Positions 1 through 64,000 of a stretch of 64,000 bases of DNA are shown one piece after another (position 1 is the stretch's first letter; each line of letters starts with the position of its first letter). Made by a program: the position numbers and the translations under genes. The notes below the pieces were generated by a model. That model saw nothing but the letters and a program-made list of their open reading frames with translations, was not told the origin of the DNA and made no database searches. Location: positions 7,626,001 through 7,690,000 of the forward strand of contig CM035360.1 of assembly GCA_020137815.1 (NCBI GenBank). Direction: 5' to 3'. The DNA comes from Hormiphora californensis. Taxonomy: Eukaryota; Animalia; Ctenophora.

Positions 1-2355
1 ATGGATATATCCGATATAGGGGAAGGAGGACAGTCATCTACTACCGTGGCCAGCCAAGGTGCGTGTTCCTTTTTTACCTTTAACTACCACTGTGTGGGAT
101 ATGAGAGATACCCATGTTCCCCGTACCTCTAAGTCCACCCCATCCCCTTACTTTAGTTCTAGATATGACCTGGTGCTTATTGACATGTGAATGTTACTGA
201 CATGTGAACGTGTTGAGAGAGCCCGGTTAGACCTGTGGAATGCATTGATAGACAGAGAGAGCTAGTGAGATCGGCAGGTTTTACTGGTAGAGTTTAGATT
301 AGTTTTTAGGGAAAGTTATTCAGATATATGAATCTGAATAGGCCGCCATCTTGACTTGAAAGGTGTTAACAGTTCTAGTCCAGAGAGCGTGTCTTAAACT
401 TTGGTAGTACCCCTGTTGTTTCTGGTACAGAAGTCACGTGACTGTTTTGTTGACGGGATATTTAAGCAGAAGTGAAGAGAGACAGAGGAGAGATTCTTCT
501 CTCTCGGGGTTCTTCTCTCTCCCACCACTGAACATCGTGTGTGAGTCTCGTCTGTGTGATCGACCGTCCCTGAGTTTTGATATGATCGTGTTTATGAATC
601 TCTGTGATGCGTGAATGTGTGAATGATGAACTTTGTGTGCGAGATCTCCCGAAACAGTTGCAAACTTGGTGAACTACTGTGTTTTGAGATTCCCTGGGTG
701 ACGAACCCGCAATCTGAACAAGCCTAACAACCACCCACCCACATATGAACGTCTAACATCCCCACCCCATACGTTCAACTGCACTTCCTACAACTCCAAT
801 AATTGATCCTCCTCCAGGACATATCATGGTCGACCAGTGTGTCGGAGGAGATGCTACATTCGTTACTGTTATATAAACAGGAGGCGTGTACCGGTCTACT
901 ACTTCACTCGCCGACCTGTCTATGGATACCGATCGAGGTAAACTCATGTAATGATAGTTCGCCACACAGTAGTACATATTTCAAGATATATCTCAGTCGC
1001 TAATCACACTCTTCCTTGACAGAGGTGGTAGAAGGTACAGGGTGGTCTATGTGAGGCACCCTCATCACTTTGTGAACAGGGGCAGAACCATTGTACTGGA
1101 TGGACCTACTTACAGGTACACAATTCTATAGATTCTACACACAACACACTGTTCCTTATACCATCTAGATCTGAACACACAGCCTCTCTTACGGCCACTT
1201 TCATGAGTCTAACCCAATTCTCAAATATCATATTTTCTTCCCTTGTCAGGAACATGCACGGTAGAATGCTGACCAGATCTCGTACCGGATCCTTCCATGC
1301 TGGTGGTAAGGGTTGCTACTACAAGGGTGCCTTTATTCCCTACGGATCGAGAAGGAAGACCAGCTCCTGTAATGTTTGTGTCTGCAGTGTTAGTGGAGGG
1401 TTCGCTAAACTGAAGTGCCATACTGACAGGTTTGTGATATCCGATGAGAAGATGATGAATCTTCTGGTTAAGATGTGTTCAAATGTATGATTATAGCTTT
1501 GGTTTATATCTGTATTCTGTGTTTCTCGCAGGGCTTGTCTGATGGAGAACATGAGGCGACCCGAGGTAACCACCCACGGGTACGGTGTATCTCGAAATGG
1601 ATGTAAATACGAGGGAAACATCATTCCTTTCGGGAAAATCGCCCAAGTATCTCGTTGTAAGGTAAGCATCTCTCTTTCTAAAAGTTAAATGCTTGTAATT
1701 GTAATGCCACAAAGACGTCTTGTTGGTGACTCTCTATCTCTTCCATCACCCTTTTTGTCCTAGGTGTGTGGGTGTTATGGCGAGCCCCGGGCAGCGACTG
1801 TAAAGTGTAAGATCGACAGCGCCTGTCTGAGGGGATACTGCTTGTACCATGGATATAAGATACCTTACGGGAAATCAATCGTCGCTGGATGTAAAATGTG
1901 CACCTGTAAGTAATACTTATTACTATTAGTAACTGAACTGCCAGTGTTACAGAAATCTAATCGACTAATTAACCAATTAATTAGGTACTCGTGTTGGAGG
2001 ACATAGCAAGATTATTTGCAAGACTGATAATAACTGTGTCACTCGATCTAACAGGATTCTTGCTGGACGTAGTCCTAGATTCTTCAGCAGCAGCAGCGGT
2101 GATAGTCAGATGATCTCCAGGTAGCCTGGAATCAGGGCTGGCTCCTGCCCGATATTTCTGGGGGGGTGCAGTGGCCTAAGGCCACTGTTTCCTAATAGTA
2201 TCATTTGCGACCGCAGCGCCCGAAGGGAGCTCCGCCCGGGGGGGGGGGGGGGGGGGGTTGGGGCTAAGCCCCCGGAAATTTTTTAACTAAATCAAGCAAA
2301 TTTTAGGGTTTTTAATCATTTGTGACGTCTACTTTCTAGATTTATGAATGCTACA

Positions 2356-2399
<44 letters not shown>

Positions 2400-5300
2400 T
2401 CAGTGATGTTCACTAGGTGATCTGTCAAAAATTCCTGAAATTTTACTAAAAATTTTGTATTTTTGGGGTGGTTTCCCAATCCAAATGGTCTCAGACAGTC
2501 AAGAATTTTTTGGGGGGGGGGGGGTGCGCACCCCCTGCACCCCCCACCTGGAGCCAGCCCTGCCTGGAATTCTATAATTTGTTATCTTTCTTTCTACAAA
2601 AACTCCTTTAGATACACATTCTACCCAACCTCGACCCATACTAATCACCTCCTCTCTCTCCAGTAGTGGAACCCTCCTCTCCTCCACCTCTTCCACCTCC
2701 TCTACTGGGCCATCTACCAAGATGTGCCTGTACAAGGGACAACCAGTGGCCCTCTACCATTCCATCCTGGTAGACAAGTGTCAGTCCTGTACTTGCGCTG
2801 CCAACCCTGTCCCCATGTTCTACTGCCGTCAAACAGCCGCCTGCAAACAACCTGTTACTGTCGTCATGGACAGTGCTAGTGAGGTGAGTGATCGTGATTT
2901 CAAGGGATTGGTTGGGTAATATATACGTCCCTGCTTCGAAATGAGTCCTCCTTCTTGACGTAATATCACAGTTACTTGACCAATCTTAAATCTATCATTT
3001 CAGAGTGAGAAGACGAAGAAGGCGTGTTACTTTAAGAAACATGGCTACTTCCTGGGTGAAGAGGTAACCGTACAGAAGGGAAAGAGCTGTCGGTGTGCTA
3101 AGATGGGCGACCAATACGTTATCAGGTACTAATATAGTGGGATAATACAGTGGGATGTTGGTTTGGATTGGATATATAATGCTGCAAAGATAGCGTGTCT
3201 AACAGCACATGTTCCCCAGGTGTCTGACCAAAGAGGAAGTGAAGGCTACCCCCATCATCAAGGAAGAGAGTAAGAGTGATGACGACGATGATTCAAAGAA
3301 GACAAGCTCAAGCAATGATGATGATGATGATGATGATGATGACGATGATGATGACAAACAGACTGAAGGATCCACCGACATCTTCAGGTACGAAGTATCT
3401 CAAGTCCCCACCAATACTTGTTCCTATTCACATGACCTTTCGTCCGGAAATCCTTATCTACATCCACTCCAGGAACAAGTATGGATGTTTCTACAAAGGG
3501 TACTTTGCCCGATACGGGCACACAGTCCATCTGGGTAGCTGTTACAACTGTCTGTGTAGGAGGAAACCTGAGAAGATGTTCCTTTGCAAGAAACGTGACC
3601 GCTGTATCAAGGGTAGGTGGATTGGGAGATACTTTACTGACTCACATATAATATCTTTGTGAACGTGTCTGCTAAATTCATGATTCATGAAGTCACAAAA
3701 TAACACCGCCGCCCCTGCAGGTAAAGAGAGGGAGGCCCTTGCTGCCCGGACCTGTACCTGGTCAGGTGTGAACTACTACGTAGGGCAGCAGTTCCGTCTC
3801 TCTGGATGTAGGGTGTGCACCTGTAGCCGCAATGAACAAGGCCCCATTGTTAGGTGCACCTTCGACAGCGCCTGTAAACAGGTAACATGGGGGAGGGAGG
3901 AGGGTATATAATGGTTTAATGGTTTTGTTTCCATTAGCGTTCATGTAGCGGAAACAAGGAACAGTCGTTGGAATTGTTTTGACTGGTCTATGCTAATTTA
4001 ATATCCTCCTTCCATTCAGGGGGCCTCTGCATCTGATAACAGTATGAACTGCCACTACAATGGCCTATCATACACCCCTGGTACCCTGTTCGAGATCAAG
4101 CCGTGCAAAGACTGTGTGTGTACCAGTCGAGGAGGCAAGCCCCGAATCAGGTGTCGATACGCACCTCGCTGCTTCAGAGACAGATATGTGGACAGGGACA
4201 TCGTATACGATAGGGTGAGTGGGTGATATCAACAATGAATACATGTGAAAGTAAGATCCAGAAGTAAAAGTCAGTATAGAAACAACATCTCTAACTACAC
4301 TCTGACACTGTCCTCTCAGATCAGTGTCAGATCCTCTGGAGGCAGGAGAAGGGGTAGTCCCAGCAACCCGTACCTGCCTGACGGTAGTGGTAGGACTCTC
4401 AACGATGTTCGACACCTACACCGTAATGTTCATGTTCACGGATCCTCTGGGCCTCTCCACCATGCGTGAGTTACCAGTTAGTTTCGCCACATTCAACCCT
4501 TATTGGACAATTTTGAATACCTAGATCTACTCCCTACCTCTCTGATCCACGCCTCCATTTCCAGACAAGTGCAGCACGCCCGTACAGCTGGACCCAACAG
4601 GGAGCACTTTGGACACCCCCACGTCTCCCATGGTCACCATGGTCACCACCCTCATCACGGGCCTGGTGGTCAGGTACACGTGATGGATGAAAGGGTTAGT
4701 GGGACTGTCAAGGTTGTCAACATTCACTACGGAGCTACCCAGGAAGCTGTCAGCGGCTCAGGAGCTGGAGGTAGGTTGTGACTCTTCTGAGCTTGATAAC
4801 ACCGTCATTACATGTCATTCTAATTATATTCTCCGCTAGGTTCTACAGTTCACCACACCACAGTCCATGATGGTTCTACTGGTGGTGTGATCAGAGATGT
4901 GGATGGAGATGGAGATATTGATGCTTTCGATCATACTCACCAGAATATGGCAGGGGGATCAGGAGGAAGCACTGGAGCTTCTCACACCGTCCATCTGGGA
5001 GACAAACCCGCTAGAGGGTGAGTTTAGTAGGTTGAGTCATCATTTCAATCTTTCCTAATTTTGAATCTAATAATCCTGACTCCTTCCTTACCTTCATTAG
5101 ATGTACTCTAAAGGGAGAAACAGTGCGTTTCTGGCAGAAGGTGGCTATTTCCAAGTGTCGAGTTTGTATCTGTCTGCCCCATCCCAACCCAGTGTTTTAC
5201 TGTAAGAGGAAGCCTGGTTGCAGTGAGGGAGGCAGCACTGTCAGTAGTTCAACCCCAATGACTGGAAATGTCGGATCTGGACAAGGTAAGATCAGTGCAG

Positions 5301-8300
5301 ATTGTAAGATTTCTCAATTCACTGTGTGACACAAGATGAGAGCTAATAATCCCCCGATCAGGTGTGGTGTGCAAGTTGAGGGGTAAGACCTATGCCCAGG
5401 GGACGACTGTTAGAGTTGGTCTCTGCTCTGTATGTCCAGTGCAGCGCTGTTGGCTCCCACCCCATCTTCAAGTGTAGGCGACTCTCCCAGTGTTCTCACG
5501 AGGACGGATCCTCACCCATGGTGGGAAGGAAGACCTTCTACATCTGATGATGATGATGATGACAAGAAGACTGTTGTAAAGAGCTCTAGTGAGTTCAGGG
5601 GTCTGTAGGGAGATGATGTCGGGGTGTTTATAGAACCAAAGGGCGGTTATTCTTAGTACTGTTGACCCTCAACCCATCTTAAATCCCTTCCCTAATTCCA
5701 GATCACTGTGTGTTTGGAGGAAATATCGTCTCCTTTGGGTCTCGTATTCAGTACGGCCGGTGCAAACACTGTAGTTGTGTCTCCGGCAAGAAAGGTCCTC
5801 TCTTCCTCTGTGAGAAGATTGATGGGTGTGATTCGGCCAAACTTCCTGAGGGATCTACCGAGTCGGTACGTAGTGGTATACACAGTTCTAGGACCTAGGT
5901 CCCTTATAATACTAAAACCCCTCTCAACTGGCACTTCATTCCGGCCCCTCTCATCTAGATTCTTTTCTGTAGGTAACTGGTGACGGTAAAGGGCTGCTTG
6001 AGGAGAGTACCCCCAGTAACCAGGAGAGCTCCACCAGCAAATCTGATGATGACAATGATGATGATGACGATGATGATGACAAGGTTTCTATAACTTTTCT
6101 TTTGTTGTTTGTGTGTTTCCTGGAAGACTAAGAGAACAATAAAGCCCTTCGCTTGTCTCCAGTCTCACGTTCTTTCTATTCTCCAGAAAAAGACGACAGA
6201 CGATGATGATGATGATGAGCAGTCTAGTGTTGTTGTTTCCAATACCAAGTCTAACGGCTGTATGTATCGGGGACAACTGATCAAGTTTGGAAATAAGGTA
6301 CAGTTTGCGCTTCAGCTCACTGGAACAAGCTTCTCTTGAAGGCTAAAGACACAATTTATAGATGTAACTGGTATAATATTCTCTCTGAATGACGCAATAT
6401 CTGACTCTCAGGTTGTTATCCCACCCTGCCAAAAGTGCAAGTGTGTCAGTCAGAGTGGAAACCCCGTGTTTGAGTGCAAGAACAGCTGCAACAGCACTGA
6501 TGATGATGACGATGATGATGATGATGATGATGATGATGAGGAAAACACTGATGACAAAGGGGGACGTAGCAATGTAAGCATCTTGATAACTGGAGAGTAG
6601 AATGAATGGATCGTTTAGTTTTAGCCATACCCCTTTAAATAGTTCCTGGCCTTGTTGCCCCTTACTCAACAAATAACCCCATCTTCCCTCCTCTATGTAG
6701 AAGTCAGACAAGAGGAAGGGATCCAGGAATCACCGGTTTGATATTGATAGTGACCACGAGAGCAGTGATGTTCACACCAGCAGGTGGGTAGGGTGATGAA
6801 GTAGAACATAAGAACTTCATTGTTAACTTTCATAGTTACTGAAACTAACTCTCCATCATCCTTCTTCTGTAGGTATGGTCACTTCCGTCACGGCTCTGGG
6901 TCAGGATCTGACGATGATGACGATGACGATGACGATGATGATGATGATGACAAGAAGACTTCAGCAGAGAACAAGATCTTTGAGTTCCATGAGACTACTG
7001 ATGGAGGAGTGAGCGATGGTAAGAGAGAATGTAGGGTTATAATCCTGACATGAGACAAAACTCCTCCAACATTAACTCCCGACACTCCCTCTCCTAAAGG
7101 TGTTGCTGCGTGGGACAGGAAGAGTGATACAAGAAGGAACACTCCAATTACTACCAGTGGTATCAGTATGGGGGTCAACTCGGAACCTGCCCTTGGACAA
7201 ACCAACCATCGGGACATTGTACACACCCATCACCGGGGGTACCGTGTGTCTCGTTATGGTCGTGTCAGGCGAACTAGATTTGGACGTGGCTATGTGGTCA
7301 GTGAGGAAGCTGACGGATACGATTTCTGCTCATATGGAGGTAATCTCCCGACCCACAATTTCTGTTATTTTCAATTATCCATCCCCAAATTTTGAAGTCT
7401 CAATATTCTAACTTTCCAGTGAAGTGTTTCTAATTTCCCTCTCTCCATCAGGTGTTACGATCCCAGTTGGTAATCGTGTGTTCATTTCTTCCTGCAAGTT
7501 GTGTAGGTGTGTCAAGGCCGTCCCCGGACACGGACCTCGTTTGGTTTGCTTCTGGAGAGAACACTGTGTCAGGCACAACCCACTTCCTGGTAAGATCCAG
7601 TTCTGTCGAAATCTTCCCCTTTACATATTATCTCAACTCCAAGATCACCCTATTTAATTTCTCCAGGTTGTCACGTGAGAGGAGTGGTTATTCCCAGGAA
7701 CAGTCACTACAGTATTGGACAGTGCCAGGTGTGTCAGTGTCAGTACGGGTTCAATGGGTTCCATACTGGCTGTCATCACGACTCACACTGTGACCAACCA
7801 TCGGCCGCGTGAGTATTGTAGTACTGTAGTACTTCTTCATACACAGTTTGCTGTCTACACTCCAGCTAGAGATCTAACTTCCCTCTTATTACTCTAACCC
7901 ACTACAGAGTGAGAGCTATCTACGCCGTTCCAACCGCTATCCCCGTTGCTTCCTACGCGGAGCCAGCCTACCAGACTGGGTGCAATGTGGGTGATGGGAA
8001 CGTTGTCAAAGATGGGGATGAGATTATCGATCGAGAGAACTGCAGGGTAAGTCTTGAGATCATAACTTGCTGTAGATTATCGTCAGAATGTGAGTGCTTT
8101 AACCTTCTCTGTACAGGTCTGTCAATGTAGGAACGGCAGTCTGGCATGTAGTCAGAAGGACTGTGGTATTGTGAAGGATGCCTCTGGCTGCTTTGTTGGA
8201 GACAGAGAGATCATGCAGGGTAGCGAAATTGGCAGGGGCTGCAAACGATGCACGTGCAATGGAAAGGGAGTTTTCATCTGCAAATATAACCAACAATGCG

Positions 8301-8793
8301 TCACCAGGTAATTCCAGAAGCTTTTATTTGCTAAAGAGAGTTCAGTTGATAAAACAGTCGCTATAACTCCCTCTCCCCCAGGTACACCAGACCTTCTCTC
8401 AACTGCTTCCTAGGAGATAGGAAGGTCCCCCATGGTTCACAGGTCAATATAGGCTGCAAAGTTTGCTCTTGCCGACGTGGAAACTTAACCTGTGCCGAGA
8501 AGTTTGGATGTAAGGAGGGTTCAACCGCGAAGAAGGTCACCGTGAAAAAAGTTGAGAAGAAAGAAGAGGAGAAGAAAACTGAGAAAAAGGCAACAAAAAC
8601 CAAGGCCAAGACCACGAAAAAGAAGGCCACAAAGAAAGCAGCGGCGGCTGCCAAGAAGGCAACGAAGAAGGCCAAGAAATCTGCGAAGAAGACAAAGAAG
8701 AAGACGGCTAAAAAAGCAGCGAAGAAGGCTAAAAAGGCAGCTAAGAAGGCTAAAAAAGCAGCCAAGAAAGCAGCTAAGAAGAAGGGTTTCTAG
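1..8793 (+). CDS. 3' portion of a large multi-exon Cys-repeat (VWC-like, 6-Cys) low-complexity protein; starts upstream of the window
   Basis: Many GT-AG exons encode ~17 copies of C-x-[YF]-x-G-x4-G-x6-C-x2-C-x-C-x7/9-C-x5-C (e.g. 1315 CYYKGAFIPYGSRRKTSSCNVCVC; 3752 CTWSGVNYYVGQQFRLSGCRVCTC). These are separated by Arg/Tyr-rich, poly-Asp and His/Gly-rich linkers. The last exon ends in a Lys/Ala tail KKAAKKKGF* (TAG 8791-8793). Confidence 0.8.
2133..2562. mobile_element. hAT-type MITE in intron
   Basis: TIR CAGGGCTGGCTCC...GGAGCCAGCCCTG with 8-bp TSD CCTGGAAT (2125-2132 and 2563-2570). Confidence 0.9.
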
Positions 8794-9218
8794 GCTGAAA
8801 TGAGAAGAGATCCCTGATAAGGTTTTGGGTTCAAAGAATCAAGAATTCTCTCGCATTGATTGTGTAGTTGTTTCCATATTTATAAGATGTCATGTTTGTT
8901 TCAGACTTCCAAAGATACTTTCCCAAGCCTCTCTTTTTTTCTCACCGAACTTTTCGACCCACTCTCTCATCCATCTTACAACTATAACAACGACATTCAT
9001 TCTTTCCCTCTAACACAAGACTTCCTGGTTCTAACAACCTACTCAGTGTCATTATTAGATAACACAAAGACTAACACCATGAGCAAACCAAGCTTTGTCC
9101 TTGCCCTCGTGAAGCTGAATAGCTGGTCTCTACTTCTCGCTAGACTCAGTGTATTGTCTAGACTCTAAGCAATGGATGTGTGTTGTTGAACAAAGGGCTC
9201 TGTTGTCCAAGTAGCAGC

Positions 9219-9225
9219 TATAAAA
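9219..9225 (+). promoter_or_regulatory. TATA box of the DDDK-repeat gene
   Basis: TATAAAA ~25 nt upstream of a TCAC initiator-like sequence and ~60 nt before ATG 9284. A matching AATAAA lies at 10540-10545. Confidence 0.6.
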
Positions 9226-9283
9226 CCCTCCATCCGCTACTGTCACTCACACATTTCTTTTCTCCACCAACAACAACAACAGT

Positions 9284-10402
9284 ATGAGGACGTTCCTGAT
9301 ATTCGCACTGATCTTCGGTCTGGCCTTCGCCGGCATCCTTGAGAAGAGGAGAGGAGGCAGCAAGGGAGGAAACTCTGACAAGGGAGGAAACTCTGACAAG
9401 GACAACGGCAAAGATATGGACAACGGCAAAGATATGGACAACGGCAAAGATATGGACAACGGCAAGGATAAGGATGATGACAAGATGGATGATGACAAGA
9501 TGGATGATGACAAGATGGATGATGACAAGATGGATGATGACAAGTGGGATGATGACAAGTGGGATGATGACAAGTGGGATGATGACAAGTGGGATGATGA
9601 CAAGTGGGATGATGACAAGTGGGATGATGACAAGATGGATGATGACAAGGATGACAAGATGGATGATGACAAGTGGGATGATGACAAGTGGGATGATGAC
9701 AAGTGGGATGATGACAAGTGGGATGATGACAAGTGGGATGATGATAAACATAACAACGAGAATTCCACTGACTGGGATTGGGATTGGGACTGGGAGAATG
9801 AGAACTCTACTGATTGGGATGACGGTGATGACTGGGAGGAAGATGAGGAGGAGATGAAGAAGCTCGGACCTCTCATCCTTGTTAAGGAGTTCTACATGGC
9901 TGAACAAGGAGAGGACCTTGAGGTTAGGTTTGTCGTTGCTGGAAAGCTGCCCCTGGTTGCCAGGAATGTCTCTCTGTCTGGCTGCAACAACACCGCTACC
10001 AACTTCGACCTGAAGCTGAATGTCACCGTCAATGGAACCATCCCCAACGACTACGGATTCGAGTACCGAATGCCCTATGTTGTGTACGGCAGTGCCACTC
10101 TGAACAACGTTTCTTGTGATGATAAGGGTATCTTCAGGATCGCCTACAACAAGATGGCCAACAAGATGGGAGGTGATGACATGAAGATGATGAAGGGTCG
10201 ATTTGCTGTCATTGTAAAGGGATGCCGAGAGGGAAACAAGGACGATATGGATGATGATAAGGACTGGGACAACAAGGATAATGATAAGGATGATGATAAG
10301 GACTGGGACAACAAGGATAATGATAAGGATGATGACAAGGACTGGGACAACAAGGATGATGATAAATCCGACAAGAAAGATGATTTCATGAAGGCTTTCT
10401 AG
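9284..10402 (+). CDS. Intronless secreted Asp-rich protein with MDNGKD and [M/W]DDDK repeats and a probable Ig-like domain
   Basis: 372-aa ORF. Signal peptide MRTFLIFALIFGLAFA, then KRR, then 15-nt tandem repeats encoding MDDDK/WDDDK. A beta-rich segment carries ..SCDDKGIFRI.., followed by DKDWDNKD repeats. Confidence 0.85.
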   Translation: MRTFLIFALIFGLAFAGILEKRRGGSKGGNSDKGGNSDKDNGKDMDNGKDMDNGKDMDNGKDKDDDKMDDDKMDDDKMDDDKMDDDKWDDDKWDDDKWDDDKWDDDKWDDDKWDDDKMDDDKDDKMDDDKWDDDKWDDDKWDDDKWDDDKWDDDKHNNENSTDWDWDWDWENENSTDWDDGDDWEEDEEEMKKLGPLILVKEFYMAEQGEDLEVRFVVAGKLPLVARNVSLSGCNNTATNFDLKLNVTVNGTIPNDYGFEYRMPYVVYGSATLNNVSCDDKGIFRIAYNKMANKMGGDDMKMMKGRFAVIVKGCREGNKDDMDDDKDWDNKDNDKDDDKDWDNKDNDKDDDKDWDNKDDDKSDKKDDFMKAF

Positions 10403-10610
10403 ATATCTCTGATTGTGGACTTTAAAATGATATAAAATATATTCAAAATGTGTATGCTTTCTGTTAAAATGCGAGAATTCTTTAAAATCTTTGCTATCTC
10501 TGAAATGGGTTTTTGATTTCTTTGTTACTTTCGGTCATCAATAAATTCGAGATAACTTTCATTTTGTCTTGGAAAAAGGGAATATTACATCGACCATCGC
10601 TGGGGGATGT

Positions 10611-10755
10611 CTGTACCTGTCTGTTTGTGTCTGTCTGTATCTGTTTGTGTCTGTCTGTATCTGTTTGTGTCTGTCTGTATCTGTTTGTGTCTGTCTGTAT
10701 CTGTTTGTGTCTGTCTGTCCCAGGTCCCTGTTTGTATCTGTCTGTATCTGTCTAT
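10611..10755. repeat. 20-bp minisatellite (CTGTTTGTGTCTGTCTGTAT)n
   Basis: About 5 near-perfect tandem copies plus degenerate flanks. Confidence 0.9.
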
Positions 10756-11139
10756 GTTGACAAATGTTACGTCTAGATGTCCATGGACACAGGACACCTG
10801 GTTGACCTGGACACCGAGCCAGAGCTTATACTTCCCCGACCCCCAGCATGTATCACACACTGCACGATAAATATATTGTATTCATTGCCTTGCGAAGAGG
10901 GACCACAACTCAAGGTTTCGGACTACTGGTCCAGCAGTACTGGGGCGTAACACAGCGCCGGTACAGCGTCCGTATCACAGGCAATTCTGGTTACCAACGC
11001 TTGGAATCAGATTACCCTTCCCCGTTCATTTGCGTGACCAAGGGAATGTCGTGAGATGATTGTGAAGTAAATAAAAGACGAGGGAATTGGGAAAGACGAG
11101 GGAAAAAGGAAAAAACTTGACAAAAACTTGTCAAAAATC

Positions 11140-11410
11140 GCAAGTTTGTCAGTTTAAAAAGGCGCGCGCGTCGCGTAAGTACAGAACCAAATATATTGTA
11201 ACGCGCGAATAAATTTTGTAGCAACGCTGCATTACATTTAACGCGCGCTGTGAAAATCCAAATTGTTCACTGATCTCAAATCTGCTTCCGTGGATTTTTC
11301 AAAATCTTTTTTTCCCTTTGCGTTAGCGCGTGTATGCGTCTTCTTCTGAAGCGTATATGTTCTAAAAGGCGTTTCCCGTCGGGAGTCAGCGTACCGCGAT
11401 ATGTCACCGA
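11140..11410. promoter_or_regulatory. CpG/GCGCGC-rich putative promoter upstream of the RPL21 cluster
   Basis: Repeated GCGCGC runs within A/T tracts, which are rare elsewhere. Similar composition at 34500-34930, at the head of two divergent gene clusters. Confidence 0.45.
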
Positions 11411-11590
11411 CTCAATTTGTGTGATGGATCAGTTTCTCAGACATTTTTAGCCAATTTTTGGTTTCTGACTAAAAATTACACGTCTTTACTCAGTCTGCAT
11501 TGTAATTAATAGCCGGCTGTTAGCTCCATTCGATGTTAAAGCTGTTGTAATAACCCACGTTAACCTTGTTATCTAGGAGGCAGGCTCAAG

Positions 11591-12073
11591 ATGACCAACC
11601 CACATGGAAAGCGACGAGGAACCAGGGACATGTTCGCCCGTGACTTCAGGAAGAAAGGTCTCATCCCTCTGTCCACCTACATGAAATGTTACAAGGTCGG
11701 TGACATCGTCGATATCAAGGGATGTGGTGCCGTCACCAAGGGTATGCCTTACAAGGTGTACCACGGCAAGACTGGCCGAATTTACAACGTCACCAAGCGA
11801 GCTGTGGGAGTTATCGTTAACAAGCGAGTGAAGGGCAGGATCCTGGCCAAGAAGATTAACCTGAGGGTTGAGCACATTCTCCACAGCAAGTGCCGAGATG
11901 ATTTCCTCCAGAGGGTCAAGAGGAACGAGGCCGTGAAGAAGGAGGCCAAGGCCAGTGGTGTCTATGTGTGCACAAGGCGAGCCCCAGTTAACCCCAGGAC
12001 CAGCCACACCGTCAAAGGAAAGGGAATCCCCGTGGAAGAAGTCAGGCCAATCCGATACGAATTCATCGCTTAA
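11591..12073 (+). CDS. RPL21: 60S ribosomal protein L21 (eL21), intronless CDS
   Basis: 160 aa: [23 protein letters not shown]...[19 protein letters not shown]...PIRYEFIA. Confidence 0.98.
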
Positions 12074-12321
12074 ATATTTTACGGTCCTTTTTAATTATGA
12101 GATGAAGAGTTTTACTTTGTTACAACAGCGGTGTTCGGATCTCAATCCCTTCTTTCTCTTTCTTCCTTCCCTTTCTCTGTCTCTATTTCGTTATCTCTAT
12201 TTCCTTGTTCACCCAGGCACAACACATCGTCAGGATGAAGTGACACTAGATGGAGGTAGCACAACAACAGCAACAGGGCCAGCCCCCTCCCCCCACACAG
12301 CAGAATGGGGGCACTGATCAA

Positions 12322-13120
12322 ATGGCGACAGTAAGGGCTGTAGACCCTAATATAACTACACCAACTGCTATGGCTGGACTAAGAGATATCGGATCACAGG
12401 TATTGTATCTTGATCACTTATTCTAATTAATCTTCATCTCTACCTAACCAATGTTTAGGCAACGTGGTGGCTGAGTTCTTGTAAACCTGGTTTTGGTGTG
12501 GAACACCTGAGAGATAACAGCCTGGAAACATATTGGCAAAGTGATGGGACTCAGCCGCACTTTATTAATATCAACTTCAAACGGAAAACGAGCGTTAAAA
12601 CTATTTCATTCTATGTGGATTATAAGCAGGATGAGAGTTACACACCATCTCGTATATCTATCAGGTAAACAGGAACTTGTAATGAATATTCATGTCCTAA
12701 TTATTGTTTAATTGGACCTATAACTAACATATACTACTTCACAGGGTTGGTAACAACATGTTAGACCTAGTTGAGATAGCTAAAGTTGAAATAGTAGAAC
12801 CCACTGGGTGGGTGAATGTAGATCTTGACAGTGGAAAAGATGACTGTGTTAGAACATTCATGTTACAGGTATGATACTGTAAGATTCCTTTTTCCTGGTT
12901 CCGTTCATTTTAACTAAATATCACCAATTCATTTTCTATCATTTCAAGTTTCAACTAAACACCTCTCCTTAATCAGGTAGCAATACTAAGTAACCATCAG
13001 AATGGTCGTGATACCCACCTGAGACAGGTCAAGGTATTTACCCCTGCATTACCTACTCCTAGTGAACTGAACCTCAACTTCACAAGTCCTCTATTGGCAC
13101 AGTTCCGGTGTCTCAAATGA
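12322..13120 (+). CDS. ANAPC10: Anaphase-promoting complex subunit 10 (DOC1), 4 exons
   Basis: Spliced translation includes [49 protein letters not shown] and [16 protein letters not shown]. It is not in the ORF track because the exons are short. Confidence 0.95.
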
Positions 13121-13165
13121 GCACGGTTAGTTTTATGAAGGAGTAATGATGTGTTTTATGAAGGA

Positions 13166-13229
13166 GCACAATGATTATTTTCTTGATCTTATCTGACAGA
13201 CCGTGATCTTGAGATGCGATTATGAGTGT
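13166..13229 (+). ncRNA. Candidate box C/D guide RNA (scaRNA-like) targeting U2 snRNA
   Basis: Terminal stem GCAC/GTGT; box C ATGATTA (13171), D' CTGA (13193), C' GTGATCT (13203), D ATGA (13222). The D' guide CTTGATCTTA is complementary to U2 nt 22-31, and the D guide GAGATGCGAT matches U2 nt 1-10 with one mismatch. Confidence 0.55.
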
Positions 13230-13556
13230 AACACTGCTTTATCTGGCATCCAATGTTCCTCTTTCTAGTGATGTAACACTAAAACCCCCCAGGTAATTGA
13301 ATAGTGAGGACTGCCTGGGCACTACGTTCAAAGACTGTGTGTAAATATATATTCCCTATGTTTGTTGTATTTCGAAGACAGATTCCTGAGGGACAAGCGT
13401 CAATTAAAGACGTTGTATTTGTATGTTAGTTCTTATTCATTTGTTATGTGTTGCAATTATTGTTATAGCACCTACTTATTTCCCTAACTTACACCACCTA
13501 ATATCACGACGTATCTCCCCCCTCTCCCTCCCTCTCCCTCCCTCCCACAGCCCAGT

Positions 13557-16500
13557 ATGTCCGATCCAAGGGGGGCAAAGAGAAGGAAGGAGCATCCTCC
13601 AAACACAGTGCCCTATAAACCCAAGAAAGTGAAGGGTATGGCGAAGTGTAGGGTCTATGTTAATAACCTTCCTTATGATGTAGAGTGGACTAATCTTAGA
13701 GATCACATGAAGTCAGGTGGGGCTCAGTTCACATTGTTTACATTTCACATGTAGCTCACTTTGTGATAAGACTCTGGACCTAACTCCCTCCCTCATATCT
13801 TATGATGTTCTAACTCCTCCCAGTTCTAATAATGTTGAATGTTCTAACTCCTCTCCCTCCTCTCAGCGGGTGAAGTTGTGTTTGTTGAAGTATTTAGAGA
13901 CCAAGATGGGAAGTCATTAGGAGCTGCTATCGTGTGTTATAACTCAGAGGAAGGGGTTCGCAAAGCAATTGATACACTCTCACACTCAACATTTGGAGGC
14001 AGGAAGATCAAGGTAGATAATCTCTGGACACACATTGGCATATTAAACGTGCTTTTAGAGCACTCAGTCCACTTTGATAATCCATTCATGTATATTCTAA
14101 AATCCCTCTGTTTTTAGGTGAAGTATGATAATATCGAGTATTATCCGAGAGTGCCTGCTGACTCAGGCGACCAGTTTGGTACTAATAGGGGGATTATCTT
14201 TATCAGAAATGTAAGTAGCCAGTGGAATTAGGTTATGCATATATGACCAGTAGTTACTATCTAGTAGGATTAGGAAGAGTTGTGTTCGATAATAGCGTCT
14301 ACCCTAGTTAAAGTGTAGCAATTACTAAATTATAAACTGTGTCTAATTCCTTCATTCCCAGGTAAACATCCTAGATGCTAAACCACGTGATTTTCGGAAC
14401 CATTTCAGTGATTGTGGTGACATCACCAAGGTTAGCAATATTTCATCCCTCCCTTGTCCCCCGCCCGAAGCAGTTTTCTTAGTCAGATGTTATCCCCTCC
14501 CAATCGTAGTGTCTTTACTAAACGCTTCCCAAGAGTCTCCCTCCCTGACCGGTAACCCTCAACGCAGGTGTTTGTACCCACGAGTGAAGACCACAAGTTT
14601 GGGGGAGCAGTAACTATCAAATTTGAAACAACTGAGGGTGCACAAGCCGCTCTGGATCGATTTAATGGGACTGAATTTCAGGGTCAAATACTGGACATTG
14701 CCTTTGTAAGTTGAAATACCCGCCCTCTCGATTTGTTACATGATATGTCTACCAAACCCTCAAGGAGCGTGTGAGCCACACAAAATATGTCCCCAGAGAC
14801 AGCTGTCCCTTACCCACCTCTTGTTTCAGTGTCCTAAGAAGTCTGCACCTCCCATATCTGAGCCTCACAATCTAATGGACAACCATCTGCATCCAAGGGA
14901 CGGTCCACCACGGGATGATTACCAACCACCACGGGATCTCCGGGATACTCTCCCACCTCCCTACCAGGGTCCACCACCACGAGATGGATATCCACCCCGA
15001 GATGGATATCCACCCCGAGATGGATATCCACCTAGGGATGGATACAGAGACATGTACAGTAGAGATAGAAGAGAATCTGGACAGCCTCCTAGAGACTACA
15101 GAGATCACCCACCTAGAGAGTACAACAGGGACCCTCCACCAAGAGAGTATCGTGGGAGAAGTCGGAGTCCCCACAGAGATTACGGACCACCCAGGGATCA
15201 CTACGGAAGAAGTCCACCAAGAGATCACCACCACCCAGGGAGCAGTAGAATAGTGGATGCTAGAAGGAGGGCACCATCCCCACGCAGAGATGATGATGCA
15301 CAAGCTAAACTTCTACAGGTTAGTCCCCAGGAATTGTCCAAATATTCTTCTAACTTCTTTTCTAAGCTTTTAATCAATTTACTAAGCTAATGTCCTCCTC
15401 CTTCTCCACAGAAAATTGGTCTTGCCACAGTGAGCATGCTCCAAGGTGCTGGCTCGGGACTGTCTCTTGAGTCTGTACTGAGCAGGGACGCTCTGGAAGG
15501 TCTACTGAGAGGCTCATCTAGCAGAGAGGCAGATAGAAGGGATTACAGGTTGGTAGTTCCTGTAAATTGTAACGACTGGTGTCCTATAATCCGCTCCAAT
15601 ACTTGCTTCATGCTCTAACCTCACACCTATTTTCAGGAGAGATGCCCCCTATCCATCACGTTACGACCATCACCACCACCCTCCATCAGCTGCAGAGCCA
15701 CCCCGTTACAACTACCCTGAACATCCTACCTATCCAGCTGATCCAACCAGGGCATATCCTCCTGACCCGGCCAGAGCTGCAGGTGGATACCCGCCTGACC
15801 CAGCCAGAGCTGTAGGTGGATATCCGCCTGACCCAGCTAGAGCTGCTGCATTCTCTGTTTCTGGATATCCACCCTCCCAAGATGGTTACCACCCCCCTGC
15901 AGGATCATATGGGGCCACATCATCAGAACCCGCCCCTGGGTACAGCAGTATTATCAGTGAGGTCTTCCCTCCACCTCCTCCACACATGACAGAGCAGGAG
16001 AAGACACAACTCTACATCAAAAATGTAAGAAACGTCATGCACTTTTCATACTTATTAGTTCCTGAGTGATATCTGTCATAAGTTGGTCTGACTAGCGGCC
16101 CCTTATGAATCATGGTTTCTAGTTGTTCGGTATATTCTAAATCGATACCTTTTTATACCCATTTCTACATTACAAATACCCTTAATATCCATTTCTACAT
16201 TACAAATACCCTTTATACCCATTTCTACACTACAAATACCCTTAATACCCATTTCTACACTACAGATACCCTTTGAGCTCACATCCGATGTTCTGAGGGA
16301 CTTCTTCCGTCATGCTGGCCAAGTTATTGAGTGTATGATCATGACTGACCAGGAGGGACGTAGTAGGCGGTGTGCTACTGTCCGCATGGCCACTCAACCA
16401 GAGTGTGATAGGGCCATTAGTATCCTTTTTAGCTGACCATTTTAATAAGGGGATTTAACGACAATTTTTGCCTAAACCGGGAAAAAATGTGTAACAAGAG

Positions 16501-19500
16501 TTTTCCAACGCCATTGTACTCAGAATGGACCCCTCTAACGATCCCAACCAATGCTCAAATTGAGCAGAGGGTGCTAAGGCCTCATTTCCGGGTGGGCGCG
16601 GTACCTGTGTTTTCAGTCTGAGGCCAAAACCATAGGTACCCTTAAAATAGGAGTAGAGATAAAATCGAGGGCACTAAAGTGATCAGCGTCCTCGCATTAG
16701 TGGGGGTAGGTGCCGGAATTAAGTCTCTATCTCATCAGGTTAATTAGATAATTGGATAATTAGGTTTACGCATAACCGTTTTTTGGCTATATGGCTATAG
16801 CCACTTTGGAATGGTTTAGAGACTTTTCATTGGTGCCATTTTGTAGGCAAAGCGAAGTTATGGGGGGTCGACGTCGGACTTTTAAGCTCTATCTTCAACC
16901 GTTTAGCCGTTATTTGGCTTGAACGGTGTTCAAAATCGGGCTTTTTACCGTATTTTGCTAATTTGGAGCATCTTAAAAGCCAAATAACGGCTAAACGGTT
17001 GAAGATAGAGTTTAAAAGTCCGACGTCGACCCCCCGTAACTTCGCTTTGCCTACAAAATGGCACCAATGAAAAGTCTCTACTCCTTTCCAAAGTGGCTAT
17101 AGCCATATAACCAAAAAACGGTTATGCGCAAACCTAATTATCCAATTATCTAATTAACCTGATGAGATAGAGACTTAATTCCGGCACTTACCCCCACTAA
17201 TGCGAGGACGCTGATCACTTTAGTGCCCTCGATTTTATCTCTACTCCTATTCTAAGGGTACCTATGGTTTTGGCCTCAGACTGAAAACACAGGTACCGCG
17301 CCCACCCGGAAATGAGGCCTTAGCACCCTCTGCTCAATTTGAGCATTGGTTGGGATCGTTAGAGGGGTCCATTCTGAGTACAATGGCGTTGGAAAACTCT
17401 TGTTACACATTTTTTCCCGGTCAAGCTGAAACATCCCCTTATTATTTAGTATTTAGTGCAGTGGTAGAACTATTGTGGTTGGCTGTAGACTTCTATGTCT
17501 ATTAACTTTAATATTCACATGGCTATGTTTGGAATATTAGCGCCGGTTTTGTCCGAAATCAACTAATCTAGCATTTGGCAACTTGTCATCATGTGTCGCA
17601 TACTTCCGGATTATCAGGGCTACTGCACCAAATTGTGGACGTCTTCATCTACTACACAATTTATTACTACTTCAGCTGGTACCACCTTCTTCCATACTCT
17701 GTAATCCATACATTTGGCCTATAGGCCAGTCGCTTTTTGCTAAAATGGTGAACTGAGACATAACAAAGGTTTTCCACTTGCATTGTACTCCTATGGGGTC
17801 TCAGAAACACCAAAAAAATTTTCCACTCCAACCGAGGTGAAGAAAGTGCCCAAAATGGCCACGCCCTTTTGCCTGTATTTTCAGCCTTGGCCAAAAATAG
17901 CAACTCTGCTTTGGATTGGAGTAGAGACAAAAATGAGGGCACTAAAATGTGTAGAATGAGCAGCAGAATCGATTGGGACCAAGCAGAAGTCTCTATCTTG
18001 TCAGCTTCGAGAGATAATTGGATAATTAAGTATGCGCATAACCGTTTTTGAGCCATATGGCTATAGCCACTCGGGAGCGGTTTTAACAATTTTCCTTCAC
18101 AGGAGCTTGTTCGGCATATAGAAATTAGTGGGAGTAACAAATATGAAGTTTCTATCGAATAAGGTCAATGCGTTATTCAACTTAAAAGATCAAAAAATGA
18201 GTGGAAAATGAGGGAAAATGACCAAATTTCGACTTTTCCCCCTCATTTTTCGAACTTTGAAGTTGAATAACGCATTGACCTTATGCGATAGAAACTTCAT
18301 ATTTGTTACCCCCACTAATTTTTATATGCTGAACAAGCTCCTGTGAAGGTAAATTGTCGAAACCGCTCCTGAGTGGCTATAGCCATATGGCTCAAAAACG
18401 GTTATGCGCATACTTAATTATCCAATTATCTCTCGAAGCTGACAAGATAGAGACTTCTGCTTGGTCCCAATCGATTCTGCTGCTCATTCTACACATTTTA
18501 GTGCCCTCATTTTTGTCTCTACTCCAATCCAAAGCAAAGTTGCTTTTTTTGGCCAAGGCTGAAAATACAGGCAATTAAGGGCGTGGCCATTTTGGGCACT
18601 TTCTTCACCTCGGTTGGAGTGGAAAATTTTTTTGGTGTTTATGGGACCCCATAGGAGTACAATGCAAGTGGAAAACCTTTGTTATGTCTCAGTTCACCAA
18701 ATGGCCCCAAAATGACAAAAAGCGACTGGCCTACTACAGTCGGACCCCGATTTAGGGACACCCTCGGGGGAAAGGGTCTTGTCCACTAAATCGGGGTGTC
18801 CACTAAATCGGGGTGAGCCATATTTGGCCCATAAAAACATTTTATTGCCCAAAATGCTATATTATTAAGACTAAAGACACCTCTAACTGTTATATGCAAT
18901 ATTCATGTATTGATGACATGATCATTTCTGATTAGAAGAAAAATATAAAATAATTATTTTTCAAAAAAATGTGGAAAATTTTCCAAGTTATACCAGCCCG
19001 TCCGGTTTGTATTTCGAATCGGTGCAACTTACTGGATATCCTGTCTAATTAGCGGGTTCAAAACGAACCGATACGTGATACCATACCGAATCGGGGCACC
19101 CTAAGCGGGTGAGGAAGTATAAAAATTTCAAAATAACTTTTTCTCTCAAAATTTATGGGGAGCACCGATCAAAGCATTGACAATCGTACTGTAAAATTTT
19201 GCAAAAAAGTTTAAAAAAAGGTATACCAGCCACGTCCGAATCGTGTTTCGAATCGGTGCATCTTATCGCATGTCCTGCTGCTAATTAGACGGAACGAATC
19301 GAAACGTGATCCCCATCGAATCGAAATTTTGACACTTGGACCTTGGTGAACTTGTGATTCAATGGGCACCATGGGGATCACGTATCGGTTCGTTCCGAAC
19401 CGTCTAATTAGCAGAAGGACATGCGATAAGATGCACCGATTCGAAACACGATTCGGACATGGCTGGAATCTTTTTGAAAAATTTCACAAAAAATTTCACA

Positions 19501-20176
19501 AAAAATTTCCCAAAAAAATTCAAAAATTTTTGGGGGAAAAAAATCCTGTCCCTAAATCGGGGTGTCCCTAAATCGGGGGTCCCTAAATCGGGGTCCGACT
19601 GTACCACCAGTCCCAAACACGATGGTACCACAATTAACTATTTATTATCATCTTTTTCATAATCAATTTATTGAGTTCCATGAAGCCAACACTTCTGTGT
19701 GTCACATCTTACCATTTCGTTATTCTTGCACTTCAATAAGTCTCTAGTAATTTTCTTCACATCCTATCCTAGTCATATTTCCTGTGACAGAACATCCCAA
19801 GAACCTGGTGAGGAGCTGGCGATCTCTGGTTAGCATTTCCCACAATCCACATCTTGCCACAGTGGTGCTCCGTCGTATTGGCCGGCCGCCAGTTATTCCT
19901 GTTTCAATCCAATCAATATTCGACAGCAGTACTGCTGCTTCTGTTTGAAAACCACTTTTTGTCTGGCTGTCCAAATACAAATGATCTGTAAAACCAAAAA
20001 GGATAAAAGTTCCCTTATTTCTGTCATCTGCAGCCAACCACATTTAACCCTTAGTACTACCAATGGTACATCTACTTATAAACTCCAGTTGTTTCCTCTT
20101 AACTCCTCATCCTCCAGACATGTTTCATAGGTCTCAATTGAAGGGATGTGAAATAGAGGTCCGATATGATGTCTAA
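13557..20176 (+). CDS. Three-RRM RNA-binding protein, hnRNP M/MYEF2-like, with Pro/Arg/Asp/Tyr-rich repeats
   Basis: RRM1 CRVYVNNLPYDVEWTNLRDHMK..GEVVFVEVFRDQDGKSLGAAIV; PPRDGY repeats; RRM3 LYIKNIPFELTSDVLRDFFRHAG..., ending NMFHRSQLKGCEIEVRYDV* in the exon at 20118-20176. The last intron (~3.7 kb) is filled with MITEs. Confidence 0.8.
16448..17439. mobile_element. ~1-kb fold-back MITE (long TIRs, TA TSD)
   Basis: Near-perfect inverted arms of ~450 bp; ends AGGGGAT...ATCCCCT flanked by TA. Confidence 0.85.
17724..18731. mobile_element. ~1-kb fold-back MITE, distantly related to the element at 16448
   Basis: Ends GGCCAGTCGCTTTTTG...CAAAAAGCGACTGGCC flanked by TA. Shares internal blocks (GTAGAGA..GAGGGCACTAAA, ATAATTGGATAATTA, CATAACCGTTTTT, ATATGGCTATAGCCACT) with the neighbouring element. 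Confidence 0.85.
18737..19601. mobile_element. Tc1/mariner(pogo)-like MITE
   Basis: TIR CAGTCGGACCCCGATTTAG with TA TSD and subterminal CTAAATCGGGG repeats. Confidence 0.9.
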
Positions 20177-20861
20177 CTTATACCCGCTATCGGAATAATA
20201 CATATCTTACATCAATTAACTCCAATCCAAACTTTTTATTGTTAACTTTACGTGTGAAGGATTTATTATCCTAACTGTCAAACATAGTTTTTTACTGTAG
20301 TTTTTACTGTAGTCAGTTTTTATTATTACCCATTCCTGATTATAACTAATGTGTGGTATTCAGTGTGTGTTCCCAGGCAGTGGTGTTTAGACTTTCATTG
20401 ACAAGCGGATTTATTGTATCAAGCTTTAATTGATCAAATTATCACACTACATACTATCCTGGCGTGTGTATTGTATCACTACTGTTTGATTTGTTCTACA
20501 AGTTCCCGTTCTATAAATCTCTTGTTTTAACTTATTGAAAAGAATCTAGTGATCTAAATATTCTAGAAACTAAACCCCATCCCTTTTCAGATAAGGCTGG
20601 CTTGTAGGCAGACAACTGTATGATGTGAGCACCAGGAAGCAAGCATCAAACAAGAATGGACTGTTTTAGAGACTCAAGTTGTTTAAATAGACACTCATTT
20701 TATCATGGACACTGATTTGTAATTTAATTTTTATCATCGATTTTTTAAATCTAAATTATTTTATTGCAAGAATGATTAACTTTTATATCATCTATATTAA
20801 TTATTCCGTTAAATTTTATATTTTACCGAACAACAAAACCGACCCGGTCATCTCTGTGTAC

Positions 20862-21166
20862 CGGGTCATGTGTGTACGGCGCGGCAACCCCTCACCAATA
20901 CAACCGACTGCCCGCGGCACTTGCGGGACAGTTTTGTGCGACGCGCGCGCTCTGTTTTAAACAGCGCTGACAAGGCCCTTCCAGTTCTGCAGTACACACA
21001 TGACCCCTCGGCCCGGAGAGAAGTATAAAATGGTGGAATTATTGGACACTGGACCGTTTGGGGGGATATCTCGTCCTGAATCCCATTGCTTTGTGGCAAT
21101 TTCAGCCACTTTTCCGGAGAGAGATAAGGGTGAAAAAGGAAAACACGGCTGGTTCACGTGAACAAA
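20862..21166 (+). ncRNA. Candidate structured intergenic RNA (unassigned)
   Basis: Perfect 15-bp helix GGGTCATGTGTGTAC/GTACACACATGACCC encloses two hairpins. A second domain is closed by CCGGAGAG/CTTTTCCGG, followed by AGATAA (H-like) and ACA. G-U pairs favour the + strand. Confidence 0.4.
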
Positions 21167-21258
21167 ATTAAAATGGTATCTCTCCTCATGCACACTTATA
21201 TCACTGGCAAACTCTCTCTTTCACTTATTATCTTGTCAGGTAAACGAAATGCATCCCT

Positions 21259-24200
21259 TCATGTTTCAACTTGTTTCGGTCGATCAACCCTCTTCCGTCT
21301 TCTCGTTGGGTCCTCGCCCCTGGAAATTAATGGGTTGGTTTAATAGAACCACTAATAATTATACACCCCACATGATCCAATCTCTCTGTCTACTCTACCA
21401 CTCTCCCCTCACCTGATACACCCCTCACAATCCCATGATCCCCCCTCACCTGATATAAGTGTTCATAATGAACTGGAAGGTGGCCAGCTGCTGCCGACTG
21501 GGTGCCCGGATATAGGGAGGTGCCGGCAGAGGCCCAGACATGTGCATCTCCTCATCCAACTCGAATGTGTCCGGCATTGTAACAGGGGAGGTGGGATGGG
21601 CAGGGAAGTCACCCAGTGTGTCATGCATCTGGAAGGGGATGGGTTTAGAAAGGGATGCTGCTGAAAACCACAAGGATTGTTTCTGAAGCGAATTTGAAAC
21701 TCACCAGGTGGTGATGAGATATGTTCAGGTTGGACGCCTTCAAGATCTCCTCCTCAACCCGGTTCAAATTGGGCACTTGCTGAAAAGAAAAGGGAGTGAA
21801 ACACCCATTTCCCATTTAGTCACCCGGCCCAATTAGTAGAAACACCCCCAATTAATCAGCTACTTACCCCAACATGTTGCACGTTGTTCAGGATGTTAGA
21901 GATGTGGTTGCTGTGTAGGCAGGTACTCTTCTCACTAGCCGGGGGAGGGGGAGGAGGGGGTGGAGGGGGAGGTTCGTGACACTTCTCAGGTTCAGCAGGG
22001 GGCCCTGCTGGTTCCAACCTCTCCTTCTTATTGCTCAACTTTACAGGGTGAATACTTTCACTGATCTCACTAACCACCGCAGCAGGCACCGGCTCCCTGG
22101 GGGAATAAAGAGTGTCAATGAATTGTGGTTGTACAAGTGGTTAAAAAGTGGTGGTACAAGTGGTTAGTCAACTCACAGTTCAGGGAGGGGAGGTTGTGGT
22201 GGTGTAGTAGGGGGTACTACAGAGGCAGCCAGATCTTGTTGTTTCACTGGCTGTTGTTGCAGCTGAGTGTGGTCCAGCAGACTCAGATTAGCCAGTTGTT
22301 GCTGACTTAATAATAGCTGAACAGGGATCAGGAGTTAGAGAAATATAACACAACCCTCAATACCTAACCCTCAGAGAGGATAGAACAAACAAGAAACCCC
22401 CCAGCTTTCTTTACCTGGTGGTTGGCTAGTAGTTGGGAGGTGTTGGGCATGGCAGGTGGGGCAGCAGGTGGAATATTAAACATTGCAGCACAGGAAGATT
22501 GGGCAGTTAGGAGCTGCTGTGTCGCTGCCAACTGCTGCTGTGAAGACAGTAGTTGGGCATTATTCAGAATCTGCTGGCTCTGGTTTAACAACTGCTGGTT
22601 GCCCAGCAACTGTTGTTGTGTTGCCAGTAGCTGCTGAGAGTCCAACCTCTCCTTCAGTTTCACTCTAGCACTCTCACTCTCCTCAGTCTTCACTAGATTG
22701 TAATCATCCAGGGCATTCTGGTACATTCCCAACTTCTCATAGGCACTGGCCCTCATTTGGAGGAACTTGGGGTGTTTAGGGGTGGATAGCAAGACCCCTG
22801 TAACAGTCCTGTATCACATCAGGCCACATTTGCAGTTTCATGTTACAACCCGTCCTGTTTAGCAACACTGTCAGGGTTAGCTGTTCGAAACTCTCACTGT
22901 CTAGAGATTCTATCAGTTGGAGGGCCTCACTGTACCGCTTAGCTGCCTCCTGGTAACGACCTGGGGAGGGGTGAGATGAGGGGGTGGGATACAACACACA
23001 ATAATAGGAGAGGATGGTGTTAGAAGTTAGTAGAGAATAATAGACCTGTATCTTACCTGAGAAGAATGCTGTATCTCCGGTATATTTAACTGAGAGAGCC
23101 TCCTTTACAGTACACAATAGAATACCCGTCACTAGGTCAGCATCCTCTGCCCTCAGACCGACCATGAAACAACGCAGTGGACAGGACAGTGCGAACTGGG
23201 CAACCTGAAGGAGGATGGGGTGGTTAGGGTGGGGATATATGGTCAGGAATAGTACTTAGTAGAATTTAGTTATTTTAAAAGGGAGACTAACCTCTTTCCA
23301 CTCGCTCTGAAAGACCTTTCTCCTACAGAGTCGTTTCAGAGAGGGTACATAACACCCATCAAGAGATGTATAGGTAAAGAGGCTGGCCACCCTAGGCAGC
23401 TTGATGGGCTGATTCATTGGCGATGGTCCCCAGTTCTGTACTACTCTCACTCCCGCTCCCAATACCATCCCTACACACTCGGTCCAGGGCCGCTACTGCA
23501 ATGATCTCAGGGACACCAGTGTCCTCTAGAAACTCCCGGTAATCGTTCACACCATCTCCCCTCTCCTGTGGAGGAAGTGGTAGGAGTTGGGTACATTGAA
23601 CGGTAGTAGCACTACCACTGCCGTACAGCTGCTACTAGCAGGTGTGGGATAGAAAATTGTGTTTTGACTGTCTTGCCATGCTGTCTGGACATTTTCCAAA
23701 ACTTCCCTCCTCTCTCCTTACCTCTGCATCCTTGGCTCCAGCAGTCAGCAGTAGTTCAATGAATTGTAGAGCCACGTCAAAGCAGAGATGAATGGAAGCC
23801 TGGTTTCTCACTATCTCTACTAATGAGTCAACAATGGCAGTAACTGCGCCCAAACCCACAAGGTACCTACAGAAGAAAGACGAGTGTGACTCTAGCAAGT
23901 GCTGAAATACTGTACTTGTGATAGGAGCGCGCGCACAAAACTAGCGATATATCACAACCCCCACATATACTCTCTCTCTCTCTCATGTGTCACCCGGTAT
24001 CACCCGGCAATTACTTGATTATCTGGCGGTTAAACATGGCCGTTGTTAGGGTATTAGAGAGGGTTTTAACTGCCTCCTTCCACGTCAGCCAGCTACCTCG
24101 AGAATGGGATTGTCGCATACAGAGGTGCACCAGACAGGGGTACACTTGGGCATCGTGTAGACCCTGGGGGAGGAGGGATGGGATTAGGATGGAGAGAGGC

Positions 24201-26142
24201 CCGGGAAAGGGTTGAAATAGGAGAGGTAAGGAATGAAGAGTAATACCTGAACTAATTCCATTGATCCAATAGCGATATGTGAGAGAGCCTGACAGGCGAT
24301 CTCCCTCGTTCTTTCCCTCTTGTTATGCAGTAGAAACCTTAGCCGAGGAAGGGCCCTACATGACAGTGCCGCGTACTGAAGGGGAGGGACGTGGTGTAAT
24401 AATATAGAGGTTACAGATTTGAGATAGAACAGACCAACATGAAAAACCCAAACTTTACCTTTTTCTGTTCAAGGTTTCCATTTGTGAAGATGGCAGAGAG
24501 AGCCTCTAGAGCAACACATGTCACATCATCGCTACTGTGCATCAGCAGCTTCACTAACGTGTCACCTGGAAGTAAAGTAGAGTAAAAAGAGGGAGACTTA
24601 TTGGGGCATTTAGTTTCCGATACAGCAGAAATAAATTTGCGGGTAGAAAGCTAAATGACCGGTAATAGTGGACTATGAACATAAGGAGTCCGAGTGCAAG
24701 TGGCAGATTGCCCATGCAATTCCTGACTTCGACTTTTGTTGATTGAGGTCTGGCGTTTGAGGCCTGAATGTTCAAGATTTGTATACGATGTGAATACCCG
24801 AATTTACTGATTTTCTATTCCGTGATTTATTTTTACAGACAACTGCAAATTTGCTGTTCGTATGACTAGTTAGATTAAAGATTTAGAAGTTTGTATCCTG
24901 GTAGAGTGCTCGATCTGTTCCTATAACCATTGTAATCAACAACCCTTAACTTACATGCCCCTGAATCTAGAACCTCCTTGATACTAAGTTTGCACATATA
25001 CATAACACCCCAACAGGCATCCCTTAGTACCGCCTCGTTGTTACTCTTTATCAACTTGGCCAGCCTAGGTAGACACTCTTTAACCTGGGGGCACAGGAGA
25101 GAGGGGTGTTATTGATTAGAATTTAATTCGAAATGAAAGAAACGAATTAACTCATTGTCCCGAAAAGCATCGAACTGGAACCGAAATATAAGTCTAAGTC
25201 AAGTATTTTAACTCACAATTTCGAATGAGTCTGTGTATTGGCAAAGGTTAGAGAGGAGCCAGGTAGCTGTTTTTATCAGGGACTGTTCAGAAGTGTTGTT
25301 TGGTTTGTTGCTTTCACACAGTGAATCTGGGAGAGGTCGCGTTAGATTGGGTGAATGTTACAGTTAGTTAGAAAACTAGGAATGTTCCTCACCTAAAAGT
25401 CGAAGAAGGGGAGCCAGGGCACCAGCATGTAACACACAGGAACAGTTCTCGCAGGCGATATTAGCTAACAACCACGCTGCCTGAAACGCAGAGAAAGTGT
25501 GATGTTTAATAAACATTGTTTATACCGCAAAGTTATTCATGTGAACTAATCGACTTGATATTGTCTTACATGATCCTGTAGGTCGATACTGGGAGATTCC
25601 AAGAGAAGTGTCGCTATGGGAACCACCCCTGCATCAATAACAGCCCGGGTGTTATCCGCTGACCCTGCACTGATGTTAGCTAGGGCGTTAGCACTCTCAC
25701 TCTGTAACTTCTGGTCCTCTATGTGGGTGAGAAAGGAAGCCAAGAGGGGCACTGCACCAGCCTTCACAACTGCATCAATCACCTGATCGCTGTCCCATTC
25801 TAATTCCTTTGCTGGGGCTCGGAGGATTTTACTAACTTTAGAGGTTCCTCGAAATAACCTCCGCGAATCTTTTGACCTGCAAAAAAAGAGGAATGGTAAA
25901 AAGTGGGAAATATCACCCCCAAATCCCAATGACAACGATTACCACCGCCCTCACCATTTCCATCTCCCTCTCCCTCTTCCCACCATTACCACCCCCTCAC
26001 CATTACCAACTCCCTCTCTCTCTCTCTCACCATCTCCCTCACCATTACCACCCCCTCTCCCTCACCAACTCCCTCTTTCTCACCTCAGATCCTCCATAAT
26101 CTGGTTGATTCGCTTTCGTAGTGCTCTACTTTTAGTTGGCAT
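21259..26142 (-). CDS. Importin-alpha-like ARM-repeat protein fused to a BC/SOCS-box-like motif, TPR repeats and a Gln/Pro-rich tail
   Basis: Exon 1 MPTKSRALRKRINQIMEDLR; ARM IDAVVKAGAVPLLASFL..LQSESANALANISAGSADNTRAVIDAGVVP; VPSLKRLCRRKV; TPR RYQEAAKRYSEAL..LLNRTGCNMKLQMWPDVIQDC..RASAYEKLGMYQNALDDY; ends RKRVDRPKQVET*. Confidence 0.75.
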
Positions 26143-26336
26143 CTTGTCGCTCAAGTAATTTCCATCAACTATAATTGTCACTATGTACCAGGAATCAGGA
26201 TGTATACAGGTTAGATTGGGACTGAGTGATTGAGAGAATCAAGTCAACACAAAACAAACTAGAAAATATTCCCATTAAGATCAAAACGTGCAACAAAGTA
26301 AAAAACATTCAAAATATACATAACAATTCTTAAATC

Positions 26337-27190
26337 TTAGTCCGATGCAATTGGTCGATCATAAACATCAATCTGCTCTCCTGATGTATAGTTATTGTCC
26401 GCTAAAATCTTTAGCATTTTTGCAGCACTTTCATCAGTGGCTATCCAAGGTTCGGATTGGAAAAACTGTCGGATAGAATCGGAGTGAGTGTTTTTAGTGA
26501 TATCATCTGTCATGGCTGACTTCATGGCTCCTGGAGACCAGTTTAGGACCCGGATATCGGGATTCTCAGCTGCTAGCACCTGAGGGGAGGGAGGTAATCC
26601 AGTGAACAAACACATGCACTTTATAAAATTTAAAATGAAAGTGGAACTTTCAACTGATAGTTAGCTAGTTGTTAGAATCTTACCTTATAGGCCATCATCC
26701 TTGCTGCCTTGATGGTACAATAGAATCCCAGAGATGGCATTGGTTTAAGGGATGCTAGACTGCTAATGTTAACACACACTCTCCTCTCTACCCCCTGGAA
26801 CCTCTCTAGGAAGACACTGGTCAGAACTTGAAATGACGTCATATTCAGGAACATGTAGTTGTCCATGTATTCCACATCTCTAAACTCTGCCATCTTGTCT
26901 CCTGTATTGTTTGCTGTTGCGTGGTTGTTTATCAGGACTGTCTCCTCGTACTTTATATCAGGTGCTATATCACATATCGCCCCACACCTCCCCTCCAGAC
27001 CCTCACGGGCACTAAAGTCCACTGAGATGGGAAACACAGCTGCTTTGAACCCTTCAGTAGCACACTTCACCTCATCAACTCTACGAGACACGGCGATAAT
27101 AGTGGCTGAGTCAGAGTGAAGGGTGTCTAGCTGGCGGAGAATGGCAGAACCAAATGCGCCACCTGCCCCTGTCACCACAAAGAGCTTCAT
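26337..27190 (-). CDS. SPR: Sepiapterin reductase (SDR family), copy A, 2 exons
   Basis: VVTGAGGAFG, LINNHA, VNISSLASLKPMPSLGFYCTIKAARMMAYKVLAAENPDIRVLNWSPGAMKSAM..YTSGEQIDVYD. Confidence 0.9.
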
Positions 27191-27408
27191 TGGCTAACAA
27201 ATAGAGTAATTAGGGAATGAGTTGACAATAGAGAGGATAAAATACACGCGAGATTATAGTTGGTTAATCATTGAATTGAAATAAATTTAAAATTAAAGAA
27301 TTTTATAAAATGGAGATTTAAAAACAACTGTGGGCTAAAAATAAACAGGGCCTCTTCTTGTTCAGACCCTTTCTCAGACATGACTAGTTTAAAACTTCCT
27401 CTCTAGCT

Positions 27409-28428
27409 TTACAACAAGGCAGCAATGGTAGCATTACGTCTCAGACTGTTAACGTTAACAAAACCCTGACACCCAGCCACTGGACACCTAACATTGATAG
27501 ATCTAGTGTTCTTTATATGAGACAAGATAGCAGGTCTATCGTATGTATGTCCACACTGGTTTTCCACTGGATCCACCATTAGTTGCAGAGTAATGGGACA
27601 CTTTAGAGACTGGGTAGCCATGGCAAGTGCAATACCATCCTCTTCTAACTGGGCATCTAGTTGCTGGTTGGTAGTTGTGTGGGTTTGGGCAGGGGTCACA
27701 GCACCCAACACTGCTGCCTGGAGGGGAGAGTGGAGTTAACTTAGTCACAATAACTTGACTTGTTCAGACGTTCACTTCCATGCTAGTACGAGAAGAACAG
27801 TTCAGCCAAAACATACTCACAGCAATGAAAGGATAGCTAACTGGTAATTGAGATTCTAATTAATTCATTACCTGAGGTTCTGGTTCCTCTGCTACTGCCT
27901 GCTCATAAGACTCAACATAAGAGCTGCCCAATGATGTCACTGCGTGGGTGTCTGATATCCCGAGTAGAGCTTTACTCTTGGCAAAGTTAATGGCTTTCTT
28001 CTGGGACTCCAATCTGTACTGAATACCTGGAGAAGAGAGGAGGTTAGTTTGGAGGGGTAATGATGGTTTAGCATGGCTCAGTCTTATAGAACGTACATTG
28101 TAGCTCTTTGTAGACGTTCTGTAGTTCCTCTACATCCATATCTTGCTCTAACATGACCTCCATCATTTGTTTCTGAAACAAGTGGTGGGTATGAAGGAGT
28201 GAGAAGGGAGTGTGTTAGGAGTTGGGTTAGGCAGGAAATAGTCCCAGGTAAAAGGGGTATTATATCTGGATTACTAGGACATGTACATTGGATGTCCTAG
28301 AAAGATCAGGAAGGTGTTATCCTGCTACTAACCTGGTCCTGTAGAGCAGTGGTTATCCTGTTAACTCCCATCGTCTGCTGATTACTGTCCATGATACCCA
28401 GGTGTGTGGATATTGTCTTTCTGTGCAT
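27409..28428 (-). CDS. NSMCE2: E3 SUMO ligase NSE2/MMS21 (SP-RING), copy A, 4 exons
   Basis: C-terminal SLKCPITLQLMVDPVENQCGHTYDRPAILSHI..VRCPVAGC motif; N-terminal helical exons splice in frame from ATG 28428. Confidence 0.85.
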
Positions 28429-29138
28429 CGCTATAACAACAGGGGTTAGAATGAATAGTGTATGTGTGTGAGAGGGCAGGTGTTCTAGTGAGAGTAGTGG
28501 AATGTTAGAGGGACGATAATCCATGTGATGGTCCAGGAACAGAAGGGTAGGAACACAAATAATTCATTCTAGCTTAAAAACTATTTCATAGTCAAATCTG
28601 AATCTTATGCTACACATTGAACTCTGATGAAAACCAACAACAAAACGAATAAATTAACAAAATGCCTCTAATTTCCCGGTGGTATTTCACTTGATGTGAT
28701 ATCCTGTGTTTCTGTCACAGTGTGACATTCTACCTCCTGTACATCACCACTGAGATAGCCATCAGTTAACATTGACACCAGGGAACCAAATCCCAATGAC
28801 AACAATCACCCACCATTACCACCCCCACCCCCTCTTTCTCACCTCAGATCCTCCATAATAAGGTTGATTCGCTTTCGTAGTGCTCTGCTTTTAGTTGGCA
28901 TCTTGTCGCTCAAGTAATTTCCATCAACTATAATTGTCACTATTAGGAGATACAGGTTAGATTGGGACTGAGTGATTGGGAGAATCAAGTAAACACGAAA
29001 CAAACTAGAAAATATTCCCATTAAGATCAAAACGTACAACAAAATATTTTAAAAAAAAGATAAGATATTATATCTTGTTCCAAAGTAAAAAAACATTCAA
29101 AAAACATTCAAAATATTATACATAACAATTCTTAAATC

Positions 29139-29996
29139 TTAGTCCGAAGCAATTGGTCGATCATAAACATCAATCTGCTCTCCTGATGTAAAGTTATTGT
29201 CCGCTAAAATCTTTAGCATTTTTGCAGCACTTTCATCAGTGGCTATCCAAGGTTCGGATTGGAAAAACTGTCGGATAGAATCGGAGTGGGTGTTTTTAGT
29301 GATGTCATCTGTCATGGCCGACTTCATGGCTCCTGGAGACCAGTTTAGGACCCGGATATCGGGATTCTCAGCTGCTAGCACCTAAGGGGAGGGAGGTAAT
29401 CTAGTGAACAAACACATGTACTTTATAAAATTTAAAATGAAAGTGGAACTTTCAACAGCTGGTAGTTAGCTAGTTGTTCGAATCTTACCTTATAGGCCAT
29501 CATCCTTGCTGCCTTGATGGTACAATAGAACCCCAGAGATGGCGTTGGTTTAAGGGATGCTAGACTGCTAATATTAACACACACCCTCCTCTCTACCCCC
29601 TGGAACCTCTCTAGGAACACACTGGTCAGGAACTTGGAATGACGTCATATTCAGGAACATGTAGTTGTCCATGTATTCAACATCCCTAAACTCTGCCATC
29701 TTGTCTCCTGCATTGTTTGCTGTTGCGTGGTTATTTATCAGCATTGCCTCCTCGTACTTTATAGCTGGTGCTATATCACATATCGCCCCACACCTCCCCT
29801 CCAGACCCTCACGGGTACTAAAGTCCACTGAGATGGGAAATACAGCTGCTTTGAACCCTTCAGTAGCACACTTCACCTCATCAACTCTACGAGACACGGC
29901 GATAATAGTGGCTGAGTCAGAGTGAAGGGTGTCTAGCTGGCGGAGAATTGCAGAACCAAATGCGCCACCTGCCCCTGTCACTACAAAGAGCTTCAT
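29139..29996 (-). pseudogene. SPR: Sepiapterin reductase copy B with an apparent +1 frameshift (pseudogene or assembly error)
   Basis: Near-identical to copy A but reads TCAGGAAC versus TCAGAAC at ~29629, which splits the ORF (29574-29996 / 29432-29620). Confidence 0.6.
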
Positions 29997-30206
29997 TGGC
30001 TAAAAAATAGAGTAATTAGGGAATGAGTTGACAATAGAGATGATAAAATACACGCGACATTATAGTTGGTTAATCATTGAATTGAAATAAATTTAAAATT
30101 AAAGAATTTTATAAAATGGAGATTTAAAAACAACTGTGGGCTAAAAATAAACAGGGCCTCTTCTTGTTCAGACCCTTTCTCAGACATGGCTAGTTTGGAA
30201 CTCTCT

Positions 30207-32522
30207 CTACAACAAGGCAGCAATGGTAGCATTACGTCTCAGACTGTTCACGTTAACAAAACCCTGACACCCAGCTACTGGACACCTAACATTGATAGAT
30301 CTAGTGTTCTTTATATGAGACAATATAGCAGGTCTATCATATGTGTGTCCACACTGGTTCTCTACTGGATCCACCATTAGTTGGAGAGTAATGGGACACT
30401 TCAGAGACTGGGTGGCCATGGCTAGTGCAATACCATCCTCTTCTAACTGGGCATCTAGTTGCTGGTTGGTAGTAGTGTGGGTTTGGGCAGGGGTCACTGC
30501 ACCCAACACTGCTGCCTGGAGGGGAGGAGGAGTTACAAAAACTTGACTTGCTCAGACGTTCATTTTCCAAGCTAGAACGAGCAGCTCAACCAAACAAATT
30601 TGATTCCAGTATGAATAAGAAGATAAGATTCTCCAGGGGATGGGGAGGTTGACATGTATTACCTGAGGTTCTGGTTCTTCTGCTACTGCTTGCTCATAAG
30701 ACTCCACGTAAGAGCTTCCCAATGATGTCACAGCGTGGGTGTCTGATATCCCGAGTAGAGCTTTACTCTTGGCAAAGTTAATGGCTTTCTTCTGGGACTC
30801 CAATCTGTACTGAATACCTGGAGAAAAGGAGGTTAGTTTGGAGGGGTATTGTCCCACAATGAAATGTAATGATGGTTTAGCATGGCTCAGTCTTATAGAA
30901 CGTACGTTGTAGCTCTTTGTAGACGTTCTGTAGTTCCTCTACATCCATATCTTGCTCTAGCATCACCTCCATCATTTGTTTCTGAAACAATGGTGAAGAG
31001 TGAGGAGGGAGTACAAGTTTTACAAGTTTTACAAGTTTTTGGACAAGTTTTAAATAGAATCAGAGATCGGTCGCCCGATCCCCAAGATACACAATAAATA
31101 AATAGTAGAAAATGATTGGAAAACCAACTCTTTTCAGACACACTCAATTGCTCCACCCCTCATAATGTACTGTCTGGGATTGTCTTTGCAGATTCTCTGT
31201 ATCGTCTCTAGCGTCTTTCTTCTCTCCAACCACTCCTGCAGAGTTCTGTCAGGTGCGAGGTATACCCTGCTGTATGTAGGGGAATTCCTCAGCTCCCTGG
31301 CCTTCCGCAAGATATTGGTAAGACTCTCTCTGGAGGCGAGAGTAGCCCGAACAGGTCTTGTGCGACCCTCTGTCTTTACACCAACCCGGGTACATGAAGT
31401 GAAGGGCGGCTTCTCTCCTAATTCCTCCAGGATATTGGTAACTGCAGCCTCCAAACTAGAGTCCTCTTCCAGCTCACTCAGACCAACTATCATCAGATTT
31501 TGTTGTTTCCCCGACTCATCTGCCGACTGCTTCTCCCGGGAACTCACGAGATTGAGTGCTGCCTTCAATCGCGGTAGTGCGACTGCTGCAGCACAATTTC
31601 TCGACACTACGGTTGACCATGATTTAAGGTCTTGTTGCACAGTTTCCGTGATGTTGCCCACTCTCAAGTCCTGCAGTTCAATTACCTTCTTTGGAAGGAC
31701 AATAACTTCTCTTTGGCAGTCAAGCAGTTCTTCCTCAAGACTCTTAGTTTCCTCGGCGTTGATTCCACTGGAACAAGAGAGGTTGATAAAGTCCCCATCC
31801 TTAGCACTGGCAGGGATGGCCGTCACGTTAGCAACCTCACTGTACTCCACTTCCTCCTTCTTGGCAACACAGGCTAGCTTTGGCAGGCATTTCTCTATCA
31901 AGATGCTGAGAATTTCGGATGTGTTTTGACAGAGATGTTCCAATTTCTCCTCGGTTCTCAAGTCTCCTTCTTTCACCCACATATTCCACAACTCCTTCTT
32001 AGAGATGCCTTTGATCACATAGCCCCGGCGAGCTTTATCAACCCATGTAGACAGGGGCCAGTCCTCACTGTTTTCCTCATCCCCTGCAACATTAGCAAAG
32101 AAATCCGCCCAATCGACAATCTCCGTTAATAACTTTTTGGTGTCAATAACACCCGGTGCAGGCAGGTACTGGCCATTTTCAATTTTCATCATGCTCATAC
32201 TCCATGTAAGAACAAGGCAAGATCAGGACAGGTGAGACGAGCAAAAAAATCGAGATAAGATAGGATCAGTATGTTAGGAGGTGGTGGGGTTAGGCGGGAA
32301 GAAGTTCCTGGTAACAGGTGGGTACCAGATAGACGAGGAATAATATTATAATTACTAGGGGGTGACATTGGGCAAGAGGTTGTCTTGCAACTAAAAAGAT
32401 CAGGAAGGTGTTATCCTGCTACTAACCTGATCCTGTAGAGCAGTGGTTATCCTGTTAACTCCCATTGTCTGCTGATTACTGTCCATGATACCCAGGTGTG
32501 TAGATATTGTCTTTCTGTGCAT
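30207..32522 (-). CDS. NSMCE2: NSMCE2 copy B; intron 1 carries a retroelement
   Basis: Same four exons as copy A and an identical last-exon peptide; ATG at 32522. Confidence 0.8.
31014..32267 (-). mobile_element. ORF1-only CR1/L2-like non-LTR element (354-aa ORF at 31134-32198)
   Basis: Absent from the paralogous intron in unit A; AGTA duplicated at both ends. The ORF has a coiled coil plus NLMIVGLSE..RVGVKTEGRTRPVRATL..LRKARELRNSPTYSRVYLAPDRT, typical of LINE ORF1p. It has a 3' hairpin GATCGG-TCGC-CCGATC and an (AAAACTTGT)3 tail. Confidence 0.85.
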
Positions 32523-32766
32523 GGCTATAACAACAGGGGTTAGCATGAATAGTGTATGTGTGAGAGAGGGCAGGTGTAGTGGAATATTAGTCATCATGTT
32601 AGAGGGACAATCATTCAAGTGATCATGGTCCAGGAAGGGGAGGAACACAAACAATTCATTTTAGAATAGTGCTTAAAAACTATTTCTTAGTCAAATCTGA
32701 ATCTTATGATACATATTGAATTCTGATGAAAACCAACAAAAAATCGAATAAATTAACAAAATGCCT

Positions 32767-34309
32767 CTAATTTCCCGGAGGTATTTCACTTGATATGATA
32801 TCCTGTGTTTCTGTGACAGTGTGACATTCTACCTCCTGTACATCCCCACTGAGATACCCATCAGTTAACATTGACACCAGGGAACCTAACGGGTTCATTT
32901 CCTCTGTTTCACAAGACACCACATCTACAACATCACTATCCCAATCTCCACGTGATGAAGCTGATATTGCTGGTACAGTCTTCCTGTTTAGTATCCGTTT
33001 ATCTCTCTGCTCACCCTTTAGACCATGCATTACCTCAATGTGTTTCTTAACGACAGCAGCAGACCACGCCGCAAACTTGCACACAGCACACTCGTACCTT
33101 GTCTGTTTGAAGTGTCTGGAGGCGGCATGTTTCTTCAAATCGTGGGCTGAGGAGGCTGCGTAGGTGCAATGTTTACAGCTGTACCTCTTCATGTTCATGT
33201 GTATAGCCTCGACATGTCGGGTAAGGGATCCCAGCTGTGTGAATGCTTTAGGACACTGTTTGCAGGTGTATTTACTATTATCATGTACTGTCTTTATGTG
33301 TTGTAGCAAGTAGTCCCTTCTTGAGTACTCTTTATCACAGTGTTCACAGCGGTGTTGTCTCTGTTGTCCAATGTGTATGTTCAGGATGTGTCTCTTTAGG
33401 TTGGCAGCGTTAGTAAAGGATTTCTCACACTGGTTACATTTGGCAACGCTGCGTAGTTTTCTTGGTTTGTAGATCGATTCTTTACTTAGGTAGTCCTCTT
33501 TGTTAAGCTCTACATAAGTTTTTCGACGGATGAAGGGGCCAAACTTAGGGTCGGTCAGACAGCTACCGTTCGTGGGTCTCTGAAGGGGAGATAATCGTAA
33601 TTTCAGGAAGTTTAATACAGATAGAAATACACACATACAGATAGAAATACACACCTGTTCGATTGTCTTGACCTGTCTGAAAACCAGGGATTTGATAGGG
33701 ATCTGTTGGTTAGTTAGATAAGTCAGTTCTGATTGGGGAAGTTGAAGGATGGGAGTTATCTTTGTGCCACTATCGTCCTCTTTACTTGTTTGTGAAGGCT
33801 CCTCCTTTGGTAAAATACCCTGATCCTATAAATAGGGTGGTAGAGAACAAAAGATAATCAAAAGTTGCATTGTTTTACCAACCTCTTTCTGTGGTACTGC
33901 AGTACTGTAAAGTGAATCCTCTGGTACTATCTGCAGCTCCATGGGTGTCATGACTCCTTCATCGGAGGGCAGTTGCAGAGTCACAACACCAGAGTCGGAT
34001 TTGTTAGAAAGTAGAGCAGAGAACTGTTCGTGAGTCAGGGTGATGTTACCAAGTGACTCGTTTTGTAATCCTACAATCCTCATTTGGTTAACAGGCTGAT
34101 CAGCCTGCAAGTTCTCAGGTACCCAGTTTACCTGTTCTTTGCTCTCAACCTAGGATAGAAGTAACACTTTATACTATACTCTGCCTAACAACGGGCCGAT
34201 GAATTGTGCTTTGAGGTTGTTTACGTACTGTCGCCTGAGGTATAAGTTGAAAGATAGTTTCATTCTGAGAGGGTCCAGGAGCTTCATCATGTTGCACTTT
34301 CTGGGCCAT
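32767..34309 (-). CDS. C2H2 zinc-finger protein (5 fingers)
   Basis: CNQCEKSFTNAANLKRHILNIH, CEHCDKEYSRRDYLLQHIKTVH and others; upstream exons from MAQKVQHDEAPG. Confidence 0.85.
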
Positions 34310-34399
34310 CTACTATAACATAAATTCTTGAGATGTAGACAAAGCCCCGTCCACGGATTTTTGAAGACAGAAGAATTACATTTACGATTTACGAAGGCC

Positions 34400-35030
34400 A
34401 GTTAAAGACAGTAAGGAAACTAAGGACGAAGATTAAGGCGATTCAAAGATAGCCGAGAGATATCATAATCCGGTGATATCCTTATTTATCTCGCCTTGGA
34501 TGATTTTGACGCTTTGGGATTCAAAACGCTACTCTCGATCAGCTAAACTGGCGTCAAATCAGTTCCAACACACTTTTTACGAACGTGTCGATACAGTTGT
34601 GTGAGAGAGGCACCAATTCTATCGATTCATTGGTCGTTCTTGGCGACAGACGTCCTTCGCAGCACTGAGGAAACCGGAAAGTAGAAACTAGAAAGAGAAA
34701 AGCGAAAGTGATTTTTCTTGTTTTGGTTTTTCTGTTTTTTTGAGGTATTTTTAATTTTGATGAAATTATTATTGCGATGCATTCTAATGGCGCGCACCTT
34801 AGCGCGCGTCAAAATAAGAAATGAAGGAAAAAAAATTACAAAAATCAAAATTCCGGATTTTGCAAGAATAAAAAATTCCGATTTTCATTTTTCAGCCCGT
34901 TTTGAGGTTTAATCCGGCGCCTCAGTCTTTTACTGAATGATACGAACTTAATTAAAGCGCTTCTCAATATTCTTCAACCCTGTTCTTAAATTTTAAGCCG
35001 AAATATCAGGTTAATTTTGACTTTTCTCCG
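34400..35030. promoter_or_regulatory. Putative bidirectional promoter between the divergent ZNF and NPEPPS clusters
   Basis: CpG-rich, with GGCGCGC/AGCGCGCG motifs in A/T tracts, located between head-to-head genes. Confidence 0.5.
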
Positions 35031-35115
35031 TACCCAGGTCTTTTTAACGTCCTTCAAATCCGTCTGATGACTGATATCGAGTTATATTGGTTAACTAAGA
35101 ATTGTGTTATAGTTT

Positions 35116-38100
35116 ATGCTAATAGTTGCTGCTGTTGCCGTTCTAAGGAGATCTAATATCCGAAACTGCCTAGTCAGGACATTCACCATGACTGCGAAGA
35201 AAGAGTTTGAACGTCTCCCCACCTCTGTTAAGCCTGTTAACTACAACATCAGGCTGCATCCAGACCTTGAAAAATTCACTTTCACTGGTGTTGAGGTCAT
35301 CGATGTAGAGGTGAGAGTTCATTGAATGGTGTCCCTGGTTCAATCACTTGCTGGGAATATGAGAACTACTACATATCTAAACCGCACAGTAACCACATAT
35401 CTCTCTCCTATCAGGTTAAGCAGTCATCTCGTACCCTCAAGATGAACAGCGCTGAGATCGAGGTGAAGTCAGCTACCTTCATCTCCTCTGGGAAGACAAT
35501 GACCTCCACTGCCATTACAACGTGTGATGAGGATGAAACTCTGACCGTGTCATTCGACTCTGATATGCCTGTTGGAACTGGGCAGGTGAAGTTGGATTTC
35601 ACTGGAATTCTCAATGATAAACTCCGGGGTTTCTATCGCAGTTCCTATACTGGTGAGTAGTAATTAATTAGGTCCCGTGTAATTAATTAATTCAATTACC
35701 ACCATCCCTCAGCTGGTGATGGGAGTCTAAAGAGGATTGCTGTGACACAGTTTGAGTCTACTGATGCCAGGCGAGCCTTCCCCTGTTGGGACGAGCCTGC
35801 TATTAAGGCTACCTTTGATGTCACCCTGGTGTCCCCAGTTAAAACTGTTGCTCTCTCTAACATGCCTGTCATCAAGGAGGTATATTACTTGGTTCAAACA
35901 TGTTTTAACATAGAGCTGGAACTGATCCAAATAAATAACATATTTTGAAACATTTCAGAACATTGAAGGTGATCTGAAAGTGACAACATACGACCGGACT
36001 CCCATCATGTCAACCTACCTTGTTGCCTTTGTGATCGGAGAGTTTGATTATGTTGAGGGAAAGGATAGGAACGGTGTTCTCATCAGGACCTACACTCCAG
36101 TTGGTTAGTTAATGACACATTGCTAATACTCTTGTCTAATTAATAGTTGTCTTCATTCCCTTCTCTCCTTCTCTCTATCTAATAGTGATATGTCTGTCTT
36201 CATCTCTCTCTATCTAGGCAAGAAGGCCCAGGGAGAGTTTTCCCTGGACGTGGCAATCAAGACCCTGCCATTCTATAACGACTACTTCGAGATCCCCTAC
36301 CCTCTTCCTAAGCTGGATCTAATTGCCATCCCTGATTTCTCAGCAGGTAATGATATCCTTTTCTACAGGTCGCTCAGAGCGGGGCCAGTTCGCACTCGAT
36401 GTGGCTATCAAGTGCCTACCATTCTACGCTGATTATTTTGGCATTGATTATAAGCTTCCAAAATGTGACATGATCGCCGTACCACATCTCGATTTTGGTG
36501 TGTGTGTTTTTCCTTTGTGTGATATATCACACTAGATACATCACACTAACATATCCCTCTTACAGGGGCTATGGAAAACTGGGGACTCGTCACCTACAGG
36601 GAGACTGCTCTCCTAGTTGACCCTGAGAATACCAGCTCCGGAACTAAACAGTGGGTCGCCCTCGTTGTAGGTACGTCTGTGAAGTGTTTCTATTAATTGA
36701 TGCTGTACACATGTGCACATGTCTACACACATAATCTTATTTCCGCACCTTATTTTACACAGCACGTCATTTTGCAAACAATTGCTGCAGAATAATGTGA
36801 GTGTGTAGGTTTGTTCGTCTGTGTGCATAGTGCTGCACAGTGTGAATCTCCTGTTCTTTCTATCTCTGGGCTATCTCTTTGATCTCTCTCTCGCCCATAC
36901 CTTACTTATAACCCCACTATTGATGCATGGTACATTCATACTGCCTCGCTCACATAATAATACATAGCGCCATAGCAACCAGAGAGTTGAAAAGTGCTCA
37001 AATATCACTTAACAAGTTATATCTTTCTTTCTTTCTTCCATTACTCCAACGATTCTCTTTGCTTTCCTTTTCCACATCAAGCAATCTCTTGTTTAAACAT
37101 GTGTCGATTTTCCCTGTTTGACATGTAACCTACTGCCGTTCATTGTAACCTAGTAATAATTCCCTGCCAGGTCACGAACTGGCCCACCAGTGGTTTGGTA
37201 ACCTAGTCACCATGGAGTGGTGGACCCATCTCTGGCTGAATGAAGGGTTTGCTAGCTGGGTTGAGTTCCTTTGTGTTGATCACTGTTTCCCTGACTGGAA
37301 CATCTGGCTGCAATACGTTAACAGTACGTTGTTGCTGCTATTTTGTTTCCTTAATCAGTTTTCAAAACTTGTAGCTGTGCTCTCTCTCAGTACATGATAC
37401 ACATTACACAGTATGTGGTGTATATCTTGTTTACCTCCCCCACAGTGAGTTTGAAGAGGGCCCTCCAGCTAGATGCCCTGGACAGTTCTCATCCCATTGA
37501 GGTGCCTGTTGGACACCCTAACGAGATAGACGAGATCTTTGATGCTATCAGTTACGAGAAAGGTACTGATAGAAACTTTTTTGTCACTTTCGGTCTTGAC
37601 TCGTACAAAGTGTTTCGAAAGTGATCTGGTAACTGGTTAAAACTCGTAAAATAGATTTCTTCATCTCATGATTTCTTCTCCCCAGGAAACAGTATCATCA
37701 GGATGTTGCAGAACTGGCTGGGAGCTGAACCTTTCAGGAAGGGGCTCGCTCTCTATCTGAAGAAGTTCCAGTATAGTAACGCCTTCACTGAGGATCTCTG
37801 GGCTGCTCTGGAGGGCAGCAGTGGACAGCCTGTTAATAAGGTACTGGGGACTTGGAATAGGGGGTGGAGTAGCTGTCAGTCCATAATCCCCTAGAGAGAC
37901 CACTATCACATCGTGCCCTCTACTTTTAGTAATTTCTTCCTTCCCAGGTACATTCCCCCTCCACCCTCAACTAACTCCCAACCCCTCTCCCAGGTGATGT
38001 CCACATGGACCTCTCAGATTGGATTCCCTATGATAACTACAGAGCTGGTAGAGACAACAGACGAGGTGAGGATCAAGGTTAGGCAACAGAAGTTCTGTGC

Positions 38101-40093
38101 TAATGGAGATGATAGCAGCACTCAGAGTTGGTTTGTACCCATCTCTGTTATCAGCCAGAGCAACCCGGATAAGGCAACATGTTATTTGTTAGAGGGCAAG
38201 GAGGGAGAGATCCTTGTGGAGGGTGCGAAACCTGGCGACTGGATCAAAGTCAATCCTGGTCTTATTGGTGAGTGGGACTCCTTGGTGTAGTTAGAACAGT
38301 AGGATCAGATTCTCTTTGCTAAAATGTTGCATCTCTCTCTCCCTCCCATACTCTCCCACGTCCACATCATTGCCTCTCTTTTAACATCCCCCCTCCAGGA
38401 ATGTACAGGTTGAACTACAGCGATGAAATGTTGAAGAGGCTGCTACCAGCTATCAAGAACCAGGCTCTTGGTGCTGCTGATAGGCTGGGTATCCAGGAGG
38501 ATCTCTTTGCCCTCGCTAAAGCAGGTTCGTGTAATAAATTGGTCTTGGAGAGGCGGTATGAGACTGATTACGTCGCTGATCCTAAGCGAATTAAAATATT
38601 TTGCCTTTCTTTTTTATGATGATGATCCTATGATGTAACCCCCAGGTTATAACAACACCGCTAATCTGCTGACTCTGATGGGAGCCTATGTCAATGAGAG
38701 GAACTATGTGGTACTTAGCAGTATCAATGGTAATCTCTCCGAACTGGGATCTCTATTCAGCCACCTGCCATGCTACACTCAGGTAACGGGGTGGCTAATC
38801 ATACAAATTACTTTTGATATATTCTCACTCTTATCGGTGAACTATTATTTGATTTGTCAATTCTCTCCCCCTTCTCTCCTTCACAATTCTAACCCACTCC
38901 CCCTCTCCCACAGTTCAAGGCGATGCGAAGGAGGATATTCTCGAGGATCTTGGAGGAGGTCGGTTGGGAGAAGAAGGAGACTGACGGACACACTGACTCC
39001 CTCCTGAGGAACATGCTGGTCGTTACCCTAGGGAAGAGTGATGATGAAGCAGGTGCTCGGCCCGATGCCAGGAACTCTTCAACACCCACTACACGTGAGT
39101 AGATTGGGGACATGGTGATTGACCATTAGGGGCATTAGAGATGCAGATACTTTGTTTACCGTGTTTCCAGACTGATAATTTCTAAATTGACTGTTCATGG
39201 ATTTCTACTGTATCTTGTTACAGGGGTGGTAAGCAGATAGAGGCTGATATTAGGGGAGCAGTGTACCTGACTGTCCGACAAGATGGTACAGATGAGACCT
39301 ATAGGAAACTAATGGATCTCTTCAACAAAACAGATCTACACGAGGAGAGGGAGAGGGTACAAAGGATCTTGGGAACCGGGTAAGATATAATAATGTTATG
39401 ATTTAAATCGCTATTTATATCGGGGTTTAATCCATGTTTAAACATCTGTAAGAGCCCGTTGGTGGTATGCTATTATCTAAAGTGAAATAAAATACTTTTA
39501 TTTGCGGTTGGCTCTAGTTACATCTGTTTTTGTTCACGCCTCATTATTTTGTAACCCGACCCCCACAATGACCCAACCCCTACTGTTTCCAGACCAAATG
39601 CAGCTCTACGAAGCGAGACCCTTGAGTTTGCAATGAGTGAATCAGTCCGATCTAACGACACTCCATTTGTTATCCACGGTGTTGCCAATGCTGGACCTGA
39701 GGGCAGGGACCAGACGTGGGCCTTCGTTAAGAATAAGTTCCCGGTATTCCTTGAGAGGTACTCAGGAGGGTTCCTCTTCACCAGACTTGTCCAGGTCACC
39801 TCTAATTTCACCACCATGGACCACTACAAGGATATCGAGGTGAGATGTTTGGAAATCCGAAGAGGTGGGGGGGGGGGGTTAGTCGATATTGATATTGGGT
39901 ACCCCGATCATTTAGATTGATGACCCTAGATTTATCAATATCACCTCACTTTCAGAAATTCTTCGCGGAGAACAAGGCCCCTTCAGCTGAGAGGGCGGTT
40001 AAACAGAGTCTGGAATCTATCAAACTCCGAGCTGCCTGGTTGGAGAGGGATGGTGAGAGTGTCGCTCAGTGGTTCACCGAACAAGGACTCTAG
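35116..40093 (+). CDS. NPEPPS: Puromycin-sensitive aminopeptidase (M1 family) with mutually exclusive exons
   Basis: [97 protein letters not shown]; stop TAG 40091-40093. Confidence 0.95.
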
Positions 40094-40648
40094 ATAGTTC
40101 CCCATTATTTCAGTTTTTTGCTCGCTCTGTTAATTGGAGTTAGCGTGTTTATTGTTCCATACTTATACCACATGAACACCCCAGTTTCCTAATTTATATC
40201 CACCCCCATGATTTTGTTTGAAGATATATTTATAGTGTTTTTATTACCTAATTGTCCCTCTAAATTATATCTCACTCTCTATCTCCCTCTCTATAGCTGT
40301 AGTATGATGGTCGCCCTCCTATGTTAGCCCTAGCTATGCGGAGGGACATGTAATGGCTGTACGACAGGTACGGATTTATTGGGTTATTACAATTTCCACA
40401 ATATGGCCTTACTAGGAATACACACCCCCCTACCAGCAGTTAATATTGTGGCACATTTCCCAATTCCCTGACAACCGGCCACCATCGTCATAGGACGTGC
40501 AGGATCGTTTCTCCTTGCACAACCCCTCCCTGACTCCTACCTCCCCTTAGAGAAAGTTACTCCTCTGATCCCCCTCTCGACTCTATTTCAGGATATCTCC
40601 CCCAATCCCCATAGCTCATCTCCCTCCCTATTGCAGGATATACTGAAG

Positions 40649-43600
40649 ATGTTTCTACAGCGGGCACTGGAGAAGATACTCGCTGATAAGGAGATAAAGA
40701 AGAGTTACAATTCTGAGATTAAACAAGAATGCGAAGAGAAACTTAGTAAGCTCCCATCCTGTTTCACAGTTCTTCTACACATAACACTGTGTTACATGTC
40801 AAGTTCTAACTCCCGTTCTCCCCCCATGACAGAGCAGATAAAAGCGGTGATAATTCCAGATGGGGCTGGCACAGAACACCTTCCTGCCTCAGGGGATATC
40901 AATGCAGACCATTACTTTAGACCCTTTCAAATGGCGTGCAGATCCCGATCACCCAAGATTGTCAGTAATGCTATTGACTGCCTACAGAAGTTGATGGCTT
41001 ATGGGCAACTAACAGGTTAACACTGCAGTGATAAGACACACACTCTAACATCCCACGTGCAAAATAAATCCGCACACGAGAAAGGTAGGTAGACAAATTC
41101 ATTAAATCCGACCCTACTCCATCATCTCTCTCTAGGTCAGTCAATGGATCCAGATAACCCCCAGCGGAAACTAATAGATGCAGTGATAGAGACAGTGTGT
41201 GAGGCATTCCATGGTGTAAATACTGATCCAGATGTAGAGCTACAGATAATCAAGGTATTTACAGGAACACCTGTGTGGTCAGTGGAACTGTTGTGTTACC
41301 CTTATAACAAATGTCCTGACTAATGAACAATCCAATCCTCGCCTCCCTATTCCCCAGGCACTACTAACACAAAAACCTCACAGGCCCTGTTAACAGCGGT
41401 AACCAATGTTAACTGTGAGGTACATGAGATGACGCTACTTACTGCAATCAGATGCTGCTATAACATCAACCTATTCACTAAGAGCAATGTTAATTCAGCA
41501 ACAGCCAAAGCAACACTCACTCAAATGCTGAGTGTGTGTTTCACACAAATGGAACAACACGTAAGTCTTGGTATTGTTATTGATGTTACCTCCCCCCATA
41601 TCAAGTGTATGTGGCACATCCCCATGACACAGTCGGGGATCGATTAGTGCGGGCCGCGCGGTGTCTTGGTTGTGTCGAAAGTACAGCGTTTCAGCAGCAG
41701 AGTCGCGCGTCCAGTGAGTCCTTCCCGTATTGAACATACACCTCCACGCAATCAGCACACAGTTAATTGCCAATTATCAGCCCTGTTAACAACCCCCCCC
41801 CCCCTTTAGTCGGAGCATCTCGTTAAGAAGCCTGAGGTGGTGAAAATAACGACCAGTTCAGCGGAGCCCCCTTCCTCTGATAATGGGGAGGAGGGAGAGA
41901 AGGGTCGAGGGGAGGAGGGAGAGAAGAGTCGAGGGGAGGAGGTAGCACATGGGACAGAGAACGAAGCACCGTCAGAGCAGACTGAGAAGGATGGAGAGGA
42001 TATTGATATCTATTCTTTCTCTCTGGGTCTGGTGCAGAATGTAATCGATGCCGCTATAGTAGAGGTCGAGGTAAGTACATCACTGAGCTTTGTAATGACT
42101 CTTGAATCCGGTAGCCACTAAAACCACTCTTTATAGGGCCCACAGCCCATCTCTGCTGATGATTCGATGTTCAATGTTACGCAGCCTTGTGATGACACGC
42201 AGACAGAAAGTAGTGAAACAGCCCACACACAGAGTGAGGGGAGAGAGGAGGAGGAGGATGAAGATAGAAAAGAAGAAGAGGAGGAGCCTGTAAAAGTAGA
42301 GGAACCGAAACGTAAAGGGGTCAAGTTTGATAGTATCTACATGAGAGATGCATATCTTGTATTGAGGACGCTTTGTAAGATGACCATGCAGCCCTTACCT
42401 GAGGGACCTCTCGACCCAAGGTTGAAACGAATAACTACCGAAATAGATCGAAATGGAAATAAAAAGACAATTGTAACAACTAACAAATAACAACTCTCTC
42501 TCTCAGGTCTCATGAGATGAGAAGTAAGATGTTGGCACTACAACTCCTCCTAAGTGTAATGCAGAGTGCTGGTCCTGTCCTACGAACTCATAAAACATTT
42601 GCTCAACTCATCAAACAGTTCCTGTAAGTGCCCAACTATAAACATGGTTACACATATATAGCCATTGTCTGTAGAGTTTTAACTTTTAGCGCTGTTATCT
42701 TATCATTCCCTCCCGGATGCCCGATCCGAGTTGGATATCTGTAGTGCCGATTGAATATGGAGAATGCCACTTTGTTCAGAGTTTTACCCGACTTGTTTGC
42801 AGCATTCACAAATGGGTTTACATCTTATCCGGCAGTTTAACACACAGTACAGCAACACAAGCAGGGCCATGAACAATCCCATGGGGACCAGGAACCGGGT
42901 CATTCGAACAGAGATGGGTTCAGTAGTGGGTGGAATCATATCTAGAAGAGGGAGAAGAGTTGTTACAATCACACGATCTTTATTTGACCATATTACTCAA
43001 GCAGCAATAACATGTTATAACAGCAGTGATATGCAGTGCATCTATAAAACAATCAACTTGTACCTCTGATTCTAAGAAATAAGAAGTCAACTGTAGCAGC
43101 TAGGGGGATATCAAGAGATACAATGTGTTATGCAAACTTCAGATAACTCTTTCGAGCACTGTTACCAGAAAATCAAGAGATGATTGTGAAATCGAATGGG
43201 TGGTTGCCTTTTGTTCTTACATATCTGACCTCGAAAAAAGCATAAAAAGAATCGCTCATTTATATCTCAACCCCTAGCTGCTAGAAAACTACTACAAAAA
43301 ACTACTACAAAAAACTCCTACAAAAAACTACTACTAGATATGATGAATATATCCCCAGGTGTGTAGCGTTAAGTAAGAACGGTGTCTCCTCCGACCCCTC
43401 TGTATTCGAGATATCCTTATCCATCTTCCTGATATTGGTTCAAAGTTTCAAACATCATCTTAAAATGCAGATAGAGGTTGGTTTATTGATGATCTGATGA
43501 TTTGGCCACAGTTCGTGTTGTTTCCCTTATCTATGTTCTGTTTGGGGCCCTCTGTTTGATTATCGTTGTTTCTTTGCAGGTGTTTTTCAAAGATATCTTC

Positions 43601-46600
43601 CTGACTATGTTGGAGTCTCCCTCCTCATCTTTCCAGCACAAGTGGTTTGTCATGAGGGCCCTGGCTAAAGTCTGTGCGGATCCCCAGGTATTGTATAGGA
43701 GACACAATTCCCTGTTCCTACTTATGTTATCATAGTAGTTGTGAAAAAATCTACTTGTATGAAAGCCCCTAACTAACTCCCTTCCCAGATTATTGTGGAC
43801 ATCTATTTGAACTACGATTGTGATATGATCCTGGATAACATATTTGAGAGGCTAGTTAACGATATTACCCGCATCGTCCAGGTACAGTTCAGACTCTACA
43901 GTCCCAGTCTTGTTCAGAACAACCACAGGGTCTTGAACAGCAATATATCCTGATTCACCACTCCAACAGACAGTACCTCTCTACAGATCCCACTATAGAT
44001 AGGATCCCATAAACTGATATATAAACTTCCCTTATTATTCAGGGTAACTTGACGGAACATGGCTTGACACCAACCCAGGAACATCAGTTAAGGCACAAGG
44101 GCATGGAGTGTTTAGTATCGATACTAAAGTGCCTTGTAGAGTGGAGTAAGGATATGTACAAGCGACCTGAGATGCAGGCACCCACATCAACAGGTAAGAG
44201 GTGTAGAATGGGACACAAGCATAAATAAAGATAAAGAAATAATCGGAAATGAATTGGAGTATTTTCCAAGTAACTAGGTCAAACAATGGTGTTTTAGGGA
44301 GAAGGTAGGGCCTTTGTCTATCGACATTAGAAATATCACAAAGTAATACAAGTTTTTAATTTTTTACTAATAGTTTCATGCTTTCGCAATCGTCAGAAAA
44401 AAGAAGAAAAAAAACGATTGCGAAAGCATGAAACTATTAGTAAAAAATTAAAAACTTGTATTACTTTGTAATCAGCTCCAGAATCTTGATCCTGTCGAGC
44501 GCTTTACCAGCAATCCCTTTACAAGCAAAGACATTAGAAATATGTAAATAGAGCCATGCTAGGTATAATAGGGATGGGTCATTGAGCAATATACAGTCGG
44601 ACCCCGATTTAGGGCCCCCCGATTTAGTGGCACCCCGATTTAGGGACAGGATTTTTTTCCCCCAATATAGGAAATTAACCTTATTTGACCCCGATTTAGT
44701 GGACACCCCGATTTAGTGGACAAGAGCCTTTCCCCCGAGGGTGTCCCTAAATCGGGGTCCGACTGTACCAATTTGTATCCTCGGGGTGTGTGTGTCTGTG
44801 TGTGTGTGTACCTTCCGTACTTCCACCCACTTGCTGACGATGGGGAGCAGCGTTCCCTTATTGCAACAGTGATCTCCCCAGTACACACGAGCTACCACAA
44901 GCGCCCAACCCACATCCCTGCCCAGTATTGTCTTCAGCTTGGACGGGTTGCCCCGTCTCTGTCTCTGACATAACTATCCCTTTACCCCCTTTACCTATCC
45001 CGGGGTGTGACCTAAAACCATATTCGCTACGATTGGGTCATTTAGCTCCTCTCATTACTTTAGCTCATCTCATTAAATCCTCCTTTACCCTCTTTTTTAA
45101 CAGAGCCTGCAGACAGGGGAGATACATTAGGAGATAAGCTGCAAAGTACCCTCCATGATGCTAGCCCTCCCCGGGCCCTAACTACGAGGTCTGGATCAAT
45201 GAGCTCCCTTACATCAGCAGGACTAACAGAAACTGGTCTGGATAACCCGCTAGAGGTGAGGATTGGGTACAATAAATAGTGCGCCCAGTCCCCACGGGGC
45301 GGGGAGCCTGTACTGCATATATTTTGTACCTTGCGTGATCGTGCTATAAGTAGTAACTACAGCAGTCTATTGTTTAGTGTGAGAAAACTATTAAGTTAAA
45401 GTCCATTCTCTCTGCGCTTTTAAATAACTCTTTATATATTCAACCCCCCGCTACAATTTCAGTTTGAGAATATGAAAAGACAGAAGAGTATTCTAGAGCA
45501 AGGGATAGAGCGGTTCAATAAGAAGCCCAGAAAGGGACTGGAGTTTTTACAAGATGCGGGTTTACTGGGAACTAAACCGATCGATGTGGCAAAGTATGTT
45601 TAGAGAAGAATGTTGTGTATTGTATTGAGAGCATCCAAATGTTATTGTCTAGGTACAATGTCTAGAGACTGACAAATATCTCCTACACAGGTTTCTCCAC
45701 GCAGATGAGAGGCTTAGTAAGACAATGGTGGGTGAGTTGCTGGGTGACGAGAAGGAGGACTTCAAGGCCATAATGTCCTGCTATGTTGACGAGCTGGACT
45801 TCTCGGATATGCCGATAGTGACTGCTCTGAGGGTCTTCCTGGCTGGATTCAGACTACCTGGAGAAGCACAGAAAATAGATAGGTACGCGACATCCAGGGG
45901 GATGATTGATCTAACATCCCGGGCACTGACTGTGTTTTAATTAATTATGTTACCTAGTCCATGCATAATGAAGTGAATCCCCCTCTAATCCCCTAGTATA
46001 CATCACTTCATCATGATGCTATCTAGTATATCTCTCCTCCAACAGGCTAATGTTGAAGTTTGCCCAGCGCTACTATGAGAACTACCCCCAGCTGGAGGAT
46101 AAAGTGTTTGCTAGTGCCGATACATGTTACGTTCTGGCCTACTCAATTATCATGCTGACCACAGACCTACACAATGATCAGGTAGAGGTTACAAACTAGT
46201 TACACAGACCTACACAATGATCAGGTAGAGGTTACAAACTAGTTACAAACTAGTTACAACCTAGTTACAAACTATACTTACAAACTACAGTCGGACCCAG
46301 ATTTAACGAGAAAGAAACAAACTACAAAACAAGCTCATTGATTCAACAAAACAAGGAATTAATTGTCCGTGCGTGACATTGAATCTTGCGAAATATAACT
46401 AACTAGATAGGTACCGTAACGCAAAGTGAACGCAACAAGAACAATCTAATCGCTTCTATTTTATTTCTACCCATCTTTGTAACTCACCGCAAATAAAAGT
46501 GAAATGATTCTAAATTTGCAATTGTTCCAGTTGCACCACTCATGAATATGATATGTAATAAAAAGTAGGGCTATATAGATGTAAATCACCAGTCTTTCTT

Positions 46601-49600
46601 AGATTTATTCATTATTGAAAAAGAAAAAAAAGATGTACGTGTTTCCTAATTAAAAGTGCAAAACAACAATACAAGACATCTTGACACCAAAAGTTTGCTC
46701 ATAACTTCTAGAAGTAAACTCCCAATAACACTCCTCCACTAGGTGCGTACTAAGATCACAAAGGAGGGCTATGTGAAGATGAACAGGGGAATTAACGACT
46801 CTAATGATCTACCTCGGGAGTACTTGTTAGAGATCTATGATGATATCTCAGCTAATGAAATTAAAATGAAGTACGACAAGGCTGACCTGCAGAGGGTCAA
46901 TGCAACACGTACGTTTTATACTTGTCACAGAGGGGGTAATTTATAGACGGAGAGAGACTAGAGAGAGGGGCAAAGAGAGAGAGAGACGGACTAGATAGAT
47001 CCTAGAGAGAGCGGGAATATATATTATGAAGGGAGAGAGGGAGAAAAAGAGAAGGCGGGGGTACAGCTGGTATATAATGATGTATGCTGCAATATTCTAA
47101 TGAGGGTTGTTACAGGTTCAGGAACCGAGACACAGAAACGTCAAATGTACGACCAGGCGTTAACAGACTTGGGTAAGCCACATCTATTTTAATAAATTCC
47201 CTACCCGATCTCCTTTGCCATTGTTGTCCTCTAAATAAACTCAGCAACAATACACTAAAAGCTTGTAGACACCAAAATCTTTTAGGAAACCTAATATTCC
47301 TGCTAAGTGCTATAATAGCTCACACCCTCTAACCTCTCCCTCCCTCTCTGCCAGGAAATAACTAACCTCTCCCTCCCTCCCTCCCAGGAAAGAACTAACC
47401 CCCTCCCTCCCTGCCAGGAAAGAACGCGTTGAACATGATGGAGGGTGTTAGTAAGAAGGATACTACCTTCATGTCAGCCTCCCACTCAGAACATGTTAGA
47501 CCCATGTTGATGCTCACATGGACCCCCTTCCTCGCTGTATTCAGTATAACGCTACAAGACAGCAACGATGCTGAACTCATTGCACTCTGTCTAGACGGGT
47601 TCAGATGCGCTGTCAGGGTCTCCTGTATCTTTAATAGCAAGGTACGTGGTTGAAATGGGGTGATGTTTTAATGTCTTAGAGATCAGTCGCTCACATCATA
47701 ATCATAATATCATAATATCTGCATATAATATGATATAAAATCAGCGAGCGAGAAAAGCAGTACAATAAACCCTAAAAATGTGGTTTCTCGAAGCCGTGTG
47801 ATAAAGTCTCTCTCCCCCCCTGCTGCAGGTAGAGAGATCAGCGTATATCCAGTCTCTAGCCCGGTTCACTATGTTGAATGTAAACAGTGGATTCAGTGAG
47901 ATTAGACCCAAGAATCTGGAGACAATTAAAACACTGATATCTGTTGCGTACAGTGACTGTAACTACCTGGAGGAGAGTTGGTATGATGTAAGTTACCGAG
48001 AGAGATGGGACAAACACTGTAGCATGAGAACTCAGAACAGTAAGAAGAGAGATCAAACTCTGTTCGTATGAGGACAGCAAGTATGGAGAACTGTATTTAT
48101 TTTGGATTTGGGATATTCAGACTCTCACAACACTTCCCTCAGATTCTGAAAGTAATTAGTCAGTTGGAATTAGCACAACTGATTGGAACTGGAGTAAAGA
48201 CAAAGTTCCTGGAGAAGGAAACTAGTAAGTAACTTCCCATTCTTCTTAAAATTCTCTGTTCCTGAAATCTGAGTAGATGGGCTTTTTAAACCCTCCTCAC
48301 TAGACTTCCTGTAAACTCCATCTGTATGATACTATCATACCCCTCTCGTTCTCCAGTGATGGATAGGAAGCTGGTGACGACACTACAGCAGACACTGGGG
48401 ACTAGTTCCAATCAGAGTGTTATTGTAGCTGTGGACAAGATATTTACTGGCTCACCCCGCCTTGATGGACATGCTATTGGTAAGTAGAAAGAGGGTCCAT
48501 ATATGGTTATACCGCTGAGTTCCATGATCCATCTAGACGATATTGGGAATCATTATCGTACCGCGGTGTTGGTTGGTGGTGGTAATGTGTTTTAGGCTAA
48601 CTTTATCCATCCCCCATCCCAGTATATTTTGTGGATGCGCTATGTAAGGTATCGATGGAGGAACTGAACAACCCTGTCTCTCCCCGGATGTTCTCTCTGC
48701 AGAAGATAGTAGAGATCAGCTACTACAATATGAACCGTATCAGACTGGAGTGGAGCAAGATATGGCAGGTCATTGGAGATCATTTTAACAAGGTACGGAA
48801 TAGAACACCATCGATTAGTGAGTACTATAAAGCGGTCGAGTAACGAGTTACTCTTTTTACATCACCCACGTTATAATCTAAACATTGATTTCAGGTGGGA
48901 TGTTCGCATTTGGAAGAGGTAGCTGTATTTGCTGTAGACTCCCTCCGACAACTATCCATGAAGTTCTTGGAGAAGGGAGAGTTGCCTAATTTCCGATTCC
49001 AGAAGGATTTCCTGAGGCCCTTTGAGCACATAATGAAGGAAAATGGAAGCAATGCTATAAGGGATCTGGTTGTCAGGTGTATCGCTCAGATGGTAGGTAG
49101 CGCCCCCCCTCCGCCCCCCTTTTTCCATAGCAACTGCACTATTTCCTTACATCTCCAGAATAGATCACCATATGTAGCCTCTGTCTCCAGGTGAACAGTC
49201 AAGCGAAGAACATCAAGTCAGGGTGGAACAATATCTTTAGTGTGTTCCACATTGCAGCAGCTGATAGTGATCAGGCTATAGTGGAACTAGCCTTCCAAAC
49301 CACTGCCAGCATCTTTGATCTATACTTCTCGGTTAGTAGTTAGTAGTTACTATTGGGGATGTCCTTACCTTGGTTTGATTTCGTATATCTAAAGCCCCCC
49401 CACCATCTAAAGGGGAAATGTCTTGCTAACAGATCACATATCGTTTCAGGTGATAGGTGATTCGTTCCAAGACGCAGTGAAATGTCTGTCAGAGTTTGCA
49501 TGTAATGCTGCCTTCCCTGACACATCGATGGAAGCAATACGTCTCATCAGAAGATGCGCTAACTACGTGTCAGAACACCCTGAGGTAAGTAGTACGTGGT

Positions 49601-52362
49601 AACCATGGTAACTAGTGGTAACCATGGTAAATATTGGTTACCATGGTAACTAGTGGTTGGCATGGTTATTACTGGCATGGTTAACTAATAACTATTGGTA
49701 CCCATAGCAACATAGTGCTAACTTCCATTAGAATCTAACCCTCTTCATTTCAGAGGTTCTCTGGGGAGGATAACATAACAGAAAATGTGTGGGTAAAGGG
49801 ATGGTTCCCTGTCCTTTTTGAACTGAGTTGTATCATAAACCGATGTAAACTTGACGTCAGAACTAGGTATGTGTCAGAGACATTCCTTAAACTTATTTTC
49901 GTCTTATTTCGTCCCCTCACATTACTGCAATTCGTCCAGAGCCCCTTTTAACCTCTTCAGGGCCCCTTTTTAACCACTATTCTTCAGGGCCCTGACTGTA
50001 ATGTTTGAGATAATGAAGTTCCATGGAGACAGCTACAAAGTGTCCTGGTGGAAGGATCTCTTTAGGATTGTCTTCAGGATATTTGACAATGTAAAAACCG
50101 CTGGATCAGCATCACCCGAGGTAGTAGTACCTTGGGTGCATTCAATACACACACTAACACGATACATGATGTAACCATGGTAACATGATGTTACATGATC
50201 AGCAGCTGGCAGTTAAAATGATTAGAATGCTAATTGCTATTCAGCTGTATTAAACTCTATCGTGCTGCTAGCACCATTATGATTATGACAACCCAATGAA
50301 AATGATCTGCATCAGCTCCTGATCCTCCCCACCCTAACCTCCTTCTCTCTTTCTCTCTCTCTCTCTCACTAGAAGCAGACTAGAGAACCCTAACCTCTCC
50401 CCTCCCTCTCTCCAGAAGCAGAAGGTGCAACGGAAAGAGTGGATGACAACAACATGTAATCATGCCCTGTATGCTGTTGTGGATGTGTACACCCAGCACT
50501 TTGCCATCCTCTCCCAGCTCCTCCCTGACCTCCTGCTTCTTATACAGTGGTGTGTCAAACAAGGTATGATGTCACAATAGACTGCACTCTTCGAGCAGCG
50601 TGTGTGATATTACAGTCAGTGTCTGACAAGATGTTGTGGATCTGCATCAGTTGTGTCCTTTATTGTGTTTGGAGTGGAATCAGCTCTGTGCCGGGATATA
50701 TCTCCACCTCTGTATGAGGGGGGGGGGGGCTGATTACAACTTTGGTGCAGATATCATTTAGAGAAACAATGTGATTTATTTCAAACAAGGTCTGATGAGG
50801 ACCCACGAGCTCGTACGAGGGTGCTAATGGATTTATAGTTTCTGAAAATACCTTGATATCTTGGTCACATTCTTCCTTTCATTCTCTCGGCTAGCTCTCT
50901 CCTTCTAACTTTCTCTTTCTTTTCCAGATAGCGAACAACTAGCTAAGTCTGGTATGAACTGTATGGAGAATCTGGTAATGGGAGTGGGACATGATTTCCA
51001 ACAATCTCACTGGGACAAGATTATAGCCGCCATAACAGATGTATATGCAACCACGCTCCCTGCTGATTTGAGACACTGGAAACCATCCCTGGATGCCGCA
51101 TACGATCAGGTACTGTTATACAGGAATAAGGGAGGGGATAGTCGCGTATCATTGCTGTAAGGGGTTAGATGTGTTTCATCTCGCTTATAACCACATAAAT
51201 GTTGGTCATCATCCCTGACACCAAGTATTCCAGGTTTCAGTGAACAGTGATACGAGTACCAACTACATGGAGCCAGACAACACCCAGTTAGCAGTGGGAC
51301 GGGCAGATAGGGTTCATTTTCAGAGGCTACAGATCAGATCTCTAGTGCAGATAGAGATAATACAGACGATAGATAACATCATATTCTATCCAACTAACAG
51401 CGCTAAAGAAGATGCCACCAATGACCCGGTATGTGATATAGTTGAGGTAGTCAGTCCCAGGGAAATAATTGTATTTGAATCTGAACACAAAATATGGACA
51501 AAATACCATCCCCCCCCCCTAAACGCACCACTCCCCACCCTCTAGTTCCAGAAGATAAACGAGGAGGGTAAGGCAGTAGATACCAGTCCTGAAGGAATGT
51601 TCCGATACCTCAACTCTGAACAGTTGTTCACAGTAGTAGACTGCCTCCTGGAGAGTCACAAGTTTGCAAAGGGATTCAATCAGGATATTGATCAAAGGAG
51701 CATCCTACTGAAATACGGTGAGTGGTCCCTTCCCCTGACCTATCGTTATAGTAATATCTCTACATACTTTTGATTCTCCTATTAGTTTTGTCGGGAACTA
51801 AATCTCTGTATTTACAGGTTTCTCCGGGAAGACCCTGCCAGATCTACAAAGACAGGAGATATCCTCTCTTCTCTGTCTACTGAGGATCCTTTACAAGATA
51901 TACACGGATGAGACGAGGGTGGATGATTGGCAGAAAACTGAGCTGTACCTTCACAAACTGACAATTGAGAGTTTTGAGTTCTTCCTGATGTTGGAGGAGG
52001 GAGATAAGAGGAGGGAGTGTTGGAGTGATGTTGCTAAACTCCTCCTCAAGAAGATGGCACTATTAGACGATCAGAGGGTGAGTTGGAATCATTGGGATAT
52101 CCTTCATTTCCCTCACACAAAGTCACGTGAGAGGGAAAGATATGTTTGGGATTGTGGGAAATCACTGAAAACCCTAACCCCCCCCCTCTCCTCTCAGTTC
52201 ACTGTGATACTAGCTAAATGCTACAACCAGATCTGCAGCATTATAGCCCAAGAGATTACCCAGGATCTCCAAGTGGTCCTTAGTAAGTTCTTCCTGCGAG
52301 CCAAGGTACCTCTTCTTTCTGGGTATGCTAACTCCAATTCGGACCATATCCCACTACGGTAA
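40649..52362 (+). CDS. ARFGEF1: Brefeldin A-inhibited ARF GEF (BIG1/BIG2, Sec7 domain), many exons
   Basis: [111 protein letters not shown]. Confidence 0.95.
41626..41739 (+). ncRNA. Candidate intronic H/ACA snoRNA
   Basis: GC-rich hairpin GACACAGTCGGGGA...TCTTGGTTGTGTC, H box AAAGTA (41678-41683), second hairpin closed by TTCAG/TTGAA, ACA at 41734-41736. Confidence 0.45.
42648..42939 (-). CDS. Candidate nested antisense single-pass membrane microprotein (~80 aa)
   Basis: Acceptor TCTTCTCCCTCTTCTAG just before the [54 protein letters not shown]; a 49-nt GT-AG intron (42739-42787) would extend the frame to ..TMAIYV*. Confidence 0.4.
44337..44529. mobile_element. Penelope-like fold-back insertion carrying a minimal hammerhead ribozyme
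   Basis: 14-bp TSD GACATTAGAAATAT (44323-44336 / 44530-44543); 56-bp inverted arms; the - strand reads TTTTTT-CTGACGA-TTGCGAAAGCAT-GAAA-CTATTAG-TA-AAAAA. Confidence 0.7.
44594..44765. mobile_element. Short deletion derivative of the CAGTCGGACCCCG MITE family
   Basis: Same TIR and TA TSD as 18737-19601; a further single TIR remnant lies at 46288. Confidence 0.9.
49598..49712. repeat. Intronic minisatellite of GTAACCATGGTAAC palindromic units
   Basis: About 5 degenerate ~19-21-bp units; one reads GTTACCATGGTAAC. Confidence 0.7.
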
Positions 52363-52954
52363 AGAGTGTTTGGTACGTGTAGAGAGTGTTTAGTAGGCTG
52401 TTATTAGATATGTGAACTATGGGAAACTGTGACTGCAGAAATATAGAGACTCACATGTGTATCTTTCCTTTATTATTGTTGTGGTGATATATGAGAAACT
52501 GTGGAACATTGTTCCATGAATTGTATGGAACATTGTTCCTTGAATTGTGTGGAACATTGTTCCTGGTATTGTTCCCTTCTAGAGACACTAGTTTGCATGT
52601 GCAGTTGTTTGTGTGTGTACAGTGTGTGTTTATGTAGTGTTATAATTCGTAAAACAGAGACATTGTGTGTGTGATTTCCCCCAAAATGTGCAATGGCTGG
52701 ACCCATCGCAACCAGTATTATATATGTGATTATGTGTAAGATGCGGATATATATCTTTTTCTTTGTTTTACTTACTTCCGAACCCATTAGATACGGCTAT
52801 GTTTTGTTGTTATTATCATCTCGGTAGACAAGGATCTCTTCAATATCCTCTCCAGTCTCCAACATCCAGTCCCTACACTCTCTATTTTCTACCCTCTCTA
52901 GCTCTCAGTTCCCTTGTCTACCGAGACCACTACTCGTTATGACAGTTGTACGTC

Positions 52955-53310
52955 TATGGTGGTATAAATGGCTACCCCGCATATTTCAACTGTTTTGTGT
53001 AATAAATTCCTTGTTTACCTCTAATTCATTTGTTTTAATCTGAATATCTCTTAAAAATTTGGATTTTGAAAAATAAAAATCTAAAAACTAAAACCTGAAA
53101 CCGGAAAAGAAAAATACAAAAAATAAAACACAAAAAATAAAATAGAAAAGTAAAATTCTAAAAAATGAAATTTCTGAAAAAGAAAGAAAAAAAACTGAAA
53201 AGTTGTTTTCCTGAAAAGTTGTTTTCTGGATTCATGGTAGAAATGGCTACTTGGTAGAAATGGCTACCCGCATGGCGCGGAAAAGACACGTCGATAACGA
53301 GGTAGAACAA

Positions 53311-53399
<89 letters not shown>

Positions 53400-53436
53400 T
53401 CTCTCTCTGATCTGTCTTTTTCTCTCTGTTTCTGTT

Positions 53437-53467
<31 letters not shown>

Positions 53468-53580
53468 GGTAGAATCTACGTCAGGCTAACGGACTGCTCG
53501 ACTGCTCTCGCATGGGACCTTACGGTCCCATGTGGGAGTGGTGCGTGTAGTGGACCGAGAGAGAAAGAAAGAGAGAGAGG

Positions 53581-53651
<71 letters not shown>

Positions 53652-54057
53652 AGAGAGAGAAAGAGGGAGAGAGAGAAAGAAGGAGAGAGAGAAAGAGAGA
53701 GAAATTTGTTCTACCTCGTTATCGACGTGTCTTTTCAGCGCCATGCGGGTAGCCATTTCTACCAAGTAGCCATTTCTACCATGAATCCAGAAAACAACTT
53801 TTCAGGAAAACAACTTTTCAGTTTTTTCTTTCTTTTTCAGAAATTTCATTTTTTAGAATTTTACTTTTCTATTTTATTTTTTGTATTTTATTTTTGTATT
53901 TTTCTTTTCCGGCTTCAGGTTTTAGTTTTTAGATTTTTATTTTTCAAAATCCAAATTTTTAAGAGATATTCAGATTAAAAAAATGAATTAGAGGTAAACA
54001 AGGAATTTATTACACAAAACAGTTGAAATAAGCGGGGTAGCCATTTATACCACCATA
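52955..54057. mobile_element. 1.1-kb fold-back MITE with internal (CT)n/(AG)n arms
   Basis: Long TIRs TATGGTGGTATAAATGGCTACCCCGC..., with GTACGTC duplicated at 52948-52954 and 54058-54064. Confidence 0.88.
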
Positions 54058-54481
54058 GTACGTCACTACCCTAACAACATTTGTTTCAGGTTGATTGCCA
54101 ATAACACTCAGTGTATGTTGTCTAGTGGGTACATACAATCCTCTTCCTTATGTCAGAATACACCTCTTAACCACACGTTGTAATGTGACACCACATTCTC
54201 TGTGTATAATCTTTTGTGCTACTTCACCATATATTTGAAGTATTTCTTCTCTACAATCCCACTGCTTCTCAAGAATTTGAATCGTTACGTCACTCAGAGT
54301 TGGTGCCCTAATTTGGTAACATCGTGATCTAACATGATGAAGAAGAGATCGGTAAGTTTCCGGTAACTTGATCACCACACCGCCCTCTACAAATTCTATT
54401 GTCCCCACTGTACATCATTGTTTTGAGTTTTCTTTGCTTCACCCTTTGAGGCTTTCATCACTGTTTGTGTGTGTTTGTGCT

Positions 54482-57400
54482 ATGAAATCCAAGGTACAAT
54501 TAAATAGTTCTCCTAATCTTTTGATTATAGTTCTTGTGTTTATTGGACAAGTTAGACTCGCTGGATATTATTGGATGAAACCAGATATTTCGGTGTTTAA
54601 CACCATCATCAGTAGTAGCTCAAATTAATTTGTTTAAAGTAGTGTTGAAAAGTTTGAAAGTTTCAAACTTTTCAACACTACTTTAAACAAATTAATTTGA
54701 GCTACTACTGATGATGGTGTTAAACACCGAAATATCTGGTTTCATCCAATAATATCCAGCGAGTCTAACTTGTCCAATAAACACAAGAACTATTATCAAT
54801 CATGAGACTCAAGAATAGTCAAGCGCTACATTATTTGTAATCTTTTGATTCTCTTGATTATGTTTCACACCCTCCCTCCAGCTTCCCCTTCAGTTCAAGG
54901 GATCCAATGCAGCTGTTAGTTTACCAGTGGTGTTACCCCGGGGTGATAGCAGAAAGAACCTCCGGAGAACAGAGCAACCCACCTTGTCAAGGATGAAGAA
55001 ACTGGGGAAGAAAGATGTTCTAGATGTACCATTCTTTGATAGGTAACCATGTTAACAACTTGTTAACCTCGTTACCATGTTAACACTGCCAATCATTCAG
55101 GTTGATCGTTGTGAGGTTGAGGGATGAAGGAGGGGTGTTTGTTCCCTACATCCACTACTCCTACCCTGTGCCTGAGGTAGAGACTCAACCTGCCCTCCCT
55201 CTCTTTTGCTTTCCTGACTCGGATAAGATAACAGAAGGTTCGTACTGGGGCAGAGAAATGTGGGATGGGAAACAGGGACATATATGGGGTGACAGGAGTC
55301 AGGACACAAGGTGACAGGAAAGGGGAGGAAGCTGGGGCACGATGATTTCCTTTTAACCCCCTTCTTTCCTCAGCTAATACGGGTGTTGGCAGTAGCTACT
55401 CCTTTGTGCTGACTGACGTGACTGGAGAAAGGCAACATGGGTACTGTAAGAGAGTGAAATCCCGGGACTCTTGTCAGCCCCAGGTAACAATCTCCCATTA
55501 ATTACCTCTAGCTCTGCTTTTAGAAAGATTCCCACATAACAACTATACTTCATCTTTCCTTATTGTAGGTGTACTGTATTATTAGTAAACTGGGTTGTTT
55601 CTCCCTGTATGGTCGACTACTTACAAAACTAGAGGAGCTCCATTCAGTGTCTGATGCGGCGGTTAAGGGGTTCCTAGCTGGTTGCGTTTCACAGTGTGTG
55701 CCAGCCCCTGGTTCTAAAATAACTGTGACCCAACTTAACCACAAAACAGGTACTAAACCAGGAGGCTAGACTTGACACTTTAGACTGGTATAATAGTAAC
55801 TAGAACATGTTGTTCCATTTAGACTGCTGTTCGGGTCGTCACACGAGACAGTCTGAAAAAATAGGGAACTTAGGGAAGAATTTAATACTTGGTCTCTTGA
55901 TATGTTACATCGGGGTTACATCCCACTCCAGGACAGTTTGAGAACGTGGTGATAGAGAGACCCATGGATGGACAGAGATTAGAACATGTTCAACTTGGAT
56001 ACCTCTTCCAATTCCTACAAATAGATCAGGTATGTGTTACTAGAGAAGAGCTCGACGACATGCATTCACTTCTCCAGTTCATTTTCCTCTAGATCTAACA
56101 CTCCCTACTTTTCAAGGTGATCCAGTTATTTGCAAGTGTGTTGTTAGAACGCCGCATCCTAATATCTTCCTCCCACCATCACCTCTCCAAATTGAGCAGC
56201 TGTGTGTCCTGCATGGCTACCCTCACCTACCCCCTCCATTGGGAGTGTATCTTTATACCCATGTTACCACGACAAATGATACATGTGAGTAGGGGGCGGT
56301 GAAATACTTTGTTGTCTTACTCAACAAGAAAAACTGGGAGCCACATTTTGATTATTCTTGAACTGCTCCATCTAGTCTACAGTTCTGACACTAACACGTT
56401 GTCTCCTCTCCAGGCTGTGTTAGCCCCAACCCCCTTCCTGATTGGGGCCCTAACTGAAGATCTAAAGGAAGTTGAGAGGGATCTGGCACACGAAGAGGAA
56501 CCAATGCTGCATTTCAATCTGGATACTGGACAACTTATTAGGTATTACTGATTTTCCAGTATTTACTAGCAGTACTTGTTATAATAGTCTTGGTTGATGG
56601 CTAGCCCATGGCTAGGTTGCCTATAATTGACTTATTATTCCTTGTATAATTGGTACCTTCCTAATCTTCATTTCTCAAATCTAACCCTCCTATCCCCTGT
56701 ACAGTTGTTATGGTGACGAAGAGAGTCTGCTGCCACACAAATCACGTGACATGTTGAGATCTGCTCTGGAGGAGACGGTACAGAATCTGGGACAGGATGT
56801 AGACAAGAACAATCTGGCTATCTCACAAGTGTTTCTCCTCTTCATGTACAAACTACTAGGACACTACAAGAACCATCTGGTATGTTGACATGTGATGTTA
56901 GTTACGAACTACTGCTGTGTTATTCAGTTTAATTTTCTTGGTAGCTCTGACAGTGGCAGTGGAACCTGATTTAGAGTATGACCAGGATGATCAAGCGTCG
57001 ATCCTAAAAACATCGGGGGCAAGCAAGTGGCATCGGAATTTCTTAGTCTCACAAGGGCTCTGAACTCAGTACACTCAGCCCCGGTGATACCAGGGGCACG
57101 GAGAAGTTGCGAAAAAATAACCTGATTTAGATTTTTTTTTTTGAGACTTCCCCGTGCTAACATTTGTCACTCCCTGTATTACATAACATGTACCTGTGTC
57201 CACGGTTTGACAGATGTTAACTCTGCAGCCACATGATTAACCCCGGTAGTAGGGCCGGAATACTGCCTTTGGGTACCCAATCACTGGTACACTACCTAAT
57301 CAAGCGGGTAGTATAGTTACCTGTCTGGCGACGCCGCCCCGTTCTGAACGCATCATCTCGGGATCTGTCGCCGCCAGTCAAGTAGTTACAGTATAAAGTC

Positions 57401-57835
57401 AAGCAAGCTTGAAACTGGCATAGCATACGACGGTACAACTTATTGCACTTCCCAGCACAGATGTATATTGGGTTCGGGGATGAAGCTGGCAAGGTCAATG
57501 TTCGTGATGCTGCATTTTGTGTTCATGATTGTCAAGGAGTGAGCGCCATTTGCTGTTCAACCTGATTTAGATTATTGATCGACATTTCTCACAGTTTATT
57601 AATCTGTTTATTCTCTCACTAGATTGATTTTCACGGTCACAGAGAGGTGGATTTGACTACCTTTATACCAGCAACGAGGCGTTACCTCCGACCCCTCATG
57701 GACAAAGTATCTGAAACCCAAGCTCTCAGCGTCTTCTCCATCAACATTTGTGACCCTCGGGAATTTGAACAGTTCAAAACTCTAACAGAGGAGAGACACG
57801 CTAGCCAATCACACTGGCGTAGAACTTTTAGTTGA
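54482..57835 (+). CDS. DENN domain Rab GEF, DENND2 family
   Basis: LPLFCFPD, YSFVLTDVTGERQHGYCKR, VYCIISKLGCFSLYGRLL, IQLFASVLLERRILI, TLTYPLHWECIFIPMLP, APTPFLIG. MKSK|LPLQ splices in frame. Confidence 0.85.
54527..54837. mobile_element. Palindromic retroposon: inverted copy + spliced leader + hammerhead ribozyme + 3' extension
   Basis: 13-bp TSD TAATCTTTTGATT (54514-54526 / 54838-54850); perfect 133-bp arms around G54660; SL-like sequence at 54660-54701; hammerhead core at 54704-54740. Confidence 0.8.
54704..54740 (+). ncRNA. Minimal type I hammerhead ribozyme (mirror copy on the - strand at 54580-54616)
   Basis: ACTA-CTGATGA-T-GGTGT(TAA)ACACC-GAAA-TA-TC-TGGT: conserved core, 5-bp helix II, palindromic minimal helix III, helix I ACTA/TGGT. 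Confidence 0.75.
56976..57558. mobile_element. Two tail-to-tail retroposed fragments separated and flanked by three copies of a 13-bp site
   Basis: AACCTGATTTAGA at 56963, 57119 and 57559. The left insert ends in an A-run and the right insert starts with a T-run. Confidence 0.6.
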
Positions 57836-58237
57836 GGAATATTGTTGGTTTAATTTCTATGTTTTAATTTTACAAGATCAGGATGTGAATTGATTGTTGT
57901 AAATTTTAATCGATCTTTCATTCTTTGTTAGAAATATCTGCCTCTATCATTTGTTGCACGCGAGAATACTGAAAGTGCGAAGCGCTTTCTAATGCACGTT
58001 GAGTTATGAGCCGCGCGTTCGATGTTTTCAAGCAATCTTCAAATAAAAATCCCACTCACTGGCAAAAACGTTTTTAAAAAACACCTCTTTCAAACTTTTT
58101 GAGGCGAAAATTTAGAATCCGGCTGTCTTTGTGCCATAATACCTAAAGTTTATATGTGCCAGGTGGTATTAGTGGGTCATAATTACTGGTTAGACCGTAA
58201 AGTGTTACTTTTATTTCCATACCATTCCCCTGAGCCC

Positions 58238-58538
58238 CAGGGGTGTAGGAATGATTTTTCAAGTGAGGGGGCGAAGTCACGTGACCAATTACAGCGCTGG
58301 CCAGCGCCCAAGAAATTTTTTTTTGAGCAAGATTTAGTCACCTATTCCATTGCATTTACTGTACATCGGGCGGAGCGACAGCGGAGCCCGAGAAAATTTT
58401 TAGGGTTTTGAGTCAAAAAGTTATGATTTCGTCATTTGGGAGTGAGTGTTGACTGTTGGCGACAAAAGTGAGGGGGCGAACCTGGCCAAAAGTGGGGGGC
58501 GGCCGCCCCCTCGCCCCCCCCCTATTCCTACACCCCTG
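58238..58538. mobile_element. hAT-type MITE
   Basis: TIR CAGGGGTGTAGGAAT...ATTCCTACACCCCTG with 8-bp TSD CTGAGCCC. Confidence 0.9.
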
Positions 58539-58953
58539 CTGAGCCCGCCTTTGCCGCCCAAAAAGAGATGCACTTTTTGGTGGACGGTAACGTTTTGATC
58601 TGAGAGTGATTTGTGATTACACTGGAATGATGCAGTTGTAGAAAAATGTCTTAGTCGACAGCTGATGTTCAAGTGACACTTTTCATTCGAGTCATCGGTT
58701 CTGTAATCGTATGCTCCGATGCTTTAGAGAATCCGGAACCGGACCGGAAGGCAGAATCGTTAGATTAGTCAGTATGTTTAAAACATTTAAATATTACTCT
58801 AACAGTTAAGGATATAAAGTGGAATATTAAGTTTTATGTTGATGTGGATCGTGTTCTGCATCAAATGTGATGATTGGTCATTTAATTGAGGCTGGGGCTG
58901 TTAAAATTTAAATCTTCAAATTCAATTTTTGTTCAAATTTCAACTCTTTAAAT

Positions 58954-59449
58954 CTACTTTAAATCTACATTAGTAAGTTTTTCAACTATATTTCTGGTTG
59001 GCTCCTCTCCACAGTGAGGAACTTCACAGTATTCCCACCTGCGGGCAGGGTTCACGGTATAGCACCATGCACCACCTGGCTCATTATCTGGGTTTCTGCA
59101 GTAATTGTGGTTACCCAGACCCTTCCCTGGCTTCCTGAAACAATGTGAAACTTGTTGAGAGTGAATGATATTAAGCCTTAATTCTTGACTTGCTGGACCT
59201 TCTCTCTGACCGTGTACAAATTTGTACTTATCAAATAAATTTGATTTCTCTGGATAATACTTACTTGGAAGGCCTGTTTCCGTGGTTATGGGGTTTTTGA
59301 CTGGACCACTTCTGACAATGAAACCCCTTCTTAGTTTTACTGATTGTACCCCTGTAATCTTTCTGAAATTTACCACTACCACATTGGAGGTTTCCAGCCG
59401 CCAGAGTTGCTAAAGTTCCAAACATTAGTAACAAAAGTAAAGCTTTCAT
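58954..59449 (-). CDS. Small secreted single-kringle protein (2 exons)
   Basis: Signal peptide [19 protein letters not shown], then [24 protein letters not shown] | [37 protein letters not shown]. Confidence 0.9.
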
Positions 59450-59948
59450 TCTGATCGTGAAAACAGATTAAAGTTGACGCTGTCTAAGCAATATGTTTCA
59501 TCAAAACATAACGATAAAAAGTAATTAGTAAAAGGCACTGAAACAAAATACAGCAGCTAGCAACTCTGGTATACACCGTCAGGTAAACGATATCTAACAC
59601 AACAACTACATTGTAGCATATCACAGAACAAAGAGGTCTGTGCCAGTACTCAACTTGCATTTTTTCATAAACTGCATTATATGCCCCACTTCATCCCTTT
59701 CAGGCTTCCTACTGGTCAGTGGTCTCCATTCTCGTTTAAATCTATAAGTTTTCTGTATTTGTCAATGGCTGTTAGCAACACTCGATAGATTTTAACATCC
59801 TCAAAAGATCACGGTCTACCAGAGACACACCGTCATAGCTTGGGACGCCCCATGGAGCCCCATTTGTTCATCAATTTTAGAAGAAAACGTCACTTTTAGC
59901 AAATTTCACAAAAGAATTATTAATTACACAATTTGATCACTCAAATCT

Positions 59949-60793
59949 CTATTTTCTGGGTCTCTTCACATTTCTTCTGAACTCTCCCAGATAGTTTCCT
60001 TTGGGGAGGTACTGACAACACACCCACACCTTGTTATCATACTCCCCATACCCGCATCCTATCTCCCTGGTCGCTCTCCACACTACTTGGGTGAAGTGCC
60101 CATACCCACCACCTGGATATATGGGTGTTAGTTGACGGGGGCTATACTCCCCCTCCTTTAGAACTGGATGTGAGAGAAAGAAGAATCATACGTTTAAATT
60201 CTTCTTTCTCTCACCGCCAGTTCTAAAGGAGGGGGAGTAGTTGGCCCCTCTCGGCCACTGTATTGGTGATAAAATAACTAAAATAACTAAAATCAGACAG
60301 ATTATGAATTAACAGATCTACTTACTAAAGAATTGTTGGGGTGTTTTGGTCTCCTTCCTGTAAGTGTACTTCTTCTCCTCATCAGTATACCACGCATTCG
60401 TTACTCTTTTAAAGGCTTTCATCAGTGGGATGTTGGTAGATTTGTAGAGATTCTCCCCTGGAAAGTTGTCATTTCATATCACGACAGAGGATTGATAGTG
60501 GAAAAGGCGGACTGGGTGAAAACCCACCCTATCTACCTAGAGAACATATATAATCTGCTTGATTACATACCTACGTCATTACCACTCGATTCAAGAATAT
60601 CATTCTCAGCGAGGTAGTTACAGAAATCAGAAGATGATTCTGCAAGGTCCTCACTCCAGCTCAGTTTCTCAGCCCTGTGTTTCTTCCTATACTTGTTGTG
60701 CTCTCTCAACATCACCTTCCTGAGCCTCTTGTTCTCTCTCTTCCCAGCAATACACAGTCCTATCAGGAACAAACAGAGAACAACAACTCTCAT
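59949..60793 (-). CDS. Secreted CAP/SCP (PR-1/GLIPR-like) protein, 3 exons
   Basis: Signal peptide; HNKYRKKH..LSWSEDLA; GENL; GHFTQVVWRATREIGCG..VCCQYLPKGNY. Confidence 0.9.
60147..60237. mobile_element. 91-bp Stowaway/mariner-like MITE
   Basis: TIR CTCCCCCTCCTTTAGAACTGG with TA TSD, located in an intron of the CAP gene. Confidence 0.8.
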
Positions 60794-61072
60794 GGCAGTC
60801 CAAACTAGTTAAAGTATTGAAACCTCAAGGTCAAATCAGTTGTTAGAAAAGAATGATTGCTACACATTGTTTAGGCTAGTAGTTCTCTGTTATTATTAAA
60901 GTTTCGACCTTATTTTCCCATGCAATATTATTTGGTTACGAAGTTACTGGCGGGCTCGCGTGGAGGGGTAATTTCATTACCAAGTACTAACCATGTTATT
61001 ATCACTACATATTATACAATTAGAACTTCATTCAGATCTAAACAAACTCCCTCTCTTGTTACAGCCCAGTAC

Positions 61073-63705
61073 ATGTTAGGTTCTATGTCAGAGAGACCTA
61101 AACGGAAGAAGCTGGATGATGCGGGGTGTGGGAGGGCGGGCTGCCACGCTCCTGAGGGGGTAACGTGTGTTGTTGCAGTGGCGTGTAAAGAGACTGAGGC
61201 TCCAGATAACTACTTCTACCATATTTCAGATTCAGAACATGTTTGCAGCAAGTGTTCTAATTATTATTACCGGTAAGAGTTAATAGTTAAAGAGAAACAA
61301 CGATTTTGCAGTACTAATATTCAATTATTCGGTAAGAGTTACACCAAAACTGTCCCGCTATAGGTGCACCAGGGTCCAGGATCAGATCCCCAGTCATCTA
61401 TAACATCCTGGCCTGGTGAAATGCAACTTGTTACCCTCTAGGTCTGATAATAAAACTTGTTCCCCCCTAGGTCCCATGCTACATCATGTCCCCCTCAGGT
61501 CTGATAAACCAGGTCACACAGAGTTCAATGCGTGGCGTGAGAAGTGGCGCACTACCAGTAAATGTGCCCCAGTCACCAAGCTGTTTCTAACAGAGGAGAT
61601 ACTACCATATTGGACCCAGTGTAGTTTGTGTCTGAGGTGGAGGCAGCTACCCAAGGGGGTGGATCTTACCAAGATAAAGCAGGAGACTTGGAGTTGTCTG
61701 GACATGGAGGTAGGGTGTGTGACAGTTTATATTTTAACTGAAAATAACGATCAATTGATTGTTTTTAGCCACATTGTCAATAAAGAAACTAAAACTCCTC
61801 GTTGAGGTTTTAGTTCCACACAATTACTTTCTTCCGAACCATCAACTTCCCAATTGTTCGGTTAAGTTATAAATCCCGCTGTATCCAGTATCCCATCAGT
61901 TATCATGCGATGAGATAGAATCAGCAGATGTCCGTCTGGTAACTGGGTCTACCTGGTTAGAGAAACTAACAGTCCCACCCCTACTGAAGAACTCTCCCGC
62001 TGAACCCTTCCTGGTACACTACTTTAGTGATGGGGTGGGGATGTCAGGGGGAGCAGGTCAAACAGCCAGGGCAGAGGAAGATGTCATTGCAGAACCAGGT
62101 AAGAGAGCCGTTGGGGATCAGAGTTTTTCTTGTAAATTGTCCAACTTAACAACTTTTTATCACGGCAGTGTTAGTTGATGCTAACATTCCCCTTCCCCAC
62201 TAATACTCCCTCTCCCCACAACAGTGGTTCTGAAGGGTCCCCTGGATGGCAACTTTAAACCGTTTAATCAGCCTGGACAGCAGGGTAAAGCACTCTGCTT
62301 TAGACCTGATATCATGGAGACTGATGAAGAGAGAACATTCCCTGAATTCAAACGGTAATTACATCTCAGAGGGGGGAGCCGAGTCGAGAGATATACATAC
62401 TGTCATCGACTCATCGGGCGAGAGTCCGAAGACATTTTTAAACTTGATCAAGATCAGATATCATGGATCAACTAACATTCACTTTTCACTATTCAGGTTC
62501 CAGGTGTTTTATCTGGCTCTCAGGAACCTCATTATAGCAATGTGGAATCTAGATCCCAGGGAGCACGTGACGGTACAGAGGGTGAAGAGGGCTGTCATAG
62601 TTCGTGGAATAGTACGAATCAGGTCGGTAACGTGTTTGTGAACAAACAAATTGTTTACCAAAACCAATTTTTCTTTTTCTCTCCTCACAAAATTCTAAAA
62701 CTAAATCCACCCAACAGGTACAGCTTGGAGGCGATAAGAGTGGTATCCTTCCTGACTCAGCGGGGTATAATCAATACTGGGGTCTTGCCTCTAACAGTCG
62801 ACCCAGATACCTTTCTAATCAGTCCTGAGAGGAAACCTAGTATTGTGGTAGTTGGGGCGGGTATATCTGGTCTAGCTGCTGCACGGCAACTCCACATGTT
62901 CGGGTTAGTGTCGAGACAGATAGATTGTTGAAGGTAAAGATTTCCCACCTCTATTGTCTCATTACCACTGTAACCTCTAACCCAGCCCCCTCCAGTTTCT
63001 ACCCCTCTCCCTAGGTACCAAGTTAAGGTGCTAGAGGCCCGGGATAGGGTGGGTGGAAGGATATGGGACGATCACTCCATGGGGTGTTGTGCTGCTAAGG
63101 GGGCTCAGATTATAACAGGGTGCATCAATAACCCATCTACCCTCATGTGCAAACAGGTATTACAGGAGAGTGATTTTGTACCACCCTGGAATTGTGATTG
63201 TTGTTTGTATTGTTTTTCAGGATCATTAAACCACTCTCCCTCTCTTTAGTTGGGTATCCCCCTGCACCCGATAAAAGACAGTTACTGCCAGCTATTTGAA
63301 GAGGACGGGGAGCCCGTAACACAAGATGCAGACCGCAGGGCAGATCTGCACTTCAATGCCCTGCTAGACGCAGTGGCGGAGTGGAAACTAGAGAGACTGA
63401 ACCTGTCTAAAACTAAGGGCGGAATTGAAAAACTGGACAGTAATAGTACTACAACTGGATCAAAGTAAGCAATATGACACACCACTGGGACTCCAATAAA
63501 CCAATTTCCAATCCATCTATTCCCGATTTTCCCTATTTCAACATGTTTTACCCCTCCCTTCAGAACCTCATTGGAGGAGAAGCTATCTGAGTTACACCGA
63601 CTATCAGTAACTCAAGGAAGACAGAGTTTTACTGATGATGAGAAGCGACTGATACAATTTCATATGAGCAACCTGGAGTACGCGTGTGGGGCATCTCTTA
63701 ATAAG
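61073..63705 (+). CDS. KDM1B: Lysine-specific histone demethylase 1B (LSD2), 5' part; continues past the window
   Basis: N-terminal Cys/His zinc finger (YHISDSEHVCSKC), CW finger LPYWTQCSLCLRWRQLP, SWIRM YLALRNLIIAMW..FLTQRGIINTG, FAD motif VVGAGISGLAAARQL, LEARDRVGGRIWDD, GAQIITGCINNP. Confidence 0.93.
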
Positions 63706-64000
63706 GTAACTAGCTGCTTGTTGCTATAACTGACAGGTACCTACTGGCTTGTCACCACTATAAGAGAGGTGAATGAGGGATGTCAGGATTCAGCGCTGAA
63801 TGTAGCTACAATCCGCATGTATTGGCAGAATTTAGCGCCACGGAGCCCCGTGTAGCGGGTAGCGCCATGTAGCTGCTTGTATTTGTATTTTTTAAATCAG
63901 TTTACAGTGACAGTATTGCTATTTCTATGCGTTGAAAGTGTGCGTGTATGCAAGGTGTGGGACAGTGCACGTTTAGCTAAAACTTACACAAGCATGATTA

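Follow-up and report, generated by a model that had tools for sequence, protein, structure and literature searches.

A polymorphic fold-back insertion in Hormiphora californensis joins the host spliced leader to a Penelope-type hammerhead ribozyme

A short fold-back insertion in a 64-kb window of the Hormiphora californensis genome (the window being the whole stretch of DNA analysed) is very probably a recent, still polymorphic retrocopy of a short Penelope-like element (PLE) RNA from this species. There is a strong case that the insert was made from a PLE RNA carrying the trans-spliced host leader (SL), retrocopied by priming at two start sites. The evidence came from the architecture of the insertion, the boundary between leader and element, acceptor-bearing parent copies in four PLE families, and the hammerhead beside the acceptor.

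Results

Architecture and polymorphism of the insertion

Re-derivation of the coordinates returned the geometry originally described, a 311-bp insertion (54527-54837) with a 13-bp target-site duplication (TSD) on each side, a 133-bp palindrome on G54660, and a 44-nt extension (Table 1). The inverted arms spanned 54521-54659 and 54661-54799 (139 nt, 99% identity), of which 54527-54659 and 54661-54793 were perfect, with G54660 as the single base between them. The short arm aligned to positions 2-140 of the SL copies on the minus strand. The 44-nt extension, here called the “tail”, contained a conserved ATG at 54802-54804, which opened MRLKNSQALHYL up to the end of the element. The prediction had placed the insertion in intron 1 of DENND2, and the DENN-domain exon found at 56114-56287(+) agrees with a DENN gene.

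Table 1. Features of the insertion and of acceptor-bearing parent copies (window positions; a slash marks the splice-acceptor boundary)
Feature	Position	Strand	Basis or remark
Left TSD copy, TAATCTTTTGATT	54514-54526		Direct-repeat comparison; empty-site joint
Short arm: inverted SL, hammerhead and body, without tail	54527-54659	-	Stops at about element position 134-140
Spliced leader, 42 nt; first base is the palindrome axis	54660-54701	+	nt 3-44 of the published leader
CTACTA, immediately 3' of the trans-splice junction; supplies the 5' strand of helix I	54702-54707	+
Minimal Penelope-type hammerhead, predicted cleavage after C54736	54708-54736	+	Core; covariance model
Pseudo-LTR body downstream of the cleavage site	54737-54793	+	First base is the 5' end of five older copies
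Tail, 44 nt, one arm only	54794-54837	+	Arm comparison
Right TSD copy, TAATCTTTTGATT	54838-54850		Direct-repeat comparison; empty-site joint
Acceptor-bearing parents, second family			TTCTATTTATAG/CTGATGATGACG
Acceptor-bearing parents, third family			CATTTATAG/ATTATCCTGATGA
Acceptor-bearing parents, fourth family			TTATTTTTAG/CAGCCTGATGA

Empty-site joints were present in short-read contigs of runs X5 and X6. The joint in X5 ran from 54513 to 54838 and skipped 324 nt, and 13 nt fitted both sides, so the site was empty with one copy of the repeat. The empty site, which the original prediction had named as a check, was thus found in contigs of another individual, and the insertion is therefore real and polymorphic. 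The two flank-element junctions were recovered as separate short-read contigs of run X1, a run of the source sample that is not independent of the source DNA of the assembly. None of the short-read contigs examined spanned the palindrome centre, as would be expected if the fold-back were an assembly artefact; the separate junction contigs, the precise empty site in a different individual, and four loci with the same architecture speak against this. A MITE, a fold-back DNA transposon whose ends are long inverted repeats, was considered together with the artefact, and either origin is extremely improbable. The best Rfam matches were MITE-derived plant miRNA hairpins (MIR812), which reflect the perfect hairpin. 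The MITE was rejected because the arms were unequal by a fixed tail, the SL sat at the axis, the parents encoded reverse transcriptase (RT) and a GIY-YIG endonuclease (EN), and the axes varied among copies (SL base 1, SL internal, hammerhead cleavage site, and RT/EN sequence of up to 2.5 kb) and the outer ends stayed constant. A non-LTR retrozyme was also rejected, since each arm held one unit, the arms were inverted, and no head-to-tail tandem was seen.

The spliced leader at the axis

The 42-nt segment at 54660-54701 matched nt 3-44 of the leader given for H. californensis in PMC8527503 at every base and headed many different RNA contigs, which confirmed the earlier identification of this 42-mer as the trans-spliced leader. 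RNA contigs of run X22 covered 54659-54703 only and then ran into many different sequences; the depth of this run over 54705-54791 was low (21.3), a contig-based value, and genomic SL copies would yield the same sequence. The SL 17-mer occurred three times in the window compared with 0.02 expected by chance, including the minus-strand occurrence at 54619-54635(-) in the short arm. The SL RNA gene L078 read CAGCA/GTTTCAAAC...TTTGAG/GTAAGCTGAG, and had an Sm-like site as well as the GTAAG donor; the genome contained only 15 genes of this kind (SL followed by GTAAG). The leader in the window copy stopped precisely at the leader exon boundary (GAG), that is, at the donor boundary, and at the other end the copy reached base 1 or 2 of the leader.

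A genome search for the SL followed within 0-8 nt by CUGANGA returned 140 matches versus none in a reversed control; the first 100 matches listed included at least 19 pairs in head-to-head orientation. SL copies at palindrome axes beside CTGANGA..GAAA were thus frequent, as had been anticipated, and about 140 leader-ribozyme fusions in the genome point to host trans-splicing as the routine means by which these PLE RNAs acquire their 5' end. Many other genomic leader copies were SL-5'UTR-ORF retrocopies. In a scan of 241 million metagenome records for SL-hammerhead fusions in other ctenophores, the 21 matches were chance matches, none with leader or hammerhead.

The splice acceptor in the parent copies

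The original prediction held that a PLE RNA had been SL-trans-spliced just upstream of its ribozyme, and that acceptor-bearing parents would be found near an RT/GIY-YIG frame. Such parents were found. Longer copies of the family of the window element lay 3' of an RT/GIY-YIG frame; about 270 nt downstream of this frame, and 6 nt before the hammerhead, they carried an acceptor with branch point, polypyrimidine tract, and AG. The polypyrimidine-AG stood before CTACTACTGATGA exactly where the SL ended in the SL copies. The parents read TTCTATTTTTAG/CTACTACTGATGA and the SL copies AATTTGAG/CTACTACTGATGA, and in the window copy the host leader substituted for everything upstream of the acceptor AG. 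The same replacement of AG by SL was found in three further Penelope families (Table 1). Acceptor-bearing loci with private SNPs include C6:5376979-5381125 and C7:5005603-5006861. In all four families the SL copies were joined at exactly the parental AG, which lay 0-6 nt before the hammerhead. An acceptor beside the ribozyme is a conserved feature of at least four PLE families.

An unspliced origin of the leader would require either a template switch of the RT to SL RNA or to an SL-capped mRNA, or a SINE-like chimera that spreads by itself with the leader as an integral end. Retroelement RTs do switch templates, some axes carried extra bases, and the SL copies of the window family were 99-100% identical to each other, all of which would fit. 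However, the junction ran exactly from the SL exon end to the AG acceptor in four families, a splicing signature that points to trans-splicing rather than template jumps. Copy 5' ends also lay at SL base 1-2 and never further upstream. Moreover, SL RNA genes, like other genes of the snRNA type, rely on upstream promoters, which a retrocopy would not carry. Both unspliced origins are, on this evidence, very unlikely, and trans-splicing is the preferred reading of the junction.

The hammerhead and its predicted cleavage site

The hammerhead core consisted of CTGATGA (54708-54714), a bulged T (54715), helix II with GGTGT and ACACC (54716-54720 and 54724-54728; 5 bp with a UAA loop), GAAA (54729-54732), and TATC (54733-54736), which placed H17 as C17 at 54736. 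Helix I, as read from the sequence, would pair ACUA with UGGU (54737-54740) and have only 4 bp. Helix III would be an AUAU palindrome of four A-U pairs that can form only between two molecules; a cofold of two copies paired them through other, longer helices. A bulged base and a palindromic helix III are typical of PLE hammerheads (PMC4209133). None of the Rfam hammerhead families matched at 54300-55100 with E<=10, for which the absent helix III and the bulged base are a plausible cause. When 14 hammerhead families from the H. californensis genome were used to build a covariance model, it recognized only 54708-54740(+) and 54580-54612(-) in the window (E=2.9e-6). The CUGANGA...GAAA...H17 core was invariant across the 14 families. 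Helix II covaried, with 90% of cells paired compared with 71% after shuffling (0 of 500 shuffles as high), 16 double-change cells, and a covariation score of 0.57 versus 0.19; slid controls were 17-58% paired. Genome-wide scoring with model R1 covered 150 of about 45,000 rough candidates.

Five independent older copies with different flanks, one of them known from BLAST coordinates only, began at TGGTTTC, that is, at the base after C17. These were five of 24 truncated copies starting at one prespecified position of about 104 (binomial P of about 3e-6). The coincidence of copy 5' ends with the predicted cleavage product is indirect, sequence-based evidence that the RNA may cleave itself in vivo. 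Two truncated copies of another family ended 0-2 nt from the predicted cleavage site, a fit that is suggestive only. PLE hammerheads have been reported to cleave poorly in vitro, and RNA-seq of an anole element failed to show cleavage in vivo (PMC11167929).

Penelope identity and the template of the copy

The ORF with RT plus GIY-YIG as its C-terminal domain belonged to the parents and was absent from the window copy. Parent L031 matched GIY-YIG at 4076-4798 (E=6e-4) and, just upstream, RVT_1 weakly at 3574-4131. The ORF of a sister family (L040:1-2208) matched RVT_1 (E=1.9e-4), had a YVDD motif as well as GIY-YIG at the C-terminal end, and was 59% identical at its C-terminus to the GIY-YIG frame of L031; all of these RVT_1 and GIY-YIG Pfam scores fell below the curated cut-offs, and it is the combination of the two predicted domains that places the family among the EN+ PLEs. 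In four families the distance from the ORF stop to the hammerhead was 100-270 nt. A genome search for an intact autonomous copy of the window family gave 5'-truncated copies only, with best open frames of 265-316 aa; the nearest long frame (816 aa, at C1:6936900) belonged to the sister family, and frames of 929-953 aa were also listed. Mobilisation in trans was therefore assumed.

In all fold-back copies the long arm reached element position 178 and the short arm 132-140, and the tail, 44 nt in the window copy, was 38-46 nt in the others. The tail of PLEs is a segment of 30-40 bp between two RT start sites (PMC11167929, PMC8557442), and published accounts of PLEs report the tail, 5'-truncated copies in inverted orientation, and target strands that are both cleaved and extended. 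A fold-back with a tail is the standard Penelope architecture. The original prediction of an RNA that was reverse-transcribed to the cap, folded back and integrated stands as far as the insertion of a reverse-transcribed copy is concerned; in place of hairpin self-priming, or simple snap-back, priming on two strands from two start sites is the better fit.

The same events could have used another template. A full-length SL-capped PLE mRNA, rather than the product of the acceptor in the 3' pseudo-LTR, may have been copied, with the RT starting at internal sites near the start codon of the ORF and so covering the 5' UTR only (SL, hammerhead, leader, and first 12 codons). The PAc reverse transcriptase is reported to initiate internally, about 111-150 nt into the ORF, with the tail between two start sites. 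The tail opened with a conserved ATG in the window and sister families, with the peptides MRLKNSQA(L/I)HYL and MRLKNSRLVNLL, respectively, and the predicted product would be identical to the observed copy. On the other side, none of the copies examined extended the tail ATG into a long frame, and every copy ended at the insertion boundary. The full-length template has a substantial chance of being the true one while being the less probable of the two, and the acceptor product in the pseudo-LTR is kept as the template below.

Discussion

In the proposed mechanism, a PLE transcript would be SL-trans-spliced at the acceptor to give a capped RNA of about 178 nt, consisting of the SL, the hammerhead, the pseudo-LTR body, and the tail. 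The PLE reverse transcriptase, acting in trans, would use both of its known start sites, primed by the two nicked strands of the target; initiation at the distal site would yield the tailed arm and initiation at the proximal site the tailless one. The two cDNAs would each reach the capped 5' end and be joined head to head, which would produce the palindrome. The acceptor would most likely serve to cap PLE RNAs from tandem or read-through transcripts, as in the resolution of operons. The hammerhead may instead cut 35 nt further on and release uncapped RNAs, which would be retro-inserted too. We infer host capping and leader removal by the ribozyme as the function of this arrangement.

A wider proposal is tentative and, in our view, has somewhat less than an even chance of being right. 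The ctenophore PLE acceptor may be a selected part of the life cycle, perhaps positionally homologous to the 3' splice site of the Penelope intron. SL trans-splicing would resolve tandem or read-through transcripts into capped RNAs with an SL and hammerhead 5' UTR, and the ribozyme would provide an alternative, uncapped fate, so that splicing and self-cleavage might switch between mRNA and template (or decay). In families reading SL/CUGAUGA, the SL stands directly in place of the 5' strand of helix I, and there splicing would inactivate the ribozyme. As a side effect, retrocopies and not SL genes would make up most of the “leader loci”, of which the genome has roughly 620-718.

The insertion ties together SL trans-splicing, a self-cleaving ribozyme, and retrotransposition in one early-branching animal, each with a datable footprint in DNA. 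The role of the PLE hammerhead, open since 2014, gains a testable handle, and copy 5' ends at the cleavage site offer a natural, if indirect, sign that the RNA is cleaved in vivo. The fold-backs, whose arms end at two fixed sites, would mirror in vivo what has been observed in vitro, namely two RT start sites and priming on both strands. For annotation, SL RNA genes account for only about 15 of the leader copies, reported in the hundreds for this genome, and SL-hammerhead retrocopies for about 140, while many others are SL-5'UTR-ORF retrocopies; this composition explains why “shared first exons” were mis-mapped, as noted in the genome paper.

The coupling of SL and ribozyme had been put forward as undescribed. 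No PLE or hammerhead combined with a spliced leader was found in the searched literature, and trans-splicing is not mentioned in the cited PLE papers; the acceptor abutting helix I, however, is known from the cis-intron of the Drosophila virilis Penelope (Cervera and De la Pena 2014, PMC4209133). There too the 3' splice site is located at the 5' terminus of hammerhead helix I, spliced and unspliced RNAs thus carry different hammerheads, and the ribozyme has a helix II whose 5' end bears a bulged base and a helix III that is palindromic. That intron is spliced in cis, whereas the Hormiphora acceptor receives a trans-spliced leader and its product has been retro-inserted many times. Canonical EN+ PLEs (Penelope/Poseidon, Neptune, Nematis; PMC8557442, PMC11167929) share with the Hormiphora elements an ORF (there in the parents) that encodes RT and then, at its C-terminus, GIY-YIG, a pseudo-LTR hammerhead located downstream of this ORF, extensive 5' truncation, a TSD, an inverted 5'-truncated copy abutting the main copy, and a one-sided tail of 30-40 bp; they differ in that many Hormiphora copies start with the host SL at an AG 0-6 nt before the hammerhead. 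The animal non-LTR retrozymes (bioRxiv 10.64898/2026.07.22.740005) are likewise short, non-autonomous hammerhead sequences derived from PLE pseudo-LTRs, but they form head-to-tail tandems that give circular RNAs, whereas the Hormiphora insertion holds one unit per arm, arranged as an inverted pair, and has an SL and a TSD. In the SL relicts of dinoflagellate retrogenes (PMC6050394, PMC5585692), a DNA-encoded 5' SL also marks copies of trans-spliced RNA; those are host mRNAs copied by unknown RTs, whereas in Hormiphora the RNA is that of the retroelement itself, a ribozyme lies directly beside the SL, and the host species is an animal.

Structure and polymorphism of the insertion

Re-reading of the sequence showed that the 311-bp insert between the target-site duplications (TSDs) followed the original prediction to the single base in its TSDs, palindrome, axis, extension (the "tail"), leader and hammerhead parts (Table). 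Element position 1 is the axis base and position 178 is 54837. Rightwards after the spliced leader (SL), the insert read CTACTA, CTGATGA, a lone T, GGTGT-TAA-ACACC, GAAA and TATC. Contigs from the source-sample run X1 spanned flank and element on either side (54058-54552 and 54812-55364), and the palindrome centre was unbridged in the contigs shown. Contigs from runs X5 and X6, of another sample in another study, joined 54513 to 54838, with 13 nt fitting either side, and also 54519 to 54846. Because this is the precise empty site sought in another individual, the insertion is polymorphic and recent. The insert was 100% identical across 178 nt to a copy at C1:3434354-3434531.

A DENN-domain exon at 56114-56287 (+), candidate exons on either side of the insert (ATGATGAAGAAGAGATCG/GTAAGT at 54336-54353; acceptor near 54890) and RNA contig depth at 54966-55052 make it plausible that the insert sits in an intron of a DENN gene. 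Downstream of this gene, exons matching zf-CW, SWIRM and amine-oxidase at 61416-63249 (+) point to a histone demethylase gene of the KDM1B/LSD2 type. Positions 44323-44544 were occupied by another, unrelated fold-back insertion, which lacked a spliced leader; a 14-nt direct repeat (GACATTAGAAATAT) bounded it at each end, its arms met near 44405 with an A-rich spacer between them, and one side alone carried an extension of ~60 nt.

Features of the insertion and of related genomic copies (bare coordinates, window positions; C1-C13, contigs of the genome searched; slash in junctions, splice boundary)
Feature	Location	Description	Basis or remark
TSD 13-mer TAATCTTTTGATT	54514-54526 and 54838-54850	direct repeat	sequence comparison
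Inverted arms	54521-54659 / 54661-54799	139 nt, 99%; perfect 54527-54659 / 54661-54793	
Axis base	54660	single central G	
One-sided extension	54794-54837	44 nt	
True SL RNA genes, SL/GTAAGCTGAG...	C13:3181663-3195353	one cluster, spacing ~740 bp	
True SL RNA genes	C5:6431352/6431978, C9:4528296/4528845, C11:221868/222494	divergent pairs	
Acceptor junction, further family		parent ...CATTTCTTTTCTATTTATAG/CTGATGATGACG; SL copy SL/CTGATGATGACG	
Acceptor junction, further family		parent ...CATTTATAG/ATTATCCTGATGATGCCG; SL copy SL/ATTATCCTGATGATGCCG	
Acceptor junction, further family		parent ...TTATTTTTAG/CAGCCTGATGATGTCG; SL copy SL/CAGCCTGATGATGTCG	
Copy starting at position 78	C11:7942241-7942391	TSD readable	
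Copy starting at position 78	C1:8261472-8261573	TSD readable	
Copy starting at position 78	C6:3410803-3410950	TSD not identified	
Copy starting at position 78	C4:8843179-8843316		
Copy starting at position 78	C8:3852851-3852999		BLAST coordinates only
Fold-back axis	window copy; C9:6046615-6046930	at SL base 1-2	
Fold-back axis	C1:3434233-3434531	asymmetric within SL	
Fold-back axis	C9:3503088-3503337	inside the SL's own palindrome CAAATTAATTTG	
Fold-back axis		at hammerhead cleavage site	
Fold-back axis	L031, L032 (genomic loci)	up to 2.5 kb into RT/EN region	

Identity of the leader and the SL RNA genes

The 42-mer at 54660-54701, predicted to be a reported leader, equals nt 3-44 of the H. 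californensis leader GAGTTTCAAACTTTTCAACACTACTTTAAACAAATTAATTTGAG as printed in the genome paper, in which it was carried by 56% of Iso-Seq reads (PMC8527503). Contigs of run X22 (labelled as the same organism; RNA by guess) covered only 54659-54703 of the window and ran on into many unrelated sequences, which places the 42-mer at the head of many different contigs. The 26-nt 3' part of the SL had 620 copies (at most 1 mismatch) in the genome searched (110.7 Mb, 45 contigs); 347 exact copies had a next base other than G, and SL/GTAAG, the form of the true SL RNA genes (Table), was found in only 15. An SL RNA gene of the expected form (locus L078) read ...CAGCA/GTTTCAAAC...AATTTGAG/GTAAGCTGAG..., with an Sm-like site, CCTTTTGG, between hairpins. 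The published count of 718 leader loci does not distinguish genes from retrocopies (PMC8527503). A degenerate SL-like 17-mer with 2 mismatches was present at 53019-53035 (-), ~1.5 kb upstream of the insertion.

Replacement of a splice acceptor by the leader

A genome BLAST with 54660-54837 as query returned at least 58 matches, and 33 tail-bearing insertions, all of them read, were counted by their 34-nt 3' end. Longer copies (loci L005-L008, L011, L013, L017-L022, L031 and L032) were 98-100% identical from CTACTACTGATGA onward. Their upstream sequence, ...GATTCCTATTCCTAATATGTTCTATTTTTAG, combined a branch-point-like CTAAT with a pyrimidine tract and an AG. This AG coincided exactly with the SL end in the window copy. 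A GIY-YIG frame (E=6e-4), preceded by a weak RVT_1 frame, lay ~270 nt further upstream of the acceptor, so the acceptor-bearing parents that the prediction called for were found beside reverse transcriptase/endonuclease (RT/EN) sequence. The GIY-YIG frame shared 59% identity with a sister element's C-terminus; the readable frame of that sister, 736 aa long, contained RVT_1 (YVDD) and then the same CX2C-GIY-YIG end; RT plus C-terminal GIY-YIG is the architecture of Penelope-like elements (PLEs) (PMC8557442, PMC11167929). The family to which the window copy belongs yielded no intact copy, and its longest open frames were 265-316 aa.

In three further PLE families, the AG of the unspliced form sat exactly at the leader position of the SL copies, in which the SL lies 5' of the hammerhead. 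The SL thus replaced everything up to the acceptor AG in four families, as expected of a leader already spliced. Because the junction was exactly SL exon end to AG acceptor in all four, we read it as the signature of trans-splicing and not of template switching. Genome-wide, the pattern CAAATTAATTTGAG N{0,8} CTGANGA had 140 matches versus 0 in the reversed control, and by our own estimate chance alone would give ~1-2 among ~620 SL copies. The junctions fell into at least 10 distinct types, with SL-to-core gaps of 0-8 nt. Head-to-head pairs (19 among the first 100 matches listed) were invariably minus then plus, the SL 5' ends meeting at the axis. The same pattern gave 21 chance matches in 241 million metagenome records, none with the leader.

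Several other features were observed in these elements. A donor-like GTACGT/GTGCGT was located ~63 nt upstream of the acceptor AG, and the acceptor may therefore be part of a retained, Penelope-like mini-intron. The stretch that separates the GIY-YIG frame from the acceptor contained a (CT)n/(GA)n microsatellite (L031:1172-1340 and 4849-5010; L032:1166-1400). At L032:1-353 (G000:C7:5004603-5004955), ten tandem 35-nt units (TATCTAGATATCATGATTCATACCCCCTACCTTTC) adjoined a PLE fold-back. At L008 (G000:C2:9928762-9929134), a copy of the window's family was nested in another PLE, within its GIY-YIG region, and the tail's short frame thereby continued into foreign EN sequence. Many multi-copy sequences (L073, L074, L076, L077, L080, L081 and L084; for example, G000:C1:5372400-5373260) consisted of the SL, 5-56 nt and then ATG with an open frame, and resemble retrocopies of further RNAs that underwent trans-splicing. 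The L077 family encoded a 2OG-Fe(II) oxygenase domain (E=4.5e-13), and the others had no Pfam match.

The hammerhead and signs of cleavage

Rfam reported no hammerhead at the insert. The parts of the complete minimal core claimed for it were present, and the core CUGANGA, one bulged U or A, a 4-8-bp helix II and GAAA were conserved in 14 families. Helix II covaried across these families (GGUGU/ACACC, GACGU/ACGUC, GUCGA/UCGAC, GCCGU/ACGGC, GAUGC/GCAUC and GGGG/CCCC), with 90% of cells paired versus 71% when shuffled, 16 double-change cells and no equally high value in 500 shuffles. The short palindromes 3' of GAAA (AUAU in the window copy; ACGU, AGUACU and ACAUAUGU elsewhere) are assigned from sequence to a putative dimer-type helix III, and the predicted helix I of the window copy is only ACUA/UGGU. 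A model from these hammerhead families matched only the motifs of the two arms in the whole window (E=2.9e-6).

Cleavage was predicted after C54736, element position 77. Among 24 insertions of the window's family that were neither SL-capped nor parent-type, five began exactly at position 78 (TGGTTTC...), for which our own arithmetic, with one prespecified position out of ~104, gave a binomial P of ~3e-6. The four read as sequence (all but C8:3852851-3852999) differed in their flanks. One further copy began at position 80, TSDs of 11-14 bp were readable in other copies, and two truncated copies of the sister family ended 0-2 nt from the predicted site. These 5' ends provide indirect evidence pointing to cleavage in vivo, which is notable given that RNA-seq of the anole PLE had no reads at the cleavage site (PMC11167929).

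Origin of the fold-back

In all fold-back copies of the window's family, one arm ran to position 178 and the other ended at 132-140; in the sister family, the arms ran to 141 and 96-104. The axis position varied among copies, and the arm reaching furthest 5' could be either of the two. The RNA had been proposed to be reverse-transcribed to the cap and folded back. If one first strand had simply snapped back, this freedom of either arm to reach furthest 5' would not be expected. The arm pattern fits the behaviour of the anole PLE in vitro, whose protein acts on both target strands, cleaving and extending each, and whose reverse transcription starts at two sites with a spacing that sets the 30-40-bp tail (PMC11167929). 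The target end TTGAT (54521-54525) was complementary to ATCAA at 54795-54799, beside the proximal start site, which suggests microhomology at priming.

Two-strand priming would then have occurred with mobilisation in trans, the template being a free 178-nt trans-spliced RNA. Alternatively, an internal start on a full-length SL-capped mRNA could have led to copying of its 5' UTR; the conserved ATG at the opening of the tail (MRLKNS...) speaks for this. The ATG and peptide (MRLKNSQALHYL / MRLKNSRLVNLL) were conserved in the tail (54802-54837; sister, for example, L066), and the surrounding DNA had diverged. They may form the start of an ORF, as is the case in the anole PLE, or a site to which protein binds.

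Comparison with known systems

The PLE architecture, minimal dimeric hammerheads, the tail and PLE-derived non-autonomous hammerhead elements are known already, and SL relicts mark retrocopies in dinoflagellate retrogenes (PMC6050394, PMC5585692). A full-text literature search for PLE or hammerhead combined with spliced leader returned nothing relevant, and the two main PLE papers make no mention of trans-splicing. The acceptor, or a switch between splicing and cleavage, might have selective value. The closest precedent for the SL-ribozyme coupling is Penelope of D. virilis, in which a retained cis-intron has its 3' end at the 5' end of hammerhead helix I, and spliced and unspliced RNAs carry different hammerheads (PMC4209133); its intron is spliced in cis, whereas the PLE acceptor described here takes the SL.
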